Notes under the pieces: generated by a model
Databases searched by the model: none
What the model was told of the DNA's origin: nothing
Seen by the model: only the letters and a program-made list of their open reading frames with translations
NCBI GenBank assembly: GCA_965205065.1
Contig: CBDBFT010000001.1
Coordinates: 1,817,782-1,881,781, forward strand
Source of the DNA: Candidatus Poribacteria bacterium
GTDB lineage: Bacteria; Poribacteria; WGA-4E; WGA-3G
Direction of reading: 5' to 3'
Length of the DNA stretch: 64,000 bases
Shown: positions 1-64,000 of the stretch, in pieces
Numbering within the stretch: position 1 is the first letter of the stretch
Layout of the letters: each line of letters begins with the position of its first letter
Translations under genes and position numbers: made by a program

Positions 1-9842: not shown

Positions 9843-12800
9843 ATGGACTCTGTAGTGCAGCATATAGACGCAATTCATATCAGTGATCTTCAACCCGGTA
9901 CGACTCTGATAGACAAATACCAAAATACAGAACGCGTAATCCGTCAAGTACAGAAATTCAATACATCCGTGCGACTCTATTTTGAGAATGATATTGAACC
10001 GTTTACCTATTCTTTTGAAGAATTCCGATCGCGGTTTGAAATTGTCTCAGATGCTTTCCAAGCGGATGCGAATTTGGTGAGGTTGGTTGCTGAGGCACAT
10101 CGGTTGCGTCATGCTTATCTGTTCAATCCAATCTTTGCAACGGAAACATCGCTAATTGATCCGTTACCACATCAATTTATTGCTGTCTATGATCATTTAC
10201 TGAAACATTTCCCACTGCGTTTTCTCTTAGCTGACGATGCTGGTGCTGGTAAAACGATTATGACAGGACTCTACATCCAAGAGTTGTTATTGCGGCAACA
10301 GGTAGAACGCGTACTGATTGTACCACCAGCGGGTCTGATTGGTAACTGGGAACGTGAATTACGGGTATGTTTCCGACTCCAATTCTCTATACTGACAAGT
10401 GCTGATGCTGCACACACAAACCCTTTTGTTGATAGGCAAAATCGTTTAGCCATTGTAAGTCTTGATACATTACGACAGGAACGAATGCAGGAATGTCTTT
10501 TTGAAGCACAATCTTACGATCTGATTGTTTTTGATGAGGCACACAAATTATCTGCGAATTATGAGTCGGATGGAACGGTTAGGAAATCAAAACGGTACGA
10601 ACTTGCCGAAAAAATTGCTGCACAGGAAAAGAATTTACTACTGCTGACAGCAACGCCTCACATGGGTAAAGATGATGCCTACTATTTCTTGTGGCGACTA
10701 CTCTTGCCTGAACACCTTGCTGCACAAAAAGCCTTTAGTCGGATGTCTGAGAGTGAGAAGTCAAATCACTTACTCCGACGTATGAAGGAGGAGATGGTTA
10801 ACTTTGAAGGACAACCTATTTACCCGCCACGATATAGTCGGACTATTGCTTATCCGTTGAAGCAGGGAGAAATTAGTGAACAATCCTTATACGATGCTGT
10901 TACAGAGTATTGTGAAACCTATTTCGATCTCGCTGGACAATACAACCGGATGGCGGCAAAAATGGCAATGATGGTACTACAAAGACGACTTGCCAGTTCG
11001 ACGTCTGCACTATTGCAGAGTCTTATCAGACGTGAGGAAAAACTTCAAACCACCCTTCGTGAACTGCATGATGGCAGGTTGTCAGAAGATGGATTAGAAA
11101 GAGCACAAGCGAGTATTTCAGGCATTGACATCAGAGCAGAAAAAACAGGGGATGAGGAAGAGCCCGTTGATGGAAAAGAAGAAGCAGAACAGGTTGACGA
11201 AGATCTTGAGCGTGCAACAGCTGCGCGTTCAATTAACGAGCTTGAAAGTGAAATTTCCCATGTTAAAAAACTCGTTGAACATGCAAGAAAAGTGTTCAAT
11301 CTAAAATCTGAAAGTAAGTTTGAAAAACTGTGGGAGGCGTTAACAGACTATCAAGACGAAAAAGTTTTGATTTTTACCGAGCATCGTGATACGATGAACT
11401 TCGTCATAGAAAGATTAGAGGCTTTAGGTTATACTGACAAAGTTGCTCAAATCCACGGTGGCATGAAATATAGTGAACGGGAAGAACAGGTAGAGTTTTT
11501 TCGCGACCCAGATGGTGCGCGATACCTCGTGGCAACGGATGCTGCTGGCGAAGGTATTAACTTACAATTCTGTTGGCTCATGGTGAACTACGATATTCCT
11601 TGGAACCCCGCTCGACTTGAACAACGAATGGGAAGGATTCACCGTTATAAGCAGAAGCACACAGTGGTTTTGCTAAACCTTGTAGCTCAAGATACCCGTG
11701 AAGGGCGCGTGTTGAAAGTGTTACTGGACAAATTGGAAAAGATGCGCGAAGAATTGGATGATGATAAAGTTTTTGATGTTATTGGACAACAATTTAGCGA
11801 AATTTCTCTGTCTGATCTCATCACAAAAGCCATCATAGAGAATCAAGCGGATGCCTCAATTCAGACCCTTAACAATCAATTGGAAAATATACAAAATCAG
11901 ATTGAAGGGCAGCAAAACTTGGTAACCAATAGCGAAGTGAAACGATTACTTGACAACGTTCAGGAGCAAAGAGAAGCTGCAGAGACGCGTCGTATGCTAC
12001 CCGCTTATGTTAGAGGATTCTTTGAAGATGCAGCACCTTTACTCGGTTATCGTATTGAAGGTGATATAGAGACGACTTTTAAACTAAAACCTTGTCCGGA
12101 CTTTGTAGAAGATGTCTTTGAAAAACATCATGGTCAGCAAGATCATCTAACATTCTCACGGGAACTTGCTCTACCCGCTGAAACCGAGAAACTATCGGCA
12201 ATTTTCGTTCACCCTGGCGAATCAATCTTTGATACAATCCGCACTCAGTTTTTGGAGAAATACAACGCAGAAGGTGACCGTGGTGCAGTCTATTTCGATC
12301 CGCAAACTGATGAATCTTATCTGTTCTATTTGGTCAGAGTACCTATCGTGCGAAAAACTGATGAAACCCGTCAAAACCTTGAAGACATGTTGGTCGGAAT
12401 TAAACGTTTTGCAGATGGACGTTGTGAAGAAACACCAGCCCATCTGTTATTGACGTTAATACCACGAACAACAAAGCAGAGCATTCCTACAACGTTATCC
12501 TCTGAATGGTTTAACTTGACAAATGAAGTTGAACCCGTTAAAACTTTCGTAAGGGATAATTTTGGTGTTCCCAAACTTTCTCATATCCGTGATGGTCTTC
12601 AGTCCGAATTGGAATATAGGAGAATACAGATCCAAATTTCAAGTAACCTGCGAAAATCGGAACTGCTTGAACAAAGACGTAAACTCAAAGATGCCGTTGC
12701 CAGAGGAATACCTGCAGCACAGACAAAATTGAACAACTGTGAACGTGAATATAAAGAACTTGATAAAAAACGTCGGGAAGCAGAAGCGAGACTCGTTGAT

Positions 12801-13259
12801 GAAATAGAAAACATGCAATTAGGACCTGTAAATACCCATGTTCGTGCCTTTGTTACACCACCTCCTGTTGAAGCGGCGCAAACAAAAACACTTCGGGATG
12901 CCGAAACTATTGCGATCAGGACTGCCCTTGAATATGAAATAAATAATGGGGCAGAGGTTAAGGATGTCTCCAATCCAAATCTCAAAAAAGGATTTGATCT
13001 GCAATCCAGATATCCAAACGGTGAGGTGCGATATATAGAAGTTAAAGGTCGGACAGGGGTTACGAACGTTGAATTGACAGCGAATGAATGGCGACAAGCT
13101 GCAAATCACCGTAACCGCTACTGGCTTTATGTGGTTTATAATTGTGACACTGAACCACAAGTATACGGATGTCAAGATCCTTTTGGGAAATTAATTGCGA
13201 AGGCCAGAGGAAGTTTCATTATTAACGCCAGTGAAATTATTAACAATCAAGAATTGTAA
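9843..13259 (+). CDS. SNF2-family helicase with a C-terminal DUF3883-like (PD-(D/E)xK-type) nuclease domain
   Basis: Motif I LLADDAGAGKT, motif II FDEAHKL (DEAH), motif III LLLTATP, motif VI QRMGRIHRYKQ. The C-terminal ~150 aa (GEVRYIEVKGRTGVTNVELTANEWRQAANHRNRYWLYVVYNC) resemble DUF3883 / restriction-endonuclease-like cores. Confidence 0.85.
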   Translation: MDSVVQHIDAIHISDLQPGTTLIDKYQNTERVIRQVQKFNTSVRLYFENDIEPFTYSFEEFRSRFEIVSDAFQADANLVRLVAEAHRLRHAYLFNPIFATETSLIDPLPHQFIAVYDHLLKHFPLRFLLADDAGAGKTIMTGLYIQELLLRQQVERVLIVPPAGLIGNWERELRVCFRLQFSILTSADAAHTNPFVDRQNRLAIVSLDTLRQERMQECLFEAQSYDLIVFDEAHKLSANYESDGTVRKSKRYELAEKIAAQEKNLLLLTATPHMGKDDAYYFLWRLLLPEHLAAQKAFSRMSESEKSNHLLRRMKEEMVNFEGQPIYPPRYSRTIAYPLKQGEISEQSLYDAVTEYCETYFDLAGQYNRMAAKMAMMVLQRRLASSTSALLQSLIRREEKLQTTLRELHDGRLSEDGLERAQASISGIDIRAEKTGDEEEPVDGKEEAEQVDEDLERATAARSINELESEISHVKKLVEHARKVFNLKSESKFEKLWEALTDYQDEKVLIFTEHRDTMNFVIERLEALGYTDKVAQIHGGMKYSEREEQVEFFRDPDGARYLVATDAAGEGINLQFCWLMVNYDIPWNPARLEQRMGRIHRYKQKHTVVLLNLVAQDTREGRVLKVLLDKLEKMREELDDDKVFDVIGQQFSEISLSDLITKAIIENQADASIQTLNNQLENIQNQIEGQQNLVTNSEVKRLLDNVQEQREAAETRRMLPAYVRGFFEDAAPLLGYRIEGDIETTFKLKPCPDFVEDVFEKHHGQQDHLTFSRELALPAETEKLSAIFVHPGESIFDTIRTQFLEKYNAEGDRGAVYFDPQTDESYLFYLVRVPIVRKTDETRQNLEDMLVGIKRFADGRCEETPAHLLLTLIPRTTKQSIPTTLSSEWFNLTNEVEPVKTFVRDNFGVPKLSHIRDGLQSELEYRRIQIQISSNLRKSELLEQRRKLKDAVARGIPAAQTKLNNCEREYKELDKKRREAEARLVDEIENMQLGPVNTHVRAFVTPPPVEAAQTKTLRDAETIAIRTALEYEINNGAEVKDVSNPNLKKGFDLQSRYPNGEVRYIEVKGRTGVTNVELTANEWRQAANHRNRYWLYVVYNCDTEPQVYGCQDPFGKLIAKARGSFIINASEIINNQEL

Positions 13260-13339
13260 GAGTGCTCTATTCTTTCAATTTACCTAACTATATGGAAACG
13301 TCTTAGTCTGCTATAGAATCAGAAGATAACAAAAACAAT

Positions 13340-14410
13340 ATGAGATTACGAAAAGGGAAAACTAAAAATATACTTGAAGGTTCAATTAATGCTGCTTTGT
13401 TAGCAGTTGAAGTCTATAACAAACCTCGTACAACATTCCGCAGCCAAGCATATATTGTTTTAATGATTATCGCGTGGACACGTCTATTCCATGCTTACTT
13501 TAACAAAACCATTGGCGATAAATATTACTACAAAGAAAAAAATGGACGTTATAGAATAATTGATGGGGAGCGAAAAGCCTGGGGACTCAGGGATTGTATT
13601 AAAGAATACGGGGACCTTAGTGAACCTGTAAAAGAAAATCTCAATTTTTTCATCGGTTTAAGGAATAAAATAGAACACCGTAACGTGACAGAAAAAGAGG
13701 TAGATATATTAATTTTTGGAGAATGTCAATCCCTTCTCTATAACTATGAAAATCTCTTAATAGAGATTTTCGGTGAAGAGTATGCATTGAACGAAAACTT
13801 AGCTTTTTCACTTCAGTTTTCGTCTATGCGTACAGACGAACAGAAACAAGCAAACAAAAAGGTCTTATCAGCAGAAGCACAAAAAATAAAAAGTTATATT
13901 GATAATTACCGAACCGCTCTTGTTGATGATGTATACAATACTCAAGAATTTAGTATCAAACTTATCCAGATTCCTAAGGTATCTAATACTAATAGGTACG
14001 ATTTGGCAATAGAGTTTATACGAGAAGATGAGTTTGATCCAGATACACTTGAGAGTATTACTACAATCATTAAAGAAAAGCGTGTATTGGTAGAAGCAAA
14101 AAACGTTGATGGAATCCTTCCGGGTCAAGTCGTAACAGAAGTAAGAGAAAGAATTAATGTTGATTTTGTAATGCATGATCATACATGCCTTCGTACTATA
14201 TTCTCAATTAGACCCCTTGGGAAAGATCCAGAACCTAATAAAACTAATGTTAATTATTGTGTTTACGATCAGACTCATAAAGATTACATTTATCTGAATA
14301 GTTGGGTGGACTTCATTGTGAAACTCTATGAGAAGTACGGTCTAACGAAAGAGATAATTCGCCAAGCATACAATGCAGATGAGAAATGGGATATCAACAA
14401 ATATTCATGA
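13340..14410 (+). CDS. Hypothetical 356-aa protein with a HEPN-like motif (GLRNKIEHR); possibly the DUF3780-position gene of DUF1156/DUF499 systems
   Basis: Clean ATG ORF sitting tightly between the helicase and methyltransferase genes. An R-N-x3-H motif (FFIGLRNKIEHRN) lies in a predicted helical N-terminal half. No other recognisable catalytic motif. Confidence 0.5.
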   Translation: MRLRKGKTKNILEGSINAALLAVEVYNKPRTTFRSQAYIVLMIIAWTRLFHAYFNKTIGDKYYYKEKNGRYRIIDGERKAWGLRDCIKEYGDLSEPVKENLNFFIGLRNKIEHRNVTEKEVDILIFGECQSLLYNYENLLIEIFGEEYALNENLAFSLQFSSMRTDEQKQANKKVLSAEAQKIKSYIDNYRTALVDDVYNTQEFSIKLIQIPKVSNTNRYDLAIEFIREDEFDPDTLESITTIIKEKRVLVEAKNVDGILPGQVVTEVRERINVDFVMHDHTCLRTIFSIRPLGKDPEPNKTNVNYCVYDQTHKDYIYLNSWVDFIVKLYEKYGLTKEIIRQAYNADEKWDINKYS

Positions 14411-14453
14411 AACTCACTATAGGTTCTTAAATCAAAATAAAAAAGGAACATTA

Positions 14454-17387
14454 ATGCCCCGTAGACTCATTGAGGAGGCCTTCCCACTGCAAAAGGTTTC
14501 CGAAGACTCAAAGCATGAAAAGAATGTCCGCCACGGACACATCTCCACGTTACACATCTGGCCGGCGCGGCGACCACTCGCAGCATGTCGAGCTGTAACG
14601 ATAGCAACATTGCTACCAGACCCTGCTGATGCTCCTCCAAAAATCAAGGAAGAGTACACCCGTCTTTCCGGCTCGCCTTTGCCTGAAAAACAACGAGAAT
14701 ATTTGTGTAACGACTTAATTGCTTCGTTGACTCGGTGGGGAGACGAAAATGGACACGGTGATTGGGACAGAATAGATAGTAAAGGACGTTGGTTGAATAA
14801 ACTGCGAATTGTCAGAGAACTGATTAAGTTGGCTTACAATGGACATACACCGAAGGTCTTGGATATGTTTGCGGGTGGTGGTGCAATTCCGCTTGAAGCG
14901 ATGCGCCTCGGTTGTGAAGTCTTCGCAAACGACTATAATCCGGTTGCATGGTTTCTGCTCAAATGTACGCTTGAATATCCGCAGCGTCTCGCCGGAAAAA
15001 CCACACTCCTCCCTGAACTCAATCTTGATGAACGTCCTAATTTGAACAAAGGCAATCTTGCTGACCATGTTCGCTTGTGGGGACAATGGGTTTTGGAAAA
15101 TGCACAGAAGGAACTTGTAGAATATTATCCAGTGATTAATGAAAAACCAACGGTCGCCTATCTCTGGGCAAGAACAATTCCGTGCCAAGATCCACGATGC
15201 GGGGCGACGATTCCATTGCTTAAGACACTATGGTTATGCAAGAAGGCGGAGAAAAACCTTAAGAATACGCCCGAGAATATGGACCGCCCTGACTTCCTCA
15301 GAATCAAGGAAACACGCAACCAAACGAAAATCATCATCAATGCAAGACGTGCCCTCAAGCTCTGTCTAGACTCTGAGACGAAGTGTGTCCGATTTGAAAT
15401 TTTAGCACCAAGAAATGTAGAGGATGTGGGTAAACCCACGATGTTAGATGCAACGGCAACCTGTCCGTTTTGCGATTCACAGCAGCCAAAAGACTATATC
15501 AAACGATGTGGACATGAGGGCAAACTCAAGGCACAGATGACCTCAGTCGTTTATCAAGAAGAATACGGCAAGGAATATCGTCTACCCACACAAGAAGAAA
15601 TCGATAAAGCAGAAATACCAAAAGAAGTATTGGAAGCAGTTGCTAATCAGATTCCAAGCGGGATGCCTCATGAAGTATTGCCAAAAAGTGACACATCGGG
15701 GGCAGGTCGAGCATTTTCAGTACCACTTTATGGTTTCAAAGAATGGTCAGATCTATTCACAAATAGGCAGTTGTTGACATTAATGACATTTGTGAAGTGG
15801 ACACGGACAGTTAGAAAAGAGATTCAGAAGGTTAATTATTCTCAAGAATGGCTGGAGGCAATTGATAAGTATTTAGCAATAAATATTGATAGACTTGCTA
15901 CTTATAGTTCAATGCTTTCGATCTGGGTTGTGATTGGTGAATGTCAAGGTCAAACTTTCAGTCGTTACGCCCTACCTATAACTTGGGATTTCTCTGAAAT
16001 TAATCCATTTTCAGATAGCACGGGCAATTTTTTAGGAGGACTGGACTGGATTCAACGTTTTCTGGAACATGCCTTGAAAATCAAGAACAAATGCGTTCCA
16101 TGGATTAATCAACAATCGAGTCGGGATCTAGAAGGTCAAATTGTTGACACGATTATCACTGATCCTCCCTATTATGACGCAATCCCTTATGCAGATATTT
16201 CCGATTTCTTTTATGTATGGCTCCGTCGATCAATCGGCGACCACTTTCCTAATGTATTCAATGATTCACTTACACCGAAGTTGGACGAGTTAATACAACA
16301 TTCCGGACGCTTCAACAATAACAAAATAGTTGCTAAGGAATTTTACGAGAAAGGCATGGCGGAAAGCTTCCAATCAGCACATGATTTACTATCTAATGGT
16401 GGGCGAATAATGATAGTATTTGCTCATAAAGATCCGGATGCTTGGGAAACATTAGTAACAGCTATGATTCAAGCAGGTCTTGTTGTTACAGCATCTTGGC
16501 CGATTGATACAGAAAGATCTGGTAGGTTAAGATCCCGAGGATCAGCTGCTCTTTCCACCTCGCTTTGGCTCGTCTGTAGAAAACGACACATTAACTCTAA
16601 ACCTGGGCACTATGGTAAAGTCAAGAATGAAATGCAGAAGCGAATTACCGAACGTCTACGTTATTTTTGGGACGTGGGAATCCGAGGTCCTGATTTTGTC
16701 TGGGCAGCAATTGGACCGGCATTGGAAAGTTACTCAAGTTACAAAGAAGTTAGGCGACAGACAGGTGAACCTTTCACGGTAACCGAATTTCTCACAGAGG
16801 TGCGGCGTCTTGTAACTGACTTTGCGTTGGGACAGATTCTTCACGGGGCAAGCACGGAAGCATTGGACGAATGGACCCGCTACTATCTAATGCACAAGGA
16901 CTACTTCGGTACGGAGGATGCACCCGTAGGTGAGTGTATTCTATTGGCACAAGGATATGGAGTCCCGCTTGATGATTTAAGGTCAGCACAAATCGGATTT
17001 CTGAAGAAAGCTCGTTCAGGTAATGCACTCAAATTGCTTGGACATAAAGACCGGACATCAGACCGGGTTGGTTACACGCACACGTCAGGAAGAATCCCGA
17101 TGATAGACATGATCCATCGAATCATGAAACTTTGGGACGAGGGTGAAAGCGCGCAAATCAATGCCTACTTTCACGAGCATGGATTGCAAGAAAACGCGCT
17201 TTTTAAAGCTGTCGTGCAAGCACTCATTGAAACGAATGCTCAAGGTTCCAGTGAAAGATCACTTTTGGAGACACTTATCAATTATCAGCCAGGGGAATTA
17301 GTTAGTACTGTTGCTGGTTCTGGGAAATCGGATGCTGGCGTAGTTCAGCAACAACTTCCACTTGGCAAAATTTCAACAGATTCGTAA
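14454..17387 (+). CDS. DUF1156-family (COG1743) DNA methyltransferase with DPPY motif and zinc ribbon
   Basis: N-terminus MPRRLIEEAFPLQKVSEDSKHEKNVRHGHISTLHIWPARRPLAACRA is the DUF1156 signature. SAM-binding LDMFAGGGAIPLEAMRLGCEVFANDYNPVA. Catalytic TDPPYYDAIPY. Cys cluster CPFCDSQ...CGHEG. The ATG at 14454 has an upstream AAAAGGAA ribosome-binding site; the tool ORF starts at an upstream TTG/ATG inside the previous gene's end. Confidence 0.85.
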   Translation: MPRRLIEEAFPLQKVSEDSKHEKNVRHGHISTLHIWPARRPLAACRAVTIATLLPDPADAPPKIKEEYTRLSGSPLPEKQREYLCNDLIASLTRWGDENGHGDWDRIDSKGRWLNKLRIVRELIKLAYNGHTPKVLDMFAGGGAIPLEAMRLGCEVFANDYNPVAWFLLKCTLEYPQRLAGKTTLLPELNLDERPNLNKGNLADHVRLWGQWVLENAQKELVEYYPVINEKPTVAYLWARTIPCQDPRCGATIPLLKTLWLCKKAEKNLKNTPENMDRPDFLRIKETRNQTKIIINARRALKLCLDSETKCVRFEILAPRNVEDVGKPTMLDATATCPFCDSQQPKDYIKRCGHEGKLKAQMTSVVYQEEYGKEYRLPTQEEIDKAEIPKEVLEAVANQIPSGMPHEVLPKSDTSGAGRAFSVPLYGFKEWSDLFTNRQLLTLMTFVKWTRTVRKEIQKVNYSQEWLEAIDKYLAINIDRLATYSSMLSIWVVIGECQGQTFSRYALPITWDFSEINPFSDSTGNFLGGLDWIQRFLEHALKIKNKCVPWINQQSSRDLEGQIVDTIITDPPYYDAIPYADISDFFYVWLRRSIGDHFPNVFNDSLTPKLDELIQHSGRFNNNKIVAKEFYEKGMAESFQSAHDLLSNGGRIMIVFAHKDPDAWETLVTAMIQAGLVVTASWPIDTERSGRLRSRGSAALSTSLWLVCRKRHINSKPGHYGKVKNEMQKRITERLRYFWDVGIRGPDFVWAAIGPALESYSSYKEVRRQTGEPFTVTEFLTEVRRLVTDFALGQILHGASTEALDEWTRYYLMHKDYFGTEDAPVGECILLAQGYGVPLDDLRSAQIGFLKKARSGNALKLLGHKDRTSDRVGYTHTSGRIPMIDMIHRIMKLWDEGESAQINAYFHEHGLQENALFKAVVQALIETNAQGSSERSLLETLINYQPGELVSTVAGSGKSDAGVVQQQLPLGKISTDS

Positions 17388-17421
17388 GATATCAAGTTAC
17401 GACAATTAGAGGGGCAAGTCC

Positions 17422-20400
17422 ATGGACAAAAATGTATGGTATGAACATTGTAAATTGAGAGATGATGTGCGGAAGGACAAGCTTGAACTCTCAGAATTCG
17501 CAGCAGACCTCTATGCTGTGCGTATGAAGAACGCACCAGAAGTCTATCAATCCCCCAATCTCTTTTTTGACCGAACCTATCCGACCTACAAACTTAAAAC
17601 GTTAGTGCGAGATGTCCTTCGACGTTTAGCTGACGAGGGTGGAACCCCTGTTATTACGGTTCAAGTTGCTTACGGTGGCGGAAAGACCCACGCACTGATT
17701 GCGCTCTTACACTTAGCTGAACAAGGTCATGAATTCCAAACGCATACCACCGTGCGTGAGTTTATGTTGTTTAGTGGTTTAGATGCGGTGCCTAACGCGA
17801 GAGTGGCACTCCTTCCTTTTGATAAATTTGACGTGAAAAACGGACTGTCTGTGATAGGTCCAGGGGGTAAATCACGACAAGTAAAAACGCCGTGGGGAGC
17901 GTTGGCATACCAACTTGCTGGCGATGTAGGATTTGCAATGGTCGCTAAACATGAAGCAGACTATATCAATCCTGCTGAACAGACGCTTGTTGAGCTAATT
18001 AAAGCACCACAGAAGGATAATCTATCCACACTCATTTTACTTGATGAAGCATTGATGTATACGCGCGCGGCTGTGAATGACGATTCAAAGCGTATCGGTA
18101 TCCTTCATGATTTTTTCCAAGCACTAACACAGGCAGTTGATAAGGTTGATAGAGCTGCAATCGTGGCAAGCCTCATCACCTCCAATATTATTGCTAACGA
18201 TCCGACCGGTATTAGCGTACTGGATATGTTGGAAGGGGTATTTCGTCGTTTGGAAGAATCCGTTGAACCCGTTTCCCGATCAGATGTTTCAGAATTGCTC
18301 CGAAGGCGATTGTTTGAATCCATAGCCACAGAAGAAGAGATTCGTGCCATTGTAGATCGCCATATTGCAGCAATGCAGAAACTGCCGTTACGGGCAACTC
18401 AAAAAGATCAGGAAGCCTATGACAGACTCGTTAAATCCTATCCATTTCATCCTGATTTGATTGAGGTATTCTATCAAAAGTGGACACAACTGGATAAGTT
18501 TCAGGGAACTCGCGGCATGTTTCGGACATTTGCACTTCTTCTCAGAGATGGCGAAGGGGAAGACGAAGCTGCGTTTGTTGGGCCGAGCGCACTGTTGGGA
18601 TCTGATGACGAACTTTCGGATGCTATTCAAGAACTTATTAAAGCATGTGAAGAAGGCACCACAAAATGGACACCAATTTTAACAGGAGAACTTGATAAAG
18701 CTCGCGATATCCAAAGTACTATGCCTTTACTTAAATCTCGGGAGGCGGAAACAGCGGTATTATCCACATTTTTACATTCACAACCAATGGGGCAGAAAGC
18801 CGAATTGGCTGACCTTTACCTGCTGCTTGCCCATGCCGACATTGATGCAATGTCAGTAGAAAAAGGGATTTCCGAATGGCGCAAAGTTTCTTGGTTTCTC
18901 AAAGAAAACGATAATAGTTGGGCACTGGGAACAAATCCAAATTTAACAAGAATGCATGATCGTGCAATGGGAAGACTTACTGAAGAGCAAATAAACGAAA
19001 ATCTAACGAAAAGGATAAGAGATGCCTACCTTGGTCGAAACTCAGATAAAGTAGATTTTCACAATCTGCCCCAGTCACCTGCGGATATTTCAGACAACAC
19101 CGATCTTCACTTTGTGATTGCTGGTCCTGAATTGACAGCAGTCCCAGGTGAAGAGGTTTCCAAGAATTTAGCAGCGTTTTTTGATAGAACCTACAGTAAC
19201 AACGTCATCGTCCTTGCACCTGAAAACTCACTATTGGCAGGATTGCGGCAACGGATTCGTAGGATTCTTGGATGGGAGAATATTGAAAGCGGCGACGATA
19301 TGGATATGCTGAATAAGAATGAACCTTTGATAGAATTGCTAAAGCAGCGCAAAGAAGAGGATGGATCCGGTATTACAGAATCTGTCATATCCGCTTATAG
19401 TGTGCTGATAGCTTTAGACGAAGATGGGGAAATCAAAGCACATGCATTGTCGCCAGGGGCGGAATTACCTTTTGAGCGGGTGAAAGAATTTTTGGTAAAA
19501 CAGGATAGATTACTGACAACTTCACTGGATCCGTATTTACTCACACCAGAAAGTTATTTTGAGTTGTGGGGAGAAGATGATACTGCTAAACCAGTTCAAG
19601 AGTTGTATGGTATGTTTGCCAATCTATCCCGACTTTCTCGGATGTTGAATAGACAAGTATTTGTTGACACTCTTCAGCGCGGCGTTACGGACGGTAAGAT
19701 TGTGCTACGTACTGTGCGTGGAGATGGATCTCATCAGACTTTCTGGCGTGAAGTACCTACTGATGAGAATTTTAAGGAAAAATCGTTAGAAATTGTTCCA
19801 CTTGAACATGCTGAACTGCATAATCTGAGTCCTGAGTTATTGCTTTCTGATAAATTACCTGAAGTCTGGCAAGGAGAAAACGGCACAACGACGGTAGGAA
19901 CAATTCGGGAATTCTTTGAAGGAAATATAGCACCTAAACTGGCATCTGACGACATTCTGTTTGATGCAATTAAGTCTGCAGTTCAGAACGGTTTGTTGAT
20001 GGCACGGCTCAAAGACAAGGCATATCTTAAAGAGAACATACCTGACATTGAAATTAATGACGATTTGGAATTACTCGCTCCGTTAAAATCAATTAGCGGA
20101 TCGGAGATTGGTCATAAAACCTTGTCTGATGCATGGGAAAACGAAACTACATCCATTTCCAAAATTATGGACGCATTGGCAGTGAGCAAAGGCACACCGA
20201 TTCCGTGGTCTTTGATTCATGCTGCAGTCAATGATGGTTTATCAAAAAACTTGTTTGAATTTACTGAAGATAGTCCTATATGGCCTTGTAGTGTAAACGA
20301 AGCAGATAAAGTCGGTTTGAAGGTTTCAAAAGCCCCTGTGAAGATAGCTCCGAAGGATCTTATTGGAAATGATGCTGAAGATGCTTGGGAATCTGGACAA

Positions 20401-20772
20401 CCTACACTTGGATTAATTAAAGAGACACTTGAGAAAAAAAGAGGAATTACTATTACTGATGAAGTGTTTCGCTATGCAGTTGAAGAAGCAATCAGAATTG
20501 GAATGATTGCTTCAGAAGATTCATTAATTAATGGATTTTACAATGTTCGTGTGCGGCAACCTAAGTGGATGCGTCATACAGATTCTCATCTTACAGATAT
20601 GGAAATTCAAGATCTACCTGAAACAGTTGCCGATTTGTTTGAAATAGCCCCTGAACTTGATTTTAAATATCGCATTACAATTACTGCTGAAGGTGATCAA
20701 CCTTCAGATGAGGTGTTGAAAGAGATCAATGAGGCACTTCAGAAGGTTACAGAGGAATTGAAATTTGATTAA
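17422..20772 (+). CDS. DUF499-family (COG1483) P-loop ATPase, BrxC/PglY-like
   Basis: N-terminal region EFAADLYAV...PNLFFDRTYPTYKLKTL...VITVQVAYGGGKTHALIALLHL matches the DUF499 N-terminus and its Walker-A variant GGGKTH. Walker B-like LILLDEALMY. Length 1116 aa, typical for BrxC-like proteins. Confidence 0.8.
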   Translation: MDKNVWYEHCKLRDDVRKDKLELSEFAADLYAVRMKNAPEVYQSPNLFFDRTYPTYKLKTLVRDVLRRLADEGGTPVITVQVAYGGGKTHALIALLHLAEQGHEFQTHTTVREFMLFSGLDAVPNARVALLPFDKFDVKNGLSVIGPGGKSRQVKTPWGALAYQLAGDVGFAMVAKHEADYINPAEQTLVELIKAPQKDNLSTLILLDEALMYTRAAVNDDSKRIGILHDFFQALTQAVDKVDRAAIVASLITSNIIANDPTGISVLDMLEGVFRRLEESVEPVSRSDVSELLRRRLFESIATEEEIRAIVDRHIAAMQKLPLRATQKDQEAYDRLVKSYPFHPDLIEVFYQKWTQLDKFQGTRGMFRTFALLLRDGEGEDEAAFVGPSALLGSDDELSDAIQELIKACEEGTTKWTPILTGELDKARDIQSTMPLLKSREAETAVLSTFLHSQPMGQKAELADLYLLLAHADIDAMSVEKGISEWRKVSWFLKENDNSWALGTNPNLTRMHDRAMGRLTEEQINENLTKRIRDAYLGRNSDKVDFHNLPQSPADISDNTDLHFVIAGPELTAVPGEEVSKNLAAFFDRTYSNNVIVLAPENSLLAGLRQRIRRILGWENIESGDDMDMLNKNEPLIELLKQRKEEDGSGITESVISAYSVLIALDEDGEIKAHALSPGAELPFERVKEFLVKQDRLLTTSLDPYLLTPESYFELWGEDDTAKPVQELYGMFANLSRLSRMLNRQVFVDTLQRGVTDGKIVLRTVRGDGSHQTFWREVPTDENFKEKSLEIVPLEHAELHNLSPELLLSDKLPEVWQGENGTTTVGTIREFFEGNIAPKLASDDILFDAIKSAVQNGLLMARLKDKAYLKENIPDIEINDDLELLAPLKSISGSEIGHKTLSDAWENETTSISKIMDALAVSKGTPIPWSLIHAAVNDGLSKNLFEFTEDSPIWPCSVNEADKVGLKVSKAPVKIAPKDLIGNDAEDAWESGQPTLGLIKETLEKKRGITITDEVFRYAVEEAIRIGMIASEDSLINGFYNVRVRQPKWMRHTDSHLTDMEIQDLPETVADLFEIAPELDFKYRITITAEGDQPSDEVLKEINEALQKVTEELKFD

Positions 20773-21065
20773 GAAGTTTTTATCTTTGAACAATAGACAT
20801 TATAATGATTTAATTAGAATGTGTCTGATAGCACCAAGGTCTGAAGTATAGTCGAAAGTTGTGTAAACCACAGCAAGTCTCCATAATTACGTCACTGAAA
20901 CCATTCACCCAGTTGTGCAACTTATCTTTTACGATGTGGCATCTCTTGGTACTAATAAAATTGACGAAAACACAAAAAGGCAAACTTATACCATTTCTAA
21001 TTGCAATAGTTTCGCCAAAAACAGACATTCTATTAGATTGATCTTGAATTCTGGAGGGTTTTCTC

Positions 21066-21482
21066 TTAAATAATGATACCAAGTTCGGTTTTCCCGATTT
21101 TTAAGATGTCATAAACGTACCCATTGATGCGAAATCTCGCAAATAAGGCGATCGTTAGATTTACCATTTCCACACTCTTCGAAACGATAATAGACTTGCG
21201 CTTAAAACGCCCAAACCAATGCCGCATCAAACAATTGTTGCGTTCAATACCGTGCGTTTCTGCTTTGTCCTGAACTAACTTATCTTTGGGCAGAACCGAT
21301 TCATAAACCTGATAGTTATCCGTATAATAAACCTTCACATCCCATTTTTCCAAACGAGTCATTAGTTTCTTCAATGTCGCTTTATCCCGATCACCACACT
21401 CCCAGGCAATAAGTTCTCCAGTATCACGACACAAAGCTTTCCATATCCAGAGTTTCTGCTTTTTTTTTTCAAATAGTGCCAC
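21066..21482 (-). CDS. insB: IS1-family InsB (catalytic part; produced as an InsAB' fusion by -1 frameshifting)
   Basis: Overlaps insA in the -1 frame at the A-run. Length and position are typical of IS1 InsB. Confidence 0.7.
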   Translation of the reverse strand: MALFEKKKQKLWIWKALCRDTGELIAWECGDRDKATLKKLMTRLEKWDVKVYYTDNYQVYESVLPKDKLVQDKAETHGIERNNCLMRHWFGRFKRKSIIVSKSVEMVNLTIALFARFRINGYVYDILKIGKTELGIII

Positions 21483-21856
21483 ATCTCATCAAGTTCAAGC
21501 ACGACAGTATCGGTTTCCTGGGGTTCAGGGGGTTTCGCATGTTCAGCACCGAATTTTCTTATCCATTCAAGGATAGTGGAAGGGGAGGCTTGAAGCATTT
21601 TTGCGATGGCGTTCATAGAAAGTCCATGGCAATAGAGAAAAACTGCAAGTGCTTTCTCAGCAAGGGGTCTTCCCCGGTATGTGTGGTTTTCTGTCCACTG
21701 ATAGTTGCAATCTTTACATTTATACCTTTGTTTATCGTTGACGCGTCCATTTTTGACGAAGTGTGGGTGTTGACATCTTGGGCAATTCATGTGAGTTTCC
21801 TCCTGATGGGTGTATAGGTTTACTTTTAGCATAGTCTGCTTTTTTATATGTGTCAA
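21371..21856 (-). CDS. insA: IS1-family InsA (zinc-finger/HTH regulator, N-terminal part of the transposase)
   Basis: CPRCQHPHFVKNGRVNDKQRYKCKDCNYQW zinc finger; the remainder is similar to IS1 InsA. Confidence 0.75.
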   Translation of the reverse strand: MTHIKKQTMLKVNLYTHQEETHMNCPRCQHPHFVKNGRVNDKQRYKCKDCNYQWTENHTYRGRPLAEKALAVFLYCHGLSMNAIAKMLQASPSTILEWIRKFGAEHAKPPEPQETDTVVLELDEMWHYLKKKSRNSGYGKLCVVILENLLPGSVVIGIKRH

Positions 21857-21993
21857 GAAAAATATTGTAATTTGCTTGACACTTTTTTAGACAGTTGTTA
21901 TACTACTTAAATACTGAATAGGCAATGAGGCAAGAGCGGTACGAGGGAACTCTGTCTCATTATTTTACCGAAAACCCTCGAATTCTGAAGCGT

Positions 21994-22265
21994 CCCACAT
22001 TCCGTTAGATTGTGCTTCTTTTGTAGCACATTCTGTTAGATTGTGCTTCTTTTGTAGCACATTCTGTTAGATTGTGCTTCTTTTGTAGCACATTCTGTTA
22101 GATTGTGCTTCTTTTGTAGCACATTCTGTTAGATTGTGCTTCTTTTGTAGCACATTCTGTTAGATTGTGCCTCTTTGTGTAGCACATTCTGTTAGATTGT
22201 GCTTCTTTTGTAGCACATTCTGTTAGATTGTGCTTCTTTTGTAGCACATTCTGTTAGATTGTGCC
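21994..22265. repeat. Spacerless tandem array, ~9 units of the 31-bp repeat TGTAGCACATTCTGTTAGATTGTGCTTCTTT (family A)
   Basis: Exact 31-bp periodicity (units starting 22023, 22054, 22085, 22116, 22147, 22179, 22210, 22241, plus a degenerate first unit). No intervening unique spacers. The array ends in a hairpin-capable tail CTGTTAGATTGTGCCGTTCTCAGTTTCATTTCTAACAG. Confidence 0.9.
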
Positions 22266-22406
22266 GTTCTCAGTTTCATTTCTAACAGATGAAAGTACAA
22301 TCAAACATATTATCCTGGAAATCCTATAAATCCTGTAAATCCTGGTTCAGACAAAAAGAAACGGAACAACTCATAGCTGGTCCTAATAGAAGGTAGGAAG
22401 GTAACA

Positions 22407-23420
22407 CTATTCCTGCTGAGTATTCCCTTTAAACACAGCATATAGATACCAAAAGGCTGGTGCTAATACCACACCACCAACTATGATAATAATCAATACA
22501 GGCATTAGCACTGAATCTGGAGCAGCAGAATTCGAAAAATTAAGGTTCGGTGCTACAAGGTAAGGATACTGTGCGAAACCCCACCCCAGAATTACCAATG
22601 ATACTTGTATAGGTACAAGAATTCGGGCAAACTGATAATAGCGGGTCCAAATCGTATAGATTGCTGCAATAGAAGTGACGCCTGTTAAGATATGAAAAGG
22701 TATTGACCAGAAACTATTACCTAATCCTTGTCGGATTGTAGGGGCACCCTTAGTAGAGAGTAAAAAACTAATGCCTGCTATAATACCTACACTGATTGCT
22801 GCAATGAGAGCACGCAAACGAAAATCTTCCTGCAATGCTATATCTTCAGTTTCAAGCGTCAGATATACCGCCGCCGTCAATGCACACAGCGTTAAAGTGA
22901 AAAAACCTATGGCAATCGGAAATGGAGCAAACCACGATGAAAAATAATCTGTAGCAACAGCACCTGTTTCAATATCTACAAGAATCGTGCCTGATGCAAC
23001 CGCACCCAGATTAATGCCTAACATGATCGGGGTGATGATGCTCCCAATAGCGAACACACGACTCCACTTCGTTTGTGTTGTATCCGATTGATCATCGTAG
23101 GTTCGGAAAACGAATGCAGTACCTCGTAGAACAATGCCAATTAGCATAAGGGTTAGCGGTATATGTAAAGCAGTACCGATTGTAGCAAATGCCAAAGGAA
23201 AAGCAACGAATAGAAGTACCACTATCACGATAAGCCAGACATGATTCGCTTCCCATATCGGTGCTATAGCGTTTTTTATGAGTTCACGTTGGGTTTTTGC
23301 TCTCGGACCAATCGCAAACATATCCCAGATGCCACCACCAAAGTCAGCACCACCTGTTAGCATATAGATAATTAGTGAGATTAACATCACACCTGCTATC
23401 GCAATCTCATAACTCATCAT
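22407..23420 (-). CDS. cydB: Cytochrome bd-type quinol oxidase subunit II
   Basis: NAIAPIWEANHVWLIVIVVLLFVAFPLAFA... aligns closely with E. coli CydB ([31 protein letters not shown]...). Multi-pass membrane protein of ~337 aa. The start is probably the MMSYE ATG at 23420. Confidence 0.8.
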   Translation of the reverse strand: MMSYEIAIAGVMLISLIIYMLTGGADFGGGIWDMFAIGPRAKTQRELIKNAIAPIWEANHVWLIVIVVLLFVAFPLAFATIGTALHIPLTLMLIGIVLRGTAFVFRTYDDQSDTTQTKWSRVFAIGSIITPIMLGINLGAVASGTILVDIETGAVATDYFSSWFAPFPIAIGFFTLTLCALTAAVYLTLETEDIALQEDFRLRALIAAISVGIIAGISFLLSTKGAPTIRQGLGNSFWSIPFHILTGVTSIAAIYTIWTRYYQFARILVPIQVSLVILGWGFAQYPYLVAPNLNFSNSAAPDSVLMPVLIIIIVGGVVLAPAFWYLYAVFKGNTQQE

Positions 23421-23619
23421 GCCGATGTTTCTCATTATCGTACTTAACCATAAAAAGAGCATTACGGTTATAGTGAGGTGATTTCATGAATTGTCAATTC
23501 TCAATTATTCTCATTTACATAACAATTCTAACAGGAATTAGTCATGTGTGCAACGATTTATCATCTATACGCATTCATCTTGATTATTGCTGTAGCACAT
23601 TCTGTTAGATTGTGCTTCT

Positions 23620-23860
23620 TTCTACAATATCCACCCTTCCACTTTCACCTTTCCCTGTCTTCCATCCTTCCATCCTTCCATCCTTCCATCCTTCCCTCTT
23701 CCAACCTTCCCCCTCTTCCAACCTTCCAACCTTCCAACCTTCTCTCTTCCAACCTTCCCCTCTTCCATCCTTCCAACCTCTTCCAACCTTCCAACCTTCC
23801 CCCACTTCCACCTTCCAACCTCTTCCACCCTTCCCTCCTGCTTTGTAACTTGCTAAAATC
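23620..23860. repeat. ~240-bp polypyrimidine (C/T-only on + strand) heptad tract, (CCTTCCA/ACCTTCC)n
   Basis: Uninterrupted run of CCTTCCA-like heptamers ending ~120 bp upstream of the katG start. This produces the spurious low-complexity ORFs listed at 23544..23891. Confidence 0.9.
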
Positions 23861-23887
23861 ACCAACTTGTGTTAACATAATAGATAG

Positions 23888-26167
<2,280 letters not shown>

Positions 26168-26185
26168 ACTTTTCAAAAAAAGGAT

Positions 26186-26224
26186 AGGGGAGCGTGGTAA
26201 GGTTCACGCTCCCCTACCACTAAA
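26186..26224 (+). terminator. Strong GC-rich hairpin downstream of katG (AGGGGAGCGTG-loop-CACGCTCCCCT)
   Basis: An 11-bp perfect stem starts 25 bp after the katG stop. There is an A-run on the 5' side and no T-run 3' on the + strand, so it may function bidirectionally or mainly as a transcript-stabilising stem. Confidence 0.45.
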
Positions 26225-26294
26225 TCACGCTAAATATACCCTGTGATAAACAGGGAGAACATTCCATCCTATTCCTATTGTAAATCAGAACACA

Positions 26295-27620
26295 ATGAAA
26301 AACGATAAAAAATCTATCTTCGGTTGGTGCATGTACGATTGGGCAAATTCAGCTTATATTACCACCGTCCATGCAGCACTGTTACCGATCTATCTTGAGG
26401 AAGGTATTGTTGGGGAATCGGGTGTCGTGATCTTCGGTCAAACAGTGAGTGCCACATCACTCTGGGGTTATATGGTAGGACTCGCTGCGCTTATAGTTTT
26501 CCTGTTTGCTCCTGTGCTTGGATCAATTGCTGATTTTTCTTCAGCAAAGAAGCGGTTTCTTATCGGTTTTGCCTATTTCGGTAGTTTGTTTGCAACTTTA
26601 CTGTTTTTCTGTGAACCTGGATATGTATGGTTGTCTGTTATACTCTATATCGGTTCACAAGTCTGTTTTGTTGGGGGTAATGTATTCTATGATGCATTTT
26701 TGCCGCAGCTTGCTTCTGAGGACAAGATGGATTCAGTTTCTGCAAGAGGTTATGCCTTCGGTTATGTTGGGGGATCGATACAGTTCGGTATCGCGCTTGC
26801 GATTGTTGCAATGTATGACAAAATCGGTATTAGCGAAGATATGGCGGTGCGAATCAGCATGGCAATGACAGGTCTTTGGTGGGCAGGTTGGACGGTCATC
26901 ACCCTCCTATATTTAAGGGAAGAACGAACAGAGCAGCAACTACCTGAAATTTACCGTGATAGACCGAGGATTTCTGCTTATCTTTCATTGGGAATTAACC
27001 GGACTATCGCAACTGCGAAAAAGGTAGGCAGTTTCAAACATCTCTCCCTTTTTGTGATTGCTTATATGGTATACAATGATGGAGCACATACAGTTACAAG
27101 TATGGCAGTGATATATGGTACAGATGAGTTAGGGTTAGATACGACATCATTAATGGTGACACTCTTACTTGTCCAATTTGTTGCTATTGGAGGCGCGTTG
27201 ATATTTGGAAAAATCGCAAACTTTATTGGGGCAAAACGCGCGGTCATGGTTTCATTAGTTCTATGGAGCGGAGTCGTTATTTATGGATATTTTATTCAGA
27301 CTGTAACTGAATTTTTCGTCTTGGGAATGATCGTCGGGTTAGTGCTTGGTGGCACACAGGCACTCAGTCGTTCTTTCTATGGTGCGATGATTCCAGAACA
27401 AGCGAGTGCAGAGTTTTACGGATTCTTTTCTGTTTTTAGCAAGTTCTCTGCTATCTGGGGACCGATCACCTTTGGATTTATTAGGCAGATTACTGGAACT
27501 TCCCGTTTAGCGATTATTTCATTGATGGTTTTCTTTATCGGGGGGTTAATACTACTCTCATTTGTCAATGTCGAAAAAGCAAAGGCAGAGAAAATGGCAT
27601 TCGATATCAGTCATATATAA
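26295..27620 (+). CDS. MFS transporter, UMF1 family
   Basis: N-terminus GWCMYDWANSAYITT is typical of the UMF1 family; ~12 predicted transmembrane segments. Confidence 0.7.
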   Translation: MKNDKKSIFGWCMYDWANSAYITTVHAALLPIYLEEGIVGESGVVIFGQTVSATSLWGYMVGLAALIVFLFAPVLGSIADFSSAKKRFLIGFAYFGSLFATLLFFCEPGYVWLSVILYIGSQVCFVGGNVFYDAFLPQLASEDKMDSVSARGYAFGYVGGSIQFGIALAIVAMYDKIGISEDMAVRISMAMTGLWWAGWTVITLLYLREERTEQQLPEIYRDRPRISAYLSLGINRTIATAKKVGSFKHLSLFVIAYMVYNDGAHTVTSMAVIYGTDELGLDTTSLMVTLLLVQFVAIGGALIFGKIANFIGAKRAVMVSLVLWSGVVIYGYFIQTVTEFFVLGMIVGLVLGGTQALSRSFYGAMIPEQASAEFYGFFSVFSKFSAIWGPITFGFIRQITGTSRLAIISLMVFFIGGLILLSFVNVEKAKAEKMAFDISHI

Positions 27621-27671
27621 AAGAGAACAACATGCATTAGACATTATATGGTTGCGTAAAGTTATTGTCCC

Positions 27672-27790
27672 TACTATAAGTGTCAATTTTGTGATTTCAT
27701 AAGCTCTTAATAGTAGTAGGCACTCTCCGAGTGCCGTCTCTTCTGAATGGTAGTAGACACTTCCGAGTGCCGTACGACAGATTTTTAAAT
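27672..27790. repeat. Two copies of the 37-bp family-B hairpin repeat (AGTAGTAGGCACTCTCCGAGTGCCGTCTCTTC) with shared leader CTATAAGTGTCAATTTTGTGATTTCATAAGCTCTTAAT
   Basis: The same leader plus unit is found at 54925..54990 heading the 8-unit array. The units contain the perfect 7-bp inverted repeat GGCACTC-TCC-GAGTGCC. Confidence 0.85.
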
Positions 27791-27810
27791 ACAAACGTAG
27801 GAGAGTAACG

Positions 27811-30246
27811 ATGAATAATACATACAATTCCACGGATTTCTGGTATACATTTATAAACTCACTCTATAACGCGGGACTCTCTTATGGAAGAGGTGAGTTC
27901 AAGATGGACGACGAGTTGCAGGATAAATTTGTTACCTATCTAAAAGAAAAAATTGAGGATGGGATAACAGATGGTGAAACTGCACTTCCTCCCGGTCTTC
28001 ACAATTACTTTTGGCGGTTTCCTTTAGAAATGCTACCAAAAACACGAGAGTTAACCGACAGTGTTCTTAAGTCTGATCCGAAAAATGGCGTAGCAGCCTT
28101 ACTTCACACTCTGGTGGAAGTTTCTGATTGGGAAGCTAAAAACGACCCACATATAGATGAAAGCCTGAAACCAATACCGAATGACCCTTGTATGAATTTG
28201 GCAGTGATAGACCAATATAGAATGAATCCCGTTTTTGGGAGCATTGAGAGAGAAATAAGAATCATCGGGGTTCTTGAAAACTTTTACGCATGGGCAAAAC
28301 GCCAAGACGATTCAGCACGTTATCAAGAGGCACGTTCATTCTATCTACAACATAGAGTAACTCCCTATACAGTGTATAGACGACTCAAAGATCAACTTCA
28401 GTTCCTCAAGGGACATCTTGAAGCTTCTGATATCCCCGCAGAAAGTAATCCAGATGTTCAAAGATATAAAGAACTCATCAAGAAATGTAGAGGTTTAGTC
28501 AATAAGGAAAATGCTGCATTTCGGAAAAATTTTAGTCAGAAATCGGCAGAGGAACAAGATTTAGTTGATGCAACATCAGATAATATAGATATATGGGAGG
28601 CGTATCTAAAATCGCTTGAAAACCGAAAAAATGCTCCGCCAAAAAGACTCACGCAGAATGACCAACAACAACTTCTGGAGTTCCTTAAAACGAAAATTGA
28701 AGCGGGAGTGATTGACGGTAAAACAACACTGCCACCAGATCTACAAGATTACATCTCTGATTTTCCTGAAGCGATGCATCTGGAACTCCGTGAATTTGCT
28801 GAAGAGGTGCTTGAAGTCCAACCTGATAACGGAGCTGCGACTAAGATATTAGCAATTATTGTGTGGGAAAATAAAAATGTCAGATTTGGGGAATCCGACA
28901 GAGACCTTATCCTACTTGAACAAGCAATGAATTTAGCACACAAGGATACTGAAATTTGCTTTTTTGCCATAAGAAAATACGATAAGGACTATGATCCACT
29001 GTTTCATCTCACACTCACTGCACTTGAGAGGTTGTTTAAACGATCAAACCGGCAAGGTGAGTCGGGGCTGTACGGTTGGTTGGTAAAACTGTATAATGAG
29101 ATAGGCAGAACACCGTGTCATATCTATCGTTCGCTCATGAGAAATCCTGATGCAAATACCGAACTTATTTCAAGATGTATACCTTTGATAACTAAAATGC
29201 AACATGCCTTTCAGGATAAACTATCAGATGTACCAGATGACTGGTACGCTTTACGCGGTCTCGGTGATATTTATCAGACTTTGGGAGAAACCGAATTATC
29301 AAAAAAATATCCGTGGGCAGGTCATAAAGATCTAATAGAAGTTAAGTGGAAACAGCAAGCGTGGGAGGGGTTAGAACTTCCCAATTTTTCTGCGACTGCA
29401 CTTGATGGCACACCTATTTCTGTCTCGGATTACCGTGGCAAAATGGTGGTACTAAATTTCTGTGCAAAGTGGTGCGGTTTCTGTGAACCAGAAATTCCAT
29501 ATCTTAAAGAAGTCTATGCGGAATATCACGATAAAGGATTAGAGGTGATTGGCGTGAGCCTTGATGAAAATGAAAATGAAATACGGGAGTTTACGGAAGA
29601 ACACGAAATCCCTTGGCTACAGATATTTGATGGCAAAGGTTCGAAAAGCGAACTGGCACAATTTTTTGGCGTTACCAAGGTGCCTTCACAATGGTTGATT
29701 GACAGAGATGGAACGATTCTTTCTGTTGATACAAGAGGCGAACAACTTAGTCAACTTGTGAAATGGACAGAAGCTACACGTATAGGCAACATGATTCCAG
29801 ATTTTAATGCAGTTGATGTGGATGGAAAAACTGTTTCAAACGCTACATTGAAGGGGAAAGTCGCACTTCTCTATTTTGGTTACATGCATCAAGAACCAGA
29901 ACTCGAATTCATTGATGAACTATACATAAAACATCATGAAAACGGGTTTGAAGCAATAGGTTTCGACGTTGGCGGCTGGTGGAGAGATTATGAGGAAGAA
30001 CTGCGCGACTTCATACGCAGAGAAAAACATCAAGGATGTTATATCTACGCAGATCAGGATGGAGAACACGCTGCAGTGGGTGAGTTGTTTGGGTTCGGTC
30101 ATAGTTCATTAAGTCGTAAAGTTGAACTACCTGCATTCATACTCATTAATACGAATGGAAAAGTCATTGACGCACGCACTGGAAAAGTCCATTCACCTGA
30201 AGCATGGGCAACAAGACTGGAAAAACTTATTACTGACAATCTTTAG
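27811..30246 (+). CDS. 811-aa protein with an internally duplicated N-terminal region and two C-terminal TlpA/thioredoxin-like domains (first with a WCGFC CxxC active site)
   Basis: WCGFCEPEIPYLKEVYAEYHDKGLEVIGVSLDEN (TlpA/ResA-like). A second thioredoxin-like segment (ALLYFGYMHQEPELEF) lacks CxxC. The N-terminal repeats are DELQDKFVTYLKEKIEDGITDGETALPPGL and LLEFLKTKIEAGVIDGKTTLPPDL. Confidence 0.6.
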   Translation: MNNTYNSTDFWYTFINSLYNAGLSYGRGEFKMDDELQDKFVTYLKEKIEDGITDGETALPPGLHNYFWRFPLEMLPKTRELTDSVLKSDPKNGVAALLHTLVEVSDWEAKNDPHIDESLKPIPNDPCMNLAVIDQYRMNPVFGSIEREIRIIGVLENFYAWAKRQDDSARYQEARSFYLQHRVTPYTVYRRLKDQLQFLKGHLEASDIPAESNPDVQRYKELIKKCRGLVNKENAAFRKNFSQKSAEEQDLVDATSDNIDIWEAYLKSLENRKNAPPKRLTQNDQQQLLEFLKTKIEAGVIDGKTTLPPDLQDYISDFPEAMHLELREFAEEVLEVQPDNGAATKILAIIVWENKNVRFGESDRDLILLEQAMNLAHKDTEICFFAIRKYDKDYDPLFHLTLTALERLFKRSNRQGESGLYGWLVKLYNEIGRTPCHIYRSLMRNPDANTELISRCIPLITKMQHAFQDKLSDVPDDWYALRGLGDIYQTLGETELSKKYPWAGHKDLIEVKWKQQAWEGLELPNFSATALDGTPISVSDYRGKMVVLNFCAKWCGFCEPEIPYLKEVYAEYHDKGLEVIGVSLDENENEIREFTEEHEIPWLQIFDGKGSKSELAQFFGVTKVPSQWLIDRDGTILSVDTRGEQLSQLVKWTEATRIGNMIPDFNAVDVDGKTVSNATLKGKVALLYFGYMHQEPELEFIDELYIKHHENGFEAIGFDVGGWWRDYEEELRDFIRREKHQGCYIYADQDGEHAAVGELFGFGHSSLSRKVELPAFILINTNGKVIDARTGKVHSPEAWATRLEKLITDNL

Positions 30247-30342
30247 AGAACTGTTAATCTGTCTGCCAACGAAATGATCACATGATACCTTTGTATACTT
30301 TTAATCTTGATTTCAACTACCCATATAATTGTCAGGTCAAAA

Positions 30343-32922
30343 ATGAAAAATGAACGACGCATATTCACATCTATTGCAATTCTCTCATTCATGTCAATAC
30401 TATGCTTTGGGTGCGATATACCAAACCCAAACCTACAACCGAATGTTGAAAAGGTGTCCGACTTGGATGATCCAAAACTTCGTGAATCGGTTTTTCAAAT
30501 AGCATTAGATGAGACAGATTTAGAAGTTAAACAGAACTTCTCAGGTGAAAACATTCATTATGCACCCAATAACACTGAACCTTATACGGGTTGGGTAAAG
30601 AACATAAGAAAACTACAGCAATTTCAGGACGGCAAAAAGCACGGCATCTTCATCAGTTGGTACGGCAATTGGGAAACGGTAGAGCAGGGATTCTTTAAGA
30701 ATGGGATACGTGATGGTTTATGGGTTCAGTGGAGCCCTAATGGAGAGAAAGAGAGTGAAGGTTCCTACAGGGATGGTTTTCGTGATGAAGTATGGATATT
30801 TTGGAATTCCAAAGGAGAAAAGACAAATCAGATTACATATCAGAATGGGAGAGTTCAAAACACGAAACATATTCCACATAAGGAAAAGGATAAAGACGAT
30901 CTTGGAAAAGCAACCAAGGAAAAAGTCACGCGTGCCTTTATACTGCATGAATCCAAACAGAGCAAAGCGGTAACAGGTCTACCAGATGGAGCAAAGAGGC
31001 GTATTGGCAAAGGTAAAATACATAACATTCTATATTCTCCTGATGGCTCACGGATCTTTGTGTTAACATCCATCGGGCTTTGGGTCTATGATGTAGATAG
31101 CGGAGAAGAAATTGCTGTGCCCGGGGATGTTGGAAAGTTAAGAAAAATAGCATTCAGTCCTGATGGCACAACGTTTGGAAGCATAGCAAATTCTGCTCCA
31201 ATCCAACTTTGGAATACATTGACAGGTAAGCAAGTACGAAACGTTGCCGATCTCAATTCTCCTGCAGATGACATCTTCTTCAGTCCTGATGGACGACTGA
31301 CTGTAACTGTGGATTACTATTCAGGAACTCTGTTGTGGGATACGCAATCAGGTGAACTTAAACAAAGCATCATTGGGAGAAAAGACAATGACCTTATGAC
31401 AATCTTTAGTCCAGATAGTGTTACCTTTGTCATTGGAAATGCAGAAAGACTCGATATATGGGATACACTCACTGGACAACGCATACAATCACTCGTCCCT
31501 AAAGAAGATAAATTTGATTACGTTCTCTTCAGTCCTGATGGCAAAACCTTTTTGACTCAAAGTAGCAATGGACATATTCATCTATGGGATCCACGTACGT
31601 GGCAAATCAAGAAAAGTCTTATACAGAATAAGAGTGTGCTGAGATGTGTAACGTTTAGTCCTGATGGAACAACCCTCGTTCATGGAAACAGTGATGGAAC
31701 TGTAAGTATATTTAATGCAGAAACAACAGAACATTTGCAGACACTCTCTGGCGATAACGTTAGTGTGCGTTGTATTGCGTTTAGTCCTGATGGATCAATC
31801 ATAGCAAGTGGTGATCAGTCAATGGCAATTCACCTATGGGATGTCCGCACAGGAAATCTGATAAATAAACTCACGGATCAGACTTTCAAAGATAAAGATA
31901 CCCTATACCGTGTAAGACACAGTAAACCATACATTAAACTCAAGTTTAATGTTAATGCGACAATACTCGTGAGTCAGAATGAAGACAATGAGGTACTGCT
32001 GTGGGATCTCCGAACAGGAAAGTATAGGAATCTTCTCACAGGATTCACTAAACCTATAAACAGTATCGCTCTTAATCCAGACGGGTCTATCCTCGCAAGC
32101 GGGAACAATGAAGGTACTATACACTTGTGGAATTACCGGACCGGACGAAAGATGCAAACACTGTTAGGACATACCAGTTCTGTTACAGATGTGATTTTTA
32201 GTCCTGATGGATCAATACTCGCAAGTGGAAGTTGGGACAGAACCATTCGTTTATGGAATATACAAACTGGTAAAGAGAAGAATAGACTTTCCGGACATAA
32301 GGAAGTAATTAAATGTTTTGCTTTCAGTCCTAATGGAACTACCCTTTCCAGTGGCGGACGTGAAGGCGAACTCATCCTATGGGATAGCCGCTCAGGACAA
32401 CATAAGAACACTCTAATTGGTCATACATCAGAAATTTACAGTGTCTCATTTAGTCGTGATGGAGGGACTCTCGCAAGTGGTGATCGTGATGCCACGATTC
32501 ATCTGTGGGATGTCAAAACAGGGGAACTGAAAAAAACACTCTCTGGTCATGAACATTATGTTTCAGCGGTCCTATTCAGTCCAGATGGAAAATATCTTGC
32601 AAGTGGCAGCTGGGATGACACTATACGGTTATGGGATGCTAACACTTTTGAACATAAGAGAACGTTAGTGTGGGATACTGTTTCAAGTCTTTCGTTCAGT
32701 CCAGATGGAAAAACTATAGCAGGTGGGAGTGTATTTTCACGTAAGAAACCATTCCTGGCAATTCGTCTATGGAATGTAAAGACTGGACAGGTAAAGATGA
32801 CTTTTATCGGACATACCGACCATATTTTTCAAGTGCTGTTCAGTCCAGACGGTAAAACTCTTGCGACAGCAAGTGATGACGGAACAATTCTCTTATGGGA
32901 TGTTACTGCTTTATCAAAGTAG
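30343..32922 (+). CDS. Lipoprotein with MORN-like N-terminal repeats and a ~14-blade WD40 beta-propeller region
   Basis: Signal peptide with lipobox (SFMSILCFGCD). MORN/YwqK-like repeats (GWVKNIRK..., WYGNWETVEQGFFKNGIRDGLW...). Many units of FSPDG(S/T)xLASGSxDxTIxLWD. The coordinates are taken from the tool frame; I saw a possible 1-nt offset when reading the text here. Confidence 0.75.
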   Translation: MKNERRIFTSIAILSFMSILCFGCDIPNPNLQPNVEKVSDLDDPKLRESVFQIALDETDLEVKQNFSGENIHYAPNNTEPYTGWVKNIRKLQQFQDGKKHGIFISWYGNWETVEQGFFKNGIRDGLWVQWSPNGEKESEGSYRDGFRDEVWIFWNSKGEKTNQITYQNGRVQNTKHIPHKEKDKDDLGKATKEKVTRAFILHESKQSKAVTGLPDGAKRRIGKGKIHNILYSPDGSRIFVLTSIGLWVYDVDSGEEIAVPGDVGKLRKIAFSPDGTTFGSIANSAPIQLWNTLTGKQVRNVADLNSPADDIFFSPDGRLTVTVDYYSGTLLWDTQSGELKQSIIGRKDNDLMTIFSPDSVTFVIGNAERLDIWDTLTGQRIQSLVPKEDKFDYVLFSPDGKTFLTQSSNGHIHLWDPRTWQIKKSLIQNKSVLRCVTFSPDGTTLVHGNSDGTVSIFNAETTEHLQTLSGDNVSVRCIAFSPDGSIIASGDQSMAIHLWDVRTGNLINKLTDQTFKDKDTLYRVRHSKPYIKLKFNVNATILVSQNEDNEVLLWDLRTGKYRNLLTGFTKPINSIALNPDGSILASGNNEGTIHLWNYRTGRKMQTLLGHTSSVTDVIFSPDGSILASGSWDRTIRLWNIQTGKEKNRLSGHKEVIKCFAFSPNGTTLSSGGREGELILWDSRSGQHKNTLIGHTSEIYSVSFSRDGGTLASGDRDATIHLWDVKTGELKKTLSGHEHYVSAVLFSPDGKYLASGSWDDTIRLWDANTFEHKRTLVWDTVSSLSFSPDGKTIAGGSVFSRKKPFLAIRLWNVKTGQVKMTFIGHTDHIFQVLFSPDGKTLATASDDGTILLWDVTALSK

Positions 32923-32935
32923 ATTGGGGACATAA

Positions 32936-34228
32936 ATGAAATTCAGAATTCAACGATCCAGTTCACACAAACATCTTTATAGTTACCTAAAATCTTCAGG
33001 ATTAAGGTTATTCACTTTTTCTTCGTTTCTCTTTCTGTTTTCAATGATTTCTATCTTAATCTGGATATCCCTATCATCCGAATCACAAGAAGGTAATACG
33101 GTTTCAGGTCGACTTATTGATACCGTCGGTAATCCTATTTCAGATATTAATATCTATCTTCGTCGTGATAAAGAACCCTCAATTAGTGCAGATGGTTCTA
33201 TCAATATTACCAGTACGGAAGATGATTCTGTCCAGATTAAAACGGATTCAAAGGGCCGTTTTGCTTTTTCTGATGTTTTCTATAAAATAATGGAGTTAGG
33301 TGTAGGCTGTCAATCCAAAATTGGTTATGAGATTAAAGTGTTGTCAATAGAATTTGGTGAGATTACGCTCTATCCTTTTCGCGCTTGGCATTGGTCAAGC
33401 GTTAATGTTGCTTTGGAACCTGGTGTAAGAATGGAGAACATCGTCATTACTGCTGACATCAGAAAACGTCCGAAGTTAACAACCCGTGTCGTCTATGCAG
33501 ATGGGACACCGGTTACTAATTCACAGGTATATGTTCTTAGGGAAACAAAGTCTTTATATAGAAAAGGAAAAGGTGATAGTCGTGGAGCTATAACTACTGA
33601 TCATGATGGATATTTTGCTGAATATCTATCTGTTGACTATCCCCCACGATTCTATGTTACGCTTGCTGTTGAACATCAAGGACTTTATGCTAAAGCGACC
33701 CCATTCATTATGATAGACGATGTTAACATTGTAGTGAAGCTAAACGGAAATCCTCAAACACATTCACAACCTATCCTGGAGTATTCCGAAATATATTCCG
33801 CTCTTGAAGCACTCCTTGAACCGACTCCAATGTGGATCGGTAACCAAACTAATGGACATGCCTACAAAATCACGCAAAGTCAGACAATAGAAGATGCAAT
33901 GCAGCAAGCGGAGGTAGAGGGTGCTTACCTGCTTTCTATCAACGATAGGTCAGAGGAGGTATGGCTTAGTCATATCTATGGCAATAAACGTATTTGGATT
34001 GGACTCAGTGATGCTAAAGAAGAGGGAAAATGGAAATGGCACAGCGGTGAACCTGTCACCTATACAAACTGGCTGCCATACCAACCTGAAAAAGGCAATA
34101 CAGAAACGAAAGATTATGTGATGACATATTTTTTTGACTGGCGATGGGATGTGACTGAAGCAGAATTCGGCAGAGCAATCCTTGAAAAGCCATCCATGCA
34201 ATTCATTTCACAACCTAACGAGAATTAG
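32936..34228 (+). CDS. Secreted protein with a carboxypeptidase-regulatory-like domain and C-terminal C-type lectin domain
   Basis: C-terminal WIGLSDAKEEGKWKWHSGEPVTYTNWLPYQPE is C-type-lectin-like. N-terminal TM/signal; the true start is possibly internal. Confidence 0.55.
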   Translation: MKFRIQRSSSHKHLYSYLKSSGLRLFTFSSFLFLFSMISILIWISLSSESQEGNTVSGRLIDTVGNPISDINIYLRRDKEPSISADGSINITSTEDDSVQIKTDSKGRFAFSDVFYKIMELGVGCQSKIGYEIKVLSIEFGEITLYPFRAWHWSSVNVALEPGVRMENIVITADIRKRPKLTTRVVYADGTPVTNSQVYVLRETKSLYRKGKGDSRGAITTDHDGYFAEYLSVDYPPRFYVTLAVEHQGLYAKATPFIMIDDVNIVVKLNGNPQTHSQPILEYSEIYSALEALLEPTPMWIGNQTNGHAYKITQSQTIEDAMQQAEVEGAYLLSINDRSEEVWLSHIYGNKRIWIGLSDAKEEGKWKWHSGEPVTYTNWLPYQPEKGNTETKDYVMTYFFDWRWDVTEAEFGRAILEKPSMQFISQPNEN

Positions 34229-34272
34229 CTTCTTCACAGTTCACAGTCCTCTATCTGCAAAGGAAAACGAAA

Positions 34273-35271
34273 ATGAATCTTCTGAAAACAGGCAATATCA
34301 TCTCAAAATTTGGGATTATCGTAATGTGCTGTGTCATACTGAATGCATGCAATACTAAGGATAACGCAGCAACCTTCTCTGGCACACTAATTGATATTGA
34401 TGGAAAACCGATTGCTGGACATATTGTTATGGTGTATCCAGTTGAGATGGGTGAAACCGGTTCAATGTTGTTTCATCCAATGAGGACAATTGCTGCTTTG
34501 CCAGGTTTCATAACAGCACACACTAAAAGCGACGGTTCATTTGCTATTAAAGAGAAGATCAATCAAGGTATGATTACAATTGGACTCTTGCCTATCAAAA
34601 TGCTTGATATAATAAACAACCCCAATAAAGCGAAAACTGAAATTACGACAGAATACCAACTCATTTCAGTCAAAATTGGTGTCATGACTCTCTATGAAGG
34701 TAAAGGTCCTGGAGGTGACATTGTCTTTTCTTTACCAACTGAAAAAAAGTTCAAGGATGTTGTGATCGTAGCACGACAGAATCCGGCACTGCCAGATCGA
34801 AAATTTGGTCAGGGGATGACCCAACTTCCAACAGAACCGACACCTCAACAGTGGATAGTGAATCCGTATAATGGACATGCATACATAAGGATAATGTGTG
34901 AAGGGTATGATGCTGCTAAAGCACGCGCACAAGCTGAAGGCGCATATCTCGTTGCAATTAATGATGCGGAAGAACAGAAGTGGGTGTCAAGCACATTCGG
35001 ATATGAACTCTATTGGATCGGATTGCACAAAACAGATACTGGACAATGGTTATGGGATAGCAAGGATCCTTTAGGTTATACTAACTGGGGACCTGAGGAC
35101 AGATTCCCTGAAGAAATCCTTGCTAAGAGTGAGAAAGTTGGGGCGGTTATGACTTTTGTTGACGGTGAGTGGCATGCAGTCGCACCCGGTGATCTGTTTT
35201 GGGATTATACAATATATGCGATTCTTGAAAAGAGCAGTTGGAAAATCGGAACAACATCAGAAGATAGATGA
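34273..35271 (+). CDS. Secreted C-type lectin domain protein (paralogue of the preceding gene)
   Basis: YWIGLHKTDTGQWLWDSKDPLGYTNWGPED. N-terminal hydrophobic signal. The N-terminal domain GTLIDIDGKPIAGHIVMVY is similar to the neighbour's GRLIDTVGNPISDINIYL. Confidence 0.55.
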   Translation: MNLLKTGNIISKFGIIVMCCVILNACNTKDNAATFSGTLIDIDGKPIAGHIVMVYPVEMGETGSMLFHPMRTIAALPGFITAHTKSDGSFAIKEKINQGMITIGLLPIKMLDIINNPNKAKTEITTEYQLISVKIGVMTLYEGKGPGGDIVFSLPTEKKFKDVVIVARQNPALPDRKFGQGMTQLPTEPTPQQWIVNPYNGHAYIRIMCEGYDAAKARAQAEGAYLVAINDAEEQKWVSSTFGYELYWIGLHKTDTGQWLWDSKDPLGYTNWGPEDRFPEEILAKSEKVGAVMTFVDGEWHAVAPGDLFWDYTIYAILEKSSWKIGTTSEDR

Positions 35272-35339
35272 ACGTGAGTTCGGTATGCGGTAGGTGCGAT
35301 TAGGAAATCCCACCTTATGCGTAAATTTAGTGATTGCCA

Positions 35340-35800
35340 AGACCATGGCTGTAGCACATCTGTTTGATTGTGCTTCTTTCTACAACCACCTGTCTCCTTC
35401 ATTACCCTTCTCCGTACCCCATCCATCTTGATTATTGCTGTAGCACATTCATCCTTGATTGTGCTGCTTTCAACAACATTCCTCCATCATTACAATTCTC
35501 CGCACATGAAAAAACTTTATATTTCTGTAGCACATTCATCCTTGATTGTGCTTCTTTCAACAACATTCCTCTATCATTATCCATCTCTGTACACCAACAA
35601 TTTTGATCCTGCTGTAGCACATTCATCCTTGATTGTGCTGTCTTGCAACAACATGCATCCTTGATTAAACGTATCTGTAGCACAATCAGAATGAATGTGC
35701 TACAGATACATAAAAGCAAAAGCTAAGCGTGGAGCTTTATCGCGCGGGTTGGCGTAATGCGTAGCACAATCAGGGATGAATGTGCTACAGATACATAAAA
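35340..35800. repeat. Cluster of 7 family-A-derived ~27-nt elements (5 direct, 2 inverted) in an intergenic region
   Basis: Direct TGTAGCACATTCATCCTTGATTGTGCT-like copies at ~35344, 35438, 35527, 35617. Inverted copies TCTGTAGCACAATCAGAATGAATGTGCTACAGATA at 35672 and 35755, each of which is itself a hairpin (TGTAGCACA...TGTGCTACA). Confidence 0.85.
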
Positions 35801-35936
35801 TACAAATATAAACATATAACTTCATCGCGGTTAGAAAACCGAACATACCAGGGTGGACGCAAGGGACAAAAAAGGTTAGATGCATTCCACCCTATCCATC
35901 TGATAACACCAAAAACCTCTTATACTGTTGCATCCA

Positions 35937-36950
35937 CTAATTAACCAATTCAAATACAACAGGAAGTTCAAGTCTTATACTGTTGCCTTTCTGTCCATCA
36001 GGAAATGGTGGATAAGGCTCAGCATTTTGCACTGCTGCGAGCGCAGCGTTATCCAAAACACGTGATCCAGACGAATTTGAGACCTTCGGATCACGGATTG
36101 TACCATCTCTGAGTAACGTAAAACGGATAGTCGTTGTCGATCCATCATCTAAACTACGAACATTTGGCGGTAAACGTTGCTCCTCTCTAATCCGATCACG
36201 TACCTTTCTCAGGAATTCTGAGAAGGACTCCTTTGTTTCACCAAAACCTGCTGCGGACAACCCAAGATCAGCAGTTTCGCCAAAATCCATTACAGCTAAA
36301 CTTGATCCCATATCCATTTGGGTTGTTAATCCGGTCGTTTCAAATTTTGGCATCTCAAACTTTGGAACAGTAGAAACGATTTTCACATGTCGTGTTGTTT
36401 CCATCATACCTTTACCTGTGCCTAATACGTTTAATTGTATTACGTTGTCTGATGGTGGGTCAGAAACCGACATCGTAAAACTTGCAGGTCCCAATGAGAG
36501 GTTGGTATTCATTGAAACAGTATTGTTCTTAGGCACGCGGATTTGAACGGCTTTTGGTTTAACCAGTTTCTGAGGTGCACGAGGTGGGGATGTACGTCTT
36601 GTTTGAGGAGGCGGCGCGTCTACGACTACACTTTGGATTTTATCCTCATTCATCTGCAAGACTGTCTGTTTAATAAACCATACGGTTAGGACGACAAGTG
36701 CGACAGCGTGTAACCCAATTGCACACCCAAATGCAAACTTTCGTGCTTTTGCCTTCCATTTTTTGCTTGCTTGCCGATTTTCACGTTGTGCATCTACAAA
36801 TGTGATTGAAACTTCTGCAGCTTTTTCAGATGCCACTTTTCTGGCAACATTTGGTGCTTTTACACCAGATCTGTTACTGGCTGCCAATTTTTTTCTTAGT
36901 TTTTCTCTTTTCCGCTTTTTTGACGAATAAATAGAGAGTGCGTGATTCAT
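35937..36950 (-). CDS. tonB: Energy transducer TonB (N-terminal TM anchor, Pro-rich linker, C-terminal TonB domain)
   Basis: TM helix FAFGCAIGLHAVALVVLTVWF; PPPQTRRTSPPRAP linker; C-terminal RFTLLRDGTIRDPKV...GNSIRLELPVVFEL. Confidence 0.6.
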   Translation of the reverse strand: MNHALSIYSSKKRKREKLRKKLAASNRSGVKAPNVARKVASEKAAEVSITFVDAQRENRQASKKWKAKARKFAFGCAIGLHAVALVVLTVWFIKQTVLQMNEDKIQSVVVDAPPPQTRRTSPPRAPQKLVKPKAVQIRVPKNNTVSMNTNLSLGPASFTMSVSDPPSDNVIQLNVLGTGKGMMETTRHVKIVSTVPKFEMPKFETTGLTTQMDMGSSLAVMDFGETADLGLSAAGFGETKESFSEFLRKVRDRIREEQRLPPNVRSLDDGSTTTIRFTLLRDGTIRDPKVSNSSGSRVLDNAALAAVQNAEPYPPFPDGQKGNSIRLELPVVFELVN

Positions 36951-37075
36951 TCAGTTTAGTCCTCCCAGATTTTGGAATGGCATGTAAGTTTGCCTATAGT
37001 ATACGCTTAGGTTTAAGATGAAGTTATCTCATCAATAACCCTTCTGTAAACAGTATGAAATTCAGTGAACGAGGT

Positions 37076-37600
37076 TCAGTCATCATAACTTAGCAGTTTA
37101 TATCTGTTACCCTTGACGACAACAGAACCAAGAATTTCCAACTCTTTATGTTGTCCTTTGTAATTCTTAAGTGTTAAGACGGTGCCCCGTTTTAGTTGGA
37201 AACCGTTGTAAGTTTCCGTCGGTTTTTCAAAACGGATGTCTACAAAACTTAGGTTGAAACCTCCGTAACGTTCAATCCACCTTCTCATCCCGACGGTACA
37301 TTTTTTATTTAGGTTTGACCAAGCAAAATCTGGAGAAAAAGTTTTCTTTGGAAATGCAGGATAAACCCAAGAGATATACTCGCTCCGTTGAACGCGTAGC
37401 TGGTCTAACTTTTCAATGTCCTTCTGATTTAAAGCGTCAACGACTGCCAGACCAATTTGATCTGGCGAGTCGAGACTGTTTTCCCATACTTGGTGCTGAC
37501 ACCCTATCCAACAGCTGCTAAACAGGACAACTGCAGTCGCAATGTAAGATAGGTTGCACCAAGCAGAGATTGTAGTACTACGTTCTTTAGTTCCGTGCAC
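37076..37600 (-). CDS. Hypothetical lipoprotein (174 aa)
   Basis: N-terminal signal with Cys. Overlaps the upstream beta-helix gene by 14 nt (operonic). Confidence 0.4.
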   Translation of the reverse strand: MHGTKERSTTISAWCNLSYIATAVVLFSSCWIGCQHQVWENSLDSPDQIGLAVVDALNQKDIEKLDQLRVQRSEYISWVYPAFPKKTFSPDFAWSNLNKKCTVGMRRWIERYGGFNLSFVDIRFEKPTETYNGFQLKRGTVLTLKNYKGQHKELEILGSVVVKGNRYKLLSYDD

Positions 37601-38954
37601 TTGTTGTCCAACCTGTCGTCCAATTGTTGGCTGCGCTTACACCACCGATAAAATTGACAGCGTCAAAAAACCCGTCTGATGGCGGGGTTGCTGGTGTAAC
37701 GACAGATGACCCGGAACTGGATGTGAAATTGGGATTATTCTTGTTGAATGGGTCAACAAGGTTTGCATCCGTTTCTACATTACCAAGTCCCTTTGCCCAT
37801 CCAGCTTCGTCAAAACCGTCATCGTTACTTCCTTCACCTGTTTCATCCCCAAAGTTAGCGAGTCTATTATTGAAAAAGGTACTGTTCTTGACAACTAAGT
37901 TTCCATCATTGGCTTGCTTGTGAGATGATTCAGTATTGACATCAAGACCGACCTTGTTGAATCCTGTGACGATAAAGTTTGCATACATCCCTGCAGCACC
38001 CTCACGTATCAACATACCGTTATCGCTTTCGGGTCCATCGGGATCGCCAACTAATGTAACATTGTATATCGTTGGGGTTGAACGCGGCTCTGCTTCGTTG
38101 TTTTTGCTGCTGTTATCATTTTCAAAACCGTTGTCAGCGTCGTCCCCGTAGTGTTGTGCGACCCAGAATTGACCTTTACCTGTCCAACCATCTGTCCAGT
38201 CGAATGAATCATCGCGTGCCCCTGTTACAAGAGCGTACTTAAGGCCGACTGTCCCACCGAACATTTCAATGCCGTCGTCTTGGTTCATGTGTACCTGGAC
38301 ATATTCAATGACAGTGCCGGAACCGACACCTTGTAATGCGATACCGTTCAATTCGTTATCAGGGCTGAATTCAATTCCTGCGTATTCAACACGCACATAC
38401 CGTAATACGCCACTGTTATCATTCGGATCATCACCGCCAAATTCGCCTGTATCACCTTCTCCTGAGGTAATCCCTTGATTTGTAGGTGCTTTTCCGTTGA
38501 TAATCAGTCCGCCCCACTGTCCACGAGCGCGTTCTCCAATTGCGGCATCACTTGTCATTACGATTGGGGCATCTGCTGTTCCATCTGCCATGATCTTCCC
38601 GCCTTGGGCAACGATGAGCGTGCCATTTTCTGCTTGTTCACCATAAATCGTGACACCAGGTTCAATCGTTAAAGTAGCACCATCTTCAACAAACACGGCA
38701 CCCCGTAACAGATAATCATAATCACTTACAAGTTCTCTGTCTTCTGTTATTTTGCCCTGCAGGACAACCACTTCTCGTCCATCAACGATAAACGTTTCCT
38801 CTACAACAGAAACATCAACAGGCTCCTCATCATCGCTACCACAACCGACAATGATCAAAGAGAATGCCAGACTGAAAACTACGACTATTTGAAACAAATA
38901 TATAAAATGTCCCTCTTTCCTTACGGATTTTAGGGGTGATGATAAATTTGACAT
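37587..38954 (-). CDS. Lipoprotein with a Gly/Asp-rich parallel beta-helix-like repeat region
   Basis: Signal with lipobox (IIVGCGSDDEE). Repetitive GxxGxG / DDGIEMFGG segments. No catalytic motif recognised. Confidence 0.45.
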   Translation of the reverse strand: MSNLSSPLKSVRKEGHFIYLFQIVVVFSLAFSLIIVGCGSDDEEPVDVSVVEETFIVDGREVVVLQGKITEDRELVSDYDYLLRGAVFVEDGATLTIEPGVTIYGEQAENGTLIVAQGGKIMADGTADAPIVMTSDAAIGERARGQWGGLIINGKAPTNQGITSGEGDTGEFGGDDPNDNSGVLRYVRVEYAGIEFSPDNELNGIALQGVGSGTVIEYVQVHMNQDDGIEMFGGTVGLKYALVTGARDDSFDWTDGWTGKGQFWVAQHYGDDADNGFENDNSSKNNEAEPRSTPTIYNVTLVGDPDGPESDNGMLIREGAAGMYANFIVTGFNKVGLDVNTESSHKQANDGNLVVKNSTFFNNRLANFGDETGEGSNDDGFDEAGWAKGLGNVETDANLVDPFNKNNPNFTSSSGSSVVTPATPPSDGFFDAVNFIGGVSAANNWTTGWTTSARN

Positions 38955-39146
38955 TAGCTTAGTTTAACTCCTTTTGAAATTTGAAATTCTGTTCATTTTC
39001 GTTATCTTAAATAGACCACAACCCTTTGTATAACGGTCACTCCTATCAAAATCTACGTCATAAATGATACTGGTTAAATGTTGCAAAATACTGACAAGGT
39101 TTTGACTTTTTACCATCAAATTCGTTACCCTGACGTACTGGATTTA

Positions 39147-42032
39147 TTATTGTAAATTATAACTAATTCCGAGCGAGAACGATCTTCCTATTCTATAACT
39201 GACAGATGTCGCATCTCCCTGTTTGAAATGCACATCTGGGTCAAGTAGATTCTTTCCAGAAATACTAAATTTGTATGAATTTGCGAACGTCCTGCTAAAA
39301 CTCATATCTAACTGTCCCCTCGGTTGTTCAAACACATCGGGTGCCCCGTGGTTTCCAACATCAGAAAGTCTTCTGCCATAGATGTTGTATGCTATGGAAC
39401 TTGAAATACCCCAGTTCGGTTCTTCGTAACCAATAGAAATATTGATGATGTATGGACACTGTCCTTGTAATGGACGTTCAGATGATGTTTGGATACCGAC
39501 ATCTTCAGGCAAGACGACTCTTGAAGTAATAAAGGCGGCATTTGTATTTATGGAAAATGCTCTTAACTTGGACGTGATAACACCTAAGTTCTGCCTTGCT
39601 TCAAGTTCTATACCGTAGTTGTTTGCACCTTCTGCGTTTTCATAAGTAATACGTACTTCAGCTTGGGGTTGGATAATCTGTTCAATCGGTTTTTGAAATC
39701 TTTTATAGAAAGCACTGATGGCTACAACACCACCCGTTGTGTCTGGGAAAACTTCCCACCGAAAGTCGTAATTGTCAATCAACGTCCGTTCTAAGTCTGG
39801 ATTTCCGAGGATAGTTCTACCACCGACAAAATCGGTAAATTCAAACGGCGCAAGTTCGCGAAAATCGGGACGCGTGACTGTACGAGAAACCGCTACCCTC
39901 AAATTCATCCGTTCTGTAAGACGATATGTTAGGTTAGCTCCCGGTAAAAGATCAAGGGTTCCTAAATCCGCCTTGATGGGTACCAAGACTGGAGAAAAAG
40001 GATCGTAAGTTGTAACGACCTGTTCAGAGGATTCCAAACGTAATCCTGTCATCAGCTGCCATTTAGGTGTTAGCGGTATATCAAACATAACATATCCAGA
40101 ATAGATATTATGGTCAGCAAGGTAATTATCTGTCGCAAGTGTGGATTCCCGTAGTTCAAAAACACGCGGGGCAATGTTCTTTGAATCAAATAGTGTTTCG
40201 GGTGGTGAGGCGAGGTTTACAGTTGCGTCTACATTGTCTGATGGAAGAAACCTAAATCTTCTAACATCAAAAGATCGCGCCCTATCTCGCATGAGACCAC
40301 CCAGTTTGAAGAAACCTGTCTGTCTAATAGGGATTGTCATGTCAGCACGAGCATTATATTCATGGTCTTCCAGATCAAAGAAGAATCTGCTACCGCTATG
40401 TGTTACGTCTCGAAATGTGTATTGACCTTCTCTATCTTCATAGATTGTCTCGCGTGTGTCGGGTTCATTACGGGCGGCACGTGAGTATGTTAACCGCCAT
40501 TCTACAGAAAGATCGTTTGGATCATCGTCCTTTTCAGCCTTTTCAACTACAGCATCATCAATAGTTTCCAAGTTTTCTTCCATAGAAACGGTTTTGAGTT
40601 GAGGTGTACCGAAATTGAAACCGTGTGTACCAGCCAATTGTCCAGAGAAGAGTTGTCGTTCTACATAACGTAACCGTGCACTTTGCAGGTCTGTATTTCT
40701 ATCGGCGTTAAAACCTGTCCAAGTACGGGTCTGGTCTTCTGCTGTATGTGTTGTCAGCGTTCGCAAACTCAGACTGTGGTTTGGCGAGAACCGCAAACTC
40801 GCATTGACTACACTTCCCCAATCCACTTCTTGCCCGCTCTGCTCAATAGCATAATCGGTAACGGGTGAAAGTGTGTCATTTAGTCCGATTCGGAACGCTT
40901 TTCGTACCTGCGTATTGTAGCTATGACTATTACCGTAGGAGATAACACCGAGATAACCGAACTGTTTTCCGAATACTGTATTGCTGTTACCAAAACTGAA
41001 TTTATACCCTTGGTTTACGGGGACAGTATGTCGTTCCGGGGACCATACGTTTGAAAAGGAACGGCCAAATTCCTGAATTTCTTCACTTGTGAATCCTCTC
41101 GTCGTAAAACGTCCGCGTTCTCGGATCGGTATCTCTTCAGCTCTTTCTTGAATGAGTGCAGGAAGTTCTCGTGAACCGTCATCAAATCCCAGAAAGTCGA
41201 GAGAACCGCCAGGATATGTCAATCCTTCTATCCCTGTTGCCTGTGTGTTAAAACCTGTAGACATAGAGAGAGACATTGTCAATGCCTCAGGAAAGTCTTT
41301 TGTAAAAACTTGAACTGACCCCCCTGCAAATCCTCCCGGTTGATCCGGTGAAAATGTCTTCACAGTTTGAAGACTCGCAAGGAGACTCGCAGGGAAAATG
41401 TCCATCGGTACAACACGCCGATTAGGTTCCGGACTCGGGATTTCAACGTTATTCAGCAGTGTATTACTATAACGTTCTCCTAATCCTCGGACAAAAACAT
41501 ATTTGCCACCTACGATACTAACGCCTGTTATACGTCTAATTGCTTGTGCAGCTGACGAATCTGGCAGACGACTGATCTCTTCAGTACTGATGCTGTCTTC
41601 AATTCTTGAACTTCGCATTCTCCTTTCAAGAAGACCACGCTCACCAGATTGACTCAAACGCACTTTCATCGTGATGGCGTCTAATTGGACGACTGTCGGT
41701 TCAAGCGTAACCCGTATAGGTTCAACAGTCGCTCCGGCGTTGACTTCAATTTCTGATAAAACAGAAGCGGTGTAGAACGGGGCAGACACTTGAAATGAAT
41801 AGGTTCCAGCAGGTAAATCTAAAGAAAATGTCCCCGTTTCATCTGTTTTTACCTTGATATTTGTGTCTACAACCTTTATAGTTACATCAGGTAAAGGTGT
41901 GTCTGTATCAACATCAATGACGACACCCGTGATATTCACGGTTTGCTGTGATTCCTCGGCAATAGTATCCACAGTAGAAAACAATCCTATACTCAATAGA
42001 ATTAACAACAATCTGATGTAAATGCTTTTCAT
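39147..42032 (-). CDS. TonB-dependent receptor with an N-terminal carboxypeptidase-regulatory-like domain
   Basis: Signal peptide. The CarbopepD_reg-like VTIKVVDTNIKVKTDETGTFSLDLPAGTYSF. Plug region (ISRLPDSSAAQAIRRITGVSIV). Large beta-barrel ending in an aromatic terminal residue pattern (...GISYNLQ). Confidence 0.75.
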   Translation of the reverse strand: MKSIYIRLLLILLSIGLFSTVDTIAEESQQTVNITGVVIDVDTDTPLPDVTIKVVDTNIKVKTDETGTFSLDLPAGTYSFQVSAPFYTASVLSEIEVNAGATVEPIRVTLEPTVVQLDAITMKVRLSQSGERGLLERRMRSSRIEDSISTEEISRLPDSSAAQAIRRITGVSIVGGKYVFVRGLGERYSNTLLNNVEIPSPEPNRRVVPMDIFPASLLASLQTVKTFSPDQPGGFAGGSVQVFTKDFPEALTMSLSMSTGFNTQATGIEGLTYPGGSLDFLGFDDGSRELPALIQERAEEIPIRERGRFTTRGFTSEEIQEFGRSFSNVWSPERHTVPVNQGYKFSFGNSNTVFGKQFGYLGVISYGNSHSYNTQVRKAFRIGLNDTLSPVTDYAIEQSGQEVDWGSVVNASLRFSPNHSLSLRTLTTHTAEDQTRTWTGFNADRNTDLQSARLRYVERQLFSGQLAGTHGFNFGTPQLKTVSMEENLETIDDAVVEKAEKDDDPNDLSVEWRLTYSRAARNEPDTRETIYEDREGQYTFRDVTHSGSRFFFDLEDHEYNARADMTIPIRQTGFFKLGGLMRDRARSFDVRRFRFLPSDNVDATVNLASPPETLFDSKNIAPRVFELRESTLATDNYLADHNIYSGYVMFDIPLTPKWQLMTGLRLESSEQVVTTYDPFSPVLVPIKADLGTLDLLPGANLTYRLTERMNLRVAVSRTVTRPDFRELAPFEFTDFVGGRTILGNPDLERTLIDNYDFRWEVFPDTTGGVVAISAFYKRFQKPIEQIIQPQAEVRITYENAEGANNYGIELEARQNLGVITSKLRAFSINTNAAFITSRVVLPEDVGIQTSSERPLQGQCPYIINISIGYEEPNWGISSSIAYNIYGRRLSDVGNHGAPDVFEQPRGQLDMSFSRTFANSYKFSISGKNLLDPDVHFKQGDATSVSYRIGRSFSLGISYNLQ

Positions 42033-42182
42033 TTTTCCTCTTAATTTAACTTGTTTGTTCTAACATTATGTTCTTCATTCTTAAAGCAATTTCCAATGGT
42101 GCAAAAATTCTAACTTCAGAATGAAACAAAATTGTGATATTTCTTTGGCAAATACAAGAAATTAAATCAAACTCGGTTTTTA

Positions 42183-42797
42183 ATGGCGAAGATTAAAACC
42201 TTACTCTGGAGACACCCTTTCATGCTCAAGGAATTATTAAGGAAAACGACACACCTTGCGGGGTTCTTTATACCCTTAATTTATATCGTTCTGGATAAGT
42301 CAACGATGATATTTATTGCAGGTGCTTTGGTAGGAATTGCGCTGATTGTAGAGTTTCTAAAATGGGTATCTGAAAGTTTCAGGGAGCTGTTTTTTCGCTT
42401 CTTTGAATTTATTCTACGTAGACATGAACGCAAGGGTGCAATTACCGGAGCGACATATTATATTATCAGCACGTTTCTATGTATTGTAATCTTTCACAAA
42501 CACATCGCAATAGTAAGTATCTTCTTTATTGTCTTGGGGGATACAGCTGCTGCTTTAGTGGGTAAGGCATGGGGACGTATAAAACTCATTGGTAATAAGA
42601 GTTTGGAAGGGAGTATAGCCTGTTTTATTGTATGTGCTGTGATTTCGTTGTTCTGGATTGACCCCGTTGTCGGACTTACAGGTGCATTTGTAGCAACTCT
42701 TGCTGAACTACTTCCACTTCGTATTGATGATAATCTGACTGTGCCGTTAATTTCAGGCGCGGTGATGCAGGTTATGGTAAGTAATCTAACTTTTTAA
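42183..42797 (+). CDS. CTP-dependent polyprenol/diacylglycerol kinase family membrane protein (SEC59/DGK1/CdsA-like fold)
   Basis: KSLEGSIACFIVCAV motif (K-S-x-E-G-S) and ~6 transmembrane helices. Confidence 0.5.
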   Translation: MAKIKTLLWRHPFMLKELLRKTTHLAGFFIPLIYIVLDKSTMIFIAGALVGIALIVEFLKWVSESFRELFFRFFEFILRRHERKGAITGATYYIISTFLCIVIFHKHIAIVSIFFIVLGDTAAALVGKAWGRIKLIGNKSLEGSIACFIVCAVISLFWIDPVVGLTGAFVATLAELLPLRIDDNLTVPLISGAVMQVMVSNLTF

Positions 42798-42936
42798 TTT
42801 ACAGGTGAGAGGACTACGGCTTTTGCTTAGCCATACGCGAACTACGAAGCTACGAATCATTTACCTTGACAAATCACTCATAATAACGCGATACTGTGTA
42901 TAAGCAATTCAATATGTATCATAAGAGGATAACATA

Positions 42937-43257
42937 ATGATAGACAAACATGATTTTACCATTGAAAAAATAAAGATTTCACCGGTCAATATTGATGCTG
43001 AAGATGAAGCAGGTATTAGAGAAACTATATTGAAACTGGCTCATGGACATAAGAAAGGAGAGACTGAGATAGAGGTGTTCAAAGAATTTTCGTCTACGTT
43101 GGAACAAGCATTCGGCGCGCAGATGTCTTTGTTTAACTTTCATTCAAATGATTATAAGTCATGGAGACTTATCCTTCCGACAGATGGTAGTTTTGATGAC
43201 TCACCTTCAAAGATTTCTATCTCGTTTCATATCCAACGTGTAGAAGCCCCTAATTAA
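42937..43257 (+). CDS. Hypothetical 106-aa protein
   Basis: ATG ORF with AGGA-like ribosome-binding site, upstream partner of the DUF2971 gene. Confidence 0.4.
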   Translation: MIDKHDFTIEKIKISPVNIDAEDEAGIRETILKLAHGHKKGETEIEVFKEFSSTLEQAFGAQMSLFNFHSNDYKSWRLILPTDGSFDDSPSKISISFHIQRVEAPN

Positions 43258-43335
43258 TCATATCAAGGAACCTCTATGATTTGTCAACTTGCTGGAATTG
43301 CACAACCAAAAGATACGGATGTTCTTTGAAAATAT

Positions 43336-44055
43336 ATGAGCCTTGAAAAATTTGTGAGTCTTTTAGATACAAGGAGCCTCTTCTTTACAAGAGCAGACAA
43401 GTTTGAGGATCCTTTTGAAGGATTCACACCACTATCAGTAACTGAGTATTATAAACACAATATTGATAACATTGCTACTTTTGAGATGCTTCAAAAAAAT
43501 TGGCACAAATATACCTTATGTAGTTGTTGGCACAATGCCCCAGAAGAATCCATGGCAATGTGGGAAAAGTATCACATGCATAACAGCGGGATTGCTATCA
43601 AAACAACATTTGGTGATTTTAAAGGATGTTTGAGGAATGAGTATGATATATTTCTTGGTAAAATAGAATATATAAATCACTATGAGTACCAAGTACCACA
43701 GAATCTAAACGAAATGAGTATGTTATATACGTGGTATTTTCATAAGAGAAAACCTTTTGAATATGAACGAGAATTCCGCGCAATTATTGGAAACTTGCCG
43801 TCATTTTTGAGGAATCATATTGATAACCTTGGTAATCTTAAAAATCAAGATACAACCTTAGAGAAAATTGAATTCCCAGATACTTGCGAAATTGGACTTC
43901 CTTTTAATGTTGATGTAAACCTGATGATTGGCGAACTCATAACATCACCATACAGTGAGAAATGGATCACAGACGTGGTCAGATCTGTCGTCCGCCAATA
44001 CGGTTTTGATTTCAACGTTAATCCTTCGAATATTTTGGATGATCCATCTGAATAG
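43336..44055 (+). CDS. DUF2971-family protein
   Basis: N-terminus MSLEKFVSLLDTRSLFFTRADKFEDPFEGF matches the DUF2971 signature (...fNDPfEg). Confidence 0.55.
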   Translation: MSLEKFVSLLDTRSLFFTRADKFEDPFEGFTPLSVTEYYKHNIDNIATFEMLQKNWHKYTLCSCWHNAPEESMAMWEKYHMHNSGIAIKTTFGDFKGCLRNEYDIFLGKIEYINHYEYQVPQNLNEMSMLYTWYFHKRKPFEYEREFRAIIGNLPSFLRNHIDNLGNLKNQDTTLEKIEFPDTCEIGLPFNVDVNLMIGELITSPYSEKWITDVVRSVVRQYGFDFNVNPSNILDDPSE

Positions 44056-44104
44056 ATCAATAGGCTGACAGATTAAATTAAACGAGAGTTCTACTTACAC
44101 ACGT

Positions 44105-44520
44105 CTACTCCTCTGTCTGTCCTGCTATAGCCGAAGCACGGGCACCCACACCGAGTACACCAAGGAATCCCTCCGAATCTGTGTGGTCAAAATCCCCAAT
44201 ATCTTCCATTGATGATGTCTCCTCCGAATATAATGAATGCGGCACCCCACTCGCAGCATGAAACGATACGTTCCCTTTGTATAGTGCCACCGTTATCGTT
44301 CCAGTCGCTAAACGGGTCAACGGTTCAATTGATGCAAGCATCGCCTGTGTAGCAGCATCAAACCAATACCCTTGATATATCTGCTCAGCGATGGTTGTGG
44401 AAATCGCAAAATGTTCTATATCATCAGGAACATCTTTATGATGGACACCCATCCCTGGTGTGATAAACCCAGCCGGTGTCTTCAGTGATTCTAACCGAAT
44501 AATTTCACTTTACTTGGCAA
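44105..44520 (-). pseudogene. argG: Remnant partial copy of argG (3' ~350 nt joined directly to the argG 5' leader; internal ~650-bp deletion)
   Basis: 44105..44452 encodes the same 115-aa C-terminus as argG at 45856..46215 (...TITVALYKGNVSFHAASGVPHSLYSEETSSMEDIGDFDHTDSEGFLGVLGVGARASAIAGQTEE). 44455..44520 matches 46455..46500 and then jumps to the argG upstream leader (compare 47105..47150 TAATTTCACTTTACTGGCAATTTGTGTTTCATCCAATA). Confidence 0.75.
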
Positions 44521-44875
44521 TCTGTGTTTCATCCAATAGGGTGCGTAAAGTTATTGTCATTGCATCTTTTGTAGCACATTCTGTTAGATTGTGCATCTTT
44601 GAAACCGATCAATGCCATATAATGAACCAAAATCCCTTCCGCGTCCACCGCGTCCTCCGTGTCTTCCGCGATTCAGACAAATAGAGGACAAAAACTTTAC
44701 ACACACCTTATAATATAGTACTTGACAAAGCATTAGTCCTGTTATGACAGTCAAAAAAACAGCCATGGACAAACACAACATATCTCTTGATTTTTTTGTA
44801 ATCAGGTGCTACCCTATATAAAAATTCGTAGGAAGCAATACAATTCAGTGGGGTAGCGTACAGGCTGCTCCATAG

Positions 44876-45140
44876 GCGTCAATTTATTGATGTTACCAGG
44901 CCGGTAGGTTCGGTTTCCTAACCGAACCGGCTTTGCACCATCAAATCATTAGTAGCAAATGTAGAGGAGAATGAAAGGATTCAGACAGTGAAGCGAATAA
45001 GTGCATTCTTAACAAGATATATATATGCCGTATTTTCTTGTCTTTATCTGTTTATAGTCGGATTCCTTTTCAAGCAATACAATTCAAAACCGCGTCAATT
45101 TATTGATGTTACCAGGCCGGTATCGATCATTAGTAGCAGA
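44876..45140. repeat. Duplicated composite repeat: TCAATTTATTGATGTTACCAGGCCGGTA...ATCATTAGTAGCA at 44876..44965 (with REP palindrome) and 45085..45140 (palindrome core deleted)
   Basis: Near-identical ~30-nt flanks. The first copy contains GGTAGGTTCGGTTTCCTAACCGAACCGG. The spurious ORF 44988..45203 lies between the two copies. Confidence 0.8.
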
Positions 45141-45289
45141 TTTGTGCCCAGTTCGGTTATGTTGAGAAAACGCCAACCCCTATTGTCCCAAAGGTTGAAT
45201 TAGCTGAGGTTGTCTCAGAAGATATCTCCATTCAGGTACGTGAGCCTATCGCCATTGATGGTAATATTTCTCTTGCCGAAATTGCTGTT

Positions 45290-45829
45290 ATGTCCAAATT
45301 GGTGAAACGATATAACCCGCATAGACTCTTTGAGATCGGTACGTTTGATGGACGCACAACACTGAATTTGGCAGCAAACGCTTCTGCAGGAGCTGAAGTC
45401 TACACCCTTGACCTACCGAAGGATAAACTATCCGAGACAGACCTGCCATTAGAAACTGGCGAAGAAAAATATATTGATAAGACAGAATCAGGCGTAAGAT
45501 TTTTGGGGACTGATTGTCAGCAGAAGATCACCCAATTGTACGGTGATTCCGCGACCTATGATCTCTCTCCATTTTTCAACACGGTGGATTTTATATTCAT
45601 AGACGGTTCTCATTCATACCAATATGTGTTGAATGATTCAAAACGGGCACTCGAATTATTGCACAACGGACAGGGTGTGATTATATGGCACGATTACGGT
45701 AAACCGTGGTGGCCAGGACTGACGACTGCACTAAATGAGATGTATTCAGCGGGAAAGGAATTCAAAAACATCCAACATATTCAGGGAACGTCTTTGGTGT
45801 ACTTAGTAATTGACGATGACTGTGACTGA
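45290..45829 (+). CDS. Class I SAM-dependent methyltransferase (TylF/O-MTase-like), apparently 5'-truncated
   Basis: LFEIGTFDGRTTLNLAA, FIFIDGSHSYQYVL and VIIWHDYG motifs. The reading frame is open upstream to a stop at ~45134 without an ATG. Homology-like sequence (ISLAEIAVMSKLVKRY) precedes the called start, and the repeat insertion lies right at the 5' end. Confidence 0.55.
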   Translation: MSKLVKRYNPHRLFEIGTFDGRTTLNLAANASAGAEVYTLDLPKDKLSETDLPLETGEEKYIDKTESGVRFLGTDCQQKITQLYGDSATYDLSPFFNTVDFIFIDGSHSYQYVLNDSKRALELLHNGQGVIIWHDYGKPWWPGLTTALNEMYSAGKEFKNIQHIQGTSLVYLVIDDDCD

Positions 45830-45855
45830 TGTATCGGTTAGTGAAGTCATCACAT

Positions 45856-47094
45856 CTACTCTTCCGTTTGTCCTGCTATTGCAGAAGCACGGGCACCCAC
45901 GCCGAGTACACCAAGGAATCCCTCCGAATCTGTGTGGTCAAAATCCCCAATATCTTCCATTGATGATGTCTCCTCCGAATACAATGAATGCGGCACACCA
46001 CTCGCAGCATGAAAAGCCACGTTCCCTTTGTATAGTGCAACTGTTATCGTTCCAGTCGCTAAACGTGTCAACGGTTCAATTGATGCAAGCATCGCCTGTG
46101 TAGCAGCATCAAACCAATACCCTTGATATATTTGCTCAGCGATGGTTGTGGAAATCGCGTCATAATGCCGACGTGCCCGTCTATCTATGATGAGCTGGAG
46201 TAGAAACGCATAGCATTTACCTAACAGTTCCATCCCAGGTGATTCATAGACTCCACGACTCTTGATCCCAACAAATCTGTTTTCAACCGTATGTATTCCG
46301 ATACCGATACCATTTTGTCCACCAATTCGGTTTGCTTCATTCAGACTCATCAGCGGAGTGCCTGGAGAACCGTTTATCTCTACTGGCGTTCCACGACTAA
46401 ATGTCACTGTAAAATATTCTATATCATCAGGTGCATCTTTAGGGTGGACCCCCATCCCTGGTGTAATAAACCCAGCAGGTGTTTTCAGTGATTCTAACCG
46501 ACCTGCTTCGTGTGTCAATCCTAATAAATTCGCATCCGTAGAGTAAGGTTTTTCGTGTGTAGCCGTAATCGGTAAATTATGTTGTTGACAGTAATCAATC
46601 ATCTCTTTTCTGCCGCCGAATTTTATGAGGAATTCGGGGTCTCGCCATGGGGCGTACACAGAAAAGGCAGGATTAAGCATGTTTGTTGCCAGTTGAAAAC
46701 GAACTTGGTCGTTCCCGCGTCCTGTTGCGCCGTGTGTTAATATAGAGATATCCCGTTTCTCCATCTCCGGTAATAGTGCTTTCACGGTGACATGTCGTGC
46801 GATGCCAGTTGTGTTCCAATACCCTCCTTCATACATCGCTTGCGTTTGGATTAGACGGATACCCGCTTCAGCAAGTGCGTCCTTTGCATCAACCATCACC
46901 GCTTCTTTTGCGCCGCATACCATCATGCGTTCTCGGATTTCATCAACGTCCCGTTCATCAGGTTGTCCGAGATCCGCTGTGAAACAGACGACATTAACAC
47001 CGTTATCAACTAACCATTTTGTGATTGTGCAGCTATCAAGTCCACCAGAGACCGCAGCCCCAACAGTTTTACCTTCTAATGTTTTAATCTTCAT
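45856..47094 (-). CDS. argG: Argininosuccinate synthase
   Basis: N-terminal AVSGGLDSCTI PP-loop, ...YEGGYWNTTGIARH..., 412 aa. Confidence 0.9.
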   Translation of the reverse strand: MKIKTLEGKTVGAAVSGGLDSCTITKWLVDNGVNVVCFTADLGQPDERDVDEIRERMMVCGAKEAVMVDAKDALAEAGIRLIQTQAMYEGGYWNTTGIARHVTVKALLPEMEKRDISILTHGATGRGNDQVRFQLATNMLNPAFSVYAPWRDPEFLIKFGGRKEMIDYCQQHNLPITATHEKPYSTDANLLGLTHEAGRLESLKTPAGFITPGMGVHPKDAPDDIEYFTVTFSRGTPVEINGSPGTPLMSLNEANRIGGQNGIGIGIHTVENRFVGIKSRGVYESPGMELLGKCYAFLLQLIIDRRARRHYDAISTTIAEQIYQGYWFDAATQAMLASIEPLTRLATGTITVALYKGNVAFHAASGVPHSLYSEETSSMEDIGDFDHTDSEGFLGVLGVGARASAIAGQTEE

Positions 47095-47214
47095 AGATGA
47101 GATTATAACATAATTTCACTTTACTGGCAATTTGTGTTTCATCCAATATTAACATTTCTGTTGCTTTTTCGGTTAGGAATCGTTAAAATACCTTAACAAA
47201 AAAGGAGTAGAACT

Positions 47215-48003
47215 ATGGTAGAACTATCACGAGATGACATTGATTTTTTTAAAAATCAAGGATATTTGATAAAACGAGAAGTCCTAAACCCTGAACTGAT
47301 GGAACGCGCACGTAGTAGACTATGGGAAGGTGCACCTGACGGAAGAGTGCGCGAAAATCCTGATACATGGACAGGTCCCTTCAAACCCGAAGAGGAAAAC
47401 GAACATAATTCTAACCGAAGAAAAGGATTTCGCTGGAACTACAGAGAACCCGGCAGTGAAGCCTGGATGGTCAAATTGCTGGCTACGGATCCTAATGTGT
47501 GGCACATGGCTGAACAGTTCTTAGGTGAAGGTAATCTCGTTGAACCAGCAGGCGTACGCGGGATATATTGCACACTCCCTTATGGCGACGTTCCAAAAAA
47601 ATCCATTGGATGTCATGTAGACGCCCACCCTTTCCATCTTGGAGTCGTCGGTTACATTGATGATGTGCCACCAGAAGGCGGGGGATTTACCGTGTGGCCC
47701 GGTAGTCACAAAGTCTTCTATTATGACTACAAGTCACAATACAAACATGAGCCGACACCACAATACGACGTAGATCGGGAACGGATCAGTAGAGAACCCG
47801 GGGTAGACTGTCACGGAAATGCAGGAGACATTGTATTTTGGCATCATCGTATCGGACATGCAGCGGGACATAACTATTCACGCCAAATACGACAAGCAGT
47901 GCTTTACGACTTTAGAAAAACGGAATTATCCGAAACCCAAGAAGAACCACCTAATGAGGATATGTGGCGGGATTGGCCCGGTATCAAAGCGTTAGAAAAC
48001 TAA
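47215..48003 (+). CDS. Phytanoyl-CoA dioxygenase (PhyH)-family Fe(II)/2OG oxygenase
   Basis: HxD (CHVDAH) and a distal His cluster (HHRIGHAAGHN); 262 aa. Confidence 0.5.
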   Translation: MVELSRDDIDFFKNQGYLIKREVLNPELMERARSRLWEGAPDGRVRENPDTWTGPFKPEEENEHNSNRRKGFRWNYREPGSEAWMVKLLATDPNVWHMAEQFLGEGNLVEPAGVRGIYCTLPYGDVPKKSIGCHVDAHPFHLGVVGYIDDVPPEGGGFTVWPGSHKVFYYDYKSQYKHEPTPQYDVDRERISREPGVDCHGNAGDIVFWHHRIGHAAGHNYSRQIRQAVLYDFRKTELSETQEEPPNEDMWRDWPGIKALEN

Positions 48004-48439
48004 CGAAGATCTAAGGCATTAGGTCTATAGAAATATGTTGCGGGACTTCTGGCACTCCCGCGGGGGGCATTGCGATTCTTTGTAGCACATTCATCCTTGA
48101 TTGTGCTTCTTCTACAACCATCTTATGCGTCAATTTATGGCTCTTCCCTCTTCTTGGCAGGCTATATATAAAACCGATTTTATCCTCATACCTTTCGCAC
48201 CGCTGGTGCTTCGGTTTTCGTGTGACACGTTTTCTTCTATACACCTTTCGCACCGAAATCAACGCTATGAATGCGCGTATGGCATTCAGCGGGGGCTGAT
48301 ATATGATTTTCCAAAGCCTCAGAGAGGCGAAAGGTGTATAGTCCGCATTGATACAAAACTTTACACACACGTTCTCTATCTTTAGGGACAGAAAACTTAC
48401 ACACCCGAAGAAGACATCTCTTGTGAATAGCATCTTGAT

Positions 48440-49003
48440 ACACAAACTCAACAATCCGCGCAATCCGTGTCATCCGTGATAATCCGCGATTCCGACAAGT
48501 TAAGCAACATTTTTCTATAAACATATCGTCCCTACCAAATCAACTAATATATTTTGTAAAAATGATTTTACAAAATCCAAAACGATCAGGACCTACGCAT
48601 AATCATTCAAGTGTGGGTAAAACACGATTTTCCTGTTCGTATAATTCGGCAACAGAACAAAATGCATCAATGGCGTTGCCTATTGCGTCATCTAACGTAT
48701 CGCATTCAGTTATTAACTCAGGTAACTGCTCACACGTTATCGTAAATCCTCCCTCTGGCTGTTTTTCAAGTATAAGGGTTAACCTATGTTTCATAATATC
48801 TCCCCTATGTGGTTATTGGTAGGTATTTTTTACAATTTGTGCAAATTATCATACTTCAGAATCACGGATTTTCGCGGATGACGCGGATGGACGCGGATAA
48901 TGTTTTCGCACTCCCTAAGTCTGTTTCCAAAAGAATAGGTCAGTGAGATAAAGCCTCTTAAAATCCGCGAAATCTGTGAAATCCGTGTAAATCTGCGATT
49001 CAG
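48440..49003. repeat. Heptamer (ATCCGCG/CGCGGAT)-rich short repeats flanking the hicB-like gene: left copy 48440..48480, inverted copy 48855..48900, second direct copy 48960..49003
   Basis: Left AATCCGCGCAATCCGTGTCATCCGTGATAATCCGCGATT. Reverse complement of 48858..48900 = TATCCGCGTCCATCCGCGTCATCCGCGAAAATCCGTGATT. Related units are also at 44640..44680. Confidence 0.7.
48603..48794 (-). CDS. HicB-like (UPF0150/RNase H-like fold) antitoxin domain protein, orphan
   Basis: MKHRLTLILEKQPEGGFTITCEQLPELITECDTLDDAIGNAIDAF... matches the HicB N-terminal domain pattern (..y.a.vpdlPG..tqGdTleEA..na.eAi..). No hicA-like ORF is adjacent. Confidence 0.55.
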   Translation of the reverse strand: MKHRLTLILEKQPEGGFTITCEQLPELITECDTLDDAIGNAIDAFCSVAELYEQENRVLPTLE

Positions 49004-49007
49004 CACT

Positions 49008-50474
49008 CTATTTGTCAGAACGAACTTCATTGCTTCTCGTAATATAATTATTCAATTGCCGTAAAGCACTACCATCATCCATAACCGATTGCACACGCTT
49101 GATGGCATCACCAGGGTCAGGGCAGATACCTAACAGATAATCCACCATTGCAGAATTGAGGAGAATCCTGTCATAGATATGTCCTTTCTCTCCAGACAGT
49201 GCTGCCGTGCCTGCCTTTACGAAAGCATCCGCACTTACAGCCTCTGGACGCGGATTAAGCCTATAATCAAATCCAAATTCGCTCGGATCTATATCCAGAG
49301 CAAAATCTTTCCGTTGATTGTCAACACGATGGAATCCCTGTGAATAATTAACCGCCATTCTATCCGCTGTAGAAGGTTTACCGAGTCGCAACGCATAATG
49401 ACTTGTCCCCTCCTCACCTTTCACAGCAACCGCAGCATTAAACCCACGATCCCAAGCTAATTGCAACAGCGGCTCCTCATAACCTATATGGTAATAACCC
49501 AGCACCATATAATTATCCCTTCGCGCAGAAAAGAACTGTTGCGCTTTCTCAGTTGCTGCCCAGGGCGGACGTTTCTTTATATGGACACGCATCTCACGAA
49601 CACTGTACGCACCAGGTGAATACTCACGTTGACTGATATAACCAAATCCTACACTCTTATCACTGATGAGGGATGCAGTCTGATCAAGGTTAAGGTCTGT
49701 TCTCGCACCCAATGCAGTTAAAATTGCTTCCTCCGTAACACCATTTTTGGGTGGCATCAGATCAACACCATGTAAGAGTGAACGTTCTCCCAACGCTGCG
49801 CGGACAGCCGCGACAAATAGAGTAGGACGGAAATTGCGGGTCGCACCATCGTAGGGTTGTCCGAAGTGTGTCAACGTATCAACATCAATCTGTCTAATGT
49901 GTTCAGGATTGAAATACGCATCAAGATACCCTCGAACCTCTTGATATGTCTCTCTATTCATGCGTTGTCCGATAAGCGCAGCAGCCTTTAACGCGGGTTT
50001 AACCTCATCAGTAAGGATCAACTCACACATCTGACGTGTTTCTGCATAACCGATATGTTTTCCTCTGAGTATCTTCTCCAGAGCAGAAACAACAAGGAAT
50101 TCTGTGGGATTGTTAGGAACATACCCAAGCTCAGGATGTATGATGAATTTAATCTCATCAGGCACGCGAGATAACAGAGCGGATTCGTACTTCTGAAAAG
50201 CTTCCGTTTCTGCTTCACTCCACTGTGTTGACTCAGGAAAATCTTTCCGGATTGTCATCGCGACGAAAAACGCGCCCATCTGTGCTTCAGAAACCGTTTC
50301 ATCTACAGGTAATTCATCGTTTAAGGACCGCAATATCGTATCTAAAACCACATCAGGTTGAGGTCCGTCGTTAGGTTTCTTACCTAAAGGTCTTGTCTGA
50401 TGTGGACCTGTGCAGACTCTCGCTTGTGCTTCAAGTAATTCTTCGTTTGGACCTGGAAAATCTGGGGTATACAT
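49008..50474 (-). CDS. Anthranilate phosphoribosyltransferase-like (TrpD2/YbiB, glycosyl transferase family 3-like) protein
   Basis: Weak family-level similarity only (glycine-rich segment, overall length). Probable ATG at 50474 (MYTPDFPGP) with an AGGAA ribosome-binding site. Confidence 0.35.
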   Translation of the reverse strand: MYTPDFPGPNEELLEAQARVCTGPHQTRPLGKKPNDGPQPDVVLDTILRSLNDELPVDETVSEAQMGAFFVAMTIRKDFPESTQWSEAETEAFQKYESALLSRVPDEIKFIIHPELGYVPNNPTEFLVVSALEKILRGKHIGYAETRQMCELILTDEVKPALKAAALIGQRMNRETYQEVRGYLDAYFNPEHIRQIDVDTLTHFGQPYDGATRNFRPTLFVAAVRAALGERSLLHGVDLMPPKNGVTEEAILTALGARTDLNLDQTASLISDKSVGFGYISQREYSPGAYSVREMRVHIKKRPPWAATEKAQQFFSARRDNYMVLGYYHIGYEEPLLQLAWDRGFNAAVAVKGEEGTSHYALRLGKPSTADRMAVNYSQGFHRVDNQRKDFALDIDPSEFGFDYRLNPRPEAVSADAFVKAGTAALSGEKGHIYDRILLNSAMVDYLLGICPDPGDAIKRVQSVMDDGSALRQLNNYITRSNEVRSDK

Positions 50475-50652
50475 GCGTCTGTTCCTAATTCCTTGTTTTA
50501 TTTTAGATGAGTATAATATATCACATGAGATAGATATAGTCAAATTTTACTGTATAGTCATAAACACATTCTTGCACTATCGTCAGACTTTTGCTATAAT
50601 TGTAAGCACTTTAAGTTCCTATACTATCGGACCTAACTATTAGGAGAAACTG

Positions 50653-51816
50653 TTGACACACGAAAAGCGGACATCTTCAGATCACTCACTGTCTATCTGC
50701 ACACTCGGAGCAGCACAACACGGGAAAACGACTTTGACTGCAGCGATTCAGAAGGTTGTGGCAAGAATCGGGGCAATTCATTCAAATGGTAAAACCGAAT
50801 TCATACAGCAGATGCCTTCACACTTTCCACTCAGAAAAGGCGTCAGTATTACGTATCGCGAAATTGATTATGAAACCAGTGGGAAGTTCTATAAGCAAAT
50901 TGACTGTGATACGCATCTGGATATTGTAAAAATGCTTGTGAACCGTTCTTTCGGTATACAAGGAGCAATATGGGTAGTCGACGCTTTTGAAGGTGTTACT
51001 GCTGAATCGATAGAACACATCCGACTTGCACATCACATCCAACTACCAAACATAATTTCATTCCTCAATACCCATAATATCACTGAAGATGATGAGCTAC
51101 AAGATATATGTCAACAAGAGATGCGTGAATTACTTACCGAATACGGATGGGATGAAAACAACAACCCTATCATCGTAGGCGATGCAAATAGGGCTCTAAA
51201 ATATAAAGGAGATAGAACAGGATCAGAACAGTGGAAACCAATTGTCAATCTGATATTTGCGTTGAATCGATATATGCCTACGCCTATCAACACTGGCAAT
51301 CTTCATCTCATTATGCCGATCTATGAAATCGTTGAGGAATTGAAGGAACGCGTCACTGTACGTGGCGATGTGGTTCAAGGTCATCTATCAGTCGGACAAG
51401 CAGTGGATATAGTCGGAAAAGGAGACCGAATCAAGACAAAGTGCCTCGGTACAAAAGATAGCGACGTAGTAGTTGAATCTGAACCTGATTGGATCTCTGT
51501 TGGACAAGTCTTGTGTACCCCTAAGACCATTAAAGCACACACTGATTTTGAGGCAATCATCTATCTACTGACACAAGAGGAAAGTGGAACACATATACCC
51601 ATCATTGAAAACGACAAACCTATGATACATCTATGGGGAATTGATGTTACCGCACATCTACATCTCCCATCCGATTTACCAATTATTTCACCTGGCGAGA
51701 ATGCACACGTATCCGTAGAACTTGAACTCCCACTTGCTATGGAAGTTGGGACACGTTTTGAGGTGAAGAAAATGGGGACATGCATCGGAATTGGGGTTGT
51801 AACTTCTATTTTCTAA
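50653..51816 (+). CDS. EF-Tu paralogue (full three-domain homologue) with degenerate GTPase motifs
   Basis: G1 GAAQHGKTTLTAAI (P-loop intact). G3 DCDTH instead of DCPGH. G4 NTHN instead of NKCD. Domain 2/3 similarity (GDVVQGHLSVGQAVDIVG...). TTG start with an AGGAG ribosome-binding site. Confidence 0.65.
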   Translation: MTHEKRTSSDHSLSICTLGAAQHGKTTLTAAIQKVVARIGAIHSNGKTEFIQQMPSHFPLRKGVSITYREIDYETSGKFYKQIDCDTHLDIVKMLVNRSFGIQGAIWVVDAFEGVTAESIEHIRLAHHIQLPNIISFLNTHNITEDDELQDICQQEMRELLTEYGWDENNNPIIVGDANRALKYKGDRTGSEQWKPIVNLIFALNRYMPTPINTGNLHLIMPIYEIVEELKERVTVRGDVVQGHLSVGQAVDIVGKGDRIKTKCLGTKDSDVVVESEPDWISVGQVLCTPKTIKAHTDFEAIIYLLTQEESGTHIPIIENDKPMIHLWGIDVTAHLHLPSDLPIISPGENAHVSVELELPLAMEVGTRFEVKKMGTCIGIGVVTSIF

Positions 51817-52523
51817 CGCGCAGCAGCAATCGCATCACACAATGCAAGGTCACCCGTGTATAATGCGCGTCCGATGATCGCACCGCTTGCACCTATCCTC
51901 TTAAGATTTTCAACATCGTCAAGCGACGTGACCCCCCCAGACGCAATAACATCTGCTGATACAGCATTGATTATATCAGCAGTCGCTTCCACATGGGGAC
52001 CCTTTAGCATGCCATCACTTTTGATGTCAGTATAAATAACCGTTTGGACTTCCGCCATTTCAATAGCGAATTCCACAGCAGTTTTTTGTGATACTTCTAA
52101 CCATCCGTGTGTAGCAACCCTACCGTCCTTAGCATCAATACCGATTGCGATGCGTTTACCGTGCTTCTCACATGCTTCCCTTACCAAGGATGGCTGTTTA
52201 AGCGCAGCGGTTCCTAAAATCACCCTGTCAACACCTAATGTTAATATGCTCTCAATCTGTTCAATACTGCGAATGCCACCACCGAGCTGAACAGGTATAG
52301 AAACTTTGGCAACGATTTCACCCACAATGTCAAGGTTAGCAGAAACCCCTTGAAACGCACCATCAAGGTCAACAAGATGTAGGTATTCTGCCCCTTCTGC
52401 TTGCCACTGTTCTGCCATATCAACAGGTGAATCAGAGAAAACGGTTTCCTGTTCGGCGATACCTTGAACAAGATTTACACACTTGCCATCACGTAGATCA
52501 ATTGCTGGGAGTATTTGCATCAA
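51813..52523 (-). CDS. hisA: ProFAR isomerase (1-(5-phosphoribosyl)-5-[(5-phosphoribosylamino)methylideneamino]imidazole-4-carboxamide isomerase)
   Basis: MQILPAIDLRDGKCVNLVQG and ...GGGIRS...VILGTAA... are HisA signatures. Confidence 0.85.
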   Translation of the reverse strand: MMQILPAIDLRDGKCVNLVQGIAEQETVFSDSPVDMAEQWQAEGAEYLHLVDLDGAFQGVSANLDIVGEIVAKVSIPVQLGGGIRSIEQIESILTLGVDRVILGTAALKQPSLVREACEKHGKRIAIGIDAKDGRVATHGWLEVSQKTAVEFAIEMAEVQTVIYTDIKSDGMLKGPHVEATADIINAVSADVIASGGVTSLDDVENLKRIGASGAIIGRALYTGDLALCDAIAAAR

Positions 52524-52532
52524 TATCCTTTC

Positions 52533-53432
52533 TTATTCCTCTTTGAAAATTCCGAGTAATCGTAGTTGTGCTATAGAAATAATCGCAATGATAATAAAAA
52601 GCACCCATCCAATCGTTGCTGCGTAACCGAGACGCATGAATTGAAAGCCGTTCTTATACAGATACATCACGATTGTGGTGCCAGCGTCAGCAGGTTCACC
52701 ACCATTCGTTAGAATAAAAGGAAGATCAAAAAGCTGGAACGACCCAATCATGGATACAACAAATACGAACGCTATAACAGGTTTGAGAGAAGGTAACGTG
52801 ATATGTATAAAGCACTGCCACCAATTTGCACCATCAACAGCTGCCGCTTCATATAATTCCTGCCGAATACCTTGTAAACCCGCCAAGAAATAGATCATAT
52901 TGAAACCTGCCCACTGCCATACACCCGTCAGAATCACCGCTGGCATCACGTATCTACCTTCACTTAACCATCCGATCTCCTTGCCAAAAAGCAGAAATTC
53001 GTTGTTAATTAATCCCGCACGTTGGTCAAATATCAGATTGAAGATAATAGCGACAAACACCCCCGCAACGAGAACAGGAGCAAAGAACGCAAGTCGTAGG
53101 AAGTTCTTTCCCTTGACATATTTTGAGTTGAGAAGAATCGCAAGAAACAGAGCAATCGGCAATTGGAGGATGAGTGTCCCTAAGGCAAAATATGTCGTGT
53201 TCCACAGAGATTTCCAGAAGACCGGATCGCGTAAAAGATCCGTGAAATTATCTAAACCCATGAAAATCTTACTTTGGAAACCGCGCATCTCATAAAAACT
53301 CATGATCAGTGATGAGATTAGCGGATACCCCATAAAAACAACAAATAGCAGGAAAAACGGTGCTATAAACAGATAGGGGGCAATCTTCTGCTGTCGGTTC
53401 CAGAAACGATGTCTAATGGATGTCGTTTGCAT
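52533..53432 (-). CDS. Carbohydrate ABC transporter permease (MalF/UgpA-like)
   Basis: EAAAVDGANWWQCFIHITLP (EAA loop region) and six transmembrane segments. Confidence 0.75.
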   Translation of the reverse strand: MQTTSIRHRFWNRQQKIAPYLFIAPFFLLFVVFMGYPLISSLIMSFYEMRGFQSKIFMGLDNFTDLLRDPVFWKSLWNTTYFALGTLILQLPIALFLAILLNSKYVKGKNFLRLAFFAPVLVAGVFVAIIFNLIFDQRAGLINNEFLLFGKEIGWLSEGRYVMPAVILTGVWQWAGFNMIYFLAGLQGIRQELYEAAAVDGANWWQCFIHITLPSLKPVIAFVFVVSMIGSFQLFDLPFILTNGGEPADAGTTIVMYLYKNGFQFMRLGYAATIGWVLFIIIAIISIAQLRLLGIFKEE

Positions 53433-53489
53433 CTATAATTCCCGTAATAATACTCTTGAAATTATACCATTTCTAAATGAAAATGCCTC

Positions 53490-53552
53490 TTTATTGTAGC
53501 ACATTCTGTTAGATTGTGCCGTTCTCCGTTTCATTTCTAACAGCCCATAATG
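53490..53552. repeat. Solo family-A element with hairpin tail (TTGTAGCACATTCTGTTAGATTGTGCCGTTCTCCGTTTCATTTCTAACAG)
   Basis: Identical to the terminal unit plus tail of the 22-kb array (22241..22300). Sits between the solute-binding-protein and permease genes. Confidence 0.85.
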
Positions 53553-53576
53553 AGAGAAATATTAATAGAAATGGTA

Positions 53577-54884
53577 TTAGTTTTGACCCCAACGTTCTTG
53601 GTCTTTCAAAATGATGGAACGCACTTTATCGGCAACCTCCGTTAAAGCGTGTCGTGGGGTCTGTTTTTCTGTAACAGCATTGAAAATTGCATCGTTCAAA
53701 AGATCCGCAGCTTCCGACCAATACGGGTTCTGATAACGTGGCGGTAAATCCGGGGCAAGATCAATAAACAACCTGCCAAGGGGTTGACCGCCTAAGTACG
53801 GATCAGGCTCACTATAGATCGGGTTATCCCAAGCAGCCTTGAGGGGTGGTATAATACGAGTTGTTTCATAACGATTTATCAGACCCGCTTTGTCAAAATA
53901 TGCAAATTTCAGAAACTCCCACGCTAATTCTGGATTCTGACACTGTTTTGTAATGCCAACCATCGTCCCGCCTCTCGTCGTGGTTCTTCTGCCACCAAGT
54001 TCCCATGCTGGCATCGCAACTGCCTTCCATTTACCCGACATCTGTGGCACTTGACTCTTAAGGATACCGACATACCAATCTGGCGCAAGTATTGAAAGTA
54101 TCCTCCCGTCTTGCATTGCTGCGAAATTGCTCGGATCACCATGCCAAGTACCGTAAACAGGTGTAGCGATTCTATGTTCGTTGAATAGAGAGGTAAAGAA
54201 CGTTAATGTATCAATTGCAATATCGCTGTCAATAACAACATCTCCTTCAACATCAAAAAAGCCTGCTCCTCGTTGCAGTAGTAGGTTAAAGTAATCACTT
54301 TCGGTGCGTCTATCCAGAACAATTGCGTATTGGTCATTTTCACCGTCTCCATCCAAATCACGCGTTGCTTTCTTCCCCGCAATTATGAAGTCATCCCACG
54401 TCTCTATTTCAGTCATCTCAACACCAGCGGCTTTGAAAAGGTCATCTCTGTAAAGCAAGACGACAGGATGTAAATCGTGTGGTAACCCGTATATCTTTCC
54501 ACCGTAAGACCACGGGGTGAAACGACTTACGACCAGTTTCTCCATCCAACCTTCACGCTCTAAACGAGGCTTAAGATCCACGAATCCGATCTCATCAATA
54601 GCACCTTTCAGGAAACGACCAATTAATGTAATCTCTACTTCAACTATATCCGGTGCACCAAAATCTGAGAGCAGCGCAGTCAATAATTTGTCGTGCATTG
54701 ACCCGCCATAATTAATCAGTTTAATATTGACACCCGGATGGAGTGCTTCAAAGACAGGAACACGCGCTTGATATTCCTCGTAATGTGTATTAGCGAAAAT
54801 CCAAAATTCAATACTCTCATCCTTCTCCTCAGTAACTGAAAATATGAATGCGGATGTAATGATGAAAAGGACCAGCATCACCAT
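53577..54884 (-). CDS. ABC transporter extracellular solute-binding protein (family 1)
   Basis: Signal/TM MVMLVLFIITSAFIF followed by family-1 solute-binding-protein-like sequence. The tool start (54965) lies inside the tandem repeat, so the start was moved to the internal ATG at 54884. Confidence 0.65.
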   Translation of the reverse strand: MVMLVLFIITSAFIFSVTEEKDESIEFWIFANTHYEEYQARVPVFEALHPGVNIKLINYGGSMHDKLLTALLSDFGAPDIVEVEITLIGRFLKGAIDEIGFVDLKPRLEREGWMEKLVVSRFTPWSYGGKIYGLPHDLHPVVLLYRDDLFKAAGVEMTEIETWDDFIIAGKKATRDLDGDGENDQYAIVLDRRTESDYFNLLLQRGAGFFDVEGDVVIDSDIAIDTLTFFTSLFNEHRIATPVYGTWHGDPSNFAAMQDGRILSILAPDWYVGILKSQVPQMSGKWKAVAMPAWELGGRRTTTRGGTMVGITKQCQNPELAWEFLKFAYFDKAGLINRYETTRIIPPLKAAWDNPIYSEPDPYLGGQPLGRLFIDLAPDLPPRYQNPYWSEAADLLNDAIFNAVTEKQTPRHALTEVADKVRSIILKDQERWGQN

Positions 54885-54951
54885 CGGACCTTTGCCGAGT
54901 GGGAAACTATCACTATCTATAAGTGTCAATTTGTGATTTCCTATACTCTTA

Positions 54952-55256
54952 ATAGTAGTAGGCACTCTCCGAGTGCCGTCTCTTCATAATAGTAGTAGGC
55001 ACTCTCCGAGTGCCGTCTCTTCGTAATAGTAGTAGGCACTCTCCGAGTGCCGTCTCTTCATAATAGTAGTAGGCACTCTCCGAGTGCCGTCTCTTCATAA
55101 TAGTAGTAGGCACTCTCCGAGTGCCGTCTCTTCGTAATAGTAGTAGGCACTCTCCGAGTGCCGTCTCTTCATAATAGTAGTAGACACTCTCCGAGTGCCG
55201 TCTTTTCATAATAGTAGTAGGCACTCTCCGAGTGCCGTCTCTTCATATTCATTTTT
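54952..55256. repeat. Spacerless tandem array, 8 units of the 37-bp repeat AATAGTAGTAGGCACTCTCCGAGTGCCGTCTCTTCAT (family B), each with a 7-bp stem hairpin
   Basis: Units at 54961, 54998, 55035, 55072, 55109, 55146, 55183, 55220 (period 37). Minor variants (CAT/CGT; one GACAC). Preceded by the same leader seen at 27672. Lies in the divergent region between the solute-binding-protein and fmdB-like genes. Confidence 0.9.
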
Positions 55257-55338
55257 TACTTGACATTTCAGCCTTTAACTATTAAAATTTATCAAATTAT
55301 CTTTATTTTATCAACTAAGAAGTGGAGGAATATGCTAT

Positions 55339-55662
55339 ATGCCTACGTATGACTATAAGTGTCTTGAATGTGAAGTTAAATTTGAAAAGTTCCAAGGCAT
55401 CAATGATCCAGTCCTTGAAGAATGTCCAGAATGTAACGGTAAAGTTAAACGTCTTATCGGAGCTGGTGGAGGTTTAATCTTTAAAGGTTCTGGTTTCTAT
55501 ATCACCGATTATCGCAGTGAAGGCTATAAAGAATCCGCAAAGAAAGATGAAAAGACTTCGTCAGAAAAGAGCAACAAAGATAAGAAAAACAAGGGAGAAA
55601 AGCAAAATAAGAAAGGTGATACAAGCAATCAAGCAAAAAGTCCATCTAAAGAATCTGAATGA
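55339..55662 (+). CDS. FmdB-family zinc-ribbon protein with a Lys-rich C-terminal tail
   Basis: YDYKCLECEVKFE...ECPECNG is the CxxC...CxxC FmdB signature. Ribosome-binding site GGAGG. Confidence 0.7.
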   Translation: MPTYDYKCLECEVKFEKFQGINDPVLEECPECNGKVKRLIGAGGGLIFKGSGFYITDYRSEGYKESAKKDEKTSSEKSNKDKKNKGEKQNKKGDTSNQAKSPSKESE

Positions 55663-55732
55663 AATTGCGGACCGTTGATCATATTGTTCACCATTTTAAA
55701 GGAATCCATTGCACAATCATAATCCTAATCCA

Positions 55733-56311
55733 TTAACTGTGTTCCTCTTTTAAGCGGTGTGCTTTACGGATAAGAGCTGTATCTTTAGCGAATTTCAGTG
55801 TTGCTTGCACGAGTCCATCTACATGCGATTCCATATCCTTCTCAACTTGGACAATGCGATTCATAAGATAGGGACGGTTGCTCTCCTTAATCGCTTGTCT
55901 AATAATTGAGAGTAAGTACATATAGATTGTATCCGCCTCACTTCCCTCTATAGCAATAGCAATTTCAAACGCCTCGTCTAATGAAATCCTCCCAGATTCT
56001 ATCTTCATTTCGTGGGAGGCCAAAGCATCAGTAATCCGCTGAACAGAAATGTCTGGAATTGGCGCGATGGGTGAGGAAGAACCCGTCGTGTCTTCTGTAC
56101 GTAAGGGTGTATCCATCCCGAATACTTCTATACACAAAGTACGCCCGAAATCTACAAGGATGTAATGTTGCCACTCCTCAGCACTCATGCGTTCCCAAAA
56201 CTTCGCTATCCGTTCATCAACATCACCTAAGATTAGTGAGAATGAGGCATATATCTTTGCTTGACGTAACTCAAGGTCTTTACAAAGATCAAAAAGGTTT
56301 TCTAATGTCAA
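55733..56311 (-). CDS. Hypothetical protein, possibly ferritin-like/diiron four-helix bundle
   Basis: Spaced E...EEWQHY and E..E...Y motifs; weak. Confidence 0.3.
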   Translation of the reverse strand: MTLENLFDLCKDLELRQAKIYASFSLILGDVDERIAKFWERMSAEEWQHYILVDFGRTLCIEVFGMDTPLRTEDTTGSSSPIAPIPDISVQRITDALASHEMKIESGRISLDEAFEIAIAIEGSEADTIYMYLLSIIRQAIKESNRPYLMNRIVQVEKDMESHVDGLVQATLKFAKDTALIRKAHRLKEEHS

Positions 56312-56494
56312 TTTTCCTCCCTCATAATTAACCAGTTTAGCACAGATTGAGTTTACTATCTAAGATGGGTTTGATAATAGGTATGTGGACTTCATTTTGC
56401 CCAAAATATCATTTGCATAGACCCGGTCGGTGCGGTTTCCTAACCGCACCGAATACGAAAAATCTGATTTATCAAACTCACGTTATCTATTTAC

Positions 56495-57532
56495 CTACAT
56501 CTGAAGGGGTAAAGAAACCGCAGCACTAGATGACATACTACGCGTAACCGCCTCAGTGAACTCCATATATTTTACACCCGTCTCAAAGTCAGTATGTGTT
56601 ATAACTTCCTTACCACGGATAGCATTAACGAACTCCTCTTCCACTCTCCAACCCCCTTCTTCCGCTGAAGGTATATCTATCTCTTGTAGTTCGTTATCTT
56701 CTCTTTGACCACCGAAGAGTCTGTTACCTGAAAACCGTACCGTTCCTTCACTACCAAAAACAAAAACTTCTGGTGCCCCTGCCAATCCTGTAACAGCAGA
56801 GACCTGCATGTGAAGTTGTGCACCACAAGCGAGTTCACCAATGACATCAATATGTTCCGGGATGCGTACATTTTGCATCATACCATCAGCATCAGGACGC
56901 ATTTTGACGAATGTTTTCCCAATAGCCATGACACGTGTCGCTTCGCCAACCCACCGCATCAGTGCTTCGTACCAGATCCCCATACTCATGATATTCATGC
57001 CGCTGAAATCCATATCTTGGCGCCACTGTATCGGTGAATCAGCATCTAAAAAAGCACCCCCTGCTCTGACTTCAACTGCTAAGACATCACCGAGATAACC
57101 TTCAGCGATGAGTCGCTTGATCGTATAATCAACGCGTAGTGTCATTGGAGAGGGGACAATCTGTGCAGTGAGATGTGTTTTCTGCCGTGCTAACAGACGC
57201 ATCATGTGTGCTTCTCGTGCGTTCATTGCCATGCGTGCTTCACACATCACGTGTTTATTCGCCATCAGTGCTGCCACTGTAGCGCGGCAATGCATATAGG
57301 GCCACGTACCGATGACAATAGCGTCTGTGTCACTATCTTTAATCACATCTTGCCAGTTGTCGTAAATTTTAGAAATGCCGAATTCATCAGCAACACGCTG
57401 CGAGGATTCTCTGCTGCGGTTACATACACCTACGATCTCAACACCATCAATCGCTTGTAATCCTGGGATATGTCTTGATTTTGTGTTTCTTCCTGCTCCG
57501 ATGATACCGACTCGGATTTTTTCTGATGCCAC
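56495..57532 (-). CDS. Gfo/Idh/MocA-family NAD(P)-dependent oxidoreductase
   Basis: N-terminal Rossmann IRVGIIGAGRNTKSRHIPGL...VEIVGVCNRS and the family's C-terminal alpha/beta domain. Confidence 0.7.
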   Translation of the reverse strand: MASEKIRVGIIGAGRNTKSRHIPGLQAIDGVEIVGVCNRSRESSQRVADEFGISKIYDNWQDVIKDSDTDAIVIGTWPYMHCRATVAALMANKHVMCEARMAMNAREAHMMRLLARQKTHLTAQIVPSPMTLRVDYTIKRLIAEGYLGDVLAVEVRAGGAFLDADSPIQWRQDMDFSGMNIMSMGIWYEALMRWVGEATRVMAIGKTFVKMRPDADGMMQNVRIPEHIDVIGELACGAQLHMQVSAVTGLAGAPEVFVFGSEGTVRFSGNRLFGGQREDNELQEIDIPSAEEGGWRVEEEFVNAIRGKEVITHTDFETGVKYMEFTEAVTRSMSSSAAVSLPLQM

Positions 57533-57650
57533 TCAACTTGCTCCTACATTTTATTTCACGTCATAATATAACAAAAATGCAGAAACATGTCAAGAACTGT
57601 GTTTGGGCACGTAAAGTTATTGTCCCCAAAGACGTTAATCTAACGATTTT

Positions 57651-57756
57651 CCCAGGCCGGTAGGTTCGGTTTCCTAACCGAACCGGATCCTTCGCGGAAA
57701 TCTTTATGAACGCAAGTGCCACAAAGCCGGTTCGGTTAGGAAACCGAACCTACCGA
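57651..57756. repeat. Inverted pair of REP-like palindromic elements (GCCGGTAGGTTCGGTTTCCTAACCGAACCGG / reverse complement) separated by ~40 bp
   Basis: Each unit contains the 9-bp stem GGTTCGGTT-TCC-TAACCGAACC. Related copies are at 44908..44940, 56421..56456 and 58812..58887 (another inverted pair). Confidence 0.85.
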
Positions 57757-57793
57757 TCTGAAATTTATAGCGTAATTCTTCTTCCCGTAAAAT

Positions 57794-58786
57794 CTAAGGC
57801 ACCTCAATCTTTGAAAACAGCTGCGTAATAATCGTCTCAGTATCAATACCTTCCGCTTCCGCTTCATAACTCAATATGACGCGATGTCGCAAAACATCCA
57901 TACCAATTGCCTGAATATCTTCTGGTGTAACATAGCCACGTTCCGATAGGAAAGCATGCGCTCTCGCAGCAAGTGCAAGAAATATCGTAGCACGCGGAGA
58001 AGCACCGTACTCAATCAACGTGCTAAGGTCCTCTAATTCATATTCCTCTGGAGAACGGGTCGCACAGACAAGATCAACGATGTAGTTTTCCAACGGTTCC
58101 GCCATATAGATGTCACGCGTCAACTCACGGAATCTGATAACATCTTCACACGAGACCACTTTCTTTACTTTAGGGATTTTCTCAACTGTCATACGCCGCA
58201 GAATCTGCAGCTCCTCAGAACGCGATGGATAGTCAACCTTAACCTTAAGCATAAATCTGTCAACTTGTGCTTCAGGTAACGGGTAAGTACCTTCATGCTC
58301 AATCGGATTCTGTGTTGCTAAGACAAGAAACGGATCATCAAGTGAGTGTGTCGTGTCACCGATCGTTACCTGTCGTTCTTGCATCGCTTCAAGCAGGGCA
58401 CTTTGCACCTTTGCCGGTGCCCGGTTAATCTCATCAGCAAGCACAACGTTAGCGAAAATAGGACCCAAATTAGTATAAAACTCCGCTTTATGCTGATCGT
58501 ATATTAACGTACCGATCAGATCCGCGGGAAGTAAATCAGGTGTAAATTGAATCCGTTGGAATGACGCATCAATAGTCTTTGCTAATACATCAATCGCAGT
58601 CGTCTTTGCAAGACCAGGAACACCTTCTAATAAAATGTGTCCATTGCAAAGTAAACCGATAACCAAACGTTCAAGTAACGCGCGTTGACCAACGATGATT
58701 TTACCCGCCTCATTCAGAATCTGCTGTATTTTGCCGCTATCTTCTTGAATACGGGCATTCATCGCATCTAAATCGTAGTTCTGCAT
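57794..58786 (-). CDS. MoxR-family AAA+ ATPase
   Basis: Walker A GVPGLAKT, Walker B VLADEINRA, the AAA_3 architecture; 330 aa. Confidence 0.8.
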   Translation of the reverse strand: MQNYDLDAMNARIQEDSGKIQQILNEAGKIIVGQRALLERLVIGLLCNGHILLEGVPGLAKTTAIDVLAKTIDASFQRIQFTPDLLPADLIGTLIYDQHKAEFYTNLGPIFANVVLADEINRAPAKVQSALLEAMQERQVTIGDTTHSLDDPFLVLATQNPIEHEGTYPLPEAQVDRFMLKVKVDYPSRSEELQILRRMTVEKIPKVKKVVSCEDVIRFRELTRDIYMAEPLENYIVDLVCATRSPEEYELEDLSTLIEYGASPRATIFLALAARAHAFLSERGYVTPEDIQAIGMDVLRHRVILSYEAEAEGIDTETIITQLFSKIEVP

Positions 58787-58928
58787 CTGTTATATATAGA
58801 TATTATAAACACCCCCGGTAGGTGTGGTTTCCTAACCGTACGGATATTCTCAGATCCGGTGCGGTTAGGAAACCGCACCTACCAGGGATGTAAAGTAATT
58901 ATCGATTTCACTATAAAATCAAGTGAAA

Positions 58929-64000: not shown

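What the first reader, a model, noticed from the sequence alone, without database searches (positions are those of the whole stretch)
9843..20772. BREX-related helicase-methylase-ATPase block (SNF2-DUF3883 / DUF1156 MTase / DUF499 ATPase) with an extra HEPN-like gene inserted
DUF1156 (COG1743) DPPY methyltransferases, DUF499 (COG1483, BrxC/PglY-like) ATPases and SNF2 helicases were predicted to form an R-M/BREX-like defence system that, as far as I know, remains essentially uncharacterised. This instance is complete and co-directional, with tiny intergenic gaps. It carries a fourth gene between helicase and methylase whose product has an RNx3H HEPN-like motif, i.e. a possible RNase toxin/abortive-infection arm added to a modification-based system.
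Basis: partly seen in the sequence, partly recalled or inferred. Interest (0 to 1): 0.75.

Follow-up and report, generated by a model that had tools for sequence, protein, structure and literature searches.

The report
Hma defence operon with embedded HEPN gene
This is a complete copy of an already named bacterial anti-phage system (Hma, also called a Type-1 BREX-related system) with a separate, exchangeable single-gene HEPN defence candidate (PADLOC PDC-S19) lodged between two of its genes; this arrangement has already been catalogued, so the locus is ordinary.

Summary
There are four co-directional ORFs at 9843-20772: an SNF2 helicase with a NOV_C/DUF3883 nuclease, a 356-aa DUF3644 protein, a DUF1156 DPPY methyltransferase and a DUF499 ATPase.

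The three large genes are a textbook Hma system (PADLOC HmaA 3e-189, HmaB 1.6e-133, HmaC 9e-100). Hma was named in 2021 and reclassified in 2026 as a Type-1 DUF499-centred BREX-related system.

It is not a fixed fourth subunit:
- Of the 80 best species-level loci that carry it, 76 have no Hma within 10 kb and one close relative follows a Type III R-M system.
- No partner gene is conserved.
- Sister Hma loci hold Septu, Septu plus this gene, an IS-disrupted copy, or an unrelated ORF in the same hmaA-hmaB slot.

Embedding of defence genes in Hma is published (62.7% of Hma systems). It is a new member of a known kind and of low interest. What remains open is experimental: the Hma methylation motif, and the activity and trigger of PDC-S19.

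The parts
9762..9789 (+). Best sigma-70-like promoter match (TTGACA-16-TAAAAT, 11/12), 54 nt upstream of hmaA. It is the candidate promoter for the whole operon.
   Evidence: This is a consensus match only. No convincing + strand terminator-like site lies in an intergenic gap.
9843..13259 (+). hmaA: SNF2-family helicase/translocase (GAGKT aa 134-138, DEAH aa 231-234) with a C-terminal NOV_C/DUF3883 PD-(D/E)xK nuclease (D1052 ... E1066-V-K1068). It is the predicted restriction effector.
   Evidence: SNF2-rel_dom, Helicase_C, NOV_C 3.5e-21. (PADLOC HmaA 3.3e-189, aa 71-1115). (motif positions). The nuclease residues are matched by eye, not by alignment, to the D/E/K residues mutated in PMC11232893.
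13336..14444 (+). Embedded cassette. The gene at 13340-14410 encodes a 356-aa DUF3644/EC042_2821-family protein (PADLOC PDC-S19). It has an N-terminal HEPN domain (about aa 1-195, RNKIEH at nt 13661-13678) and a conserved C-terminal domain (about aa 196-356). GC is 0.34, against 0.42-0.44 for the hma genes.
14373..17387 (+). hmaB: DUF1156 N6-adenine DNA methyltransferase (FAGGG aa 166-170, DPPY aa 597-600). The real start is probably the ATG at 14454. The segment at about 15580-16580 is hypervariable between orthologues and is the presumed target-recognition region.
   Evidence: DUF1156 3.5e-20; HmaB 1.6e-133.. (no blastn HSP over about 15860-16410 in L001/L003/L004; 52-68% nt identity to L001).
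17422..20772 (+). hmaC: DUF499 ORC/Cdc6-type AAA+ ATPase (Walker A GGGKTH aa 85-90, Walker B-like LLDE aa 206-209). It has no N-terminal HEPN fusion.
   Evidence: DUF499 7.6e-22; HmaC 8.9e-100, aligned from aa 5. (all 120 closest relatives listed are 1088-1122 aa).

Best explanation
The block is a three-gene Hma system (also called a Type-1 DUF499-centred BREX-related R-M-like system), made up of hmaA, hmaB and hmaC. A separately evolving single-gene HEPN defence candidate (DUF3644/EC042_2821 family, PADLOC PDC-S19) is embedded in the hmaA-hmaB slot. All four genes are probably co-transcribed.

Inferred mechanism of Hma:
- HmaC is the AAA+ scaffold and loader. It recruits the DUF1156 adenine methyltransferase HmaB to mark host DNA at a short asymmetric motif.
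- HmaA translocates on unmarked invader DNA with its SNF2 motor and nicks or cleaves it with its C-terminal PD-(D/E)xK domain.

Inferred role of the embedded protein: it is an autonomous second layer. Its HEPN domain (R108/H113) would cut RNA once an unknown trigger is sensed, probably through the fast-evolving C-terminal domain, giving an abortive-infection type backup.

Shown here: gene identities, motifs, the HEPN fold, the autonomy of the HEPN gene, and cassette turnover in the slot. Inferred: all enzymatic activities, co-transcription, and the division of labour.
For: **Hma identity**
- Full-length PADLOC matches to HmaA, HmaB and HmaC, with the matching Pfam domains and intact catalytic motifs.

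**HEPN identity**
- DUF3644 scores 192.9 bits against a cut-off of 27.6.
- R108 is present in 47/48 and H113 in 48/48 diverse relatives.

**Autonomy of the HEPN gene**
- 391 species-level loci encode a relative. Of the best 80, only L001, L003 and L004 have hmaA-S19-hmaB-hmaC; the other 76 have no Hma within 10 kb.
- The largest neighbour cluster covers only 6 loci.
- The immediate neighbours are a mix: R-M methylases (N6_N4 5, HsdM 4, Eco57I 2), Shedu, integrases and housekeeping genes.
- L002 carries a 68%-identical copy behind a Type III Mod/Res pair. Nucleotide homology to the window is limited to 13336-14444.
- GC dips at the gene in the window, L001 and L003.

**Slot turnover within the same Hma lineage (HmaC 74-83% identical)**
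- Septu only in L081.
- An unrelated 281-aa ORF in L082.
- Septu plus an IS-split S19 in L083.
- Septu plus S19 in L004.

**Literature**
- Hma naming (PMC8565338) and embedding statistics (10.1101/2024.01.29.577857).
- HmaA nickase-dependent defence against T4 (PMC11232893).
- The Type-1 BR model (PMC12839542).
- ATPase-loaded hemimethylation in the Type-2 sister system MANTIS (10.64898/2026.09.23.753747).
Against: - No experiment exists for this locus or for any PDC-S19 member; no paper in the searched library mentions PDC-S19.
- Within this Hma lineage the HEPN gene has diverged about as much as the hma genes. Against L003 the identities are 66% versus 62-69%. It always sits immediately upstream of hmaB in five loci. 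A lineage-specific functional link is therefore not excluded.
- All S19-bearing Hma loci have a HEPN-less HmaC, which would fit substitution for the HEPN that is fused to HmaC in 1370 of 2446 Type-1 BR taxa (PMC12839542). However, all 120 closest HmaC relatives listed are HEPN-less, whether or not S19 is present.
- HmaB overexpression did not change T4 sensitivity in the only Hma test (PMC11232893). The R-M-like model for Type 1 rests on analogy with Type 2.
Confidence: 0.8

Rival explanations
1. The HEPN protein is a functionally integrated fourth component of this Hma lineage. It would act in trans as a suicide RNase, activated by or guarding HmaA/B/C, and would replace the Swt1-type HEPN domain that more than half of Type-1 BR systems carry fused to the N-terminus of the DUF499 ATPase.
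For: - HmaC here and in every S19-bearing sister locus lacks the N-terminal HEPN.
- S19 lies directly upstream of hmaB in the window, L001, L003, L004 and L083.
- It has diverged to a similar degree as the hma genes.
- At least 14 of the top 120 HmaC clusters share a contig with a top S19 cluster, judged by matching contig lengths.
- The family recurs next to DNA-modification systems: Type I, Type III, Type IIG and Hma.
Against: - 76 of 80 loci lack Hma.
- Sister Hma loci work the slot without it: L081 and L082.
- One copy is IS-disrupted while hmaA, hmaB and hmaC stay intact.
- It belongs to a different HEPN family (EC042_2821/DUF3644) from the fused one (Swt1/Abi2 type, PMC3710099).
- A close copy sits behind a Type III R-M system instead.
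- HEPN-less HmaC is the state of the whole lineage, not only of the S19 carriers.
Confidence: 0.13
2. The 356-aa protein is not an active nuclease. It would be a regulator or DNA-binding accessory, as in the HEPN-fold regulator MtlR, that controls expression of the hma operon.
For: - The C-terminal domain has no solved structural relative in the listed matches and no obvious catalytic triad.
- The gene sits inside an operon.
Against: - The RNx3H motif, with N27, N100, Q130 and N135, is invariant or nearly so across 48 relatives down to 27% identity. That is the signature of catalytically active HEPN RNases.
- The gene occurs in many unrelated contexts with no common target operon.
- Two embedded copies look inactivated: IS-split in L083, and with a shortened ORF in L004. 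That fits a costly effector better than a regulator.
Confidence: 0.04
3. The block is a canonical BREX or DISARM system, not Hma.
For: HmaA also matches the DrmD (1.2e-106) and BrxHI/HII (3e-98) models, and HmaB weakly matches PglX (2.4e-9).
Against: - The best matches, by wide margins, are the Hma models.
- No ORF scanned between 4479 and 34228 matches a PglZ, BrxA/B/L or DrmA/B/C family.
- DUF1156 and NOV_C are the Hma/Type-1 BR hallmarks (PMC12839542).
Confidence: 0.02

Closest known systems
Hma system (Payne et al. 2021, PMC8565338), also called the Type-1 DUF499-centred BREX-related system (Rakesh & Krishnan 2026, PMC12839542)
   Same: It has the same three proteins in the same order and orientation: an SNF2 helicase with C-terminal NOV_C nuclease, a DUF1156 adenine MTase and a DUF499 AAA+ ATPase. 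It also has embedded gene(s) between the hma genes, as in 62.7-66.5% of known Hma loci.
   Different: Nothing essential differs. This copy has the HEPN-less HmaC variant and carries PDC-S19, not the commoner Septu, in the hmaA-hmaB slot.
PADLOC PDC-S19 / Pfam DUF3644 / the EC042_2821 HEPN family (Anantharaman et al. 2013, PMC3710099)
   Same: The protein matches the PDC-S19 HMM over its full length (1.6e-135). It has HEPN with Rx4H followed by a C-terminal domain of about 160-180 aa, and the family tends to sit in or next to R-M operons.
   Different: The window protein lacks the N-terminal wHTH extension of about 100 aa that some relatives have. Its own match to the EC042_2821 REase-like Pfam model is sub-threshold (E 0.24).
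HEC-08 (Hma-embedded HEPN protein validated in E. coli, bioRxiv 10.1101/2024.01.29.577857)
   Same: It is a single gene embedded in Hma with an N-terminal HEPN domain. Its HEPN histidine is essential for defence, and its best structural match is the same HepT toxin, SO_3166.
   Different: No sequence relationship is detectable (hhalign probability 0.13). HEC-08 has Cys-rich zinc-ribbon C-terminal domains, which are absent here. HEC-08 does not hit Pfam DUF3644 at E<1 in the current library.
MANTIS / Gao_RL (Type-2 BR system, bioRxiv 10.64898/2026.09.23.753747)
   Same: It combines a DUF499 AAA+ ATPase, an N6-adenine MTase and a helicase-nuclease. It supplies the mechanistic template of ATPase-loaded hemimethylation of asymmetric sites followed by motor-nuclease restriction.
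   Different: MANTIS needs a DUF3870 co-factor (MtsB) and uses a PLD nuclease. Hma has neither, and uses a PD-(D/E)xK NOV_C domain.
Ishtar anti-plasmid HEPN proteins (bioRxiv 10.64898/2026.07.06.735840)
   Same: They are stand-alone single-gene proteins with an N-terminal HEPN (DUF4145 or DUF3644) and a C-terminal domain of unknown function.
   Different: The 15 Ishtar homologues sampled are 164-261 aa long. A profile-profile comparison aligns only the RNxxEH helix (probability 20%). Acinetobacter and Rubrobacter PDC-S19 accessions are absent from the Ishtar homologue table.

Membership tests
Hma / Type-1 BR system | SNF2-family helicase carrying a C-terminal NOV_C (DUF3883) PD-(D/E)xK nuclease | tested here: met
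   Pfam SNF2-rel_dom, Helicase_C and NOV_C 3.5e-21. PADLOC HmaA 3.3e-189 over aa 71-1115. D1052, E1066 and K1068 are present.
Hma / Type-1 BR system | DUF1156-type N6-adenine methyltransferase with a DPPY motif | tested here: met
   DUF1156 3.5e-20. HmaB 1.6e-133. DPPY at aa 597-600.
Hma / Type-1 BR system | DUF499 AAA+ ATPase with Walker A and B motifs | tested here: met
   DUF499 7.6e-22. HmaC 8.9e-100. GGGKTH at aa 85-90 and LLDE at aa 206-209.
Hma / Type-1 BR system | The three genes lie on one strand with at most three embedded genes between neighbours (the PADLOC rule quoted in 10.1101/2024.01.29.577857) | tested here: met
   One embedded gene lies between hmaA and hmaB, and none between hmaB and hmaC.
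Hma / Type-1 BR system | Anti-phage activity and methylation of self DNA | not testable with these tools
   This needs phage challenge and methylome sequencing.
BREX sensu stricto | PglZ phosphatase together with BrxC and PglX | tested here: not met
   No ORF scanned between 4479 and 34228 matches a PglZ family. The PglX match of HmaB is only 2.4e-9.
DUF3644 / EC042_2821 HEPN family (PDC-S19) | Match to the family profile above the curated threshold | tested here: met
   PF12358, 192.9 bits against a cut-off of 27.6. PDLC04950 1.6e-135, aa 1-346 of the protein against positions 1-347 of the 353-position model.
DUF3644 / EC042_2821 HEPN family (PDC-S19) | HEPN fold with a conserved Rx4-6H motif | tested here: met
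DUF3644 / EC042_2821 HEPN family (PDC-S19) | C-terminal EC042_2821-type REase-fold domain (about 180 aa) | tested here: inconclusive
   PF18740 is hit by 7 of 48 relatives at E<=0.1, best 0.0022. The window protein scores E 0.24. No D...(D/E)xK triad is seen among the columns conserved at >=90%. No structural match for this domain appears in the listed hits.
DUF3644 / EC042_2821 HEPN family (PDC-S19) | RNase activity and a defence phenotype | not testable with these tools
   No paper in the searched library mentions PDC-S19.
HEC-08 | HEPN followed by Cys-rich zinc-ribbon domains, with sequence similarity to WP_001313577.1 | tested here: not met
   hhalign probability 0.13. The C-terminal half here has a single conserved Cys (C307) and no CxxC pairs.
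Ishtar | Membership of the ist1/ist2 homologue family (Table S3 of 10.64898/2026.07.06.735840) | tested here: not met
   Only the catalytic helix aligns, with probability 19.6%. Accessions of PDC-S19 relatives are not in Table S3. Only 15 Ishtar sequences were sampled, and the two founder sequences could not be fetched.
HepT/MntA-type HEPN toxin-antitoxin | An adjacent MNT nucleotidyltransferase antitoxin gene | tested here: not met
   The neighbours are hmaA and hmaB. No neighbour family is conserved across 76 loci, and no nucleotidyltransferase appears among the 25 commonest neighbour families.

The most novel reading that the evidence does not exclude
The DUF3644/EC042_2821 protein may be a 'guard' specialised for DNA-modification-based immunity. 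Its fast-evolving C-terminal REase-like domain would sense failure or inhibition of the host R-M-like system, for example by anti-restriction proteins or by unmodified or nicked DNA. It would then unleash the HEPN RNase. This would explain why the same cassette hops between Hma, Type I, Type III and Type IIG operons, and why in this lineage it stays glued to the methyltransferase gene.
Probability: 0.12. Interest if true: 0.6.

Novelty: new member of a known kind. Interest (0 to 1): 0.22.

Why it matters
As it stands, the locus adds one more instance to about 1,500-2,400 catalogued Hma/Type-1 BR systems and to a PADLOC candidate family with more than a thousand members. A standard PADLOC run should label both parts.

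Its practical value is as a clean test case:
- It is a compact operon in which hmaABC and a single embedded HEPN gene can be separated.
- Natural comparators differ mainly in the HmaB target-recognition segment and the HEPN protein's C-terminal half (L001), or carry other cassettes in the same slot (L081-L083).
- Two questions remain open for the field: what motif and self/non-self logic Type-1 BR/Hma uses, and whether PDC-S19 is an active, autonomous RNase defence.

Tried and rejected
- **Source contig.** I looked for it with the look-up of encoding contigs using the exact S19 and HmaC proteins. Neither is on record, so the organism stays unidentified. The nearest loci are an uncultured-bacterium MAG and Candidatus Poribacteria MAGs.
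- **First AlphaFold model.** It was built from 30 close homologues and was too poor (pLDDT 65; Foldseek found nothing significant). I replaced it with a model from 48 diverse sequences.
- **Membership in HEC-08 and Ishtar.** Considered and rejected.
- **Toxin-antitoxin or two-gene reading of S19.** Rejected, because no neighbour family recurs.
- **Recombination sites flanking the cassette** (attC-like or long inverted repeats). Only short, chance-level repeats were found.
- **tRNA and Rfam scans of the window.** Both empty.
- **Plasmid and phage searches.** The family is rare there: 27 of 72,556 plasmids, all below 35% identity, and 2 of 50,697 phage records. A mainly plasmid- or phage-borne origin is therefore not supported.

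Full report
**1. Observation**

The gaps are 80 nt, a 38-nt overlap and 34 nt. The overlap disappears if hmaB starts at the ATG at 14454, which follows an AAGGAA and opens with MPRRLIEE, where the DUF1156 match begins.

The best promoter-like site of the region (TTGACA-16-TAAAAT) lies at 9762-9789, just upstream of the first gene. No convincing + strand terminator separates the genes.

**2. The three large genes**

Pfam gives:
- ORF 1: SNF2-rel_dom, Helicase_C and NOV_C (formerly DUF3883).
- ORF 3: DUF1156 plus methyltransferase hits.
- ORF 4: DUF499.

PADLOC gives full-length best matches to HmaA (3.3e-189), HmaB (1.6e-133) and HmaC (8.9e-100). These are far ahead of the DISARM DrmD, BREX BrxH and PglX models. 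No PglZ or other BREX or DISARM core gene was matched by any ORF scanned between 4479 and 34228.

The triad has a clear publication history:
- It was named Hma in 2021, with 1,638 instances in 26 phyla (PMC8565338).
- HmaA from Halomonas meridiana alone protects E. coli from T4. This needs the D/E/K residues of NOV_C, which nicks supercoiled DNA. HmaB overexpression had no detectable effect (PMC11232893).
- In 2026 the triad was reclassified as the Type-1 'DUF499-centred BREX-related' system. It was found in 2,446 taxa and is homologous component by component to Type-3 BREX (PMC12839542).
- The Type-2 sister system (Gao_RL, renamed MANTIS) has been reconstituted. The DUF499 ATPase loads the MTase for hemimethylation of asymmetric 6-bp sites, and a helicase-nuclease restricts unmodified DNA (bioRxiv 10.64898/2026.09.23.753747).

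**3. The fourth gene**

Family assignment:
- The 356-aa protein matches Pfam DUF3644 at 4.8e-57 (aa 11-193).
- It matches the PADLOC model PDC-S19 over its full length at 1.6e-135.
- DUF3644 was identified as a HEPN family, EC042_2821, in 2013. It was described as HEPN plus a novel REase-fold C-terminal domain of about 180 aa, sometimes with an N-terminal wHTH, occurring in R-M operons (PMC3710099).

Size and conservation:
- The family has 1,811 clusters at E<=1e-5 in the 90% database and 1,266 representatives at 50% identity.
- In 48 relatives down to 27% identity, H113, N100 and N135 are invariant, and R108, N27 and Q130 are each present in 47/48.

Structure:
- An AlphaFold model built on this alignment has pLDDT 82.6.
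- Foldseek's top hit is also SO_3166 (probability 0.97).

The HEPN call is therefore confirmed.

The C-terminal half (about aa 196-356) is conserved, with F226, R291, P292, C307, D310 and Y318 at >=90%. Its assignment is unresolved:
- It matches the Pfam EC042_2821 REase-like model only below threshold (7 of 48 relatives; window protein E 0.24).
- It shows no clear D...(D/E)xK triad.
- It has no solved structural relative in the listed matches.

**4. Fourth subunit or lodger?**

A scan of one genome per species found 391 loci that encode a relative, and the best 80 were fetched. I searched them with the window's HmaA, HmaB and HmaC proteins.
- Only L001, L003 and L004, three of the four closest relatives (65-76% identity; an uncultured bacterium and Candidatus Poribacteria), have hmaA-S19-hmaB-hmaC.
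- The other 76 (50-68% identity, many phyla) have no Hma within 10 kb. One locus (L072) gave no clean S19 ORF in the neighbour analysis.

No neighbour family recurs; the largest cluster covers 6 loci. The immediate neighbours are a mix:
- R-M methylases: N6_N4 5, HsdM 4, Eco57I 2.
- Shedu: 3.
- Integrases: 2.
- Housekeeping genes, such as metG in three Acinetobacter species.

L002 carries a 68%-identical copy directly behind a Type III Mod/Res pair. Its nucleotide homology to the window is confined to 13336-14444, from 4 nt before the start codon to 34 nt past the stop codon. That delimits the mobile unit.

The gene's GC content is 0.34, against 0.42-0.44 for the hma genes. The same dip is seen in L001 and L003.

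Close relatives of this Hma (HmaC 74-83% identical) use the same hmaA-hmaB slot differently:

| Locus | Content of the hmaA-hmaB slot |
|---|---|
| window, L001, L003 | S19 only |
| L004 | Septu PtuA/PtuB plus S19 |
| L083 | Septu plus S19 split by an IS at about aa 113-118, with hmaA, hmaB and hmaC intact |
| L081 | Septu PtuA/PtuB only |
| L082 | an unrelated 281-aa ORF with no family match |

This is the 'embedding' behaviour published for Hma: 62.7% of 1,485 systems carry embedded genes, and 96.7% of embedded genes are co-oriented (bioRxiv 10.1101/2024.01.29.577857). PMC11232893 gives 66.5%.

PDC-S19 appears to be one of the 145 untested candidates produced by that approach and released through PADLOC. 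This is inferred from its PDC name; the label was not found in the supplementary tables held.

The locus is a three-gene system plus an exchangeable single-gene module.

**5. What keeps the integrated reading alive**

- Within this lineage the HEPN gene has diverged about as much as the hma genes. Against L003 the identities are 66% versus 62-69%.
- It is always the gene immediately upstream of hmaB.
- HmaC here lacks the N-terminal Swt1-type HEPN that 1,370 of 2,446 Type-1 BR taxa carry. A trans-acting substitute is therefore conceivable.

Against that reading, all 120 closest HmaC relatives listed are HEPN-less whether or not S19 is present, and the HEPN families differ. I give the integrated reading about 13%.

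**6. Relation to validated HEPN defences**

- HEC-08, the Hma-embedded HEPN protein shown to defend E. coli (with H128 essential), is not detectably related in sequence. hhalign gives probability 0.13. HEC-08 has Cys-rich zinc-ribbon C-terminal domains and does not hit Pfam DUF3644 at E<1.
- A sample of 15 Ishtar homologues aligns only over the RNxxEH helix (probability 20%).
- Accessions of Acinetobacter and Rubrobacter PDC-S19 relatives are absent from the Ishtar homologue table.

The protein works like these (HEPN plus a variable C-terminal module, single gene) but is a member of neither family.

**7. Fine structure**

The window and L001 are syntenic from 2991 to 20772 but mosaic in identity:
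- hmaA: 90-98% nucleotide identity.
- The hmaA-S19 spacer: 100% identical.
- The first roughly 240 nt of S19: 94-98%.
- A break near 13,580, after which the rest of S19 falls to 59-77%. The minimum lies over aa 214-280.
- The HmaB segment 15580-16580: 52-68%. This segment has no blastn match at all in L001, L003 or L004.
- hmaC: alternating between 72% and 97%.

The two most diverged segments are the presumed specificity determinants, the MTase target-recognition region and the HEPN protein's C-terminal half. This is the pattern expected for defence genes under diversifying selection and recombination.

**8. Mechanism**

Shown here:
- Gene identities, intact motifs and the HEPN fold.
- The autonomy of the HEPN gene and the turnover of the slot.

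Inferred from PMC11232893, PMC12839542 and the MANTIS preprint:
- HmaC loads HmaB to methylate host DNA at an asymmetric adenine motif.
- HmaA translocates on unmodified DNA and nicks or cuts it.

Inferred for S19:
- It is an independent RNase effector, co-expressed from the same operon.
- It is triggered through its C-terminal domain and provides an abortive-infection-type second layer.

**9. Verdict**

The locus is a new member of known kinds (Hma/Type-1 BR with an embedded PDC-S19). A specialist would not be surprised. Interest is 0.22.

The most novel reading not excluded is that DUF3644/EC042_2821 proteins are guards specialised for modification-based immunity (probability about 0.12).

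Noticed in passing
window 4479-9636 (- strand): A second defence-type module is transcribed divergently from hmaA. It consists of a SIR2_2-domain protein (8566-9636) whose stop overlaps the likely ATG (8576) of a 1367-aa STAND/NACHT NTPase (4479-8582), which matches PADLOC PDC-M54A at 2e-174. In the syntenic locus L001 the orthologous STAND protein instead carries a fused N-terminal REase-type domain, and there is no nucleotide homology over 8534-9579, so the effector has been swapped. L082 also has a NACHT protein upstream of hmaA.
   Followed up: partly
window 21066-21856 (- strand): An IS1-family transposase lies immediately downstream of hmaC as two overlapping ORFs: an HTH part at 21371-21856 and a DDE_Tnp_IS1 part at 21066-21482. 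This layout is typical of the IS1 frameshifted insA/insB arrangement and probably marks the edge of the island.
   Followed up: partly
window 9579-20772 versus L001 6245-17438: The nucleotide identity is mosaic. hmaA and the hmaA-S19 spacer are 90-100% identical. There is a breakpoint near 13,580 inside the HEPN gene, after which identity falls to 59-77%. The HmaB segment at 15580-16580 is hypervariable (52-68%, with no HSP in three orthologous loci).
   Followed up: yes
L083 4737-6961; L004 6736-7811: Two Hma-embedded copies of the HEPN gene look inactivated while the hma genes stay intact. The L083 copy is split by a DDE_Tnp_1 insertion sequence at about aa 113-118, at the catalytic motif. 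The L004 copy has an ORF of only 270 aa although tblastn homology covers the full length. Assembly error cannot be excluded for L004.
   Followed up: partly
window 1-4479: No ORF in this stretch is longer than 178 aa, and that ORF has no Pfam match. Even so, 2991-4479 is about 87% identical to L001 beyond the end of the STAND gene. It could be a degraded gene or conserved non-coding DNA. There is no Rfam or tRNA hit.
   Followed up: no
window 22407-23462 (- strand): A cytochrome bd subunit II (cydB-like) gene has no cydA next to it. It is flanked by the IS1 element on one side and a + strand 115-aa ORF followed by a catalase-peroxidase-like peroxidase gene on the other.
   Followed up: no
L003 4575-6430: In the Poribacteria locus L003 a HEC-01A/HEC-01B pair (ABC ATPase plus partner, PADLOC 1.7e-162 and 2.7e-74) sits immediately upstream of hmaA. 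It is another validated 'Hma-embedded candidate', here adjacent to the system and not embedded in it.
   Followed up: no

Follow-up and report, generated by a model that had tools for sequence, protein, structure and literature searches.

Organization of the locus

The gene described here lies in a 64,000-nucleotide stretch of DNA from a Candidatus Poribacteria bacterium (GCA_965205065.1, CBDBFT010000001.1:1817782-1881781), which is referred to below as the window; all positions are counted from its first nucleotide. Candidatus Poribacteria is a sponge-symbiont lineage. At this locus, an open reading frame (ORF) for a 356-residue protein is located at the junction of hmaA and hmaB, with hmaC following hmaB, and the features on which the analysis bears are the following.

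9762-9789, + strand: best promoter-like site, a candidate operon promoter, upstream of hmaA (11/12 consensus; consensus match only)
9843-13259, + strand: hmaA, SNF2 helicase with C-terminal NOV_C/DUF3883 (PADLOC HmaA, E 3.3e-189; Pfam SNF2-rel_dom, Helicase_C, NOV_C)
13260-13339, + strand: 80-bp spacer separating hmaA from the HEPN gene, identical to the spacer of the related locus L001
13340-14410, + strand: gene for the DUF3644/HEPN protein (PADLOC PDC-S19 family); ORF with ATG start, 356 residues
13370-13918, + strand: HEPN domain (Pfam DUF3644), predicted all-alpha; residues 11-193 (Pfam match, AF2, Foldseek, BLASTP)
13646-13684, + strand: FFIGLRNKIEHRN, with the predicted catalytic R-x4-H; residues 103-115 (R108 codon from 13661, H113 codon from 13676)
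13937-14107, + strand: poorly modelled inter-domain segment; residues 200-256 (pLDDT 39-66)
14108-14407, + strand: C-terminal alpha/beta domain, proposed sensor/specificity module; residues 257-356 (pLDDT 92-98)
14455-17387, + strand: hmaB, DUF1156 DNA methyltransferase (PADLOC HmaB, E 1.6e-133)
17422-20772, + strand: hmaC, DUF499 AAA+ ATPase (PADLOC HmaC, E 8.9e-100; Pfam DUF499)

A preliminary description had placed a 356-residue protein with an RNxxxH motif inside a multi-gene system. Both the ORF and the motif-bearing stretch were confirmed, and the neighboring genes were identified with the PADLOC models as those for HmaA, HmaB, and HmaC, with none of the Hma models matching the 356-residue protein itself. 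The site at 9762-9789 is the best promoter-like match within 9400-21400; no promoter-like or terminator-like site was found on the + strand of the 80-bp spacer, and no terminator-like site was found on the + strand between any of the operon genes. The listed ORF of hmaB begins at 14373, its homologues align only from approximately residue 28 of that ORF, and the likely true start is the ATG at 14455 (MPRRLIEEAFP), 44 bp past the stop codon of the HEPN gene. The apparent 38-bp overlap between the two genes is an artefact of ORF listing.

Hma is defined by three genes, and 62.7% of Hma systems carry nested genes while 37% carry none; many of the nested genes are defense systems in their own right, including the HEPN protein HEC-08, in which changing H128 of the R-x4-6-H motif to alanine abolishes defense (Payne et al. 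2024, 10.1101/2024.01.29.577857). The gene at 13340-14410 is an instance of this "embedded defense gene" arrangement. A second HEPN domain, at the N-terminus of HmaC as in the Ava_2192 architecture (Anantharaman et al.), was also considered and is not evident: no R-x4-6-H was seen on reading the first ~226 residues of HmaC, in which a Walker A motif (GGGKT) lies at approximately residue 85.

The N-terminal domain and its R-x4-H motif

The sole R-x4-6-H in the 356-residue protein is RNKIEH (residues 108-113). Upon shuffling of the residues (n=5000), R.{4,6}H occurred in 59% of the shuffles, R.{4}H in 27%, and RNxxxH in 2%. By itself, the motif is weak evidence for a HEPN domain, and its significance must therefore rest on conservation and fold.

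Homologues were collected both by a word-indexed search, which yielded 1811, and by running HMMER exhaustively over 1.84 billion cluster representatives, which yielded 1266 at E ≤0.001. Conservation was assessed over the best 150 representatives of 50%-identity clusters, which are 27-87% identical to the query. In this set, position 108 is R in 145 of the 146 aligned sequences, position 113 is H in all 146, and position 100 is N in all 144 aligned; position 109 is occupied by N (117 sequences), D (18), or H (8), together accounting for 143 of 146. Among the 96 full-length representatives, only N27, N100, R108, H113, Q130, and N135 are kept in at least 95, with all six of these near-invariant residues lying inside the N-terminal domain and forming a possible guide for mutagenesis of this defense candidate. 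In the same 96 sequences, the C-terminal half is devoid of conserved polar residues, and the only positions there conserved at 80% or more are P212, F226, C307, and Y318. The conservation of R108 and H113 across divergent homologues raises the motif above chance.

The N-terminal domain is readily assigned to a family. Pfam DUF3644 (PF12358) matches residues 11-193 with an E value of 4.8e-57 over profile positions 2-182 of 183, scoring 192.9 bits against a gathering cut-off of 27.6. The PADLOC PDC-S19 model PDLC04950 matches residues 1-346 of 356 (profile positions 1-347 of 353; E 1.6e-135), and seven more PDC-S19 models also match. DUF3644 is the EC042_2821 HEPN family, which occurs in R-M operons, was classed in 2013, and is listed with its HEPN motif conserved (Anantharaman et al., PMC3710099). 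The presumed Escherichia coli 042 prototype of the family is WP_001222856.1, a 437-residue DUF3644 protein (L081:23188-24498) whose gene adjoins the integrase of the ssrA island; it was identified by its position and as the sole DUF3644 protein in a 50-kb stretch, with the EC042_2821 tag being absent from the record. In a BLASTP alignment with this prototype (E 2e-11, 28% identity, residues 8-153), RNKIEH is aligned with RDQAVH, and hhalign gave a probability of 97% for residues 6-206 of the query against residues 94-284 of the prototype. As judged from these sequence matches, the 356-residue protein belongs, as an ordinary representative, to an established family of defense proteins predicted to cut RNA.

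A first AlphaFold model, for which 26 close homologues were used, was of poor quality (pLDDT 64.6) and was replaced by a second one, for which homologues of 37-47% identity were gathered by profile search into a 138-sequence alignment (A4), and which has an overall pLDDT of 83.8. In the second model, residues 7-199 are all-alpha—with helices at 7-27, 34-58, 83-90, 95-112, 119-144, and 166-193—apart from a small beta-hairpin insert at residues 62-80, and R108 to H113 are positioned at the end of helix 95-112. The pLDDT of the HEPN domain is mostly 83-98 up to residue 150 and is 55-66 over residues 151-180.

Comparison of this model with the PDB using Foldseek gave zero matches at E ≤0.001, with HepT chains of the MntA-HepT complex taking ranks 1, 2, 3, and 5 (probability 0.97-0.63, target TM 0.46-0.54). 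The top match is the HepT chain 7bxo_G (probability 0.97, TM 0.54 on the target, E 0.11); 6m6u was also returned, followed at lower rank by 8xeh_B (HEPN-MNT) and 3o10_C (the HEPN domain of sacsin). Searching all PDB sequences with a sequence profile (A3) gave four weak matches, three of which are HepT (E 0.7-1.8), including 6m6u_B (E 0.72) and 5yep_B (E 1.1). In the A3 profile alignment, NLxFFIxLRNKIEH is in register with the HepT stretch NLKKMVGLRNIAVH, which holds the R-x4-H of HepT (LRNIAVH), and the register extends beyond the motif (Q..L.NFE vs Q..L.DFE). One relative (P0138) has a weak Pfam HepT-like match at the motif (E 0.024). A keratin match in the PDB, obtained with a profile of close homologues, was set aside as spurious. 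Individually, the links to solved HEPN proteins are non-significant, and they persuade only by their agreement and shared register.

Taken together, the near-invariance of the Arg and His residues, the predicted all-alpha fold of the domain that bears them, with HEPN toxins as its best Foldseek matches, and the assignment to DUF3644 support the reading of the RNxxxH motif as HEPN-like that had been proposed from the sequence. That proposal was correct, and the HEPN assignment is already in the literature. A chance match in a HEPN-unrelated protein, which the shuffling frequencies taken alone would allow, is effectively refuted, given that the motif is invariant over 146 divergent homologues, that Pfam places the domain in a known family, and that matches were obtained in both fold and register.

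With HepT toxins as the closest solved relatives, and with HepT-like and HEPN-MNT genes also carried by related Hma loci, the protein might be viewed not as a defense effector but as a toxin belonging to an addiction (toxin-antitoxin-like) module that stabilizes the Hma island. This is very unlikely, however: no MNT/nucleotidyltransferase (NTP_transf_2) match was found among the Pfam-scanned ORFs at 4479-35271, no adjacent ORF of at least 80 residues is present except for overlapping ones on the opposite strand or in an alternative frame, the protein is three times as large as HepT, with one domain more, and the family occurs in the context of R-M and defense operons.

The C-terminal domain and evolution of the gene

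The inter-domain segment, for which the first, shallower model gave beta strands at residues 205-210 and 222-227, contains two of the conserved C-terminal positions, P212 and F226. The domain that follows it comprises, in the second model, helices at 261-271 and 278-287, strands at 307-310 and 315-318, and helices at 320-331 and 337-345.

Assignment of this domain to the PF18740 "REase-like" family was tried and rejected: the domain has no direct match in Pfam, PF18740 did not match residues 194-356 even at E ≤10, and when the C-terminal profile was compared with the C-terminus of the E. coli 042 prototype, hhalign gave a probability of 0.9%. The prototype itself scores under the PF18740 cut-off, and a homology search with its C-terminus returned only three near-identical sequences, too few for a profile. 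Weak PF18740 matches were obtained in 8 of 96 relatives (E 0.002-0.01, best 0.0022); in one of these (P0189, E 0.0053) the match maps to approximately residues 268-329, as estimated by offset from phmmer coordinates. REase-like homology of the C-terminal domain is regarded as unproven. Nuclease activity of the domain is unlikely, with no acidic or lysine catalytic residue conserved in it among the 96 full-length representatives, and because no polar residue is conserved there, the domain is not called a nuclease. Its variability and lack of catalytic residues suggest a sensor or specificity role.

A different proposal would accept the HEPN fold as real but regard the protein as a non-nuclease—that is, as a nucleotide- or nucleic-acid-binding regulator, like MtlR or a non-catalytic HEPN protein. 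Loss of the R/H pair is typical of HEPN families that are non-catalytic. In the 356-residue protein, by contrast, R108 and H113 are invariant, the typical N follows the R, and further polar residues are invariant as well. The helix-helix-hairpin layout of the C-terminal domain could bind nucleic acid, and single relatives have a DpnI_C HTH match (E 0.1) and a very weak MtlR match (E 0.44). Some HEPN families are indeed non-catalytic, but the EC042_2821 family is among those listed as motif-conserved (PMC3710099), and a purely regulatory role is considered very unlikely.

Comparison with L001 at the nucleotide level revealed identities that vary along the operon. The identity of hmaA is mostly 94-98%, with a dip to 70-85% at 12577-12976, that of the spacer is 100%, and that of the first ~240 nucleotides of the HEPN gene is again 94-98%; in the rest of the HEPN gene, identity is 59-77%, and it does not recover on entering hmaB, where it is lowest (43-64%) at ~15560-16340. 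The low-identity tract thus described runs from ~13577, within the HEPN gene, to ~16540, in hmaB. The dS for codons 1-79 is 0.13, and downstream of these it is at least 0.7, which indicates a recombination breakpoint inside the HEPN gene.

Among the Hma-embedded relatives, residues 1-79 are 84-94% identical, whereas for residues 257-356 identity is only 51-59% in all but one of the five intact copies, the exception being L082 with 83%. Against close homologues, dN/dS is 0.02-0.21 for the HEPN part and 0.22-0.49 for the C-terminal domain, and it is below 1 for all regions and pairs with estimable dS. From these values, it follows that purifying selection acts on the gene and that the C-terminal domain is its fastest-evolving part.

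Relation to Hma and comparison with known systems

The distribution of the gene was surveyed over the best 80 loci, with one genome per GTDB species. The order hmaA-DUF3644-hmaB-hmaC was found in only three of these (L001, L003, and L004; 65-72% full-length identity), two of which belong to Candidatus Poribacteria, and Hma genes are absent from 76; the one other locus (L028) has a partial HmaA-like helicase match 7.5 kb away and no other Hma gene. Exact-protein look-ups of three homologues (85%, 79%, and 71% identity) revealed hmaA-[...]-DUF3644-hmaB-hmaC in different flanks (L082-L086). At 65% identity or more, nine of ten loci (the window, L001, L003, L004, and L082-L086) are embedded in Hma at the hmaA/hmaB junction, with L002 being the only one to have no Hma genes. 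The constant association with Hma holds only in this clade and not across the family.

At the more distant loci, from which Hma genes are absent, the immediate neighbors are heterogeneous but often include DNA methylases (N6_Mtase, 5; N6_N4_Mtase, 5; HsdM_N, 4; Eco57I, 3), as well as Shedu, OLD-type ATPases, and integrases. At L007, for example, an hsdM gene lies on either side of the gene, with overlaps of 4 bp, and at L005 it is flanked by a methylase and an SF1 helicase. Within Hma, a Septu-like ABC ATPase and an HNH-like gene lie between hmaA and the HEPN gene at L004 and L082, and at L085 and L086 hmaB is separated from hmaC by a HepT-like gene. We read the HEPN gene as a mobile single-gene module that has long been resident in one Hma lineage, obligatory functional coupling with Hma being possible. 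The suggestion in the preliminary description that the system couples methylation and helicase functions with an RNA-targeting effector accordingly stands as regards genomic linkage, which is constant only in the closest clade; obligatory coupling is no more than possible, as most family members occur at loci that have no Hma genes.

The strongest form of such coupling would make the protein an integral fourth Hma subunit in this clade, licensed by HmaABC on unmodified DNA, so that DNA recognition would be coupled to RNA cleavage. The shared hmaA/hmaB junction of the nine loci in different flanks is in keeping with this, as is the divergence of the HEPN protein, which roughly parallels that of HmaA, HmaB, and HmaC; the low-identity tract relative to L001, moreover, covers not only the HEPN gene from ~13577 but also the greater part of hmaB, with the most variable portion of that gene. 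Joint action of HEPN domains with R-M DNases has also been proposed (Anantharaman et al., PMC3710099). However, a contiguous low-identity tract is expected from one recombination event, making a functional link unnecessary, and the junction, which also takes Septu-like cassettes, is a general insertion hotspot. Furthermore, 76 of the 80 loci are devoid of Hma, operons of other kinds, type I R-M among them, also contain the protein, and Hma, with its three defining genes, has no embedded gene in 37% of systems (10.1101/2024.01.29.577857). An integral subunit is regarded as unlikely. A more specific version, in which the DUF3644 protein is a fixed, integrated fourth component in this Hma clade, its rapidly diverging C-terminal domain reads the state or specificity of the HmaB methyltransferase/recognition module, and DNA recognition by Hma licenses the RNase, is improbable; if true, it would amount to a hybrid that senses DNA and cleaves RNA, in contrast to the independent passenger that an embedded gene is otherwise taken to encode.

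The preferred reading, which is probably correct, is that of a two-domain, single-protein defense effector, composed of an N-terminal DUF3644/EC042_2821 HEPN domain and a fast-evolving C-terminal alpha/beta domain, and encoded by a cassette that is embedded where hmaA and hmaB meet. By analogy with HepT, Cas13, Csm6, RnlA, and HEC-08, the HEPN domain would dimerize to form a composite R/H site, and the R-x4-H residues would, as in known HEPN proteins, carry out metal-independent cleavage of RNA. The C-terminal domain may hold the HEPN domain inactive until it senses foreign nucleic acid or some cue of infection, upon which the activated RNase would degrade host and/or invader RNA. The possible outcomes are growth arrest or abortive infection, or else that the invader is lost, as has been reported for a DUF3644 Ishtar protein and plasmid RP4. 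Co-transcription with Hma would place a second, RNA-directed layer of defense behind the DNA-directed Hma. Little of this is new, given that the HEPN class dates from 2013, that RNase-type genes embedded in Hma were described in 2024, and that a PADLOC PDC-S19 model exists; one of the modest additions is the identification of the C-terminal domain as the variable part of the protein. The finding would gain greater importance only if the RNase proves to be mechanistically coupled to Hma.

Several known systems resemble this protein in part. HepT (SO_3166), of the type VII MntA-HepT system, is the best match both in structure and among PDB sequences, with NL..LRN...H....Q..L..FE in register. However, HepT has only ~133 residues and is neutralized by a cognate MNT nucleotidyltransferase, whereas no MNT lies beside the gene for the 356-residue protein, which has in addition the beta hairpin at residues 62-80 and a 160-residue C-terminal extension.

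The E. coli 042 prototype shares the homologous HEPN domain and the R-x4-H in register, and the 356-residue protein has the R-M-type operon setting described for the family. The prototype differs in having an N-terminal extension of ~95 residues, which is also present in relatives of 420-470 residues but not in the 356-residue protein, and in having a PF18740 C-terminus, to which the C-terminal domain of the 356-residue protein shows no detectable similarity.

HEC-08 is likewise embedded in Hma and is likewise a single protein of ~360 residues, with RNxxxH, an N-terminal HEPN domain, and a C-terminal accessory part. With the HEC-08 sequence from Table S2 of Payne et al., hhalign gave a probability of 0.1%, the sole alignment being that of LRNKIEH on HRNRVVH, and a comparison of HEC-08 with the current Pfam gave no PF12358 match at E ≤0.1. 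The C-terminal part of HEC-08 contains Cys-rich zinc ribbons, whereas the 356-residue protein has neither zinc ribbons nor CxxC pairs. The low hhalign probability and the missing zinc ribbons rule out identification of the 356-residue protein as HEC-08.

Ishtar proteins are monogenic Acinetobacter proteins that are reported to cause rapid loss of RP4, and they contain an N-terminal DUF4145 or DUF3644 HEPN domain and an uncharacterized alpha/beta C-terminus (bioRxiv 10.64898/2026.07.06.735840). Ist2 (MGQ1310977.1, A. baumannii), with a DUF3644 HEPN domain, an alpha/beta C-terminus, and a frequent location near defense genes, resembles the 356-residue protein, a likeness that is drawn by description only; no embedding in Hma is described for Ishtar, unlike for the gene at 13340-14410. 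An Acinetobacter homologue of the 356-residue protein, at 53% identity, was found in the survey (L052).

The closest correspondence is with PDC-S19, a single-gene candidate derived from embedding in defense systems (Payne et al. 2024), of which no mention was found in the literature searched and which is a candidate class only. The match to PDC-S19 is full-length, with no structural difference, and the arrangement is likewise that of a single gene embedded in the same orientation in a multi-gene defense system. At the hmaA/hmaB junction of the window, PDC-S19 can thus be seen cleanly in a natural setting; those members of the clade that have names belong to Candidatus Poribacteria.

Mosaic structure of the Hma operon

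Comparison of window 9777–20772 with positions 6245–17438 of L001, the related locus of the closest GTDB relative, showed the Hma operon to be a mosaic, with identity of 94–98% over most of hmaA and on into approximately codon 79 of the HEPN (DUF3644) gene, and a fall to 59–77% beyond that codon. Inside hmaB, a hypervariable stretch (~15560–16340) is only 43–64% identical to L001, and may represent the target-recognition region; the 3′ end of hmaB and hmaC align with L001 in blocks of 86–98% identity. The hmaB ORF as listed starts at 14373, overlapping the HEPN gene by 38 bp. However, homologues align only from approximately residue 28 of this ORF, so the real start is likely to be the ATG at 14455 (MPRRLIEEAFP...).

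Genes embedded in related Hma operons

In two related operons, a Septu-like pair, consisting of an ABC ATPase (AAA_15/AAA_21) and a ~292-aa protein, was found between hmaA and the DUF3644 gene (L004:4429–6563 and L082:6706–8843). The ~292-aa partner has a weak HNH match in L004 (E = 0.027), and no Pfam match was recorded for the L082 copy. With this pair beside the DUF3644 gene, the hmaA/hmaB junction thus carries two embedded cassettes simultaneously. The DUF3644 gene of L004 (L004:6736–7811), a locus from a Poribacteria MAG, has an in-frame stop or frameshift past approximately residue 270, and is either a pseudogene or the product of an assembly error.

Two other related loci contain a 119-aa HepT-like (PF01934) gene between hmaB and hmaC (L085:13355–13714 and L086:5203–5562)—that is, a second HEPN gene, unrelated to the DUF3644 one, within one operon. 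No called gene adjoining this HepT-like gene in either locus matches an MNT family. In L082, a pair of HEPN and NTP_transf_2 genes lies just downstream of hmaC.

Flanking genes and host lineage

Directly upstream of hmaA, and in divergent orientation, is a gene pair (4479–9636, minus strand) whose ORFs overlap by 17 bp:

8566–9636, minus strand: SIR2_2-domain protein, with ThsA/LmuA-like PADLOC matches
4479–8582, minus strand: STAND/NACHT NTPase, 1367 aa, matching the PADLOC phage-defence candidate PDC-M54A (E = 2e-174)

The window's STAND gene has a counterpart of 56% identity at the equivalent position in L001, and L082 likewise has a SIR2_2 gene upstream of hmaA, so that the defence island appears to form a conserved unit of two systems. 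Immediately downstream of hmaC is an IS1-family transposase, which probably marks the edge of the island:

21066–21856, minus strand: IS1-family transposase, in two overlapping frames
21371–21856, minus strand: its InsA-like zinc-ribbon/HTH ORF
21066–21482, minus strand: its DDE_Tnp_IS1 ORF (E = 1.5e-21)

Among relatives of the Hma locus that carry a name, the nearest come from Candidatus Poribacteria MAGs. Eukaryote-like repeat proteins are also encoded in the window, and agree with a sponge-symbiont origin:

30307–35271: one WD40-repeat protein (871 aa) and two proteins with C-type-lectin domains

Comparison with HEC-08 and the E. coli 042 prototype

HEC-08, an Hma-embedded HEPN protein, has been described as containing an N-terminal DUF3644 domain (Payne et al., 2024; bioRxiv 10.1101/2024.01.29.577857). 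Its sequence, from Table S2 of that preprint, gave no PF12358 match at E ≤ 0.1 with the Pfam copy used here, and hhalign detected no relationship between it and the window HEPN protein. In E. coli 042 (L081:21384–24501), the DUF3644 protein presumed to be the prototype of the EC042_2821 family is encoded directly after the integrase of an island whose insertion site is the tmRNA gene ssrA, and is followed by genes for a DNA methyltransferase and for conjugative transfer (MobQ, TraD, and DotA/TraY).
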